From NCBI GenBank assembly GCA_964016885.1, contig OZ024743.1, positions 268,336,001 to 268,400,000 on the forward strand: a stretch of 64,000 nt of DNA, in the 5' to 3' direction. Positions 1 to 64,000 of the stretch are shown here, in pieces. Under the pieces are notes generated by a model, which worked only from the letters and a program-made list of their open reading frames with translations, had not been told where the DNA came from and searched no databases. Each line of letters opens with the position of its first letter. The stretch's first letter is position 1. Both the position numbers and the translations under genes were made by a program. Origin of the DNA: Eledone cirrhosa. Its lineage: Eukaryota.

Positions 1-806
1 ACTTAAAACCAAAACTGAATACTAACCAATACTATTACTAATTTTTACTTATTCCTAATTAAACTATTTTTTACTGGGAACAATTTGTCACCATTTTCTT
101 TTCCGTTTACCAATATATATATATATTAATATAATCTTCTATACACAATCATACACACTCGTGTATATTTATTTATATATATATATATGTATGTATTTAT
201 GAATGCACGTATGTATAAAAGTATGCATATATGTATGTATCTAGGAATGCATATGTTTCTATGTACGCATGCATGTATGCATGTATGTGTGTATGTATGC
301 ATGCATATATGTATGTATGAAAGTATGTATGTATCCATCTATGTTAGATTTTCACCAGCTTTTATTAAGGAATGCCTAACAGGATTTAACAAGATTTGTT
401 TACCAGGAACATGTTAGAAAACGTTTTGAAAACCCAGTCTTCAGCGTCACACCAATGCTGCTAATTATAATTGGAAGTAAAAAGAAGAACAAACAATAAA
501 TAAATGAATAAATAAAAATTGCTAAATTAAAAATCTCATTAGCTTTGATATTACATTTTAATTACTAAATCTAAAAAAACAACAAATGAATCTATTGATT
601 TTGTTGTCTTTCATTCTTCTCATTTGTGAGGATAATGAGACACATTTAGGTTTGAGGAGCCCACATGGTAGCTCCACTGTGGCATGACGTGATAGAGCTG
701 GTGCTGTTGGAGCGGGTGATGGTGTTGGTCGTTTTGATGGTGTCATTGGTGATGGAGTTCGTGGTGGTGTTGGTGTTCGTGTCTACGTGGTGGTAGGAGT
801 GGTGAC

Positions 807-1260
807 GGTGTCGCTGTTGGTGGTGTTGGTGGCAGTATTGGTAGCAGTGTTTGTGGTATTGGTGGCGATGTTGATGGTGTATGTGGTGGCGGGGGTGTTG
901 TTGGTGTTGTTGGTAGTGTTGGTGTCGCTGTTGATGGTGTTCGTGGCAGTGTTGGTAGCGGTGTTTGTGGTATCGGTGGCGGTGTTGATGGTGTATGTGG
1001 TGGTGGGGGTGGTGTTGGTGTTGTTGGTAGTGTTGGTGTCGCTGTTGATGGTGTTCGTGGCAGTGTTGGTAGCGGTGTCTGTGGTATCGGTGGCGGTGTT
1101 GATGGTGTATGTGGTGGTGGGGGTGGTGTTGGTGTTGTTGGTAGTGTTGGTGTCGCTGTTGATGGTGTTCGTGGCAGTGTTGGTAGCGGTGTTTGTGGTA
1201 TTGGTGGTGGAGTTGATGGTGTTGGTGGTGGTGAGAGTATTGTTGACGATGGTGTTGTTC
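807..1260. repeat. 114-bp GT-rich minisatellite, ~4 copies, within a larger (GGT/GTT)-rich low-complexity tract (~700-2010)
   Basis: ggtgtcgctgttg recurs at 807, 921, 1035 and 1149 (period 114). Confidence 0.85.
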
Positions 1261-2120
1261 ATAGTGTTGGTGTCGATGTTCGTGGTGTTGATTGTTTTGT
1301 TGGTGTTGGTGGCAGTGTTAGTGTGTTTGTGGTGGTATAAGTGGTGCTGGTGGTGTTGGTGTTGGTGGTGATGATGATGTTAGTGGTGGAGTTGGTGTTG
1401 GTGTTTTTGATATGGCTGGTGGAGTGTAGTTGTTAATATAGGTGAAGGTGGTATTAGCGGCACTGTTTTTGGTAGGAGTAGTGTTTGCGGTATTGTTTGC
1501 GGTATTGCTGTTGTGGGTCATGGAAGGAGTGGCATTGGCGGTATTGCTGGTGGTGCTGGTAGAGATGATGGTGGAGTGAGTTGTGTTGGTAGTGTTCGTT
1601 TTGGTGGAAATGGAGTGGTGGTTTTGATGGCGACATGATGGAGATGGTGATGGTGGTGTTTATGATGTTGGTAGTGGTAATGGTAACGACCAAGATGATG
1701 GTGATATTGGTGATCAGAAATATGATGGTATTGGTAGGGAAGATGACGAATGCGAAGGTAGCAGATGGAGACGAAAGAAGTGATGAAAAGGATTGTGAGA
1801 ATGGTGATGACGACGAAAACGGTGACGCTGATAATGTGAGGAGTGGTCGGATAGATGTTGTGGACACAGTGGGGTTGGTAATGGTGATGATGGTAATGTT
1901 GATGATGGAGCAAGTGGTGAGGTGGAGGAGGAGGAGGAGGAGGAGGACGAAGGGGATGCTGGTGGTGGTAGTTATGATGGTAATAATGATGACATTGATC
2001 ATCATCATCTTCATAGTTATAAATATAACCATAATCATAAAGTATTGGCCTGAAATTGATTAATGAAAATGTAATATAAACCCATTGACATAAAATAGCG
2101 AACACAACTGCGCACGCATG

Positions 2121-2222
<102 letters not shown>

Positions 2223-2949
2223 TATGCATATATGATGGTATTGGTAGGGAAGATGACATAGGCATAAACCTATATATATATACATATATATATATATGTG
2301 CGTGTGTGTGCGTGTGTGTGTGTGTGTGCGTGTGTGCGTGTGTGTGTGTATGTAATAAAAATGAGGAGGTGTTAGATCTTCATTACATTTATTGAGTTAT
2401 GGACGTTAGAAAACGTTCCATACAGATATAAGGAAAATTATAATAAAAAGCGGGTTGAAAAATGCACCTCGTATTTATATAAAGGATCTTTATAATTTAT
2501 TCAAAAATTGATGCAAGCAAAGCGTGTTTTCTCCGTTTGGGATTATCAAAACATTTGTTATTAGGTTAAATTGTTTTTTCGTTAACTTTTTTGCATGTTG
2601 ATTCTCGACCACATTGTAGTCGAGAATATATATATTCATTTTATTAATGCGAAGTCAATTCTTTGTATTCTTTAGTCTTTTCCGTTTAGTCACAGGGTCA
2701 ACAGACAAAGTCTCTCCTTCTCTCCCTCTCCGTCTATCAAACTCTCTCTCTCTCTCTTTCGTTCTCTCACTCTCTGTGTAATAACTTACCTTAGTTATTG
2801 AACGCACTGGAGCGAGATATCTTGTCTTTAATGCGTAGAAATATACGAGACCCCTCAGCAGACAACTGATGTAGGAAAACTCTCTCCCGTCCTGCTTTCT
2901 TCTTATTTTTAAGTATACATTATCCAACAACTACATAGCCTCCTCTCAT

Positions 2950-3032
<83 letters not shown>

Positions 3033-3100
3033 CAAAGAAAGTGTGGATGTGATTCGGCCATTTCGACAACTAGATCCGAATTACCCGAGGTGGGTTATAA

Positions 3101-3161
<61 letters not shown>

Positions 3162-3166
<5 letters not shown>

Positions 3167-3325
3167 GTGAGGTTTTTTTACAAAATGAAAAATAACCGAG
3201 GTGTGCTACACGAGTGAAAGTTTAAGAGAAAAAGCTGAAATAGAAAATGCAACTGGAGTCTTATTTTTAAATAAATATATATATATTTTTTTAAATAAGA
3301 CTCCAGTTGCATTTTCGATTTTATA
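3162..3325. mobile_element. TA-flanked fold-back repeat, family E (copies at 14733-14918 and 54958-55090)
   Basis: gaaaatgcaactggagtctt ... aagactccagttgcattttc inverted pair; the same motif occurs in two other (TA)n-adjacent copies. Confidence 0.7.
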
Positions 3326-3343
3326 ATTTTCTCTCTCTCTCTC

Positions 3344-3735
<392 letters not shown>

Positions 3736-4315
3736 TGGGTGCTTATGGTTCATCTACATTAATATTTATTCATATTTGTGTATGTGCGCAAATGTATTTT
3801 TCGGCGCAAGTCTCTGTATATATGTTTGTGAAAGAGAATAGGGAAATCGATTTATTGATAAAAATCAACAAAATATCAGGTTTTAAATTTTAGAATTGAG
3901 ATTTTACATTCCGATAATCATCATATTTTTAATATTACTTCTCTATCAATTTAATATTGTTTATGATACGCCTTCAGTTCTCATCTCCCTACATTTATAA
4001 CAATCATTACTCTACGTGCACAACTATTTTCTCCTTTCTTACTATCTCTCAGTATGTATGTGTATGATTTCTTTGTTTTTACTTTCTCTTTTTGCTTTTC
4101 TCATGGTCTGGTTATATTCATTTTATTTCATTCTAATACATATCTACTTATTTCATTATTACATTTGTTTTCTGGAGATAGATCATATTAATTTGCTCGA
4201 ACTTACACACACACACGCACGCAAGCATCGTGTACATACCATCATATGCATATATACATGATGATGATATATATATAATATATATATAAATCTATAAATC
4301 CACACACGCACACAC

Positions 4316-4348
<33 letters not shown>

Positions 4349-4369
4349 CGTGTTTATAATATATATATT

Positions 4370-4426
<57 letters not shown>

Positions 4427-4436
4427 TACACACATA

Positions 4437-4498
<62 letters not shown>

Positions 4499-4999
4499 TA
4501 TATACATACATATATATATGCATATGTGTGTATGTGTGTGTATTTATGTGTGTGCGTGTGAGTATAAATTTGTATTTACATTTATATAGTCTTGCTATTG
4601 GCTACATTAGATAACTTATCTAGTAGTGTCCTGCAGAGATACATTGTATATAAGAGGATCAATATAAGCAGTCGTAGTCCTCTATAATTGGCCGCCTTTA
4701 TGTCTGGTGTTCTTTTGTGCTTTATCTGAGCCGAGGGTCCGAGTGGCAGTGAGAGAAACAAGAGCGGCACACTCTTCGAGATGGACTATTAAGTTTCAAT
4801 AATTTGAAAGTCGTCAGATAAATTTTCGTTATAGACACGTATATGAGTGTTCGGTTATAATAAGAGGTGTATCTATGTGTTATGTGTGTGTTGTGTGTAT
4901 GTGCCTGTATTAGTGATTGGGTGCTTTTGAATATCTATATGTTTATGTATGTGGAAATTAATGGAATCATATATATATATGTGTGTGTAGCTACACAAT

Positions 5000-5059
<60 letters not shown>

Positions 5060-5064
<5 letters not shown>

Positions 5065-5404
5065 TCTGAAGACGGCATATATGTGTGTTTGGTATGTATA
5101 TTTAATCTTGATAGTTTGTATAATTTTGTATAATTTTGTACATAGATCTGTTGAATATGCATGCCAATTCTAACACATATATATCCTAGAAACGATCGTT
5201 AAATAATGAACTTTTTTTGTTTAATATAAGGAACTGTTTCATTGTTTTATTCATTATTTGTTTAATATTTTATCTTGACTCTGTATTCCGTTTATCTTTC
5301 ACCGAAAGTGATTTTTCATTACATCTCTTCTTTCCATGATATCCGGAATACATTGAGTTCTTCATACGGATTGGACACTACCGTAAACTCTTGGTAGATT
5401 TATC

Positions 5405-5408
<4 letters not shown>
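5060..5408 (+). repeat. ~350-bp TA-flanked dispersed repeat; near-identical inverted copy at ~27660-28000
   Basis: Direct comparison, e.g. ctcttggtagatttatctac vs gtagataaatctaccaagag; the ORF track also shows [26 protein letters not shown] in both. Confidence 0.9.
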
Positions 5409-5466
<58 letters not shown>

Positions 5467-7293
5467 ATTTTTTTGTGTGTATGTATAGAAATGTAAGCAT
5501 TTATACATGAATGTTTAATCATCTTTGTAGCAAGAACTGGGAATTTCCCAGTAGAAGTGCTTCCCTCTTTTTCTTTACTGTTTATTGACGGATGGATTTT
5601 GATCTTGATGGAATTTAAGCACGGACATATTTTATTAAAATTTTTCCCACAGTTTATTTCACGAAATATACCACGACCACAAAGGCCTGCTCAGTCCCAT
5701 TTCCTCGCCCTTCCCCCAGCACTTAATAAATGTTTACGTGTCAACAACACAATGACAACTGACCAACCGATGCCACTATTATCGATGAGGGGAGATAGGG
5801 CAATAGACTATAAATTGACGTAAAGCTGCCGATCAAATACACTGAAGGTGAGATGAAAATATAACCACATGTTAAGGTGCAGCAACAGCAACAACTGCAA
5901 TCATATATCCATGAGTTTCAACAAATCGACCGAGTGAATATATTATTATTAATACTACAACCAAAGCAACCATTAGGCAAAGCCGTTGGAGCAACGAATA
6001 TATTGCTTTGCAGTATTCATTCCGGCTGACTGCGCTATGAGTTCAGATCCTGTCGAGGTAGGAGACATTGGCTGTGGTTAAACCTGGGAAGGGACGGGCT
6101 TCCCCATGTTTGAGATGACCTAATTTCGCGGTATGTCTACAATTCTATTAGAGATTTACAGGTGCAGTGATAGATCCAGTGAACAATATATCTACCATCA
6201 GCACCATAACTACCATCACCAATTCCACCATCAAGCCCAACATCACCAACAACAGCAACAACGATAACAACATCATCATTCCTGAATAACACTCTTATGA
6301 CCCCCCCCCCCCCCTACACACACACACCATGCCTATCATTTCCTCACACCACCCCCCATTATCCTCCACAGCACCAATAACACGTTCGCTAATATCCCCA
6401 CCACTCCTACCTCCACAACAATTATCCCCTCACAGAACTCACATCATCCTCCACAACATCATCACCACTACCACCAAAACCACCACCACCATCACCACCA
6501 ACACCACTAACAATACCACAACCAGGCTTTCTCTAAATATAGTGGATCTAATTGTTAGCAAAGAAGGATTAACAATACGAAATACTTCTTAACAAACTTA
6601 TAGTTTAATAATTGTTGTTTGCTTATTCAGTTCATAGTTCAGTTATTTCATGTAGAAACTGAAAATAACAACAATAAATCAGGCGTACATTGCTGTATAT
6701 GGTGTAATAATTGTTTACGTAAGGAATTATACGATAATGAAACTAGTTGCCTTTTTGATTATGTCTTTGATATCTTACCATACTTAAAGCTTGATGACAG
6801 CAAATCGATGGAAACTGTGTTATGTAGTAATGTAGTTTTTATAGACATATTAAGAAAAAAATATCTTTTATTACATCGATATTTACATTTGTTTCTGCGT
6901 GAAATACAAACGCACGCAATCACAGAATCCCCCTATTTCTCACATACACATATCCACACACACACTCATGCACACGCTCGCATGCACACGCTTGCATGCA
7001 CATTTACGTACGTGTGCACATACATATACATATGATATTTGTGAATTATTTTCCAGATATATTTAGTCTTAAGAGCAATTATATTGTTGGTGTAAATATT
7101 AAGTAGACACTTTCTTATTTCCATATATAACACTGTTATCTTTTACTGCATTTTCTGAGTATATTTAAATGCAGCTTTGAATTGTTTTATTTATGGATGT
7201 TTCTCGAACACACACATACACACACACACACACACACTCACTAATATATAAATATATATGTTTAATGCGTGTGCATTATATGATTGACTTTCA

Positions 7294-7484
7294 GGCGGTG
7301 GATTGGCAGTATCGGTAGAGGGTCGGACGCCATGCTTTGACGCATAGAGTTACGACCCTTGCCATTCTGAGTTCAAATCCCGCCGAGGTTTACTTTGCCT
7401 TTCATCCTTACGGGGTCGATAAAATAAAGTACCAGTAATGTACTGGGTAATTGCTGGCCTTGTGCCAAAAGTAGAAACAATTAT
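7294..7484 (+). mobile_element. Full-length tRNA-derived SINE with 18-bp target-site duplication
   Basis: A-box-like tggcagtatcgg and B-box gagttcaaatcc; core gcctttcatccttacggggtcgataaaataaagtacca; TSD attatatgattgactttc at 7275-7292 and 7480-7497. Confidence 0.9.
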
Positions 7485-7664
7485 ATGATTGACTTTCTCC
7501 TTCGCCCAGATTACAGACCCTTTGTCAATAGATATTTAAGTATTTATCAATACAACGAAGTCGCTGAAACACATGATATCCAGCTTTCAACAATACCTGA
7601 CTCACACTTCTGATTTTGGAATCATTCTTTTTGGAATCATTCTTTTTGTAGTCATCGTCGTTCG

Positions 7665-8050
7665 TTGTTTTATTATTGTTATTATTATTTCATTTATTGG
7701 CCACAACGACCGACATATAGGGGACAATACAATAGACAGGGGCAGTGTGGGTTTTACACAAAAATCGAGTAAAAAATAGGAAAAAAAATAGGATAACAAT
7801 AAACAAGAAAAATACAACAATGAAAATCCCCAATAGGGGGAATAACCACCCAGAGTTGATTCAGGTACCCCAGAAACCACCCGACACTTCGTGGGCATCC
7901 GGGAAGGGCACCCCTCTCCTCCTCAAAATCACCAGCCTACAGGCGCATGATCAGAGTAGGCCCATTCACACGGGCCATTCTCGCAACATTCACCCACCAT
8001 TCAGCAAATGTATTTGGCAGTACTTTACGTTCTCATTTCAATATCTCCGA
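7665..8050 (-). mobile_element. 3' end of an L1/Tx1-like LINE (ORF2 C-terminus, 3' UTR, tail)
   Basis: Minus strand ...WVNVARMARVNGPTLIMRL*, then a T-rich UTR, aataaa and (taa)n; a related 3' end lies at ~21385-21465 (+). Clade assignment is from recall. Confidence 0.5.
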
Positions 8051-8053
8051 AGT

Positions 8054-8345
8054 TAGCTTTGCCTTTCATCCTTACGGGTTCAATAAAATAAAGCAACAGT
8101 GATTCATGGCAGTCAATTTAATCGACTTTCCCTTCCCCCTAAATTGATGGCCGTGTGCCTATAGTAGAAATCATTATTATTATTGTTATTGCGTTCTGAG
8201 TTCAAATGCCGCGCTGGTTTTCTTTACCTTTCATCCTTACGGAGTCGATAAAATAAAGCATAAATAATGCACCGGGATCGATTTAATCGACTTTCCCCTC
8301 TCCCCTAATTGCTGGCCTTGTGCCCATAGTAGAAATCATTATTAT
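8054..8345 (+). mobile_element. Two 5'-truncated SINE copies in tandem
   Basis: Core cctttcatccttacgg...ataaaataaag and tail gtagaaatcattattatt twice (8054-8180, 8191-8345). Confidence 0.8.
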
Positions 8346-9120
8346 TCCCGGGATATCCCCAATCAAGTTAATCTGTAAACAATTACATTCAAACCATTCA
8401 GATACATATTCTAATGTCCTTCAGTTTCAGGCTAGTAATATGCAATTTGAGTGAGGATAAACTGCTATTTTACTAAGATATTATTATTGCTTGATGCTGG
8501 AAACGAAAATAATGTTGGTATTTTTTGTTTCCATAATCTTTTTGGCTTTGGTTTAAATTCTAAATACAAGCGATAAATACTATATTTAGGCTTCATTCAC
8601 ACTAACATATCTAAAGAAATGTTATATTTTATTCGTCTATACGACTTCTTTGAATTAAAAGAGTTGCTTGGCAAATTTTAAAGTTTGAAATACCCTATCT
8701 ATTGAGAAACCGATAATAACCAAATAGTAAAATAATTACCTGGAAATAATTGCATCTTTTTAAAATGGCAAAAAATAGCAAATTTATCGTATTATTGGAA
8801 ATAATTTAAAATTGTTAAAATTTTATGGAGAGAAAGGTAAAAAATTATATCATGAAAGATATTAATATGAAAAGAAAACACTCTATAATAATTTGACTAT
8901 TATATGTATAATTAACTGGAATGAATAAATATGATTTGTAAAGAAATACTTGAATATTTGCAATCTGAATTAGTTACCAGTTCAATAGCTAAATAGTTGT
9001 AAAATAATTTGTATTTTATACACTGGCATAATGGCAAATATATTTATACACACATACACACACAAACACACACATATATATTTCTATACATATATATATA
9101 TGTGTGTGTGTACAGATATC

Positions 9121-9157
<37 letters not shown>

Positions 9158-9321
9158 GTGCGTGTGTGTGTGTGTTTACCACCATTTTCCTACTTAATCT
9201 TACTGTAATATTGTCACAGCTTCGCCACATATATACACTCGCTTGAACCTTGTATTATATACCCAACACAAACATAATACGAAACAAGACACACATGCAT
9301 ACATGCATATATAGAAATGTG

Positions 9322-9433
<112 letters not shown>

Positions 9434-9474
9434 TACATACATATACATTATATATATATATGTATATATATAAT

Positions 9475-9506
<32 letters not shown>

Positions 9507-9559
9507 CATAAAAACGCATGCAAATATACATACATGCACGTACGTACATACTTTCTCTC

Positions 9560-9590
<31 letters not shown>

Positions 9591-10144
9591 CATACATACA
9601 TACATACATGCTCACATCCATATATACAAACATGCATTCATGCAAACAGACGTCCATACCTATATATACAAAATCAGTGTTACACTCCCAAACATACAAA
9701 TATACATGCACGTATTGATACTCACACACAGACTTGTATTTTATCAATACGCATAGGATGACATTTTTGGTGTGTTTTAAAATAATCTAGGAATACGAAA
9801 GTGAATGTATAATATGGATTCATCCTGTCATTGCTATACTTATCTTTAGATAATTATTTACGCAGCAGGAAGAATGGAAAAAATGAAACTGAGAATTGAA
9901 TAAAATGATAGGATATAAAATAAAATAGAATAAACGGATGAAGTATATAGCGGCAAAAAAGGGGAAAATAACTCCACAAAGTGTACAAATGTTAAGAACA
10001 AACGTGCAGCAACATCTTCAAAAATATAATGGCAGATAATAGAAATATTAACAACCACAACAACAAGACTAACACCAATAAAAACAAAACAGCATAAACA
10101 ACAACAGCAGCAGCAACTACAAAAACAGCAACAACAACAATAAC

Positions 10145-10361
10145 ATGTTTCTACTTTTGGTATAAGGCCAGCAATTTGAAGGGAAGGTGAAATACGATTA
10201 AACAGGCCACAATGATTTACTGGTAGTTTATTTTGTTGAACCTGAAAGAATGAGAGGCAAAGCAAAGCTCGGCGGGATTTGAAATCAGAATGTAATGAAA
10301 CGTAACAATATTTCACAAAGCATATTGCCCGATGCTCATCCGATGCTGCTAATCCACCGCC
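10145..10361 (-). mobile_element. Diverged SINE copy
   Basis: gtttctacttttgg...ggccagcaat...ggatttgaa...tgctaatccaccgcc is the reverse complement of the 7294 SINE landmarks. Confidence 0.65.
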
Positions 10362-10404
10362 AAAGTAATAGAAAAATAACAATAATAGTAATAATTGTAT
10401 CTAC

Positions 10405-11600
10405 TTTAGACACAAGACCAGAACAATAAAGTTATCCAAATTGGCATGGCGTGAGCGGGGGCATGGAACCACGGTCAGGCGGTAGTAGATGACAGACGCC
10501 CCTTCCATCCGACCTTTCAGAGACAGCTTCCTCTCAGTCCATTTCGGGGTGAGCGTTGTTATTTTGATCGTAACCCCGTTCCAATTCTTTTCCACCTGGA
10601 TGTTTGACCCGAACCAAATCCCGAGCACCTTACCGAAAACGCTTGCCAAGCTGCAAGTCAACCGACTTTTCCGTGTTTAGTTTTGCTCCCGTTAAACTTT
10701 TATATTCCTCCACGAAGGTGCCGACCACCTCGATTTCCGACGTGTTCAACACCATCACGGTGATGTCATCCGCATATGCTGATGCTGCCTTTCCACACCT
10801 CAGTTCGAGTGGGATGTGGAAAGGCAGCTCCGACAACAGCTCCGACGTCCGCAGTAATGGCTCGAGAGACAATGCGTACCGAAAGGATGAGAGAGAGAGA
10901 TTTAAAACGGTTCCGAAAGATGGCCTTTAATGTTGACCATAGAGTAGATGGGGCTGTGCATTGCAACAATCCAGCCTCTGAAGACGGGATCGAAGCCTTG
11001 AAGACAGCCTCCAGGTATCGATGAACGAACCTATCGAAAGCTTTCGATTGATATAAAATTATCAGAGCCTCACTGAAGTCAGATTTACAACCCCACCTTC
11101 TCTATGATGTATCATATGAGATGAAGGTTGTCGTGTATGAACCTGGTCGGGATTGTGAAAGTTTGTGTCTCCCCTACCAAATCCTCGACGACACTTTCGT
11201 TCTGTTGTCAATTGCAGTAGAGCGCTCTGAGGAGATCAGATAACAAATCTGGTATAACTACGTAAAGAGCGTACAGCGAGACCATCCAGACCGGGAGACT
11301 TGCACTTCATGCAGCCGCCTAGGACCTCTCGAAATTCGGGTGATTTTATCGGGATTTCGCACCGCTCAGCATCAGCCGTCGAGAGACGCGGTAGGCCATC
11401 GAGGCAGGGACTAGAATTCGCTACCTTCTCTGGCCACACGCTTCCTCCGAAAGGCCACATATATTTGCCTCATATATTTGCCTGGAATCTTTCAGCTCGA
11501 GATCGTACTGTACGTGAAAGACTGAATTATGGATTTGTAACCACGCTGTGCCTCCATCATGCGGGCCCATCGAACAGCTTTGCTTCCCTCAAATAGTACG
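10405..11600 (-). pseudogene. Decayed L1/Tx1-clade LINE reverse transcriptase fragment
   Basis: Broken frames contain KSPGLDGL, (D)QSKAFDR..HRYL, SAYADDITV, TGAKLNTEKS, KVLGIWFG and W..RKLSLKGR; these are non-LTR RT motifs in the correct order. Confidence 0.9.
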
Positions 11601-11623
11601 GGTAAGACCAAGAGTACTATTTT

Positions 11624-11624
<1 letters not shown>

Positions 11625-11679
<55 letters not shown>

Positions 11680-12785
11680 ATAGTAGTAGTAGTAAATATC
11701 GGGAGAGCAGGGAAAAAAAACTACACAAAAACAATATTGATTAGCAGCATTGACAACAGCAGCAGCAAACGTAACATCCATAGGAATAGCATCAGCAACA
11801 AGAACACTAACAATAAATAGCAACTGATATTATTAGCTAGCAACATCAGTAACATCAACAGCAGCAAAATTAACAACAACACCAGCAACCACAACCAAAT
11901 TAGAACAACAACAGATACATTAACTACCGACATCAGCCACGACAAAAGCAGCAATAGGTACAACAGCAACAACAGCAATATTAAGAGCAGCAACCTCAGC
12001 AGCCGCAACAGCAGCAACAGACCCATCATCCATGTTTATACAACAGCAGCAACGTTAGAAAACTTTGTCGGGAGCAGCACCCAAAGCAACAGGATAGGCA
12101 ACACTAACATTAACTACTATCATCCCCAGCAGCATTCGCAACAGAGACAGCAGCAACAACAATAACAAAAAATAATAGCATTAGTAACTATGATCCGCAG
12201 CTGCAGCAACAGCTAAATTACCAACAGCAACATCAATAACAGCAGTATCAATCGGAGTACCACCACCACCACCACCACCACCACCAGCAGCATCACTACA
12301 TCTACCACCATCACAACTATCATTATTAGCAACAGCAGCAAAATTACCACCAGCAACATCAGTACCACCACCACCATCATCGACACCACCACCTCCAGCA
12401 CCACCACCTACACCACCACCACCACCACCACCATCATCATCATCAACACCACCACCAACAACATCACCATCAACACCACCACCACCACCACCATCACCAT
12501 CAACACCACCACCACGACGACGACGACCACCACCACCACTACCACCATCATCACCACCATCACCTTCATCACCACCACCACCACCACAAAAACCACCACC
12601 ACATCTACCACTACCACATCTATCATCATTAGCAGCAGCAGCTCCAGCAGCAGCCACAAAATTAACATCACCAACATCAATAACAGCATTATAAATCGGA
12701 CCACCACCACCACCAACAACAACAACACCACCGTCACCACCAACACAACTATCATCATTAGCAACAGCAGCAGCCACAAAATTGG
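11625..12785. repeat. (AGT)n, (CAA/CAG)n and (CAC)n low-complexity tract
   Basis: Trinucleotide runs; a short unit (aaattaccaacagcaacatcaataacagc) is imperfectly duplicated. Confidence 0.85.
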
Positions 12786-13134
12786 CATTTTCTGATTGCA
12801 AGTTCAAAGATGGCGTATTTTGATGGCAATCTCGTGTAAGAGAAAGTTTAGATAAAATATCTCCAGAGTATATAGCATTGTATAACAGCACGCTTTGGAA
12901 TGATCATTCGACTAGAATTTCACCGATTGTTTATATTTCGGGGGGATGAATGGCAATTCCAAAGAGAGGATCCGATCAATAAATCCCACTTCAACATTGC
13001 TGGAATGATGCGTTATCGAAGGACTGGGAAATATCATTTTATCTAATAATATGTTTAAAAATATTTTTTTTATCTATCTATATGTACAGACAATATTTCA
13101 TATATTTATGTATATATATTATATATATATATAT

Positions 13135-13195
<61 letters not shown>

Positions 13196-13234
13196 GTGTG
13201 TGTGTGTGTGCGTGTGTGTGTGTGTGTGTGTTTG

Positions 13235-13280
<46 letters not shown>

Positions 13281-13544
13281 TGTGTGCGTGTGTGTGCGTG
13301 TGTGTACGTATTGACGTATGTATGTATGTATGTATGTATGTATGTATGTATGTATGTATGTATGTATGTATGTATGTATGTATGCATGTATGCATGTATG
13401 TATGTATATATATGTGCAAGCATATATGTATGTATGTATATATATGTGCAAGCATATATGTATGAATGTATATATATATATAAATGTACATATTGACGTA
13501 TGTATGTATGTGTGCATGTATGTATGTATATATGTGTGCAAGTA

Positions 13545-13585
<41 letters not shown>

Positions 13586-15442
13586 ATATATATATGTGTG
13601 TGTGTGTGTGTGCGTGTGCGTGTGTGTGTGTGTTTGTGTGTGCGTGTGCATGTGTGTGTTGTATATATATATATGTTTGTGTGTGTTTATATATATGTTT
13701 GTGTATATATATATATGTTTGTATATATATATATGTGTGTTCATGAGTGCGTGTATATTTCATTAGTACTGTCTTAGCATGTGTGAAATCGTGTAATGAC
13801 AAAGAAAGTGTGTAATATGTAAGTTATAATGTGTAAACCTCTAATCGTTGGATTCTAATCGCGTTCGAGAATATTTATTACATATGTGTGTACATAAAAG
13901 TGTGTGTGTATGTGAGCGCATATGTGTTTGTGTATGTGGGTGTTTGTGTGCGTGTTTACGTGTTTATATGTGTGCTAGTATATGTTTGAGTGAAGTTCCG
14001 GTTATAAGTCCATGTGTATCAGTGTAACTCTGTGAGTTTTAATGTGTGTGTGTGTGAGTTCGTATGTGTTTGTGTATGTGGGTGTTTGTGTGTGTGTTTA
14101 TATGTGTGCTAGTGTATGTTTGAGTGAAGTTCCGGTTAGCAGTCCATGTGTGTCAGAGTGTAACTGTGTGTGTGTATGTGTGTGTTTGTGTATGTGTGTG
14201 TGATTTTAGTCTGTGTGCGTCATCAATCATATTAGTGTTTCCCTCAGATTGATTATCTCTCTGCCCATGACGTAATATCGATCATGTTTGTTTGAGCACA
14301 AGGCAATGTCTTTCCTTGTGCAGAGAACAAGCCTAGAGTTATTAGTCAGAACCAATATACTAAAGGTTCTTCTGTAAAGGCATCACTAATGAGGTGGTCA
14401 CAATCAGGAATGTAGTTAAGTTATAATAGAAAATATTATAACTATATTTTATATATATGTTATCTCACATTCTAACAACTATGCGTCCTCTGTGTGTGCA
14501 TATACGTGTGCACGAGTGTGTGTGTGTATATGCATGTGTATGAGTGTATATATATGCCTGTTTCGATGCATTACGTAGTAGCCAATGGAATTAGGATTAT
14601 TACTTTATCAATTCATTCATACTGCCAAGTATTAATTTCACACACACATACACACATAGATACATATATATATGTGTGTATGTATGTGTATGTGTGTGTA
14701 TGTGTGTGGGTGGGTGGGGGGTGTATAAGGCAATGAAATCGAAAATGCAACTGGAGTCTTTTTAAGAATATGTATTTGTTTCCTTTACCGGTTTCACAGT
14801 TCGTATGCTTTTCAAAGACTTAAAAAGACTTAAAAAGACTCCAGTTGCATCGATTTCTTTTTCTTATAATTTTACTCGTGTAGGGCATCTGGTTTGTTTT
14901 AAAATCCTCATTTTCTCATATATATATGATGGCTGTAACTCTATTTCGAGTATTATGCCATCACTTGATACTTAAGCATGTGCGTCATTAGTCCTGCTAA
15001 GAACTTGTCTGTGGCCAGCAATACTATCATCGCATAAGTGATGCCATTGCTTCAAGCTTTTTTAAGTAAGGAAAGTTTTACACGAGGCCAGTCCCTCTCT
15101 CTGAATATCGAATGTGTTTGCCCCAAAATAAGAACTGGTCCACATAATTGGATACAAACAATGTCGCAGGTTTTATATCAGTGTGAGCTTCTCCTAGAGA
15201 GATGTCTTAATGAAGACTAGAGATCACTCGCTCCATAAGAATAAATAATTTTGATGGTCGTCGAATCTCGTGAGTTGCTCTGCCCTTTGAAGGGTTTTAT
15301 TTTTCATCCTACAGGTTGTCCAAAATTACCCCCCTCGCCTAGCAAGCTTGGTGGGGTTATCGGTTTAGTCACCGATTACTCGACCGTCCCCAGGTTGTAT
15401 CCGGATATATATGTTACCAGTAGCGTTAAAGAGCCTCCTGTC

Positions 15443-15491
<49 letters not shown>

Positions 15492-15564
15492 GACCGGAGC
15501 AAACAATTATCAAAAAATTCTTTAAATAAATTAAAAAACGATTTAAATATTCACCTGTTCTATT

Positions 15565-15644
15565 GCTGTTACCGACGGTTTCACTAATCAAAAGATTGGA
15601 AATCCAGAGAATTTCCAATGAAAAGAATTAGATCTTCAGACAGC
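15565..15644 (-). ncRNA. Type I hammerhead ribozyme (family A, inverted arm)
   Basis: Minus strand: gctgt CTGAAGA t-ctaat...attag-t GAAA ccgtcgg TA acagc. Confidence 0.75.
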
Positions 15645-16055
15645 TATTTCCATACCATAAGGGTGCAAAACCTCATAGTAAGTCAATATTTTGCTTACTG
15701 CCCGACGCATGCGGTCAAGCCGTTGAAGTGACGCACACGCAAAATTAGGCCACAAGTAAAAAACGGGTTATTATAAACTTGCTGATCATGCCGCTAAAAA
15801 TAGAACAGGTGAATATTTGAATCGTTTTTTAATTTATTGAAAGAATTGTTTGATAATTACTTGCTCCCCTCATTTTTATAGATGTTGTATCGCGCTGCTT
15901 TTTCTAGCGGCTTGATCAGGAAGTTTATAATAACCCGCTTTTACTTGTGGCCTAATTTTGCGTGTTCGTCACTTCAACGGCTTGACCGCATGCGTTGGGC
16001 AGTAAGCGAAATATTGACTTACTATGAGGTTTTGCACCCTTATGGTATGGAAATA

Positions 16056-16135
16056 GCTGTCTGAAGATCTAATTCTTTCCATTGGAAATTCTCTGGATTT
16101 CTAATCCTTTGATTAGTGAAACCGTCGGTAACAGC
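16056..16135 (+). ncRNA. Type I hammerhead ribozyme with extended stem II (family A)
   Basis: Stem I gctgt/acagc; CTGAAGA; stem II ctaat..attggaaat-loop-atttctaat..attag; GAAA; stem III ccg-t-cgg; GUA cleavage triplet (cut after 16130). Confidence 0.8.
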
Positions 16136-16313
16136 AATAGAACAGGTGAATATTTAAATATTTTTTTAATTTATTTAAAGAATTGTTTGATAATTGCTTG
16201 CTCCGCTCATTTTTATAGTTCTGGTATCTCAAATTAGTACCATCGAACCACAACTATTATAAACACCATGCATATTTCTGTAGGTACCTAGTGCTTGTTG
16301 GAATATCCATACC

Positions 16314-16387
<74 letters not shown>

Positions 16388-16389
<2 letters not shown>

Positions 16390-16703
16390 AAAATGTATGA
16401 CCCTGACGGCAGAGCTCAAGCATTTCGTGGCCTATTTTTGGACTAAATTACAATTTTTATCGTGGTAAATAAATATCCGAACTTTTCAAGGGAAAATTCC
16501 TTATATGGGAAGATTGTAGTTGTCAAGAGTATTGGTCAATATTTATTTACCACGCTAAAAATTCTAATTTAGTCCAGAAATAGCCGTCGAAACGGCTTGA
16601 GCTCTGCCATCGGGGTCATACATTTGTTCTATTACCCACTCTCTAAGTATTGAGTACTCTGGTGCGTTATGATTCATCTGGTTCCTTACCACAACACCTT
16701 CGT

Positions 16704-16705
<2 letters not shown>
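16388..16705 (+). mobile_element. Family B fold-back element; decayed complete HHR on the minus arm (~16400-16493), 3' half-HHR on the plus arm
   Basis: Inverted arms; 3' terminus ggttccttaccac...ccttcgtta(TA)n shared with 26718, 35075 and 48435-50390. Confidence 0.8.
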
Positions 16706-16736
<31 letters not shown>

Positions 16737-16942
16737 ATATATATAATTTCAGCGATATTGGGATTGCGGCTGTGGTCGAAAACAAAGCGAAACGCCATAT
16801 CCGAGTTATGCTGGCAAGCTTCTATGGACCAAATAAAGACCAGAGCAGTAAACATAGGTTATAAAGAGCAAACAATGAAGCCATCAACCAAACAAGAAGC
16901 CATCAACCACCTAAGCCAAAAAGACGAGGCAAGCCAAACAGG

Positions 16943-17035
<93 letters not shown>

Positions 17036-17041
<6 letters not shown>

Positions 17042-17215
17042 GGATTAGAAATAGAAGCCAGGATTATCCGTCATCAGTGGTCTACTAGCCATCATAGGTA
17101 TTTCTTCGCATTACAGACCATATACTTCCGGCCAGGCCAATGCAATAACTAAATTAAGTCATTGGGAAAAAAAGAGTTTGGTGGAGAAAGATATATATTT
17201 ATATATATAATATGG
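17036..17215 (-). mobile_element. Family G repeat (copies at 50425-51212 and 51225-51960)
   Basis: Shared tggtct.taa.gcga.gaaatacc.atga.ggct.g.aga(c/t)caCTGATGA.gga motif. Confidence 0.7.
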
Positions 17216-17363
17216 AAAACGAAGAATCAGTGATGCATGCGCTGCTCCGAAGGAGCATAGAGTGCTCAACCGACATACCGACTATGGACGCATCCTAGCA
17301 CCCATACTACATACATTTTTATATATATATATACGTATATATACACGTATAGAATTCAAAAAT

Positions 17364-17408
17364 CCTCCGAAGACTCCAAGCCTAGGTTTGGATGAAACAA
17401 TTGTAAGT
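17364..17408 (+). ncRNA. Degenerate minimal type I hammerhead
   Basis: CCGAAGA (U4C) c-tccaagc-ctag-gtttgga-t GAAA caattg TA ag; 7-bp stem II, palindromic stem III, weak stem I. Confidence 0.45.
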
Positions 17409-18139
17409 GAATAAATGCTTTGAACATAGCTTTGATTCTTGTGAATTCTATATAACTGCTCTGTAGAACAACTGATGTTATTACATTGAGCTATTTATCT
17501 TACTGGTAACATGGTAGTAATAAATTACTGAGCTTCACTGTTTAGGGTTTAAAATATACATAACTATAAAAAGTTTTAGTATATACATAACCATAAATAG
17601 TATCCTTAATATTATATACACGTATATGTATGTGTGTGTCTATGTGTATGTGTGTTTGTGAATGTGTGTATGTAATATAATTCCTAAACATAATACCTAA
17701 TTTGCAATGAACTGTTTCATGAGCTAAAAAGCTCAGAGAATTGGAAGCTATGGATGTTAGTCACATCTTTAAGCGAATGTGCATACAAATTCGTGACGAC
17801 ATTTTGCAAAAGGTCTCATGGGAAAGGATGACAAAAGATTGCAACCAAACATAACGGAGGTGCCTTCTCTTTATCACTTCTATTCTTTGACATTTTTTTC
17901 ATTTTTTCTCATATTTTCCCATGAGAGTTCTTGCAAAATATCGTTCAGACATTTGTATGTTCGATCACCTGAAGGTATGAGTGACATCCATAGCTTTTTG
18001 TTTTGAAAGTTCGGTTAGCTCATGAAATCATTGTTTGCGTGTGAATTATCGTATGTAGGAATCATGGTAAATAAATATTCGCTTTATTTTTTTATATATT
18101 GAGGGTTCTTACTTCGTGTTCATATGTTTGCTATAATCA

Positions 18140-18194
<55 letters not shown>

Positions 18195-18210
18195 ATATAT
18201 TATATATATG

Positions 18211-18297
<87 letters not shown>

Positions 18298-18350
18298 ATA
18301 ATAATACATGTGAAGTCTAAAATCCAAAGAGGGCTTGATAAGGATAAATG

Positions 18351-18509
<159 letters not shown>

Positions 18510-18559
18510 ATAATAATACATGTGAAGTCTAAAATCCAAAGAGGGCTTGATAAGGATAA

Positions 18560-18649
<90 letters not shown>

Positions 18650-20961
18650 GGGCGGGAGGTTGTCGCAGATACAAGCTCATACTTTTTATTCAAATTCGCG
18701 TATTCAAATTGATATGAGGCTGAAGCATTCATTTCATTCTGCGGCAACTTTAGTAATAACGACGTAAAATAATAACATGTAATCAACGCTGAGGCATGAA
18801 CAGTAAATATTTGAGCCCCATGTCCAGTACTATTGCTGAATTTGTTTAATACAATGATCTTTAATTTAAACAGCAGATCCAAAACCGATATTTAACTGTA
18901 TATGGTGGAAAAAGATATGCCTGTGACTTCTGGATCATTAGTGCTTTTATTGAAGAAAATTGGCTTTAAAAATAGAGTAAAACCATCTTTTGCTTCAGCA
19001 CATCAGATAATTATCGTTAATAAAAACCTCTTTACAAATAATGATTTCCAATTTAAGCATATGGCCTAACATTTTGTTAGGATCGAAAAGTCAATTGAAT
19101 CGACTCCAGGACTATTCGGTTAGTACTTTACTATATCGAGCTCGAAAGGATGAAAAGCAAAATTGTGATTGATGAAATATGAAATCAGAAATTTAAAGGC
19201 CATTACTAAATACCACAAGGCATTATAAATGCCACAATGACTTACGATTCTGCTATTCATTCACGCTTTTTTTCTGAAAATCATATATGTTTGTTCAGGA
19301 GTTGAACAAAACCTATTTATGTACCGATGAAATATCTGGGCAAGTAAGAAAGATGTAGAGATGATACCGAAAACCAAGCGGAAGAATATTGTATGAGTAC
19401 TAACACCTAATAAAGAATACCCAAATTATGTCAACTCAACTTCTATGGTGAAACGTTAAATGAAATTAAATTTACAGCTTACACACATGTTGGTTTATCA
19501 AGCCGCCTCATACGAGATTGCATCTAATAGTAGGTCCCCCATGCATATCATGGAAAGGAACATGAAATGAAGCGTCATCTTACTCAAAAACACGTACCAT
19601 TCATTCCAGTGATTGACCCATGACTATATGATAGAGAAGTCATGACCCTAACCACTATGTTATGTTCCCTCACTCTGGAGGTTTAAATAATTGTAATATT
19701 GTAACATTGCTGAATATCTCGTGCGCTTAGGAGAAATATCCCTTGTTATCACTAAACGTATATTTGTGAATGAAACGAAAGGATCAAATTGATGGTAAGT
19801 CCTCATTAGGGTAAGGAAAATGAATCATGTGATCATTTTAAAACATGCTCATTTAAGAATATATTCTTGTATACAATACAACCTCACACACAAAGGTACA
19901 ACCTCATTTGATGGATTTGTATAGAGAGCATCTGTGTATATTTATGTGGATAGATATGTGTACGTAATATTTGGGGACAAGACCAACTAGATCTAACTCT
20001 ATAGTAACTTCATATTTGGACACACACGCACTATTCCGCACGTACATTCACACACACCCGCTTTTATATATATATATATATATATACACATACATATGTG
20101 TCCGTTTATGTATGTGTGTCTTTGTATGTGTGTGTTTGCGTGTGTGTGTGTGGTTGTATGTTTGTGTGTCTGTGTGTGTCTGTATGTGTGCGTCTGCCTG
20201 TGCATGTGCGTATGTCAAAGGAAGACAGAGAATAAGAGAGAGAGTGGGGGAGAGAGAGAGAAAGTAATTGTTTTTTAGATATAAATAAGTGGAGCAAGTG
20301 AACAAAAGACGCATATGCTATTGAAAAACACAATATATCATTGACATTTGCAATAATCTGTAGCGGGAGAAGTAGGTACTTCTAGAGGGAAAACATTTCT
20401 CCTTATTTAATGTTTTTACTTTGATGGTCAATGGCATAGATAACAACATATTTAACCATTGTTAAAATGGCGGCCTGTCGAGAGAAGTGATGTCGGTTTA
20501 CATCACGTTGACTTCACTAACATACTTCTACTGAATAATCCCAGCTAACAGCAGCTTCAATCGATCCCTCAGCTAAACTTTGGTATTTTTGTTTTCCTCA
20601 TGGGCAGTTGTGACTGACCAGATCTATGTTCAGACATGGCGGCGAAGTAGTCTCGTCGTTCGAACGTCAGATATAACACTTTGTAGAATTTATTTCGGTT
20701 CTCTATGCGGTGAGTTCAGATCTTATCATATTATAACTTTGCCTTCCAAAGGGTCATAAATGAAATACCAGCTCTGTATTTAGGTAAATTCTCTTTTCTA
20801 CATATTTAGACTCTCTCTCTCTCTCTCTTACTCACTCACTCACTCACTCACTCACACACTCACACACACACTCTCTCCCCCACACACACACACACGTTCT
20901 CTCACTCTCACACACGCATTCTCTCTCTCATACTCTCTTTCCCTATCTTTCTCTCTCTCAC

Positions 20962-21062
<101 letters not shown>

Positions 21063-21218
21063 AAAGAGAGAGAGAGAGAAATGGAAAAGTGGACTTAAAA
21101 TGATGATGATATATTGTTATACATGCTGCCGTTATAAACACACGCACCTGCTAGGTTTCACTTCAATTTATTACACATTTCAGATTAGTTGGTTTAATAA
21201 CCGGATAGTTTATTTATT

Positions 21219-21261
21219 GTCAGAGCTCTTCCGTCACACATTCTGTAACCTCATCAGTGAC
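21219..21261 (-). ncRNA. Degenerate minimal type I hammerhead
   Basis: Minus strand: gtca CTGATGA g-gttac-agaatgt-gtgac-g GAA(g)A gc TC tgac; stems I and II intact, one-base insertion in GAAA. Confidence 0.55.
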
Positions 21262-21465
21262 TAACTTGTTATTTTGTGTCCCTCCTTTGTACTGTCATAT
21301 ACCATATTTTTTTGTGTTGTGTTTTTAGTTTAGATATTTATGTTTTTATTCTTCTTCATAAACCTTTCTCTCACACAAAAACGCACACTGTATTGTCCTG
21401 TACCCTCCTTATTGTCCTCTTAATGTAAGCCCTATGTGGCTAATAAAGAAACCATTATTATTATT

Positions 21466-21647
21466 GGATTGGCAGTATCGGAAAAGCATCCGACAATATG
21501 ATTTACGGCATAGAGTTACGGCGCTTTACGTTTAGAATATTTTTTACGGGGTCGATAAAATAAAATACCTGCCACGCACTGGGTGGATTTAATCGACTTT
21601 TCCCTTCCCCCAAATTGTTGGTCTTGTGCCTAAATCAGAAATCATTA
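21466..21647 (+). mobile_element. SINE copy (partly deleted) following a LINE-like 3' end
   Basis: ggattggcagtatcgg ... acggggtcgataaaata ... agaaatcatta. Confidence 0.75.
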
Positions 21648-21661
21648 ATATATATATATAT

Positions 21662-22492
21662 ATATAACGTTTAAATAGATTGACAAACTGAAAATTCCGG
21701 TAGGCAAAACCCAACCATACCGTACCAAAAACAACGAAAGAAATAAACAGGTTAAAACAACAGACCTGGACAGATCGAACGATAATCTGCAATACGTCCG
21801 ATATGTTTCTATGAATCCGAAAGCATCAATTCCACTTACGTAATACGCAAGCTTGTGGTATTCCATGATCGACAGGCATTCTGTTCTTTTGCCTCAAACG
21901 GGTGTTAACTTAAACTCCATGCGACCGCTAAAATAGACAGCCTTCAGTCATTTCGTTGTCACGTGTTATTTCCAACAAGGGAAGCAACCCCGGTTTTTGG
22001 CAGGTAGATTCAAAGTGTTAACAAAGGAAAATTAATTCCGCTAACATTCCGAATAAAAGCTCTCAACCAGATGTTATTAAACAAACACAAATAATTAACC
22101 AATCAACAGAGTTGTCTAATTAAATTAATTAATTAATTATTATGTCTAGGAGATAATAATACAAGTGGAAACTTAGTAAAATCGAAGCTTTGGCTGTCGA
22201 CCTACAATAAGGAATGAGCAGCAGAGCAATCAATTAGGGTTGGTCCTTAGAGTAATAACATTACGTTTAAATAGCTTGACAAATTGAAAACTGCAGTAGA
22301 CAAAACCCAACCATACAGTGCCAAAAACAACGAAAGAACTAATCAGGTTTTTTTCAAATTTGTCAAGCTATTTAAACGTAATGTTATTACTCTAAGGTCC
22401 TACCCTAATTGAGTGCTTTGCTGCTCATTCCTTATTGTAAGTCAACTTTGCTTGGCCACAGCCAAAGCTCCGATTTTACTAAGCTTCCACTT
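21662..22492. mobile_element. Family C element: direct repeat plus terminal inverted segment, bounded by (TA)n
   Basis: 21665-21750 is directly repeated at 22263-22350; 22163-22290 is inverted at 22352-22491. Confidence 0.75.
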
Positions 22493-22502
22493 ATATATAT
22501 AT

Positions 22503-23420
22503 ATAAAGCCCGGCGCTGCTCGGGGCTGCTCAGTAGCTGTGTTAAAGTTACAATGTTAAGTTCCTTTCTTGGCTTAAAAACTGTAGAGTCTACAGTGTAG
22601 ACTTTTGTGTGGTACATTTGATTAATATTCCCTCAACCAACAGTATGCCTTATGAAGTTAACAAAACATAACCATAACCCGAATGTTAAAACAAAAGAGG
22701 ATGCTGGGAATAAAAATAGCACTGGTAATCTATTAACAAAAATCGAAAATGTAAACACTGCAACACTTGTCTCAGAGAAATACATCAGCGTAATCAAACT
22801 ATCAGTTATTTTGAAACAATGAAATTGGATGGACATGAAAAACAAAACAAAACAAAAATGCGTTATCTGTCTGTCATTTAAAATCATTGCTTCTAAATGA
22901 AAATCTCATAAGAATTTATTCGAGATCAATGCTTTTTTTACAAAATATTTGCTTGTTTTACGGTGCATTCAAGTAGTTTTCAAGTAAAAATATTATTTTA
23001 AAAAACTTTTTAATGGAAATGAAGCAAAATGGAAGATTAATGTTGAAACTTCGAACTCATGAATTTTGCAGGTTAAAATTTTGCTGGCCCGAAACCTGTT
23101 CATGTATTTTTGTACTTTTGCACGCGTCGTTTATTCGTAACGTAAATAGATAAACAGAATGACGCCATAAAAGGGAAATAATTCGTCTCTCATCTCTATT
23201 TATACATTTGAACTGGAAAATCAAAACATTGCAAATTCGATTTTTGCACTTGGCGTGGGTCGATTTTAAAATATTTTTGACCGATGTCTCGGCCGGATTT
23301 TCATCTATAAGTGTAGCAATTTCACCGAAATTTGAACGTACGATTTAGGAGGTGATGTGTGCCGACCGTTTTAGTAGACAGACAGACAGACATACAACCT
23401 CAGTTTTATATATATAGATA
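22503..23420 (-). mobile_element. Probable non-autonomous Helitron-like element
   Basis: Minus strand starts atctatatatataaaact...(tgtc)n and ends with the GC hairpin cccgagcagcgccggg; terminal CTAG not seen. Confidence 0.5.
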
Positions 23421-23446
23421 TGCATGTGTATATATATGCATGCATG

Positions 23447-23474
<28 letters not shown>

Positions 23475-23482
<8 letters not shown>

Positions 23483-23862
23483 TAAGAGGAATTCCAACTT
23501 TGTCTGATTTACTCGTTTTATTTACAATCCTTTAAAATTTATAATGGTATTATAATGAAATAGTATGATAGAATATTAAATTCTAAGTGTTAATTAAACA
23601 AGTACTTTCATGCTTTCGCAATCTTCAGGTTCATAATATGTGGTGACAGTCAAGTTTGCAATTTTCAGTTGAAAATTGCAAACTTGACTGTCACCACATA
23701 TTATGAACCTGAAGATTGCGAAAGCATGAAAGTACTTGTTTAATTAACACTTAGAATTTAATATTCTATCATACTATTTCATTATAATACCATTATAAAT
23801 TTTAAAGGATTGTAAATAAAACGAGTAAATCAGACAAAGTTGGAATTCCTCTTATTAATATA
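23475..23862. repeat. Perfect palindrome (193-bp arms, 2-nt loop) abutting (TA)n
   Basis: Centre ttttca-gt-tgaaaa at 23662-23675; the arms match base for base as read. Confidence 0.95.
23704..23742 (+). ncRNA. Minimal type I hammerhead variant (mirror copy at 23595-23633, minus)
   Basis: tgaac CTGAAGA t-tgc-gaaa-gca-t GAAA gtac TT gttta; palindromic stem III AGTACT. Confidence 0.65.
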
Positions 23863-23903
23863 ATCTTCTATACACAATCATACACACCCGTGTATATTTA
23901 TCT

Positions 23904-23972
<69 letters not shown>

Positions 23973-24403
23973 CTTAACTATCTTAACTATATTATATCCT
24001 CATCTCGCAGTTTTAGACAGCAATGTGTCAGAGAGTCTATACGTTTATAAGTATCTAATAATAAAGACATAAATGGCACAATTAGCATTTATCACTTCTA
24101 CCTCGTGATATGAATCAATTGTTCTTTATTCATTCTTTTTGTTATTATGTATATTGTTTAGCCTTAATTGAATCTTCATTATTGACTATCCATTGATAAT
24201 CTTCTTTTCTAGCTTTGACCAGCTCGTCTCAGTTTCTGGGGTAGAATATTGTATGTATTTCCTAATCTACATAATAATAGCTGTACAAAAATGTGTCCTT
24301 CCTTCACACTTACAAATCATACGACACAAATTTGCAACAAAAATGGTAGTGGTGGTTCTGTCTAGTCTCCATCTACAGCTTTCTTCTAACCCTCTATCTC
24401 TCT

Positions 24404-24501
<98 letters not shown>

Positions 24502-26717
24502 CTGTGTGTGTCTGTGTCTGTCTGTATGTCTGGGTGTGCGCGCGCGCGCTTGTATGCATGTATGTAACGTCATGTGATTAGAAATTTGCTGTGTTTAAAA
24601 TTGAAATGAATTGGGCTCCACTAGGGGTTGAAATACGCTGTATAACATGACATTACCCCTACAAATCTATAAAGAGAAAATAACCCATGTCATGAATAGA
24701 AGCCCCTATCTAGCAGACCTATTGAAACCCCGTTGTAACCGTTTCTTTTATCCGTGTACATTTTACCAAGAACTACTTTATATGATAGTGTCCTTCTTTT
24801 CCAATTATTTAGTGCATGTGGACACAGGCAAAACTCGATGGTTAAGAAGTTAACTTTGCAATCATGACGTTCCGAGTAAGATACCGCTACATTTGGATCT
24901 TGGGTAACTGTACTTACATTAGCTACTAGTCACTTAAAGCTCTGTAACTGAATTTGATAGGTGGTCACAAGCCTTGACAGTGAAATTGGTTATAGAGAAA
25001 TTGTGTAGAAATTCGTCGGATGGGTTTTACCTATAATTCGAAGGTTTTACTTTGTCTCAAGGTTTGTCAAGCTTGAAAATTACGTTAAGCAAAAATATCT
25101 GTGTGAAATACACAGTCACTTATAAGTTAACTTAATAATTTAGAATTCCGGGTGATTCCACAACCGAATATATATCTTCAAAGCTGATGCATGATCCGTC
25201 ATCACCAGTAAAGAGATTTGTTTGCAATTTTTAACAGAGATATCGACTACATATTAGTCCCCCCCCCACCCCCACCTTATTGGCTCGGCAGATGCTAGTG
25301 GTTTTGTTGTTGGTGTTTGTTTTTGTTTTCCCTTTCTCCTGTTTCTCATATGTACTTCAACATATGGTTGATCTTTGTTAAATTTCAACATTTATTTTGG
25401 TTGCTGTTATAAATATTTCTTCTACCTTATCCGCCATTTAAAATTCCCACACAAACAAAAAAGAAAATTACTACAGCTAATTCTAATACTATTACAAATA
25501 AATGTATATAAAAACAATAATATAAGGACAATAAATGAAATTAAAAAAAAAATCAAAGTATCCAGAACAGCAGCGAAATTTCAACGAATCGTGCCCTCTG
25601 CTCCACTTCAAAAACACCGTGCGTCATTTTCCTGCTAAAACCTAATATCTTGTAGATGATGATAGCTTTGACATAAACCAACACCGAAACAATTTTATTT
25701 ATACGATGACCTTACACAAATAATTGTAATTTTAGAAAGGTCACAACTCCACTTATTTATTTCTTTACATATTCTATGTATTTGTAAAATTTTATTTATA
25801 TATTTAATTTTCTTTTTATTATTTCTTTGTTGTTTGTTGAAGTGTTGTTGCTATGTATATATTTTTGAATTTATTTGTAAAATAATGCGGGCGTGGATTG
25901 GAGACAAATTAATTAGGTTTCCTATTTTAAGTTTGTTGTTGTCATTGTTGTTGTTTGAGTTGTTGGCCGCGGCGATGGTGACGTCACTTTAGTTGTTTTT
26001 GCTATTTTTGTTTTTCATGTTGTTTTCTGTATGAAGCCTATATTTGCACTTGCTTCTGTTGCTGATGTCGGTGTGGTGCTTGTTGTTATTATCATATCAT
26101 TTATTGTTGTTTTTATTGATGTTCTTTTTGTTGCTGTTCATATCGTTACAGATACACATATGCTTACCATTGTTGTTGTTGTTGCTGTGTAATTTCTGTT
26201 TCTGACATGCTAATTAATATGCCAAACGTTGTTGTTGTTATTGATATTACTGATATTGTTCCCTGTGTTACTTCTGTTGCTATTATTTACGTTGTTACTG
26301 ACGATGAGGCCATTAAAACACCTGCTGCTGATGTTATTGTTGTTGGTGATGTTGTTGATTTTGTTGTCTTCGTTTACTCTCGGTTATTCGTGAACAAGCA
26401 GATCCATGACTTATCTGTAGTATGTAGACACCATACATAGCATTTCGATATACAGGCTTACCACATAGTTACTAACCCCATTAAATTCTGGCATTGAGGC
26501 CTCTACTTCTTGGTGTGTAATGCCGCAGTCTGTGCTTGTCATTGTATTGTTGTTGCTGTTTGTCCACTGATCGAGCCTGATGGAGCAAACCTGAGATGAA
26601 AAGTATTCCAGTTAAGATAATCTAGTAGTAGATGTATCCGCCTTCTGATTGGTAAATTTTCTATACTTAATTGTTGAGAGATTTAGTGTTACATCTCAGC
26701 TTGTGGTCAATTATTTC

Positions 26718-26889
26718 GAGCTCAAGCCGTTTCGACGGCTAATTCTGGACTTAGTCCAGAATTAGCCGTCGAAACGGCTTGATCTCTGCCGTCGGAGTCA
26801 TACTTGTTCCTATTACACACTCTACTACCCTAAGTATTGAGTACTTTGGTGCGTTATGGTCCATCTGGTTCCTTACCACATTTCCTTCG

Positions 26890-26892
<3 letters not shown>
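26718..26892 (+). mobile_element. Short family B copy, truncated within the HHR and folded back
   Basis: Hairpin centred on ggact-t-agtcc (26747-26757); family B 3' terminus then (TA)n. A diverged family B-like terminus faces it at 26965-27080 (minus). Confidence 0.85.
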
Positions 26893-26967
<75 letters not shown>

Positions 26968-27075
26968 TAAGGATGTGGTAAGATACTAGGTTGAGCATAA
27001 CCCACCAGAGTGCTCGATACTTGGGGTAGTAGAGTGGGTAATGTGAAAAGATTCAGGACCTCAACGTCTGAATAT

Positions 27076-27270
<195 letters not shown>

Positions 27271-27303
27271 CATACATATATATATATATATATATACACA
27301 TAC

Positions 27304-27356
<53 letters not shown>

Positions 27357-27369
27357 CATATATATATAT

Positions 27370-27426
<57 letters not shown>

Positions 27427-27467
27427 AATATATATATATATATATATACATACATATATATATATAA

Positions 27468-27614
<147 letters not shown>

Positions 27615-27621
27615 CACATAC

Positions 27622-27659
<38 letters not shown>

Positions 27660-27994
27660 GTAGATAAATCTACCAAGAGTTTACGGTAGTGTCCAATCCG
27701 TATGAAGAACTCAATGTATTCCGGATATCATGGAAAGAAGAGATGTAATGAAAAACCACTTTCGGTGAAAGATAAACGGCATACAGAGTCAAGATAAAAT
27801 ATTAAACAAATAATGAATAAACAATTCCTTATATTAAACAAAAAAAAGTTCATTATTTAACGATCGTTTCTAGGATATAAATGTGTTAGAATTGGTATGC
27901 ATATTCAACAGATCTATGTACAAAATTATACAAAATTATACAAATTATCAAGATTAAATATACATACCAAACACATATATACGCCGTCTTCAGA

Positions 27995-28049
<55 letters not shown>

Positions 28050-28066
28050 CATATATATATATATAT

Positions 28067-28113
<47 letters not shown>

Positions 28114-28176
28114 AATATATATATATATATATATACATACATATATATATAAACATACATATATATATATATATAA

Positions 28177-28214
<38 letters not shown>

Positions 28215-28366
28215 ATACATAATATATATATATATATATTCTTTTTTTTAAATGTAATAACGGTGATATTAAATTAACTATTACTAATGGTAAACTATAG
28301 ATGTAAACAACGATAATGATTATTCCAATAATTAGAAATACATTGATAATAATAATAGTATCAATA

Positions 28367-28557
28367 ATAATTGTTTCTACTATTGGCACAAGACCACCAA
28401 TTATCTCACTGCATTACTGGTACTTTATTTTATCGACCCCGTAAGGATTAAAGGCCAAGTTAACGTCGACGGGATTTGAATTCAGACCATAAAGGGACGT
28501 AACTATGCTGGAAAACATGGCGTCCGACCCTCTACCGATACTGCCAATTCACCGCCC
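28367..28557 (-). mobile_element. Full-length SINE copy
   Basis: Reverse complement of the 7294 SINE from head to tail. Confidence 0.9.
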
Positions 28558-28737
28558 TAATTCTAATAATAATGGTCGTCATGCTTGTAACGATAGTACG
28601 GTGTAAGATAGACCATGAAGTTAATGTGGGAACATGTAATTATTATGGATTCTAAGAGGGTAAGGGTTAAATTGAGAATAGATTTTAAAGAATAAAATAA
28701 ATCTAAATATAGAACTAAGATTAAAAGATATATAAAG

Positions 28738-28796
<59 letters not shown>

Positions 28797-28797
28797 C

Positions 28798-28828
<31 letters not shown>

Positions 28829-30215
28829 GCGCGGTATAGGAATGGTATCCGGAGTCTACAAACTCAACCAATCAGAAGGCGGATACATCAACTACTAGAA
28901 CATAATATGAAAAGAGATTCAGAAATTCATGTCTGCTATCATCACAACTGGATGGTAATACATGACCAGCGACATATCCTCATAGAGAAGTGCGTCACTT
29001 CTATGCACCAACACACTTCTCCTTGTCCTCCCCCTCCTCTTTCATCCTTTTCTATGTTTTATCCGCCTGCCACACATCTTGTGGATTGTCTCCCTGTTCA
29101 CCAGTGGCCGCTGTTCTCTGTCCTTTGAGGATTTTTACCCATCGCTGTTTTTGACACCATTTAGCAGTTTTAACTGTACATTATATAGTTATAAATATGT
29201 GTGTATATACGTATTTATATAGTTATAAATATATGTGTATATATGTATTTCTTTATGTATGTTGTGTTTGTGTGTCGTTTTGTGTGTCTTCATTTTTGTA
29301 CATGTGCATTTGTGTGCTCACACACACATCAATGCTGATGGATATATCGATAAATAGATAGTTAGATAGATAATATGTATTTACTATTGGTAGGGGCCAT
29401 TTGAAAGTTAAGTATTTTGGCCGCACAACAATACTAGTGATAGGATACGAACTAGCAATTTATCGCTTGACTGCTTGTTATTCTATTGAGCCGGTTATTT
29501 ACGTTCTCTTGATGCTACTCCAATAATGACTAAATTAAAGAAAATTATGGAGGTAGAAAATAAGCAGCAAATTCAGCATTATCTATCACTCGATCTGAAT
29601 TTCTCTGCAGCGTACTACTTAATTGAAAGCAACTAGCGATGGCTTTCTCTGGTTATACCAAACTGTCTGAAACCCTCTGGTTCTATGTTACACTATGTTT
29701 GTTTTTAAGAGTTTATTTATATTTATCTAGATACATTTCATCATAATTTAATCTTCGTTAAGAATCTTTAAGTTCCAAACATTCGATAAATAATATAAAT
29801 ATTCGTTATCACAGTAAATCACTGAAAATCACTTTAATTTTAATATTTTTCACAAATATTAAGCAGTGTCTTTCATTGGAAATATGGTAACGCAAGGATT
29901 AAATAAGATAATATGTTATGTGTGTGTGTGTGCTACAATTAGATGGCTACTTAGATTCTATTGTAATATTTCTTTCGATTGTCATATGGTGTAATCGATT
30001 AACAAACTTTAAAGCAGGTAGTTCTGCGCTGGATGCAGTACAGAAGAAAGACCAGGCATTTTCAACCACATTTAAGGGCTATGAGACAGATTATCCAATG
30101 CTATTCTTATCCCATATATTTTTGTATATCGTTTGCTAAACATATATGGGGGAATAACTATACACATAAACCATATATATGTTTTTATACATATACAGAC
30201 GTGCGCGGGTGTGTT

Positions 30216-30260
<45 letters not shown>

Positions 30261-30262
<2 letters not shown>

Positions 30263-30770
30263 TAGCTGAATTACCCGCGCCTTGCTGCGTTTCACACATT
30301 TCTTTTGTAAGAAAAGAATGATTGATTTCAAATCAGTGATATAATTTATGGAGAAAAACTCTGCATTTCAATATTACTCAATGTAAAATGTAATGCATGA
30401 AAAATTGGAAAACTTTATTTTTTATAATATATCAAATCAAAATTACATTATTAAATCTTATTCTTATTTTGCTTCTTGTAAATAATCTTTTCAAAATATC
30501 AATTCTAAACGTTTGTGAATAGGCATCATATCTTGTCATTTATCTATGGTTTAAATTTCGTATAAATCGAAGGGAAACCATTTCAGCGGGCGTTTTCAGT
30601 GGTGGTTTTGTGGCTCCGGGGTACTCTTTGATTAAAATGACATATACTTATCCAAGTAGCATGGGCAATGTAGTTTCAGAATGTATATGGTTATGGAGGT
30701 CTATCTCTAAAACTATAGTAGTTCGTGAACAAACAAACAGACAGACAGGAATACGACTTTATATATATAA
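30261..30770 (-). mobile_element. Non-autonomous Helitron-like element
   Basis: Minus strand begins tatatatataaag...ctgtctgtctgtttgtttg and ends cgcagcaaggcgcgggtaattcagCTAGt (subterminal hairpin + CTAG). Confidence 0.7.
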
Positions 30771-31397
30771 ATATATACTACGTAAGGTATCAATACATAT
30801 TTAATATGTATGAAGATCGTGTTTCACTATAAATAAGCTCAATGGACCATGGTTCAGAGCAACAATAATTCAAATTTAAAATATTTATATAGAGAGAAAG
30901 AATCATGTATCGTTTGAGAAACACATAGTAGTTTTAACATATATATAACGCAAATAATATTCAGAAAATTATACATACTTGAAGGTAGTAAAAAGACATT
31001 ACTTTCCTTACAGCGGTGTTTCATAGACCAAAAGAACTAAGCAAAACCATCGATCTAAGTAATCAATTATCGATTACCAACTATCGATTTTAGGAAGGCA
31101 CGAATGGGCAGTCCTATTCATCAGAGGAATTGTCTTAATATATGACCGAACACTGAACCAATCACATTTAATTCTGTCGAGAGCAGAGTTTGTTTCAAAT
31201 CTCTACACCACATGCTGTCAAAAACGTATAACGGCCAGGACACATATAAACATGACTGGACTCTATACTTTATTAAGTTTTCTTATAGTATATATATATT
31301 CCTGAAAATGATTTGCTCTATATTTGTGTGTACAAAATATTGTTTTTTCTCAAACAATATATAATTCTTTCTCTCTATGTCTTTTAAATTTTAATGT

Positions 31398-31434
<37 letters not shown>

Positions 31435-31789
31435 TCTGTGTGTGCGTGTGTGGTGTATGTGTGTCTGAGTGTATGCATGTATATATGAATATATATGTAT
31501 ATATACACACACACACACACACAAATACACATACACACACACACACATATATATATATATATTTATATAAGTACTTTTGAACTACATATCTAAGCTAGAG
31601 AGACGAATACTTGAGCTGGTTTCTTCAATGGATTAACACCATACGACAAAAATGTTGTTAATTGTGTGCACCCATTATTTATTGTGCTCGGTTACTATAT
31701 TACAATATTTTAATAGCAACGCGCCTGAAACCACCTCTGGATCTATACGACAGAGTATTTTTATCTATTTCATCATAATTTTGAATAAT

Positions 31790-31944
31790 AATTGTTTCTA
31801 CTTTTGGCACAAGGCCAGCAATTACTCAGTGTGTTACTGGTACTTTATTTTATCAACCCCATAAGGATGAAAGGCAAAGTTAACTTCGGCAGGATTTGAA
31901 CTCAGAATGGCGTCCGACCCTCTACCGATACTGCCAATCCACCT
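31790..31944 (-). mobile_element. SINE with internal deletion and 14-bp TSD
   Basis: TSD tttgaataataatt at 31780-31793 and 31944-31957. Confidence 0.85.
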
Positions 31945-32661
31945 TTGAATAATAATTTTCCTTAAAAGCTTGTTAAATTGTTTCCGAAACAACTGATAAT
32001 AAATGAGAAAGTTATTTACATTACTAAATACTTCCACATCTTGCATTATTTTCAAACTTCTTTCCAAATTATAGAGAATGCTTTTTAATAGAAATATGGT
32101 AACGAAAATGTTAAAACACAAGTATTAGGAAATTTCAGTTTAAAATATATTTATCAATGAACTCAACTTAATCATAAACCTAATGTAGTTTTGGTAACGT
32201 AACATTAAACATCAGCCTATCGGTTAGGCGTTACAGTACGTAACCCTGTTTACTAAGTGTGACTAGTTAGTTCAACTGTGGCACTGCAGAGGTGGAGTAA
32301 GTAGTATGAGTGATTTATTATACTGTGTAGTTGTAATAAACTAGAACTGAATCTAGCTACGAAGTATTTATATGGACATGAGTATTTATATACGTGTGTA
32401 TGTGTGTATATGTGTGTGTGATGTTTTATCATCACATCACTCACTAAACCATCCACCCACTTATGTTATATATAATTTCAATTCATTCTATTGATGCAGT
32501 GTCTACTGTATACGTTCTCCTATGACATTTACTACAGGACACAAATACCACGCCTATTCCGTTCCTCTCATCCATTCCCACCGGTATAAAAAAATACAAC
32601 ATATATGGACGTCATTTCTCTTTCCAGCACTTCCTCTGTATATATATTATATATATATATG

Positions 32662-32767
<106 letters not shown>

Positions 32768-32921
32768 TTCTGTCTCTCCTGTCTCTCTCTAACTATCACT
32801 CTCACTTTTCCTCTATCTAGCCATTTCGTTCATCCTATTTTTCTTTCTTCATATTTTTGTCTTTTTTGTGTACATATATCCCTCATAATGTTTATTTCAC
32901 AAACATGTACGTCTCTCTCCG

Positions 32922-32995
<74 letters not shown>

Positions 32996-33068
32996 TAGCG
33001 AAGCAAGCGGTTATCAAACAATTCTCTAAATAAATTAAAAAACGATTTAAATAATCACCTGTTCTGTT

Positions 33069-33149
33069 GCTGTTACCGAAGGTTTCATCATTCCAAAAGA
33101 TTGGAAATCCAGAGAATTTCCAATGGAAAGAAATGAATCTTCAGACAGT
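33069..33149 (-). ncRNA. Type I hammerhead (family A, tandem unit 1)
   Basis: Minus strand: ctgt CTGAAGA t-tcatt...aatga-t GAAA ccttcgg TA acag. Confidence 0.7.
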
Positions 33150-33536
33150 CTATTTCCACATTATAAGGTTGCAAGCCCTACAGTAAGTAAATATTTCGCT
33201 TCCTGCCCAACGCATGCGGTCAACCCGTTAAAATGACACACACGCAAAATCAGGTGGCTGATAATAGCTGTTTATTATAAACATGTTGATATTGCCACTA
33301 AAATTAGCAGCATTATTCAACGTTTTGTTCTCTACATAAGGAGAAAAATTATAAAAGTGGATGAATACATCAACAGGTACTATGTACTTGTAGAAATATG
33401 CAAGTTGTTTATAATATTTGTGGTTCTATGATACTAATTCGAGCCTCCAGAACATATAAAAAGTAGTGAAGCAAGCCGTTATCAAACAATTCTCAAAATA
33501 AATTAAAAAACGATTTAAATAATCACCTGTTCTGTT

Positions 33537-33617
33537 GCTGTTACCGACGGTTTCATCATTCCAAAAGATTGGAAATCCAGAGAATTTCCAATGGGAAGAA
33601 ATGAATCTTCAGACAGC
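33537..33617 (-). ncRNA. Type I hammerhead (family A, tandem unit 2)
   Basis: Minus strand: gctgt CTGAAGA t-tcatt...aatga-t GAAA ccgtcgg TA acagc. Confidence 0.8.
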
Positions 33618-33890
33618 CTATTTCCACATTATAAGGTTGCAAGCCCTACAATAAGTAAATATTTCGCTTCCTGCCCAACGCATGCGGTCAAGCCGTTAAA
33701 ATGACACACACGCAAAATCAGGTGGCTGATAATAGCTGTTTATTATAAACATGTTGATATTGCCACTAAAATTAGCAGCATTATTCAACGTTTTGTTCTC
33801 TACATAAGGAGAAAAATTATAGAACCACAAATATTATAAACAACTTGCGTATTTCTACAAGTACATAGTACCTGTTGAGGTATTCATCCA

Positions 33891-33934
<44 letters not shown>

Positions 33935-33988
33935 CATCCGAAAGTATGATGAATTCCATAAGAGAGCCGATGAGGCGGGAACTGTTCG

Positions 33989-34048
33989 TATCTCTGTCTT
34001 TTCCGAGTTTTCTAACCTTCAATATTTTTCAAAGGTTATTTATCTTAT

Positions 34049-34126
<78 letters not shown>

Positions 34127-34204
34127 TATATATATATATGTGTGTATGTATATAAGATAAATAACCTTTGAAAAATATTGAAGGTTAGAAAACTCGGAAA
34201 AGAC

Positions 34205-34209
<5 letters not shown>
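33989..34209. repeat. Inverted repeat enclosing a (TA)n run
   Basis: 33989-34057 is the reverse complement of 34144-34209. Confidence 0.85.
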
Positions 34210-34270
<61 letters not shown>

Positions 34271-34611
34271 GTGTGTGTGTGAGAGAGTATGTGTATATAT
34301 ATATATATATATATATGGATTTTATCAAACCATCTTGCATGGGATTTACCTCTGAGTCTCCTACAGGTTGCTTTTGCGTATAAAATCTCTCCACCAATTC
34401 TTATCTCAGTCATTCTAACCAAATGCATGAACTTACAAAGATATTGCAACCTAATCCTGATGAAAATGCAAAAAAAAGAAACATTGGAAGCTACCACTAC
34501 CAGTCTCGTACTGAGGTTCATTCAATCGACTTTCACTTTTCCCACAAATTACTGGCCTTGTGCCTATATAAGAAACCATAATTAATACAATACACAACCA
34601 ACAAGATGACG

Positions 34612-34691
<80 letters not shown>

Positions 34692-34936
34692 ATATAATTA
34701 ATTTGAAGACTAAAATCCATAGTGGGCTCGATAAGGATATCAAATATATATCAAATATATATTGATTTTTTTTAGTTTCAGAAGATCCCGTTAAGGGTAA
34801 AGCAGCGATTCTTTGCTTAAACTTTATTCTGTTTTTTTTCAATAAATATATATATATATATATAAAAATATATATATATATATAAGATATATATATATAT
34901 ATATATAAGATATATATATATATATATATATATATA

Positions 34937-35042
<106 letters not shown>

Positions 35043-35074
35043 GAGAGAGAGAGAGTGAGAGAGAAATAGATAGA

Positions 35075-35275
35075 TAACGAAGGAAGTGTGGTAAGGAACC
35101 AGATGGACCATAACGCACCAGTGTACTCAATACTTAGGGTAGTAGAGTTGGCAATAGGAAAATGTTCAAGACTCCGATGGCAGAGTTCAAGGCCTTTCTA
35201 CGACTATTTCTGGACTAGTCCAGAAATACTTGTCGAAAACGGCTTTAGCTCTGCCGTCGGGGCCTTGTACATTTT

Positions 35276-35280
<5 letters not shown>
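35075..35280 (-). mobile_element. Short family B fold-back copy
   Basis: Family B 3' terminus at left; palindrome centre tctggact|agtccaga at 35216/35217. Confidence 0.85.
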
Positions 35281-35322
<42 letters not shown>

Positions 35323-35601
35323 TTTACTCTTTTATCCGTTCCAGCCGTCCGGCTGAAGCCATGCTGGTATATAATAAATTAACGGGACTAGCATGGGTTT
35401 CACTACTAGTACCGGTTGCAATTATATATATATATATATATATCCAACGCCCTTAATGTCGATTAAATCAACCCCAGTGCATTACTGGTACAATAATTTA
35501 TCGACCCTGTGAGGATGAAAGGGAAATCTAACCTCGGAAGGATTTGAACTGGTCTCTGTCCACGTACCCATTTATGCCCATCACTATCGTTGACAATATT
35601 T

Positions 35602-35736
35602 GTCTGTTTTAACAGCCGTTCTAACGATGAGTTTTCTTATTTTCCTACGAATTCATATATACACACGTTTCGTCACGATCAGAGATAACAATGCTTACTC
35701 ACACGCACACATATACATATATATATATATGTGTAC

Positions 35737-35775
<39 letters not shown>

Positions 35776-35801
35776 CCTCTTCCTTATATATATATATATA
35801 T

Positions 35802-35837
<36 letters not shown>

Positions 35838-35964
35838 CAATGCTTACTCTCACACACACACAGACACACACATATATATATATATATGTACATATATATA
35901 TGTGTGTGTGTGAGTAAGCATTGTATATATATATATGTGTGCGCATATATATGTACACACACAC

Positions 35965-36026
<62 letters not shown>

Positions 36027-36123
36027 TAGTAAGCATTGTTATCTCTGATTGTGACGAAGCGGGTGTATATATGAATTCATAGGAAAATTAAAAAAACTGA
36101 TCGTTAGAACAGCTGTTAAAACA

Positions 36124-36126
<3 letters not shown>
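35602..36126. repeat. Inverted repeat (~100-bp arms) enclosing microsatellites
   Basis: 35602-35700 is the reverse complement of 36028-36126. Confidence 0.8.
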
Positions 36127-36204
<78 letters not shown>

Positions 36205-36207
<3 letters not shown>

Positions 36208-36613
36208 TTAGTGAAAATAGAGCCACCGTTGTATTTTGACTATGTAAATTAGCCTAATAATTTTGGTGGCACTATTTTCACTATCTAATTTCAAATTCTC
36301 CGCGGTTTGTAAACAAAAGCTGTAAAGGCTTTGTATCTTATATAGATATATTCATAAACTATGATTATATAGCTTCAAATTTAATTGAAATGCCTGTGAG
36401 TGGCGTATTAGTGTAATGGTAACACAATGGCTGTGGTATCCAGAGATGTGTATTCGTGTCCCATGTACGCTAATACTCATTCATTTGTCCATTTCTCTGG
36501 GCTTTTATAACTCCAAATTATTAGGCTAATTTAGTTAGTCAAAAATACAACGATGGTACTACTTTCACTATCTAATTTCAAATTCTCCGCTGTTTGTAAA
36601 CAAAAGCTGTAAA
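36205..36613 (+). mobile_element. Family D element: inverted head + direct repeats flanking a tRNA-like sequence
   Basis: 36270-36326 is repeated at 36558-36613; 36208-36262 is inverted at ~36512-36572; begins at a (TA)n run. Confidence 0.7.
36402..36472 (+). pseudogene. tRNA-like sequence (degenerate; identity uncertain)
   Basis: Acceptor ggcgtat/gtacgct, D arm gtgt-aatggta-acac, anticodon arm tgg..cca, T-loop-like ttcgtgt; 71 nt; T and anticodon stems mismatched. Confidence 0.55.
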
Positions 36614-36829
36614 TCAGTATATTTTTAATCCGTCACCTTCCTGGTGGTAAGGTTATATAGATTCGAGAAGAACATTTTCGTCGTTTCTTTTGTAAGTGTT
36701 CGTCTTTTGAAACGTAAGAATGTTTTATAAATCTTAAAATTCCAAATAACGCGACTATTTGTAGCTTAAGAATAAAGGAAATATATACTTTATCCACAAA
36801 CCAATGTTGAATTATACTTTTGTTTATAT

Positions 36830-37455
36830 GAAGTAGCTCCAATACATATGCTGATATGATGCTGAACATGTATCTTTGATATTAGATTTGGAATCTCGTA
36901 ATCATTGGTCCGTAATTTTCGCCCTTCTCTTGTATTTTTCTTAACACATTAACAATAAATGGACAGCTGACATCCATAACAAAGCATGCTTTTAATGTAG
37001 AGTTTCAACAAACAATATCAAGGCGATTGTGCTTCAATTTGGTGGGGATTTATTTTTAGTTTCCACCAGTATTTCGTTGAGCCGTCAGTCTCAACATATT
37101 CCTCCCTATTTGATTTGATTTTCGACTTCTTTAATACATTACAGATCGTTCTAGTTAACGTGTCATGCCTCATGGTGAGGTACTAAAGAAACGACATTAC
37201 TTCACAGTTGGCAATAGTGTGACTAACATTTTCGGTCTTTGATTTGCACGGCTTACATTTACTTTTAACTGATGTCCTTCCAATTTTGTGCAATAATTAT
37301 TAGCGGTCGATTCTTGTTACTGGATTTCATTGGGGTATCTTTCTAGGAGGGATGCTATGAAGTTGTTGAGACTCCATGTGAGCCTTTTCATATCTTTTAT
37401 CCACTCTAGGGTCTGTGGTTTTAGTGACAGCTACCCATATACAGCCATATCAGTG
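36830..37455 (-). pseudogene. Decayed C-terminus of an RLE-class (R2/R4/NeSL-type) non-LTR retrotransposon
   Basis: Manual translation: IQ*QE, CKPCKSKTENVSHTIANC (CCHC), YLTMRHD, KYWW, KLKHNRLDIV (HNRPD-like), FVMDVSCPF..NV..KIQEK..NYGP; with stops and a frameshift. Confidence 0.85.
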
Positions 37456-37999
37456 AATCGTATGCTTGTATGTATATATATCTATGTATGTGGCATTGTT
37501 CTAACACGAGTGTGCATACATGTATGTGTGTACGTAAGTGTGCATTCATGTATGTATGTATTTATGTATGTATGTATGCATGCATGAAGGTATGTAGGTA
37601 GGTACGTAAGTATGTGTGTGTGTATCTATGTATCTGTGTAAATGTTGTGTCTGTATATTTTACATTACACATCTTTTTATTAAATTACAGAATAAACTAC
37701 AGAGATTTACTAAAATAATTAATTATTTCATTTCCAGCGTTCTTTTTACATAAGATACCTGTAAAATAAAACGTAAAATAAGAACCAGTCTTGACAGAGT
37801 TGGTATTAAAAGAATTATGATATTTTTTACAGAATAAATTCTAAAATTAAGTTTAAAGATACTTTCTTATACGACCCGGAATATTTATGCGTTTGACACA
37901 CTATTTATAAGCATACTCTCGCTCTATATCTCTCTCACACCCACTCTCTCTCTCTCTCACTCTGTCTCTTACTCTCTCTCTCTCTCTGTCTATCTCTCC

Positions 38000-38059
<60 letters not shown>

Positions 38060-38075
38060 CTCTCTCTCTCTTACT

Positions 38076-38131
<56 letters not shown>

Positions 38132-38221
38132 TAGACATGCATGCATATACGCGTGTATGTTCATATGTATTCATCTGTATGTATGGATATATTTGTTTAA
38201 TTGTTTTACTTGTGTCTATAA

Positions 38222-38259
<38 letters not shown>

Positions 38260-38426
38260 ACGTGCCTATCAGTCAGAAAGAGACAGAAAAATGATGAAAG
38301 AGTGAAGGAAAAAGGGAGAGAATATGAGACAGAGACTATAATATTTTCTGCTTGGTTTACTTTGCGGGTGCAATCATTTTATTCATAGGTAATGTGCGGT
38401 TGTTTGAGGAGATAGGAAACAGACAG

Positions 38427-38556
<130 letters not shown>

Positions 38557-38765
38557 TTATATATGTTTGTACATATATACACACACAGATATATATATAT
38601 GCATACACACACATATACATATATGTATATGTATGTGTATATCCAAGTGCAAACAGTCGGTAAGAGGGTGTGAGAGAATGAGAAACAAAGTAAGAGTGGG
38701 GCTAATACATTTGTGTATGTAAATGTATATATATATATATATATATATATTTGTGTATGTTAAAG

Positions 38766-38815
<50 letters not shown>

Positions 38816-39229
38816 CGTGTGGGTGTGCGTACAGAGGGGAAGAGTGAGGAGATAGTTATATAGTCGGAAAGCTGAATAAAGACAATGAGAGGCAGAAGAG
38901 ATTTATGAGGGATATATATAATAAAAGAGCTATCAAGTAAATGAAGTGGTTTGTCGTCGGTTGGAGTAGAGAGGTGGATTATTGGTTAACGTTGGCGTTA
39001 TGGTTGTGAAGGTATACCGAAGACTGTGCATTGTGTGTTATTTGGTGGAGTGATGCGGAACGAAAGTCAATTTTGCAACGAAAATGAAGTCTCCTTGCGG
39101 GGGAGAAACGATGGAAAAATGATGGGATAAAGTTATAAATAAAAGATAGTTTATATATGTATATATATACACGTATGTATGTGTGTGTATAACACACACA
39201 CACACTAACGCACACACACACACACACAA

Positions 39230-39260
<31 letters not shown>

Positions 39261-39330
39261 TGTAAATATATGTGTGTGTATATATATATGTATATATATA
39301 TGTATATATATATATGTATATGTATATATA

Positions 39331-39365
<35 letters not shown>

Positions 39366-39468
39366 GTATATATATATGTGTATATATATATATACACACA
39401 TATACATATATATATATACACACATATACATATATATATATATACACACACCACACACACATATATAT

Positions 39469-39522
<54 letters not shown>

Positions 39523-39557
39523 ATGTGTGTGTGTGTTTGTCTGTGTACATACATACA

Positions 39558-39595
<38 letters not shown>

Positions 39596-39891
39596 ATATA
39601 CTTGTGTGTATGTATGCCTGCCATTGCGTGGGTGCACGTGTGTGTGCAGATCAGTGTGTATCTGTCTATACATTTACGCACCTATGTATTTCAAGTAAAG
39701 CAAATAAAAAAGGTGATTTGCGACAAAGTTCCTGCTGAAGGACACAATACCGATGTATCCACGTTTGTCGAACTATGTTTACATGAATGATTTCAAGAGA
39801 CATTAATACAATTGGGTGCATATCTGCTTGTGTTTATAAGCAGTGAGTATGTCTGTGTGTGCGTGTGTTCACATAGATGGGAATACATCAT

Positions 39892-39933
<42 letters not shown>

Positions 39934-39986
39934 ATGTGTTTGTGTGTGTGTGTATATATATACGTGTGTGTGTGTGCGCGTGTGTG

Positions 39987-40087
<101 letters not shown>

Positions 40088-40651
40088 GTGTGTGTGTGTA
40101 CATACATACATACATACATACATACATACATACATACATACATACATACATACATACATACATAGTGGCTGCCAACTCGTTTTCGAGTACGGCCACTACT
40201 TTATATCCATGTAGGAGAACCCCTACCGATGCGCTGAACGAGTGTGATATTTTGGTCCAGCCAGCGACTTGAAAACTCTGGTACAAACACTACACTTGTG
40301 ACAATTATTGACGCATAGTGCTGGGCCCATGGTACCATGTAGCGACAAGTGCAGAGAGATCTCCAGATATAAAGCAATGCCTGTTCCGTGAAGCTTTTAT
40401 AGTGAGCAAAGGCACTGCACAAAGCCAGTCCCACTCTCTTAACCAAGATGATATTTACCAAAAAGAAGAACAAATCAACATCATTGGATACCATCAGAGT
40501 TGCAGGTGTTATATCAGAGTTTTCCTTCTCCTAGAATTCTGCCTACACACACATATACATACATACATACATACATATTTATATATATATATATATACAT
40601 GTGTGTGTGTGTACATACATACATACATACATACATACATACATACATACA

Positions 40652-40684
<33 letters not shown>

Positions 40685-40686
40685 TC

Positions 40687-40721
<35 letters not shown>

Positions 40722-40968
40722 AATGTAATCTGAGTTTTTCGAATATTAATAATAACATTCGATTCGTTTGCAATTATGCAAACAAGCCTCAATTTTATAG
40801 CCAAGTTAGTAGAATGAACACTTCGTTCTTGCTCTTGTGTTGGCATGCGAACAGAACTGCAGACACTTAAGTTTCTGGGTATCACCTTTCATCAGTACAG
40901 CTCACTGTTCACCTGCCAAACTGTCAGAACTAGTGAAAATATATGCTATTTTCAAAAATACACAGTGA

Positions 40969-41075
40969 GTGATCGGCCTGATTTGCATATTAACTGACTG
41001 GCTGATCAGTCAGATCTGCATATTAGCAGATCCACTGATCAGCCAGATTTGCATATCAGCAGACTGGCCAGTCAG
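40969..41075. repeat. ~33-bp tandem repeat (x3) with ATTTGCAT octamers
   Basis: tgatc.g.c.gat(t/c)tgcatat.agc.ga repeated three times. Confidence 0.7.
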
Positions 41076-41409
41076 TTTCCTCTATACGAGCGAGAAATGG
41101 CCGGCTTTGCCAAGTTCTTTTTTATTATATGTATATATCTACTTGCTTTTACCTCTGAATCAATTTTGGAATCAATATCGAGCTGCGTACATAAACGCAT
41201 ATGTACGTTACAATACTGTAAACAGATAATCATGAAAATGAGTCACATGCCTCATAGGTTTTTATTCCTCTTAAGTTACAATGTTTTTTACAATCCTAGA
41301 TATAACAAATATAATTAATTGTTGTTATATTTTTAAAGTATATTTTAGATGTACTACCTGAAAATTCAAACAGATATAATGGTTTATTTGACCTCTAATT
41401 ATAATATTA

Positions 41410-41575
41410 GAGGGTCGGACGCTATGCTTTGCAGCATAGTTACGTCCCTTTACGAACTGAGTTCAAATCCCTCCGAGGTTAACTTTGCCTTTCATCCTTA
41501 CGGGGTCGATAAAATAAAGTACCAGTAATGCACTGAGTAATTGCTGGCCTTGTGCCAAAAGTAGAAACAATTATA
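41410..41575 (+). mobile_element. 5'-truncated SINE with 13-bp TSD
   Basis: TSD aattataatatta at 41397-41409 and 41569-41581. Confidence 0.9.
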
Positions 41576-42284
41576 ATATTATAATGTTGGTCTCATGCCC
41601 TTCAGTCATTGTGGATTTTCTATTCTTCTAAAACCGAAACAGCCTGAGTTTGCAAATAGCTGAGCATATAATAGACACCTACGTCCTTAACGTATTTTTC
41701 AGAAAGATTGACCATCTCACACTGTAAGCCAAAGGTAGGTATTTGAGTTTGAGTAACAAGTCATTTTTCCAGATGGTGCAACGTAACAGAAGGGACACAA
41801 CCTGTAATTAGGCAACAATAGCACGATTTTGTGATTCTAACCTAGAATCCGCCTGCCTTCACAGGAACGTGATTATATACAGTATAATATATCAAGTCAT
41901 GCACTCAAGGTCCTAACCACCATATAATATAAGTTTACATATAATTTAATTCCCAGCTTCAGTTGTTTCAGAGACTGGTACGTAGTGTGTTTGACAGCTA
42001 AATATGCTTGTTATCATTTCGCAGTATTTGATATCGGTGCAAATATTTTAATTAAACTATTTGAACTACGCAGCCTATTGTCTAATGAGGTTTAAAGCTA
42101 AACTAGATTGGTAAGCTGTAAGACACTGTACGTCCATATCAATTAAGGGATGAGTGAGAGAGAGGGGCAGATAGACAAAGTTTGCAAATGAATTTACGTA
42201 AACGTGCGAGGCTTAGTGCTTATCGTGTTCGATTCTAGATGGTAAGAACATAAGTTCTATTTGAAGTTGCGTGTTTTGTATTAA

Positions 42285-44195
42285 TCTCACCCATAGTCTG
42301 TTGTACCTCTGCCAGTGTAGGATGAGCTGACAACTCATGAATTATATCCAATTGAGGCACATTATTTTTGATATCCGCATTGAGCGCCCTGGGATTATAA
42401 AGAAGTTCAGTAAAATGATCACTCTAACCCTCCTTTATACTGTCCGAGTCTTTGAAAAGGATATATCCATCCTTTGACCTGAGTTGTTCCATGGATGTGG
42501 ATTGAGGGTAAAAGGCCTGATTGATCAGGTGGTACAATGTCCTGGAGTCCTTTCGGCCATAGGCAAACTGGATCTGCGTTAAAATATCTACCCACCATTT
42601 ACTTTCCATCTGAAGGATTCCACGCTGGAATTCAAAGCAGAATGGCCTTTATCTGATAATTATTTTCATCAAACCATTCCCTGTTTCTTTTTCCTGAAAC
42701 AGAGGACTTCAACACTAATGCTGTAGAGCGCGGTCTTAAACTGATCCCATGTGCCGTCAAATTCAGTTTCTTCAAAATCCCTTTACATATCCTTACGAAG
42801 CGCTGGTTCCTGCAATCACTAAACGTCTACACGTCTAGGAAGCCCTGTCCCATTTTATCTTATTCTACGTTTGATGCGAAATTTCATTTTGCTACGTATT
42901 AATGCGTGGTCTGTCGCACATACAGCAACATGCAATGCCTGGACAGTGCAGATATCCTGAATATCTCATTTACGACAGATGACGTAATCAAGAATATGCC
43001 CATGTTTTGATCTTGGGTGAATCCAATTAATAATATGAGCGTCCTTCTCGCTTGTAAAACTTCAGTACAGAGCTGAAGGTGTAATCCATTGTAATTCATG
43101 CTTCCAAGACCGTACTTCCCCAATGTTTTCCAGGTCTCATGATCTCTACCAGCCCAGGCGTTAAAATCACAAAGAGGAGAATCCTATCTGCTTTTGGGAC
43201 GTTGGCACTGGTAGATCGAAGATCTTGATATAATACCATTATGGATTTCTCGTTACTAGAAAGAGTCGGAGCACAAAAGGAAAACATAGTCAAAGAATGA
43301 CTGTGCGGTTCTTTCCCGAACGCCATAGGGTTGCTCGAGATTGCTGGTTAGCTCAGTTCGAATGGCAAAGCCTACACATTGCTCACGTTTCTCTTCCTCA
43401 GCTTTGCCCTTCCAGGAAAAGGTGTAACCCACCCCGTATTCTGTCAACTGATTCTCAGTCATATTTCAGAGAGTACTATGTCAATACCATACTGAGGCAA
43501 TTCCTTTGCTATCAAACCAGTTTGACGTTCAGGATTACAAGAAGTGCCCATGTGTTCTAAGTACCGTGATTCATTCTGTACTTTTTGTTATATTATCTCT
43601 TCGTTTCTACCACATTATTATGAATCTCTGCCAACCACACGCTGCCGACCAGTTTGATGACAGAACAGATTTTGTTTAGGTCACATTTTCTAGAACTTTC
43701 CCATGTGGTATGGGTGGGCAGTGTATACCTAAAAAGGGACGGCTGAGTCTCTCAAGCTGCTGCCGAAGCATGTGGCGTATCAGGTTAATAGCGCAGCGAG
43801 TTTATCATAAGACTCGACACGTCATCTTGTAGATTTGGGACCATGAGCTTCTAACTGGTTGAATCTGCACACGTTACACATAAAGATAACAATGCTAATA
43901 GTTGTGTTACACACGTGGAAAACACTTCATCCCCGCAGCTATGTGTCCCGTGACAAACCAATTGGTGGCTGGTGAGGTTATTTAACCCATACTTTGAGTG
44001 GATGGCCTTAGATTCAGTGGAGATTATCCGCATTTTGACTTCTCTTGTTTTTGTGCAGGTGGGTTTCCTCTTACCCTCTTCGCCACACCTGTGCCTTTTG
44101 GCGTAGTCGGCTTAGTCGGTGACCATCCGAGCATGAAACAGGTTGTAATGGGATGCAGGTTACCAGTTTACCAGGAGCAAGCAGACACCCGACGT
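42285..44195 (-). pseudogene. Decayed RTE-clade LINE: probable 5' UTR, AP-endonuclease and linker
   Basis: QLTEYGVGYTFSWKGK..E..REQCVGFAI, APTL.S, GKYGLGSMNYNG..L..C, KWW.....IQ, LRSKDG..L; these match BovB/RTE-like ORF landmarks across frameshifts. The UTR boundary is inferred. Confidence 0.85.
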
Positions 44196-44210
44196 AATAT
44201 ATTATATATA

Positions 44211-44256
<46 letters not shown>

Positions 44257-44318
44257 CACACACACACACACACACTCTCACACACACACATATATATACA
44301 TATATATATAAATATACT

Positions 44319-44415
<97 letters not shown>

Positions 44416-44831
44416 GTGAGTGTGTGTGTGTGTAAGCATACATATACAGAAGTATACAAAATGTATGAATATATACTTGCATGCACATGTGTGTGTGTGA
44501 AATAGAGAAGAGCATTAGGTTTACAATATTGCTGTTGCTTTCGTGTAATTATTTAAAACCCGTGTCTACCATATTACTTTTGCAAAGATTCCTGTGAAGA
44601 ATCCTACCGAAAAACTAAGTAAATCTCTGAGATTATTGCAATAATTTCCCCTTGATATATGAGGATAGACGGATGAGATGCTATAATATCAGTAAGCGTA
44701 ATGCAGTGCTGGAATAGTTTATTGTTAAATATGGTTATTCCAACCGGAAATACTGCAATTAATGGTTTCATCCCGAGGCTGGAATCAGATTAAGTAGTTT
44801 CGAATATTGACATGAATTTATATATAAACAG

Positions 44832-44876
<45 letters not shown>

Positions 44877-44897
44877 TATACATATAAACGTACATAT

Positions 44898-45046
<149 letters not shown>

Positions 45047-45839
45047 ATTTGTGTTTGTGTGTGTATTTGCATATTAAGCACAGGTGAAGCAGAGACGTTT
45101 ATTTTGATTTTCAAAGACACAAACACATTCACGTTATGCACGGCATAAAGTAATGTACACGAAGTCAGATATTCAATAATATTTACGTACACATATAAGC
45201 ATATATATATATATATACACACCTGAACTTAGTAGATAACACAATCTTAAACACATATTCTCTGGAGCAATATTTCACGTTCACCCACCTAATTTGGACG
45301 TATATGTATGCATGTTATGTATGTGTAGGCATGCATATATTCTGAAATCCTCATACATGGACTTTATCACATATTAAGTATATTCTATCGCCAGAAGTAG
45401 TTTCCATTCACGTATATTTAATACCTAGACACATAAACACATACATAAACACACACAAACATATACGTCCCCGTTTATACAAACTGGCGCACACTTTCAT
45501 CCACAAAAGCTTAAGTGTATACTGAGTCACATGATTGTACACACAACTCACTCTTATAGACATATATATCCGTGAAGTAGTATAAGCTGACACAACCTTC
45601 TCCCCAACACTTACACTTTCTCACAAATTCACAGATATTTATATGTATTCTCTCTCTCTATCAATCTATCTTTCTCTGCCCTCTCTCTCTATCTATATGT
45701 CTGTCTGTCTGTCTATCTATCTAACTAGTTAACTATCTATGGCTCTCTCTATCTTTATCTCTCACATGCCCACGTTCACACGCATACACAGTTGAAAACA
45801 CACACATATCTATATACACACATATGCAAGCAAATATGC

Positions 45840-45887
<48 letters not shown>

Positions 45888-47863
45888 CTTTTTTTTTTTT
45901 TGCGTCACCGCTCTTTTAATGGTTTTGCTTTGGAGAGAGGAGAGAGTGAGTGACAAAGAGAGAGACAGACAAATAAACAACTATTGAGACAGTGAAAGAA
46001 TATCTGATTAATCATTTTCATATGTTTCTGCCGATTAATGAATTCGTTAGAGCTTCATACAAAATTATTTGCGGTATCTGTTCCACTTTTGTTTGTTGTG
46101 TGTTCAAACCACAATGAGGTTAAATTTGCCTTTATACTCCCTTGCTCGTTATAATGAAAGACCAGGCAACTACAGCATCTATATAATCAACCTACCCACC
46201 TCGCCACTAAAACCATTTGCTGTCTTGAGCCTAAATTAAAACACCTTATTTATATAGGTTACCAATGTAAAATATTGTATAATATTGGTGTGACTGTAGT
46301 AGAATTAATGGATAGACATTTGTCTGTATTTCGGCGTGTGTGTACCGGTTGTTCCACCAATGGATTAGCTAGCCTGCTTACAAACTTAACGTTTATCCTC
46401 AACAGCATTCCTTAGGTGAGTGTACCCTCAACGTAATTTTCTAGGAGACTGGGCGTGCCCCCACCATTAGTCGGCGATTGGGATTAAAAAAATACCATGC
46501 TGATCTGTTGCATATTGTCACAGATCTGAAGTCAATTAAATCAACCCCAGTACATATACAGCACTATATATTTCCTTCCTAGAAGGGTGAAAGTCAAAGC
46601 TGGCTACAGTGAATTTGGAGCTCACAGCAAACTAGACCGAAGATATGTAAAATCTTCTGTGCAAGATCACTCTAAACGTTCTGATAATTCACCTCGGTAC
46701 AATGAAATAAACATAAATTATTAAAATATTAATTTTACTCATATATGCATTGATGTCTGGCCATAATTTCTCTAATATTACCCAATGACGTTGAAAGTGA
46801 AACGCATATCCTTAATGGGTCCTTCCATGCAAACAAAGATCAGACTCTCCTTTCCTTTAGCATGTAAATCAACTCATGATATAAACTCTTGATTTATTGA
46901 AATTGAATTTCCTTTTCTTTCCGTGTCAATAAAAATTGGCACAATGTTGTTGTTTTTTGTTGTTTTTTTGTCGAGCTTTGATAGAAATTTCAATAAATAT
47001 GAAACACAATACTAATTTATTTTACTAAATGGAAAATATGATAAAGACTGTACAATATACATGGCAATAAGGAAAAGAAGAAAAAGAAAAGAAGAATTGA
47101 GCAACGAAGAAAGGGAGAGGGGTGGGGGCGACAGACCCTACATCCCCAGTTAAACGGTGTTTCGGCTGTGCCCCTCGAACAAAATGTCAAAGTCATTGCC
47201 GCAGAGAATGGACAGGGGCAGCTGCTGCAACGGCCACCTCACTTCACGAGGCTCATTTTTGCTCTCTTTCCAGCTTTACGGAGGAAATCGTCTCGGGATA
47301 CGCAATCTTTGTGCATCTATCCTAGACCTCCCAAGACAGGTGGCAAGCTCAATATTAAGTTGATATTAAGAAAATTATTATATTGAATTATGTTGGAAGA
47401 TTTTTCAAATTTAGTTGCTAACCCTTTAAATTAATTTTGCTTCATATAACCATGGGTGGTTATGAGTGTGTTTGTATCAAGTGGGTTAATTACAGAGTCC
47501 ATTTTCATGTTATTCGATTTCTGTAAATGCCCTTATCTTCTTTTGTTATGTTTAATCATGCAAATAATTTTATACATAAAATCCCATCCGTTGCTCTGTT
47601 GATTGTAATTGACTTCACTGCACTGATGAGCTCAAATACACAGAAACATATGTCACAGATGTCCGGTGAGTGCAAAAAAAGACCAAACGGCCTTTTTCCT
47701 AAACATCTAAATTAACTAGAAAAATCATTCATGGTTTCTGCCCAGTGACTCCCCCTTGTTTCAAGACTATTAAACAATTACTACCAGGATTACATTTTTC
47801 CTCTTGCTGTTAGAGAAACGTCAATACATTTGTCAATATTGCATTCAGTACTTATTTCATTAT

Positions 47864-48052
47864 TGGTGGATTGGCAGTATCGGTAGAGGGTCGGATGCCA
47901 TGCTTTGACGTATAGAGTTACGGCCCTTGCCATTCTGAGTTCAAATCCCGCCGAGGTTAACTTTTCCTTTCATCCTTACGGGGTCGATAAAATAAAGTTC
48001 AGTAATGCTCTGGGTAATTGGTGGCCTTGTGCCAAAAGTAGAAACAATTATT
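47864..48052 (+). mobile_element. Full-length SINE copy
   Basis: Closely matches 7294-7484. Confidence 0.9.
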
Positions 48053-48448
48053 TTAATTGCTGGAACCCATTGTCACTGTTCTTGGGGGGATTGCGTTTGT
48101 GTACATGTGTCCTTATATACAAGAGTATTCTTTATTGAGAACATATACACACTCACACTTTCACACCCAAACAAATGTATTCATATAGAGGGTGGGCCAG
48201 AATTCACGACTCATTTGATTATTTATAGATCTGCTAACACAAAATGTTATAAAACAAGTTAAGTTATATAATAAAAATATAAATTAAGAAACCTGGTAAG
48301 CATATTAAGAAATAAAATGATAAATTAAAACTATACAATGACAATAAAATAAGCATGCTAAGAAATATAACTAACAAGCGAGTCATGAATTGTGTTGTTA
48401 TTTCTGTTTACCTTTTATATATATATATATATATAGGAAAATGTATGA

Positions 48449-48543
48449 CCTCGACGGCGGAGCTCAAGCCGTTTCGACGGTTATTTCTGGACTAAATTAG
48501 AATTTGTTAGCTTGGTGAATAAATAGCCGAACTTTTCAAGGGG
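48449..48543 (-). ncRNA. Type I hammerhead, U3-A8 variant (family B, left arm)
   Basis: Minus strand: cccc TTGAAAA gttcggctattt...aaataaccgtc GAAA cggc-ttgagctcc-gccg TC gagg. Confidence 0.7.
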
Positions 48544-50201
48544 GTTCTTCCTTATATGGGAAGATTGTAGTTGTCAAGAGGATTGGTTAAAATTTGTTGT
48601 AAACACAAATAAGTCTATCATGGTGGGAATTAGGGATGGCTGAAGTTGCATGTAGAACAATAGGGGAGTGAGTGGAGCGGTCAAGCGTTGAAAGTGATAT
48701 GTATACATCAGATTCTAAGGATAGTGTATGAAGTGGGGGAGGGAGGTTATAGAATAGGTAAATCGAAAGAGAGTAGGAGTCAATAAAAGATACTAGAAAG
48801 AAATTAAAAAATATACATATATATATAAAATTAGATAGTGAAAAATGAATAAAGAAATCACAATGCTATCTTACAATTACAGGTTAATAAGTTGAGAATA
48901 GAAAAAACTTATAGAAATTACAAAACAGATACAAACTTAAAGGGGTTTTTAACACATCTGCTATAAGTAGTTAGTAAAGCGTATTCGGCCAATTCTATCT
49001 TAAAATAACAGGGGTGGGGGAACTGATGCTACAAGGCCCAATGGGCGGCATCGGGGTAGGCGAAATGGGAAAGCAGACGAGGAAGAAAATAGGGGGTGGA
49101 AGGAAGTGATAGGATGAGACAGGGGGAAGAAGGAGACAAAGAGGAAAAGAAAAGAGATATTTTTACCTATGTAAACTGGGGTTTCCCTTAACTTATTCGG
49201 CAAGTGTGTGTGTGTATGGAGGCGGGGGGTATCAGCCCTTGTCTACCCACCCGGGTCGTTATAGGGTTTGGGGGCGAGGTAAGTCCTACGCAATATGTGT
49301 TTGCATGCGGTTACCAGTTCATCTTTCTTGTTTAGGAGTTGGTCCTTCGAAAACAGCATTTGTAATGTTTCCTCCGAGCATAAGCTACACGGAGGAAACA
49401 TTACAAATGCTGTTTTCGAAGGACCAACTCCTAAACAAGAAAGAAGAACTGGTAACAGCATGCAAACACAGATTGCGTAGGACTTACCTCGCGGTCAAAC
49501 CCTATAACGACCCGGGTGGGTATACAAGGGCTGATACCCCCCCCCACACACACACACACACTTGCCGAATAAGTTAGGGGAAACCCCAGCTTACATAGGT
49601 AAATGTATCTCTTTTCTTTTCTTCTTTGTCCTCTTCTTCCCCCTGTCTCATCCTATCACTTCCTTCCACCCCCTATTTTCTTCCTCGTCTGATTTCCCCT
49701 TTCGCCTACCCAATGCAGCCCATCGGGCCTTGTAGCATCAGTTCCCCCACCGCTGTTCTTTTAATATAGAATTGGCCGAATACGTTTTACTAACTACTTA
49801 TAGCAGATGTGTTAAAAATCCCTTTAAGTTTGTATCTGTTTTGTAATTTCTATAGTTTTTTCTATTCTCAACACATTAACCTGTAATTGTAAGATAGCAT
49901 TGTGATTTCTTTATTCATTTCTAACTATCTAATTTTTTTTTTTTTAATTTCTATCTAGTATCTTTTATTGTCTCCTACTCTCTTTCGATTTACCTATTCT
50001 ATAACCTCCCTCCCCCATTTCATACACTATACTTAGTGTATCACTTTCAACGCTTGACCGCTCCACTCACTCCCCTATTGTTCTACAGGCAAGTTCAGCC
50101 ACCCCTACTTCCCACCAAATGCCATGATAGACTTATTTGTGTTTGCATCAAATGTTAACCAATCCTCTTGACAAGTACAAGCTTCCCATATAAGGAAGTA
50201 C

Positions 50202-50295
50202 CCCCTTGAAAAGTTCGGCTATTTATTCGCCAGGCTAAAAATTATAATATATTCCAGAAACAGCCGTCGAAACAGCTTGAGCTCTGCCGTCGGGG
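50202..50295 (+). ncRNA. Type I hammerhead, U3-A8 variant (family B, right arm)
   Basis: cccc TTGAAAA gttcggct...agccgtc GAAA cagc-ttgagctct-gccg TC gggg; GUC triplet (cut after 50291). Confidence 0.75.
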
Positions 50296-50387
50296 TCATA
50301 CTTTTTCCTATTTCCCACTCTACTACCCTAAGTATTGAGTACTCTGGTGCGTTATGGTCCATTTGGTTCCTTACCACACTTCCTTTG

Positions 50388-50424
<37 letters not shown>

Positions 50425-50428
<4 letters not shown>

Positions 50429-51960
50429 TGAAAAATAGAGCGAGAAAGGGTACTGTCCATCATCAGTGATCTTTTGACTATCATCGGTATTTCTTCGCAT
50501 TAAAGACCAGAAACCTCAAAATCAGTGCGAGCAATAACTTAAATAAGTTATTGAGACAGAGCGAATTGGGTGGAGAAAGAGGGACAGTAAACTAACAAAA
50601 ATATTAATGCAACGTAAAGAGAGGAAATGAGAGACAGGTCAATGATACATTTGAACTTAAGTTCGAACAAATCAACGACTGGAAGACGGCAGACGAGTCC
50701 GAGCCCTGCGAAATGTGAGCGAGAAAAGGATTTCACACTGGTCAGACGGGATGAAGTGAGAGAGGGGGAGCAGCAGAGAGTGAGTGAGTGAAAGTGTGAG
50801 GAAGAGGCCAGCCGAGAGAGTGTGTGACCAGCAGAGGGGGGTGAATGAAAGCAAGAGGTACAATGAGAGAGAAGGGGGAGAGAGAAAGAGGATAGCAGTA
50901 AGGTGATAGAAAAAGATAAACCACCGCGAAGGAAAAAATTATATATGAATGAAAAAATGGCGTGCTGCGTTGTTGCGACTGTGATACATATAAATGAAAT
51001 TTTGTTTGTTTACTGTCCCTCTTTCTCCACCCAATTCGCTCTGTCCCAATAACTTATTTTAGTTATTGCTCGCACTGAATTTGTGTTATCTGGTCTTTAA
51101 TGCGAAGAAATACCGATGATAGTCAGAAGATCACTGATGATGGACAGTCCCCTTTCTCGCTCTACTTTTCATTCATATGTATCACACTCACAACAACGCA
51201 GCACGCCATTTATATATATATATACCAACCAGAGGCATATGATCTTTAAAGCGATGAAATACCAATGAAGGCTGGAAGATCACTGATGAAGGACTAATTT
51301 TATTCATATGTAACCCATTTGCAACCATACAGCACGCCATTTTTTAAATATATTTATATATTTTCCTCCGCTGTGACCCGTCTGTTTCTTTCTTACTGCT
51401 TCCTCTTTTTCCGTATCTCTCACTTCCTTTTACCCCCACTGCCAGTCACTCTCTCTGTTAGCCACTTCCTCACACTTTCACTCACTCACTCTCTGCTACT
51501 CCCTCTCCTACTTCCTGACGTTTGAGCTATGCGAAATTCTTTCCTCACTCGCATTTCGACCAGGTCGGATGGTTTTTATTCTATCTTGTCTACGATTTCA
51601 CAGAACTTATGTTCATCGATTTCAGAGACTTGACTCCTTCTTCATCCCGTTTGACCTGTGCGAAATTCTTTCCTCACTCGCATTTCGACCAGGTTGGATG
51701 GTCTTTATTCTCTCTCGTCTACGATTTCACAGAACTTATGTTCATCGATTTCAGGGACTTGACTCCTTCTTCCTCACTTTTCGTTGCATTACCATCTTTG
51801 TTTGTTTACTGTCTCGCTCGTTCCCCCTATTTACCTGTCCCAACGACTTTCTTCAACCGTTGCTCGCACCGACCAGAGGTATATGGTCTTTAAAGCGATG
51901 AAATACCAATGAAGGCTGGAAGATCACTGATGAAGGACTAAATTTATTCATATATAACCA
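50425..51960. mobile_element. Family G cluster: a fold-back copy (50425-51212) and a partial-tandem copy (51225-51960)
   Basis: 50425-50620 is inverted at ~50995-51178; 51226-51310 is repeated at 51872-51952; internal ~129-bp tandem duplication at ~51520-51775. Confidence 0.8.
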
Positions 51961-52078
51961 AATGTTAAACAAGGTTCATTGTGATATATAAATATTGAGT
52001 TTTGTTGTAATAAATTGCTGCCAAGACTGGAGTTGAACCATCAGCACAGTTGAGGTATGTCATACATCAATCTATGTA

Positions 52079-52140
52079 TTTTATCTGATGAGGACGTACT
52101 GAAAAAACAGCACACTATCTCCGAAATATATATAATAAAA
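52079..52140 (+). ncRNA. Minimal type I hammerhead (family H)
   Basis: ttttat CTGATGA gga...tcc GAAA tatata TA ataaaa. Confidence 0.75.
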
Positions 52141-52184
52141 CATATATTTTGATTACGTGAATGTCTCCATTTATTAATATTTTG

Positions 52185-52234
<50 letters not shown>

Positions 52235-52348
52235 GTATATATATATATATTAATATATATATATGCAGAGGTTATATTTAATTTGTTGGGATTCAACAAG
52301 CTTAAAAATGTTTATAACTAATATAAAGCACTCAACAGTTTAGTGGAG

Positions 52349-52664
52349 TATATATACAATATATTAATAAATGGAAATTATATTTATAAAACCATAATTA
52401 TTTTATTATATATATTTCAAGGGCGACCAAGGTAAATTGAGGGCGACCTCAACGGTTGAAATTCGCTGGATAGTCACTATCCAGCGAATTTCAACCGACG
52501 AGGTTGTCTTTTTTCCGGGTATGTCAATATTTATTTATAAAACAAATCTGTATTTTATCTGATGAAAGCGCACAATAATTTACCTTGATCGCCCTTGAAA
52601 TATATATAATAAAATAATTATGGTTTTATAAATATAGTTTCCATTTATTAATATATTGTGTATA
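52349..52664 (+). mobile_element. Family H fold-back element with nested hairpin
   Basis: 52349-52437 is inverted at ~52575-52664; inner perfect hairpin cggttgaaattcgctggatagt-c-actatccagcgaatttcaaccg (52453-52497). Confidence 0.8.
52551..52616 (+). ncRNA. Minimal type I hammerhead (family H)
   Basis: tattttat CTGATGA aag...ctt GAAA tatata TA ataaaata. Confidence 0.75.
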
Positions 52665-52744
52665 TATATATATGAATGAAAAGAATCAGGACGGCGACGG
52701 CTGAGTTCCGGCCGTTTCGACAGCTAGATCGGATCAGCTATATT

Positions 52745-52822
<78 letters not shown>

Positions 52823-53704
52823 GACACATATATATACATATGTCTGCTTGTGTTAAAATATGAAAAAGATTATACCAATCTCTTACTCTTCTTTATATCT
52901 ATGTATGTCAATGCTTGCATATTTTAACGTATCTGTGTCACTGTCATGTGCGTCTTACATTGACTGTTTTGTCTCCACATAGATAGACATATATATTTAG
53001 TGAGGATGACTGTATGTATATGTGTATGTACATATGTATGCATGACTGTGTGTGTGATGTATGTGAGTAAGAGTTGTTTATGTGTAGCTCCTCGGCATAC
53101 ACCTTATTACTAAACCTAAAACCATGCATCATACAACATCCATTTTAGACAAATGTGATTCTTTACTAGAAGTTGGTTTTGTTGCTGTCATATTAATAAT
53201 AGTAATTGCAATATAAACTGAGATTGTTGTTGTTCTAGAGGTTGTCCGTCGCGTATATATTTTTCCTCATAATGTCGTTTTCTGCTGGTCAGTAACGTAG
53301 TATGTCAATAAAAGTATGGAAGCCTATATGAACTATCTATTCCTCCTCCATTGAATCTTCTTCTCACACAAACGTTCACTTTCTCGTTTCTCTCGTTTTC
53401 TATTTCAAAGAACTTTTACTTCACTCTTACTGATTCTGTCACTCTCTCAATCTCATTTATCCCAATCAATCAATCAATTCTTTTGATTCAAACACTTCTT
53501 CACTATCTTTGTCCGTGTGTCTGGCATTTCACCCATGCATATTTACATATATTTCCACGTTTGTGTGGGGGGGGGGGTGAGGGGGGCTGTGTGTTGTGTG
53601 GGTGTCTGTGTGGGTTTGTATGGGTGAGTGTGTCTCTGAATCTCTGTATGTAGCGAAAAGATAAAAAAGAAGAACGCTCCTTATATCTACAGACCTAATT
53701 AATA

Positions 53705-54197
53705 TACAGGTGGGTGGAATGAAACTGCTTATTGAAAATTACTTATAACTTTTGTCTGACTGTCACCATTTGGGATCTCAAATTCACATATTTTGCACGC
53801 ACTGTCCATGAGTGGTTTGATGTCCTATTTCCATGACATTGGTTGGTTGATCGAGGTCCACATGAATGGCCAGCAAGAATCTTTAATTTAACGCCAATTT
53901 TTTGGATGGGGTGTTGGTGAACGAAGAAATAATGTTATAGCTCATAACTAAAAACTATGACTCAATTGGAAGAACGCATTTTTCACGTACTCATCAACAT
54001 GCAGCCTGTGTTCCTAAAGTTAGTCGAAGGGTTAGTTGAAAATATACCCAGATGATTACAATCTCTGGTGTCTATGTAGAGTTTCAATAATATATACTAC
54101 TCCTACAATTTTCTTCAAAACACATTTTATGAAAATCGAATTATAATTAATAGTTATTAATAATTTTACATAGGGATATTCCTTACACTCACCCTAT
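53705..54197 (+). mobile_element. Decayed Tc1/mariner-superfamily transposon fragment
   Basis: Translation FARTVHEWFDVLFP*HWLVDRGPHEWPARIFNLTPIFWMG resembles VR.WL...FP.RW.GR....WP.RSPDLTP.DF..WG; weak TIR-like ends. Confidence 0.7.
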
Positions 54198-54259
54198 CTA
54201 TTTGTTATTATTCGTACAAAGGAAAATTCTTTGTCTTATTCACGTTGAAATGAAGTCAT

Positions 54260-54395
54260 AGACTATCCTGCTAAAAAATGTATGAGTATTAAAGGACAGA
54301 ATTATATTCCATAAAATAAAGTTGAGATTACTAGAAAAGCCTAATCCATACGACAAGGGATCGAAGAAGTGTTGTATTTCTACTAGGGAGAAAAC
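54260..54395 (+). pseudogene. Penelope-like GIY-YIG C-terminal remnant
   Basis: TILLKNV*VLKDRIIFHKIKLRLLEKPNPYDKGSKKCCISTREK resembles T.LSK.IW.LKD.....I.W.IL.KA.PY....K.C.LC..EK. Confidence 0.7.
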
Positions 54396-54925
54396 CAGAA
54401 AAATCCCGGATGTAAGTTCTTCATTATCTCCCCCATCTTTTTCTTCCCCGTTCACTTATTCCTGGGAGGGCCATGGAGACTTCAAGCACACCTTCCCGCG
54501 GGTCGAGTCAGAAGCAACCATCTCCATGTGATCCAGTTAGATCCCCAAGTGAGGTGAGCCATGCTCAAGAATTTTATCCAGCCATCTTGTTTCGCGTCAA
54601 CCCCTGGGTCTTCTGCCGGCTGGTTTTGATTTATTACTATTTATCCGAACATAAATACTTAGGCATTCCTAGAGAGACATCAAGACAATACTACCATACT
54701 CCGACTGCGCCTTCCACAAGTTTATCTATAAATACCTCATTTTCAAAGTGATATTTTCAGGAATTAATACTACTTCAAAGAATACTTACCCTGTTCCCGA
54801 AACACTAATCCCCAGATTTACAGCCTGCAAAGCGAGACAAACAAAACCCACCTTAGAAATACCATAAAAGTTCCAGTCCCAATCTGAGTACAGATACTTT
54901 TTGGAAAGACAGCGTATATATATAT

Positions 54926-54957
<32 letters not shown>

Positions 54958-55398
54958 TAGAAAATGAGGTGAAATCGAAAATGCAACTGGAGTCTTTTTT
55001 AAAATATTTATTGGGATCCTTTACCGGTTTCGCAGTTCTTATCCTTTTCAAATGTAGAATTCAGATGGAGGGCTTGTGGTTTTTCTCACATATATATATA
55101 TATATATATATATGTGTGGGGTGGGTGTGTGCGTGTTAGTTATGTGTGTTATACATTTACAGGGGGCGCTCCGTTCGAAGCACTCAATGCTGTTAGGGGG
55201 ATGCTCTTGTGTTGGTTGTATTCTTGTTATCCCTATTTCAATTGGGGGTAACCACAGTAAGTATTGTACTCAATACATAGCAGAGTATAAATATTTAATA
55301 TAGAAATGGCTTCTACAGGACTAGATCTGTTTCATTCGGGAGAAATCATCTGCAAGCCTATATTAAATATTAAATATATATAAATATATACATATATA

Positions 55399-55963
55399 TA
55401 TGAATGTATGTATAGAATATTTGGCAATATACCGTATGTTTAATTAAAAACATTTTGAAAACCTTACGCTATCATTTTTAAAGTAGTGACTATGTCACTT
55501 AGTTCTTTTTTCGGCAAAGGAAGGGGGAGAAGCTGACAGATTCTATTTGACACTGTTGGTGATCCTCAGAGCAATTGCCGGTCCAGCAAAAATTAAAAAT
55601 TAGGATTGGTGTTCTGAAATAGGGATGTATACATGAATGTTTGTATAGTATATTTGGCAACATACCGTATTTTTAATCGCTCTGTATAATCAGTTCCTGA
55701 TTATTACTGGAATTCTATAAGAATCCAGCCTCTATAATTTTCGGCAGAGGCAGGAGAACGTTGCTCTGAGGAACAACAATAGTGTGAAACAGAATCTGTC
55801 AGGTTCTCTCCCTTCCTTTGCCGAAAAAAGAAGTAAGTGACATAGTCACTACTTCCAAAATGATACCGTAAGGTCTTCAAAATGTTTTAAAATAAAAATA
55901 CGGTATATTGCCAAATATACTATACATACATTCATGTATACATCGCCATTTCAGAGCACCAAT

Positions 55964-55968
<5 letters not shown>
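55399..55968 (+). mobile_element. Family I fold-back element in (TA)n with an HHR in each arm
   Basis: 55399-55576 is inverted at ~55760-55934; 55601-55677 is an inverted copy of the tail 55895-55968. Confidence 0.85.
55763..55803 (+). ncRNA. Type I hammerhead (family I; mirror copy at 55532-55572, minus)
   Basis: gct CTGAGGA acaacaatagtgt GAAA cag-aat-ctg TC ag(g); distal stem I gagaac/gttctc. Confidence 0.7.
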
Positions 55969-56021
<53 letters not shown>

Positions 56022-56063
56022 GTGTGTGGAGGGGTGTGTATATATCATATGTATCACATGTAA

Positions 56064-56107
<44 letters not shown>

Positions 56108-56954
56108 ACGCGCGAAGTATGTGCGTGTGTAATCAGAAAAAAACGCACATAAAAAAGTTACATGAGATAAATAGACAACTGTATCTCCAGCTCTTCAGCC
56201 ACCTTCCTCACTGGCAATTTAGCAAGTGCATATATACATGTGTGTTTTGCCTTTGTGTCTGTATGCGTTGGTTGTGTGCGTTATTTATTACTTTCCCCGC
56301 CTTCTTTGTACTAATTGCGAATAAGTTATCAACAAAAATATTTTGTTTATAAAACGCTTACTAATGTATATATTCGTCTAACTCAGCATCCGAAGTAGGG
56401 AAGAGTCTGCTGATGATGGATAAAAAACATTCTGACATACATTGTAGGCATGCTAAGGTACCTGGGATGTGATCTCCTCATAAAATACTCACAATGTGAC
56501 TATATCTACTTTCGTTATACGCGGACATATCGTACATCGGTACACATATGCCTCTATAGATAAATGCATATATACATTTGAGCATGCATATAATCAACGA
56601 GATGGCAAGAGACGGTAGGCGATGCAGAATAAAGTGTTCAGTTCGCTGCAATGAACAGTGACCAGTGGGCTGCATTATGTGGGCTACCGAGTGAATTAAG
56701 GTAGATATGTGCCAGAAACACAGAGAGATAAAGAGAGATAGAGTTGGGAATCTGAAAGGGGGAAAAGGAGAATTAAAATAAAACAAGAAAAGGAGAAAGA
56801 GTAAGATAGATTTGGAAAACAAAAGACAGAAAGGAAGAAAGTGAATACAAAGCGAACGAAGCAACGATTGAAAAAGAACGAAGGAATGAAAGAAGAAAGT
56901 AACGGAGAGAAGAAAGAGAAATAAAGAAATGAAGGAATCAATAATAAATGGTAA

Positions 56955-57500
56955 TACCACCTCTACCACCACCAACCCATGTACCTCTACCACCTCTAAC
57001 ACCACCAGCTCAACAACCACTAACCCCAGTACCACCACCTCTACCACCACCAGCTCAACAACCACCAACCCATGTACCACCACCTCTACCAACACCAGCT
57101 CAACAGCCACCAAACCCGGTACCACCACCTCTATCACCACCAACGCAACAACCACTAACCCCAGTACCACCACCTCTACCACCACATCCACCACCACCAG
57201 CTCAACAACCACTAGCCCCAATACCACCACCAGCTCAACAACCACTAACCCCGGTACCACCAGCTATACCACCACCAGCTCAACAACCACCAATCCCGGT
57301 ACCACCACCTCTACCACCACCAGCTCAACAACCACTAACCCCGGTACCACCACCTATACCACCACCACTTCAACAACCACCAACCCCGGTATCACCACCT
57401 CTACCACCACCAGCTCAACAACCACTAACTCCAGTACCACCACCTTTCCACCACCTATACACCACCAGCTCAACAACCATCAACCCCGGTATCACCACCA
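56955..57500. repeat. 45-bp ACC-rich minisatellite
   Basis: cagctcaaca at 57006, 57051 and 57096, continuing with some irregular units. Confidence 0.85.
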
Positions 57501-57634
57501 CTAACTTCATACATATTACTAAGAACAATATCATCCCTACCGCCAACATCACCACCTTAAAAACCATCATCATCGTCCTGACAACGACCACCTCCACAAC
57601 AAGCATTACTATTGCTACACAGGAACCAATACTA

Positions 57635-60600
57635 AAAACATCCCCACCACCATCGCCTACAATACCAACACCAACACCATCACATTCAACACCAGAAACA
57701 TCCCCACCACCATCCCTACAATACCAACACCAACACCATCACATTCAACACCAGAAACATCCCCACCACCATCGCCTACTGTACCAACACCAACACCATC
57801 ACATTCAACACCAGAAACATCCCCACCACCATCCCTACTGTACCAACAACAACACCATCACATTCAACACCAGAAACATCCCCACCACCATCGCCTACTG
57901 TACCAACACCAACACCATCACATTCAACACCAGAAACATCCCCACCACCATCGTCTACTGTACCAACACCAACACCATCACATTCAACACCAGAAACATC
58001 CCCACCACCATCCCTACAATACCAACACCAACACCATCACATTCAACACCAGAAACATCCCCACCACCATCGTCTACTGTACCAACACCAACAGCATCAC
58101 ATTCAACACCAGAAACATCCCCACCACCATCCCTACTGTACCAACACCAACACCATCACATTCAACACCAGAAACATCCCCACCACCATCGCCGACTGTA
58201 CCAACACCAACACCATCACATTCAACACCAGAAACATCCCCACCACCATCCCTACAATACCAACACCAACACCATCACATTCAACACCAGAAACATCCCC
58301 ACCACCATCGCCTACAATACCAACACCAACACCATCACATTCAACACCAGAAACATCCCCACCACCATCGCCAAATGTACCAACACCAACACCATCACAT
58401 TCAACACCAGAAACATCCCCACCACCATCGCCTACAATACCAAACCCAACACCATCACATTCATCACCAGAAACATCCCCACCACCATCGCCTACTGTAC
58501 CAACACCAACACCATCACATTCAACACCAGAAACATCCCCACCACCATCGCCTACTGTACCAACACCAACACCATCACATTCAACACCAGAAACATCCCC
58601 ACCACCATCCCTACTGTACCAACACCAACACCATCACATTCAACACCAGAAACATCCCCACCACCATCGCCTACTGTACCAACACCAACACCATCACATT
58701 CAACACCAGAAACATCCCCACCACCATCCCTACAATACCAACACCAACACCATCACATTCAACACCAGAAACATCCCCACCACCATCGCCTACAATACCA
58801 ACACCAACACCATCACATTCAACACCAGAAACATCCCCACCACCATCGCCTACTGTACCAACACCAACACCATCACATTCAACACCAGAAACATCCCCAC
58901 CACCATCCCTACAATACCAACACCAACACCATCACATTCAACACCAGAAACATCCCCACCACCATCCCTACAATACCAACACCAACACCATCACATTCAA
59001 CACCAGAAACATCCCCACCACCATCACCTACTGTACCAACACCAACACCATCACATTCAACACCAGAAACATCCCCACCACCATCGCCTACAATACCAAA
59101 CCCAACACCATCACATTCATCACCAGAAACATCCCCACCACCATCGCCTACTGTACCAACACCAACACCATCACATTCAACACCAGAAACATCCCCACCA
59201 CCATCCCCTACAATACCAAACCCAACACCATCACATTCAACACCAGAAACATCCCCACCACCATCCCTACAATACCAACCCCAACACCATCACATTCAGC
59301 ACCAGAAACATCCCCACCACCATCCCTACTGTACCAACACCAACACCATCACATTCAACACCAGAAACATCCCCACCACCATCCCCTACAATACCAAACC
59401 CAACACCATCACATTCAACACCAGAAACATCCCCACCACCATCCCTACAATACCAACCCCAACACCATCACATTCAACACCAGAAACATCCCCACCACCA
59501 TCCCTACTGTACCAACACCAACACCATCACATTCAACACCAGAAACATCCCCACCACCATCCCCTACAATACCAAACCCAACACCATCACATTCAACACC
59601 AGAAACATCCCCACCACCATCCCTACAATACCAACCCCAACACCATCACATTCAACACCAGAAACATCCCCACCACCATCCCTACTGTACCAACACCAAC
59701 ACCATCACATTCAACACCAGAAACATCCCCACCACCATCGCCTACAATACCAACACCAACACCATCACATTCAACACCAGTAACATCCCCACCACCATCC
59801 CTACTGTACCAACACCAACACCATCACAGTCAACAGCAGTAGCATCCCCACCACCATCGCCTACAATACCAAACCCAACACCATCACATTCATCACCAGA
59901 AACATCCCCACCACCATCGCCTACTGTACCAACACCAACACCATCACATTCATCACCAGTAGCATCCCCACCACCATCGCCTACAATACCAACACCAACA
60001 CCATCACATTCAACACCAGTAACATCCCCACCACCATCCCTACAATACCAACACCAGCACCATCACATTCAACACCAGAAACATCCCCACCACCATCCCT
60101 ACAATACCAACACCAACACCATCACATTCAACACCAGTAACATCCCCACCATCATCCCTACTGTACCAACACCAACACCATCACATTCAACACCAGAAAC
60201 ATCCCCACCACCATCGCCTACAATACCAAACCCAACACCATCACATTCAACACCAGAAACATCCCCACCACCATCGCCTACAATACCAAACCCAACACTA
60301 TCACATTCAACACCAGAAACATCGCCACCACCATCCCTACTGTACCAACACCAACACCATCACATTCAACACCAGAAACATCCCCACCACCACCCCCTAC
60401 AATACCAACACCAACACCATCACATTCATCACCAGAAACATCCCCACCACCATCGCCTACTGTACCAACACCAACACCATCACATTCAACACCAGAAACA
60501 TCCCCACCACCATCGCCTACTGTACCAACACCAACACCATCACATTCAACACCAGAAACATCCCCACCACCATCGTCTACTGTACCAACACCAACACCAT

Positions 60601-63600
60601 CACATTCAACACCAGAAACATCCCCACCACCATCCCTACAATACCAACACCAACACCATCACATTCAACACCAGAAACATCCCCACCACCATCACCTACT
60701 GTACCAACACCAACACCATCACATTCAACACCAGAAACATCCCCACCACCATCCCTACAATACCAACACCAACACCATCACATTCAACACCAGAAACATC
60801 CCCACCACCATCACCTACTGTACCAACACCAACACCATCACATTCAACACCAGAAACATCCCCACCACCATCGCCTACTGTACCAACACCAACACCATCA
60901 CATTCAACACCAGAAACATCCCCACCACCATCGCCTACTGTACCAACACCAACACCATCACATTCAACACCAGAAACATCCCCACCACCATCACCTACTG
61001 TACCAACACCAACACCATCACATTCAACACCAGAAACATCCCCACCACCATCCCTACTGTACCAACACCAACACCATCACATTCAACACCAGAAACATCC
61101 CCACCACCATCGCCTACAATACCAACACCAACACCATCACATTCAACACCAGAAACATCCCCACCACCATCCCTACTGTACCAACACCAACACCATCACA
61201 TTCAACACCAGAAACATCCCCACCACCATCCCTACTGTACCAACACTTACACCATCACATTCAACACCAGAAACATCCCCACCACCATCGCCTACAATAC
61301 CAACACCAACACCATCACATTCAACACCAGAAACATCCCCACCACCATCCCTACTGTACCAACACCAACACCATCACATTCAACACCAGAAACATCCCCA
61401 CCACCATCCCTACTGTACCAACACCAACACCATCACATTCAACACCAGAAACATCCCACCACCATCGCCTACTGTACCAACACCATCACATTCAACACCA
61501 GAAACATCCCCACCACCATCGCCTACTGTACCAACAGCAACACCATCACATTCAACACCAGAAACATCCCCACCACCATCGCCTACAATACCAACACCAA
61601 CACCATCACATTCAACACCAGAAACATCCCCACCACCATCGCCTACTGTACCAACACCAACACCATCACATTCAACACCAGAAACATCCCCACCACCATC
61701 CCTACAATACCAACACCAACACCATCACATTCAACACCAGAAACATCCCCACCACCATCGCCTACTGTACCAACACCAACACCATCACATTCAACACCAG
61801 AAACATCCCCACCACCATCGCCTACAATACCAACACCAACACCATCACATTCAACACCAGAAACATCCCCACCACCATCGCCTACTGTACCAACACCAAC
61901 ACCATCACATTCAACACCAGAAACATCCCCACCACCATCCCTACAATACCAACACCAACACCATCACATTCATCACCAGAAACATCCCCACCACCATCGC
62001 CTACAATACCAACCCCAACACCATCACATTCAACACCAGAAACATCCCCACCACCATCCCTACAATACCAAACCCAACACCATCACATTCATCACCAGAA
62101 ACATCCCCACCACCACCCCCTACAATACCAATACCAACACCATCACATTCAACACCAGAAACATCCCCACCACCATCCCCTACAATACCAAACCCAACAC
62201 CATCACATTCAACACCAGAAACATCCCCACCACCACCCCCTACAATACCAACACCAACACCATCACATTCAACACCAGAAACATCCCCACCACCATCGCC
62301 TACTGTACCAACACCAACACCATCACATTCAACACCAGAAACATCCCCACCACCATCGCCTACTGTACCAACACCAACACCATCACATTCAACACCAGAA
62401 ACATCCCCACCACCATCGCCTACTGTACCAATACCAACACCATCACATTCAACACCAGAAACATCCCCACCACCACCCCCTACAATACCAACACCAACAC
62501 CATCACATTCAACACCAGAAACATCCCCACCACCACCCCCTACAATACCAACACCAACACCATCACATTCAACACCAGAAACATCCCCACCACCATCGCC
62601 TACTGTACCAACACCAACACCATCACATTCAACAGCAGAAACATCCCCACCACCATCGCCTACTGTACCAAACCCAACACCATCACATTCATCACCAGAA
62701 ACATCCCCACCACCATCGCCTACTGTACCAACAACAACACCATCACATTCAACACCAGAAACATCCCACCACCATCGCCTACTGTACCAACACCAACACC
62801 ATCACATTGATCACCAGAAACATCCCCACCACCATCGCCTACTGTACCAAACCCAACACCATCACATTCAACACCAGAAACATCCCCACCACCATCGCCT
62901 ACTGTACCAAACCCAACACCATCACATTCAACACCAGAAACATCCCACGACCATCGCCTACAATACCAACACCAACACCATCACATTCAACACCAGAAAC
63001 ATCCCCACCACCATCACCTACTGTACCAACACCAACACCATCACATTCAACACCAGAAACATCCCCACCACCATCCCCTACAATACCAAACCCAACACCA
63101 TCACATTCAACACCAGAAACATCCCCACCACCATCGCCTACTGTACCAACACCAACACCATCACATTCAACACCAGAAACATCCCCACCACCATCCCTAC
63201 AATACCAAACCCAACACCATCACATTCATCACCAGAAACATCCCCACCACCATCGCCTACTGTACCAACACCAACACCATCACATTCAACACTAGAAACA
63301 TCCCCACCACCATCACCTACTGTACCAACACCAACACCATCACATTCAACACCAGAAACATCCCCACCACCATCCCTACAATACCAAACCCAACACCATC
63401 ACATTCAACACCAGAAACATCCCCACCACCATCCCTACTGTACCAACACCAACACCATCACATTCAACACCAGAAACATCCCCACCACCATCCCTACTGT
63501 ACCAACACCAACACCATCACATTCAACACCAGAAACATCCCCACCACCATCCCTACTGTACCAACACCAACACCATCACATTCAACACCAGAAACATACC

Positions 63601-64000
63601 CACCACCATCCCTACTGTACCAACACCAACACCATCACATTCAACACCAGAAACATCCCCACCACCATCCCTACTGTACCAACACCAACACCATCACATT
63701 CAACACCAGAAACATCCCCACCACCATCCCTACTGTACCAACACCAACACCATCACATTCAACACCAGAAACATCCCCACCATCATCCCTACTGTACCAA
63801 CACCAACACCATCACATTCAACACCAGAAACATCCCCACCACCATCCCTACTGTTCCAACACCAACACCATCACATTCAACACCAGAAACATCCCCACCA
63901 CCATCCCGTACAATACCAAACCCAACACCATCACATTCAACACCAGAAACATCCCCACCACCATCCCTACAATACCAAACCCAACACCATCACATTCAAC
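57635..64000. repeat. 58/60-bp tandem satellite, >6.3 kb, continuing past the window end
   Basis: Unit aaacatccccaccaccatc(gc)cctac(aa|tg)taccaacaccaacaccatcacattcaacaccag; about 105-110 copies. Confidence 0.97.

Follow-up and report, generated by a model that had tools for sequence, protein, structure and literature searches.

The stretch of DNA analysed here, hereafter the window, comprises 64,000 nucleotides of the Eledone cirrhosa genome (GCA_964016885.1, contig OZ024743.1, forward-strand positions 268,336,001 to 268,400,000) and contains a large hairpin adjoined at both ends by (TA)n (Table 1). As the earlier note had described, inverted arms of about 940 bp enclose a 13-nt loop; alignment of 48433-49376 with 49390-50311 yields 858 matches, 57 mismatches, and 9 gaps (36 columns), and the innermost 55 bp are free of mismatches. 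Transversions outnumber transitions among the mismatches (32 to 25), a preponderance rightly noticed before, yet unremarkable. Only the right arm continues past its hammerhead, into a tail of 78 nt. The C-terminal peptide previously read at the centre is encoded by the left arm as CSLCSEETLQMLFSKDQLLNKKDELVTACKH, followed by the stop codon; the right arm has lost both the CxxC and the stop. The TCCG and CGGA that bracket the loop form a 4-nt inverted repeat that the element carries naturally, shared by 38 of 47 other copies (loci L031-L070), and served as microhomology at the junction.

Each arm terminates, as anticipated, in a UUGAAAA hammerhead, laid out in both as CCCCC-UUGAAAA-G...GAAA-stem III-GUC, and the predicted cut on the right falls exactly where it had been placed. 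The right-arm hammerhead combines a long stem II with a 5-bp stem III capped by a palindromic loop (GAGCUC). Both hammerheads are decayed, the left through mismatches in stems I and II and the right through an A·C in stem III, and would be poor substrates for cleavage assays; the region 50190-50310, put forward earlier for such an assay, is one of these decayed copies.

Table 1. Features of the hairpin and its flanks, in window coordinates; plus-signed numbers count nucleotides past the predicted hammerhead cut.
Feature	Position	Strand	Remarks
Hairpin, one insertion in (TA)n	48433-50389		two head-to-head 5′-truncated Hydra-clade PLE copies
(TA)n target, left flank	48416-48435		basis: sequence
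Left arm, 5′-truncated Hydra PLE copy	48433-49393	-	3′ end +20; without tail
Type I hammerhead, left arm	48433-48553	-	core UUGAAAA; U3 at 48539; predicted cut between 48453 and 48452
RT-GIY-YIG ORF end	49243-49389	-	last 48 codons and stop (CxxC..E..LLN..E..CKH)
Head-to-head junction	49373-49393		TCCG, 13-nt loop, CGGA
Right arm, 5′-truncated Hydra PLE copy	49390-50389	+	3′ end +98; with tail
Endonuclease C-terminal fragment	49392-49523	+	family's stop codon mutated
Type I hammerhead, right arm	50192-50311	+	U3 50206; A8 50211; predicted cut after 50291
78-nt tail	50312-50389	+	5′ UTR start of next unit
(TA)n target, right flank	50389-50426		basis: sequence

Other repeats populate the window. 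Fold-backs of other repeat families lie beside (TA)n at 15483-16217, 23475-23862, 50418-51182, and 55392-55943, the first two of which, on visual inspection, seem to contain minimal hammerhead cores of the CUGAAGA type; a SINE-like repeat at 47865-48051 has several copies within the window; and the region 57000-64000, with its strong C/A skew (GC skew about -0.85), is probably a simple tandem array. Another four short copies or fold-backs from the hairpin's own family group occupy 16385-16704, 26720-26891, 26973-27071, and 35076-35280, two of them with clear +20/+98 pairs.

By its protein motifs, the parent element is a Hydra-clade Penelope-like element (PLE) with a C-terminal GIY-YIG endonuclease; homologues and motifs bear out the PLE origin proposed earlier and narrow it to this clade. 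In the genome (3.0 Gb in 1,796 contigs), a query consisting of the right hammerhead and tail returned 2,245 first-look candidates, 40 of which were scored, and many copies extend into the ORF with the same C-terminal peptide end. Longer natural copies carry RWR, DKT (SDKT), YRDD, CNCPDRSTC, VIY..YIG, and CNLC..E..N..CKH. The Hydra clade is defined by such protein motifs together with a (TA)n target (PMC8557442). A single ORF, with the reverse transcriptase followed by a C-terminal GIY-YIG domain, emerges from open stretches in L054, L043, and L062 that cover the N-terminus, YRDD, and VIY..YIG. For the clade's RWK and DKG-to-DKT signatures, L054 and L043 have RWR and SDKT, RWR being a conservative variant that homologues possess too. 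The clade motif appears as CNCPDRSTC and VIYQCNVRTDTSNKAYIG, the CxCX5C linker motif is present, VIY..YIG lacks an internal CxxC in the natural longer copies, and CxxC and CxH surround the conserved E and N (CNLC..EE..LLN..E..CKH). (AT)n follows nearly all +20 and +98 ends. Three near-full copies have a unit length of 3,038-3,125 nt, slightly more than the clade's soft limit of generally under 3 kb. Locus L043 displays the textbook form, in which (TA)n encloses a tailless inverted truncated copy followed by a near-full copy that bears the tail. Protein homologues number 935 at E≤0.001, the best of them 37-55% identical and one of these named as from Apostichopus japonicus, a Hydra host; Pfam gave nothing above cut-off for four fragments. 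A non-LTR retrozyme, that is, non-coding head-to-tail tandems each with a hammerhead (as defined in the accessible part of bioRxiv 10.64898/2026.07.22.740005), is ruled out by the inverted arms with their ORF remnants.

The family group is abundant: 12 of 80 randomly sampled 10-kb stretches, placed at round coordinates, contain 14 of its insertions by our own count, which extrapolates very roughly to 52,000 genome-wide (95% range 29,000-88,000, all subfamilies). As far as our searches reach in the literature, this is a previously unlisted Hydra family; in the parts of the PMC8557442 supplement searched, three family-specific motifs are absent, and a fourth matched once, in an unrelated Chlamys sequence. 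The genome also harbours a second, younger Hydra family (L152-L181), with 95-100% amino-acid identity among 150 scored of 57,919 first-look candidates. Its 3′ UTR leads into a long TA/TG stretch resembling a microsatellite, which copies seem to have partly in common, and the part of this UTR inspected by eye revealed no hammerhead.

Much of what the hairpin displays is already known. The C-terminal EN+ PLEs of the Hydra clade (Craig et al., 2021, PMC8557442), such as Penelope-13_HM and Hydra-1_Obim, share with the window family the diagnostic motifs, the (TA)n target, the 3′ hammerhead, the inverted 5′-truncated copy, and the one-end tail. Penelope-13_HM has a 966-nt inverted 5′-truncated copy with a hammerhead on each strand, PLE tails often occur at one end only, and an octopus Hydra family has a canonical core (PMC8557442). 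The Hydra hammerhead rows available from File S2 of that study are all C3-G8 with short loops II, whereas in the window family U3-A8 occurs together with a stem III of 5 bp, roughly 56 nt in the stem II region, and a tail of 78 nt. Nor does the hammerhead of this family match that of Hydra-1_Obim. The Cercyon PLE hammerheads of Schistosoma mansoni (Cervera and De la Pena, 2014, PMC4209133), with approximately 1,300 hits, have the same U3-A8 core, paired opposite-strand hammerheads some 100-700 bp apart, and a palindromic loop 3, but they are minimal motifs without helix III and belong to another PLE family. Hammerheads in PLE repeats (PMC4209133) and natural U3-A8 covariation (PMC3088659) are thus on record, with further background in PMC3884650 and PMC6155905. 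The connection of the fold-back/hammerhead/(TA)n pattern to PLEs that the earlier note drew from this locus is therefore true but had been published (PMC4209133; PMC8557442), and the U3-A8 variant, inverted truncated copies, one-end tails, and (TA)n targeting are likewise established.

Across the family, 3′ ends fall at two fixed points: of the 155 segments that extend as far as the hammerhead region, 79 stop at +98 and 59 at +20/21, most of the remainder being tail variants clipped by alignment. The 70 head-to-head pairs, which were not selected by a tail query, divide into 53 mixed, 6 tail/tail, 1 short/short, and 10 unclassified, such that one +20 end accompanies one +98 end in 53 of the 60 classified pairs on which the test was computed (p=4e-10). 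The preponderance persists when the sister-family loci, found with a query that contained the +20 end, are left out (36/41 mixed, p=4e-7). Arms of a pair also share ancestry. Private variants are common to both at 0.015 per site in 19 pairs, as opposed to 0.004 in 4,781 cross-locus pairs, and paired arms nearly always have subfamily words in common, which indicates that both derive from one source; the shared variants fit one RNA, two RNAs of one locus, or later gene conversion equally well. Junctions overlap by 1-20 nt in 30 of 54 cases. From the cut site to the next ATG, 191-192 nt intervene in all four tandem copies checked. One locus with arms of two subfamilies (L222), considered as proof of two templates, was rejected because its junction is nested. 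The tail contains a GTATTGAGYAC-like word (window 50330-50345), also encountered close to the 3′ end in Hydra-2_Amil and, in looser form, in Hydra-1_Amil (sequences from File S7 of the PMC8557442 supplement) as well as in the second Hydra family, and possibly a protein-binding site.

That the hairpin is merely two independent insertions, or a mirror created during assembly, is scarcely credible. The high copy number would suit such an origin, as would the lack of a public contig across the junction among the contigs of four runs from one study, but contigs of a repeat are short and the missing bridge is accordingly uninformative. The arms, moreover, differ by 57 substitutions and 9 gaps and only one carries a tail, their 4-nt overlap at the junction is devoid of (TA)n, and they share 19 private variants in 897 sites, above the 95th percentile of cross-locus pairs. 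With dozens of similar structures elsewhere in the genome, the earlier dismissal of an assembly mirror holds.

Instead, the hairpin is a single, now dead insertion of two 5′-truncated, head-to-head Hydra-clade PLE copies in (TA)n, probably generated by twin target-primed reverse transcription. That the arms stop at two different fixed points is likely because both DNA strands primed copying. We infer that the RT-GIY-YIG protein would nick both strands of (TA)n, each of which would then prime on the element RNA beyond the hammerhead cut, one at +20 and the second at +98; the two cDNAs would end early, here some 930 nt upstream, their 3′ ends would anneal (CGGA with TCCG), and repair would complete the insert. 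Since the two starts are located 3′ of the cut and the copies cross the site intact, the template would be an uncut multimeric or re-ligated circular RNA. In the twin priming of L1, the second strand primes and the two cDNAs join by microhomology into an inversion, the inverted part of which does not overlap the 3′ part. The arms of the window hairpin, in contrast, start near the same end and overlap.

The nearest biochemical parallel concerns the Poseidon PLE of Anolis, PAc, which in vitro nicks and extends both strands of an AT-rich target, using an uncut RNA template, from two internal starts that bound the tail (Frangieh et al., 2024, PMC11167929). PAc belongs to another clade, and its starts lie within the ORF (111-118 nt into it, as opposed to the 5′ UTR here) and much closer together; published PLE tails, in the papers compared, measure 30-40 nt against 78 nt in this family. 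The available portion of PMC11167929 contains no count of one-of-each pairing in inverted insertions. A literature search over titles and the beginnings of abstracts, with subscription papers, Repbase, and Dfam outside its scope, returned nothing on twin priming in PLEs, on C3·A8 subfamilies, or on the window family. Work by Luense et al. from 2017 may describe C·A or U·G PLE variants.

Twin priming does not account for everything, as 7 of the 60 classified pairs break the one-of-each rule and the nearly symmetric junction in the window (17 nt apart) fits a local snap-back step as well. Self-priming has been raised before (PMC3846280, which also discusses head-to-head junctions, and PMC8557442), and would here involve a +98-primed cDNA that folds on itself and copies back to +20, an endonuclease resolving the intermediate. 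We regard such an origin as improbable, even though a near-symmetric junction with a 13-nt loop at a natural 4-nt inverted repeat, the palindromic junctions of many minis, and the private variants common to both arms would all agree with it. The loop in the window is part of the +20 arm, so a fold-back copy would be unable to reach +98. Neither arm is consistently nested in the other: in 9 pairs it is the +20 arm that reaches further 5′ by over 50 nt, in 10 the +98 arm, and in L066 and L068 the two arms do not overlap at all, which means that neither can be a copy of the other. These relations, together with the one-of-each ends, favour twin priming over simple snap-back, which is largely refuted as the sole route and may contribute as a fill-in step.

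Truncation frequently occurs very early. Of 20 arms sampled in the random stretches, 13 begin 34-48 nt upstream of the cut, within the region of stem II; the result, in several subfamilies, is fold-back minis about 190 bp long whose junctions vary. A sister mini family with a compact stem II (L182-L211, L269-L288) has the same +20/+98 ends; two search patterns found no copy of it with an upstream hammerhead core, and its apparent G3/C3-C8 core was rejected as fold-back junctions. In L127 (9310-9586) and L194, where both arms break off around -40, an internal ORF piece bridges or adjoins them, suggestive of a template jump.

Of 98 aligned copies from the subfamily represented in the window, 96 retain U3 and 96 retain A8, with N7 variable (A58/C32/T5), so U3-A8 is inherited rather than a product of decay; most subfamily variation maps to predicted loops. 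A type I hammerhead is recovered by constrained folds and column tallies: the core is surrounded by three stems, and G10.1-C11.1, GAAA, and an NUH cut site are in place. Rfam has no hammerhead match in either arm, and when the window copies are folded without constraint, no hammerhead emerges. Forcing it costs 9.4-9.5 kcal/mol in these copies, 2.6 and 1.1 kcal/mol in two better-kept ones, and 10.1 kcal/mol in an old U·G copy. The U3-A8 hammerhead is likely a real, if weakly constrained, ribozyme of the parent element.

Positions 3 and 8 form a Watson-Crick pair (U-A) in this subfamily and are C·A or U·G in its sisters. An exact-pattern count over the genome found 2,351 cores, of which 492 are C3·A8 (93 of the first 100 listed reading CUGAGAA), 27 have G8 (21 U3·G8 and 6 C3-G8), and, by subtraction, about 1,830 are U3-A8. 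A core tree of 70 of 115 usable copies, namely all non-U-A rows and 23 of the 68 U-A rows, places 12 of 15 U·G rows in a separate, longer-branched clade (support 100/100), and 24 of 26 C·A rows in a 30-row clade (95/99) that encloses all six C-G rows as scattered point changes. The 3-8 pair is therefore not kept Watson-Crick in all mobile lineages. The simplest reading of this tree, which is midpoint-rooted but otherwise unrooted and whose bootstrap has not settled, would be an order of U·G, then U-A, then C·A. The earlier view of U3-A8 as compensatory survives in part: the pair is fixed in the subfamily and is a known natural covariant, but sister subfamilies amplified with C3·A8 and U3·G8.

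It is doubtful that the U3-A8 hammerhead is efficient, that its 3-8 pair is under strict selection, and that cleavage is needed for transposition. Such constraint would explain the constancy of U3 and A8 beside a variable N7, the confinement of most variation to predicted loops, and the two better-kept copies that fold into the hammerhead within 1-3 kcal/mol of the minimum, and natural U3-A8 hammerheads have been reported, covariants of this kind having proved active in vitro (PMC3088659). It sits poorly with a C3·A8 clade amplified to at least several hundred copies, with an older U3·G8 clade, and with six C3-G8 copies that are only scattered point changes; hammerhead mutations, furthermore, had no effect on PAc insertion in vitro (PMC11167929). 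The C3·A8 and U3·G8 subfamilies find no mention in the available part of PMC4209133.

Taken alone, the hairpin is ordinary PLE debris. What goes beyond prior knowledge would be the family-level counts of arm ends, nesting, and core states, and the news is modest: arms end at two different fixed points, and related subfamilies spread with a mismatched ribozyme core. Descriptor searches requiring CUGANGA would miss the entire group. The family data are useful because how inverted structures and tails form, and whether hammerhead cutting is needed, are open questions (PMC8557442; PMC11167929); both become testable in a family that offers two sharp ends, three natural 3-8 states, and insertions in the tens of thousands. 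A broader reading, which we advance tentatively and at somewhat less than even confidence, is that inverted insertions record strand-specific twin priming, one strand starting invariably at +20 and its partner at +98; that a reverse transcriptase stop about 40 nt before the cut floods the genome with fold-back minis of approximately 190 bp; and that the core walked through U3·G8, U3-A8, and C3·A8 while mobile, so that catalysis would be dispensable in vivo, or C3·A8 would work via protein or in a shifted register (CUGA-GA-A, without N7). If true, the family group would represent a natural experiment on two open questions of PLE biology.
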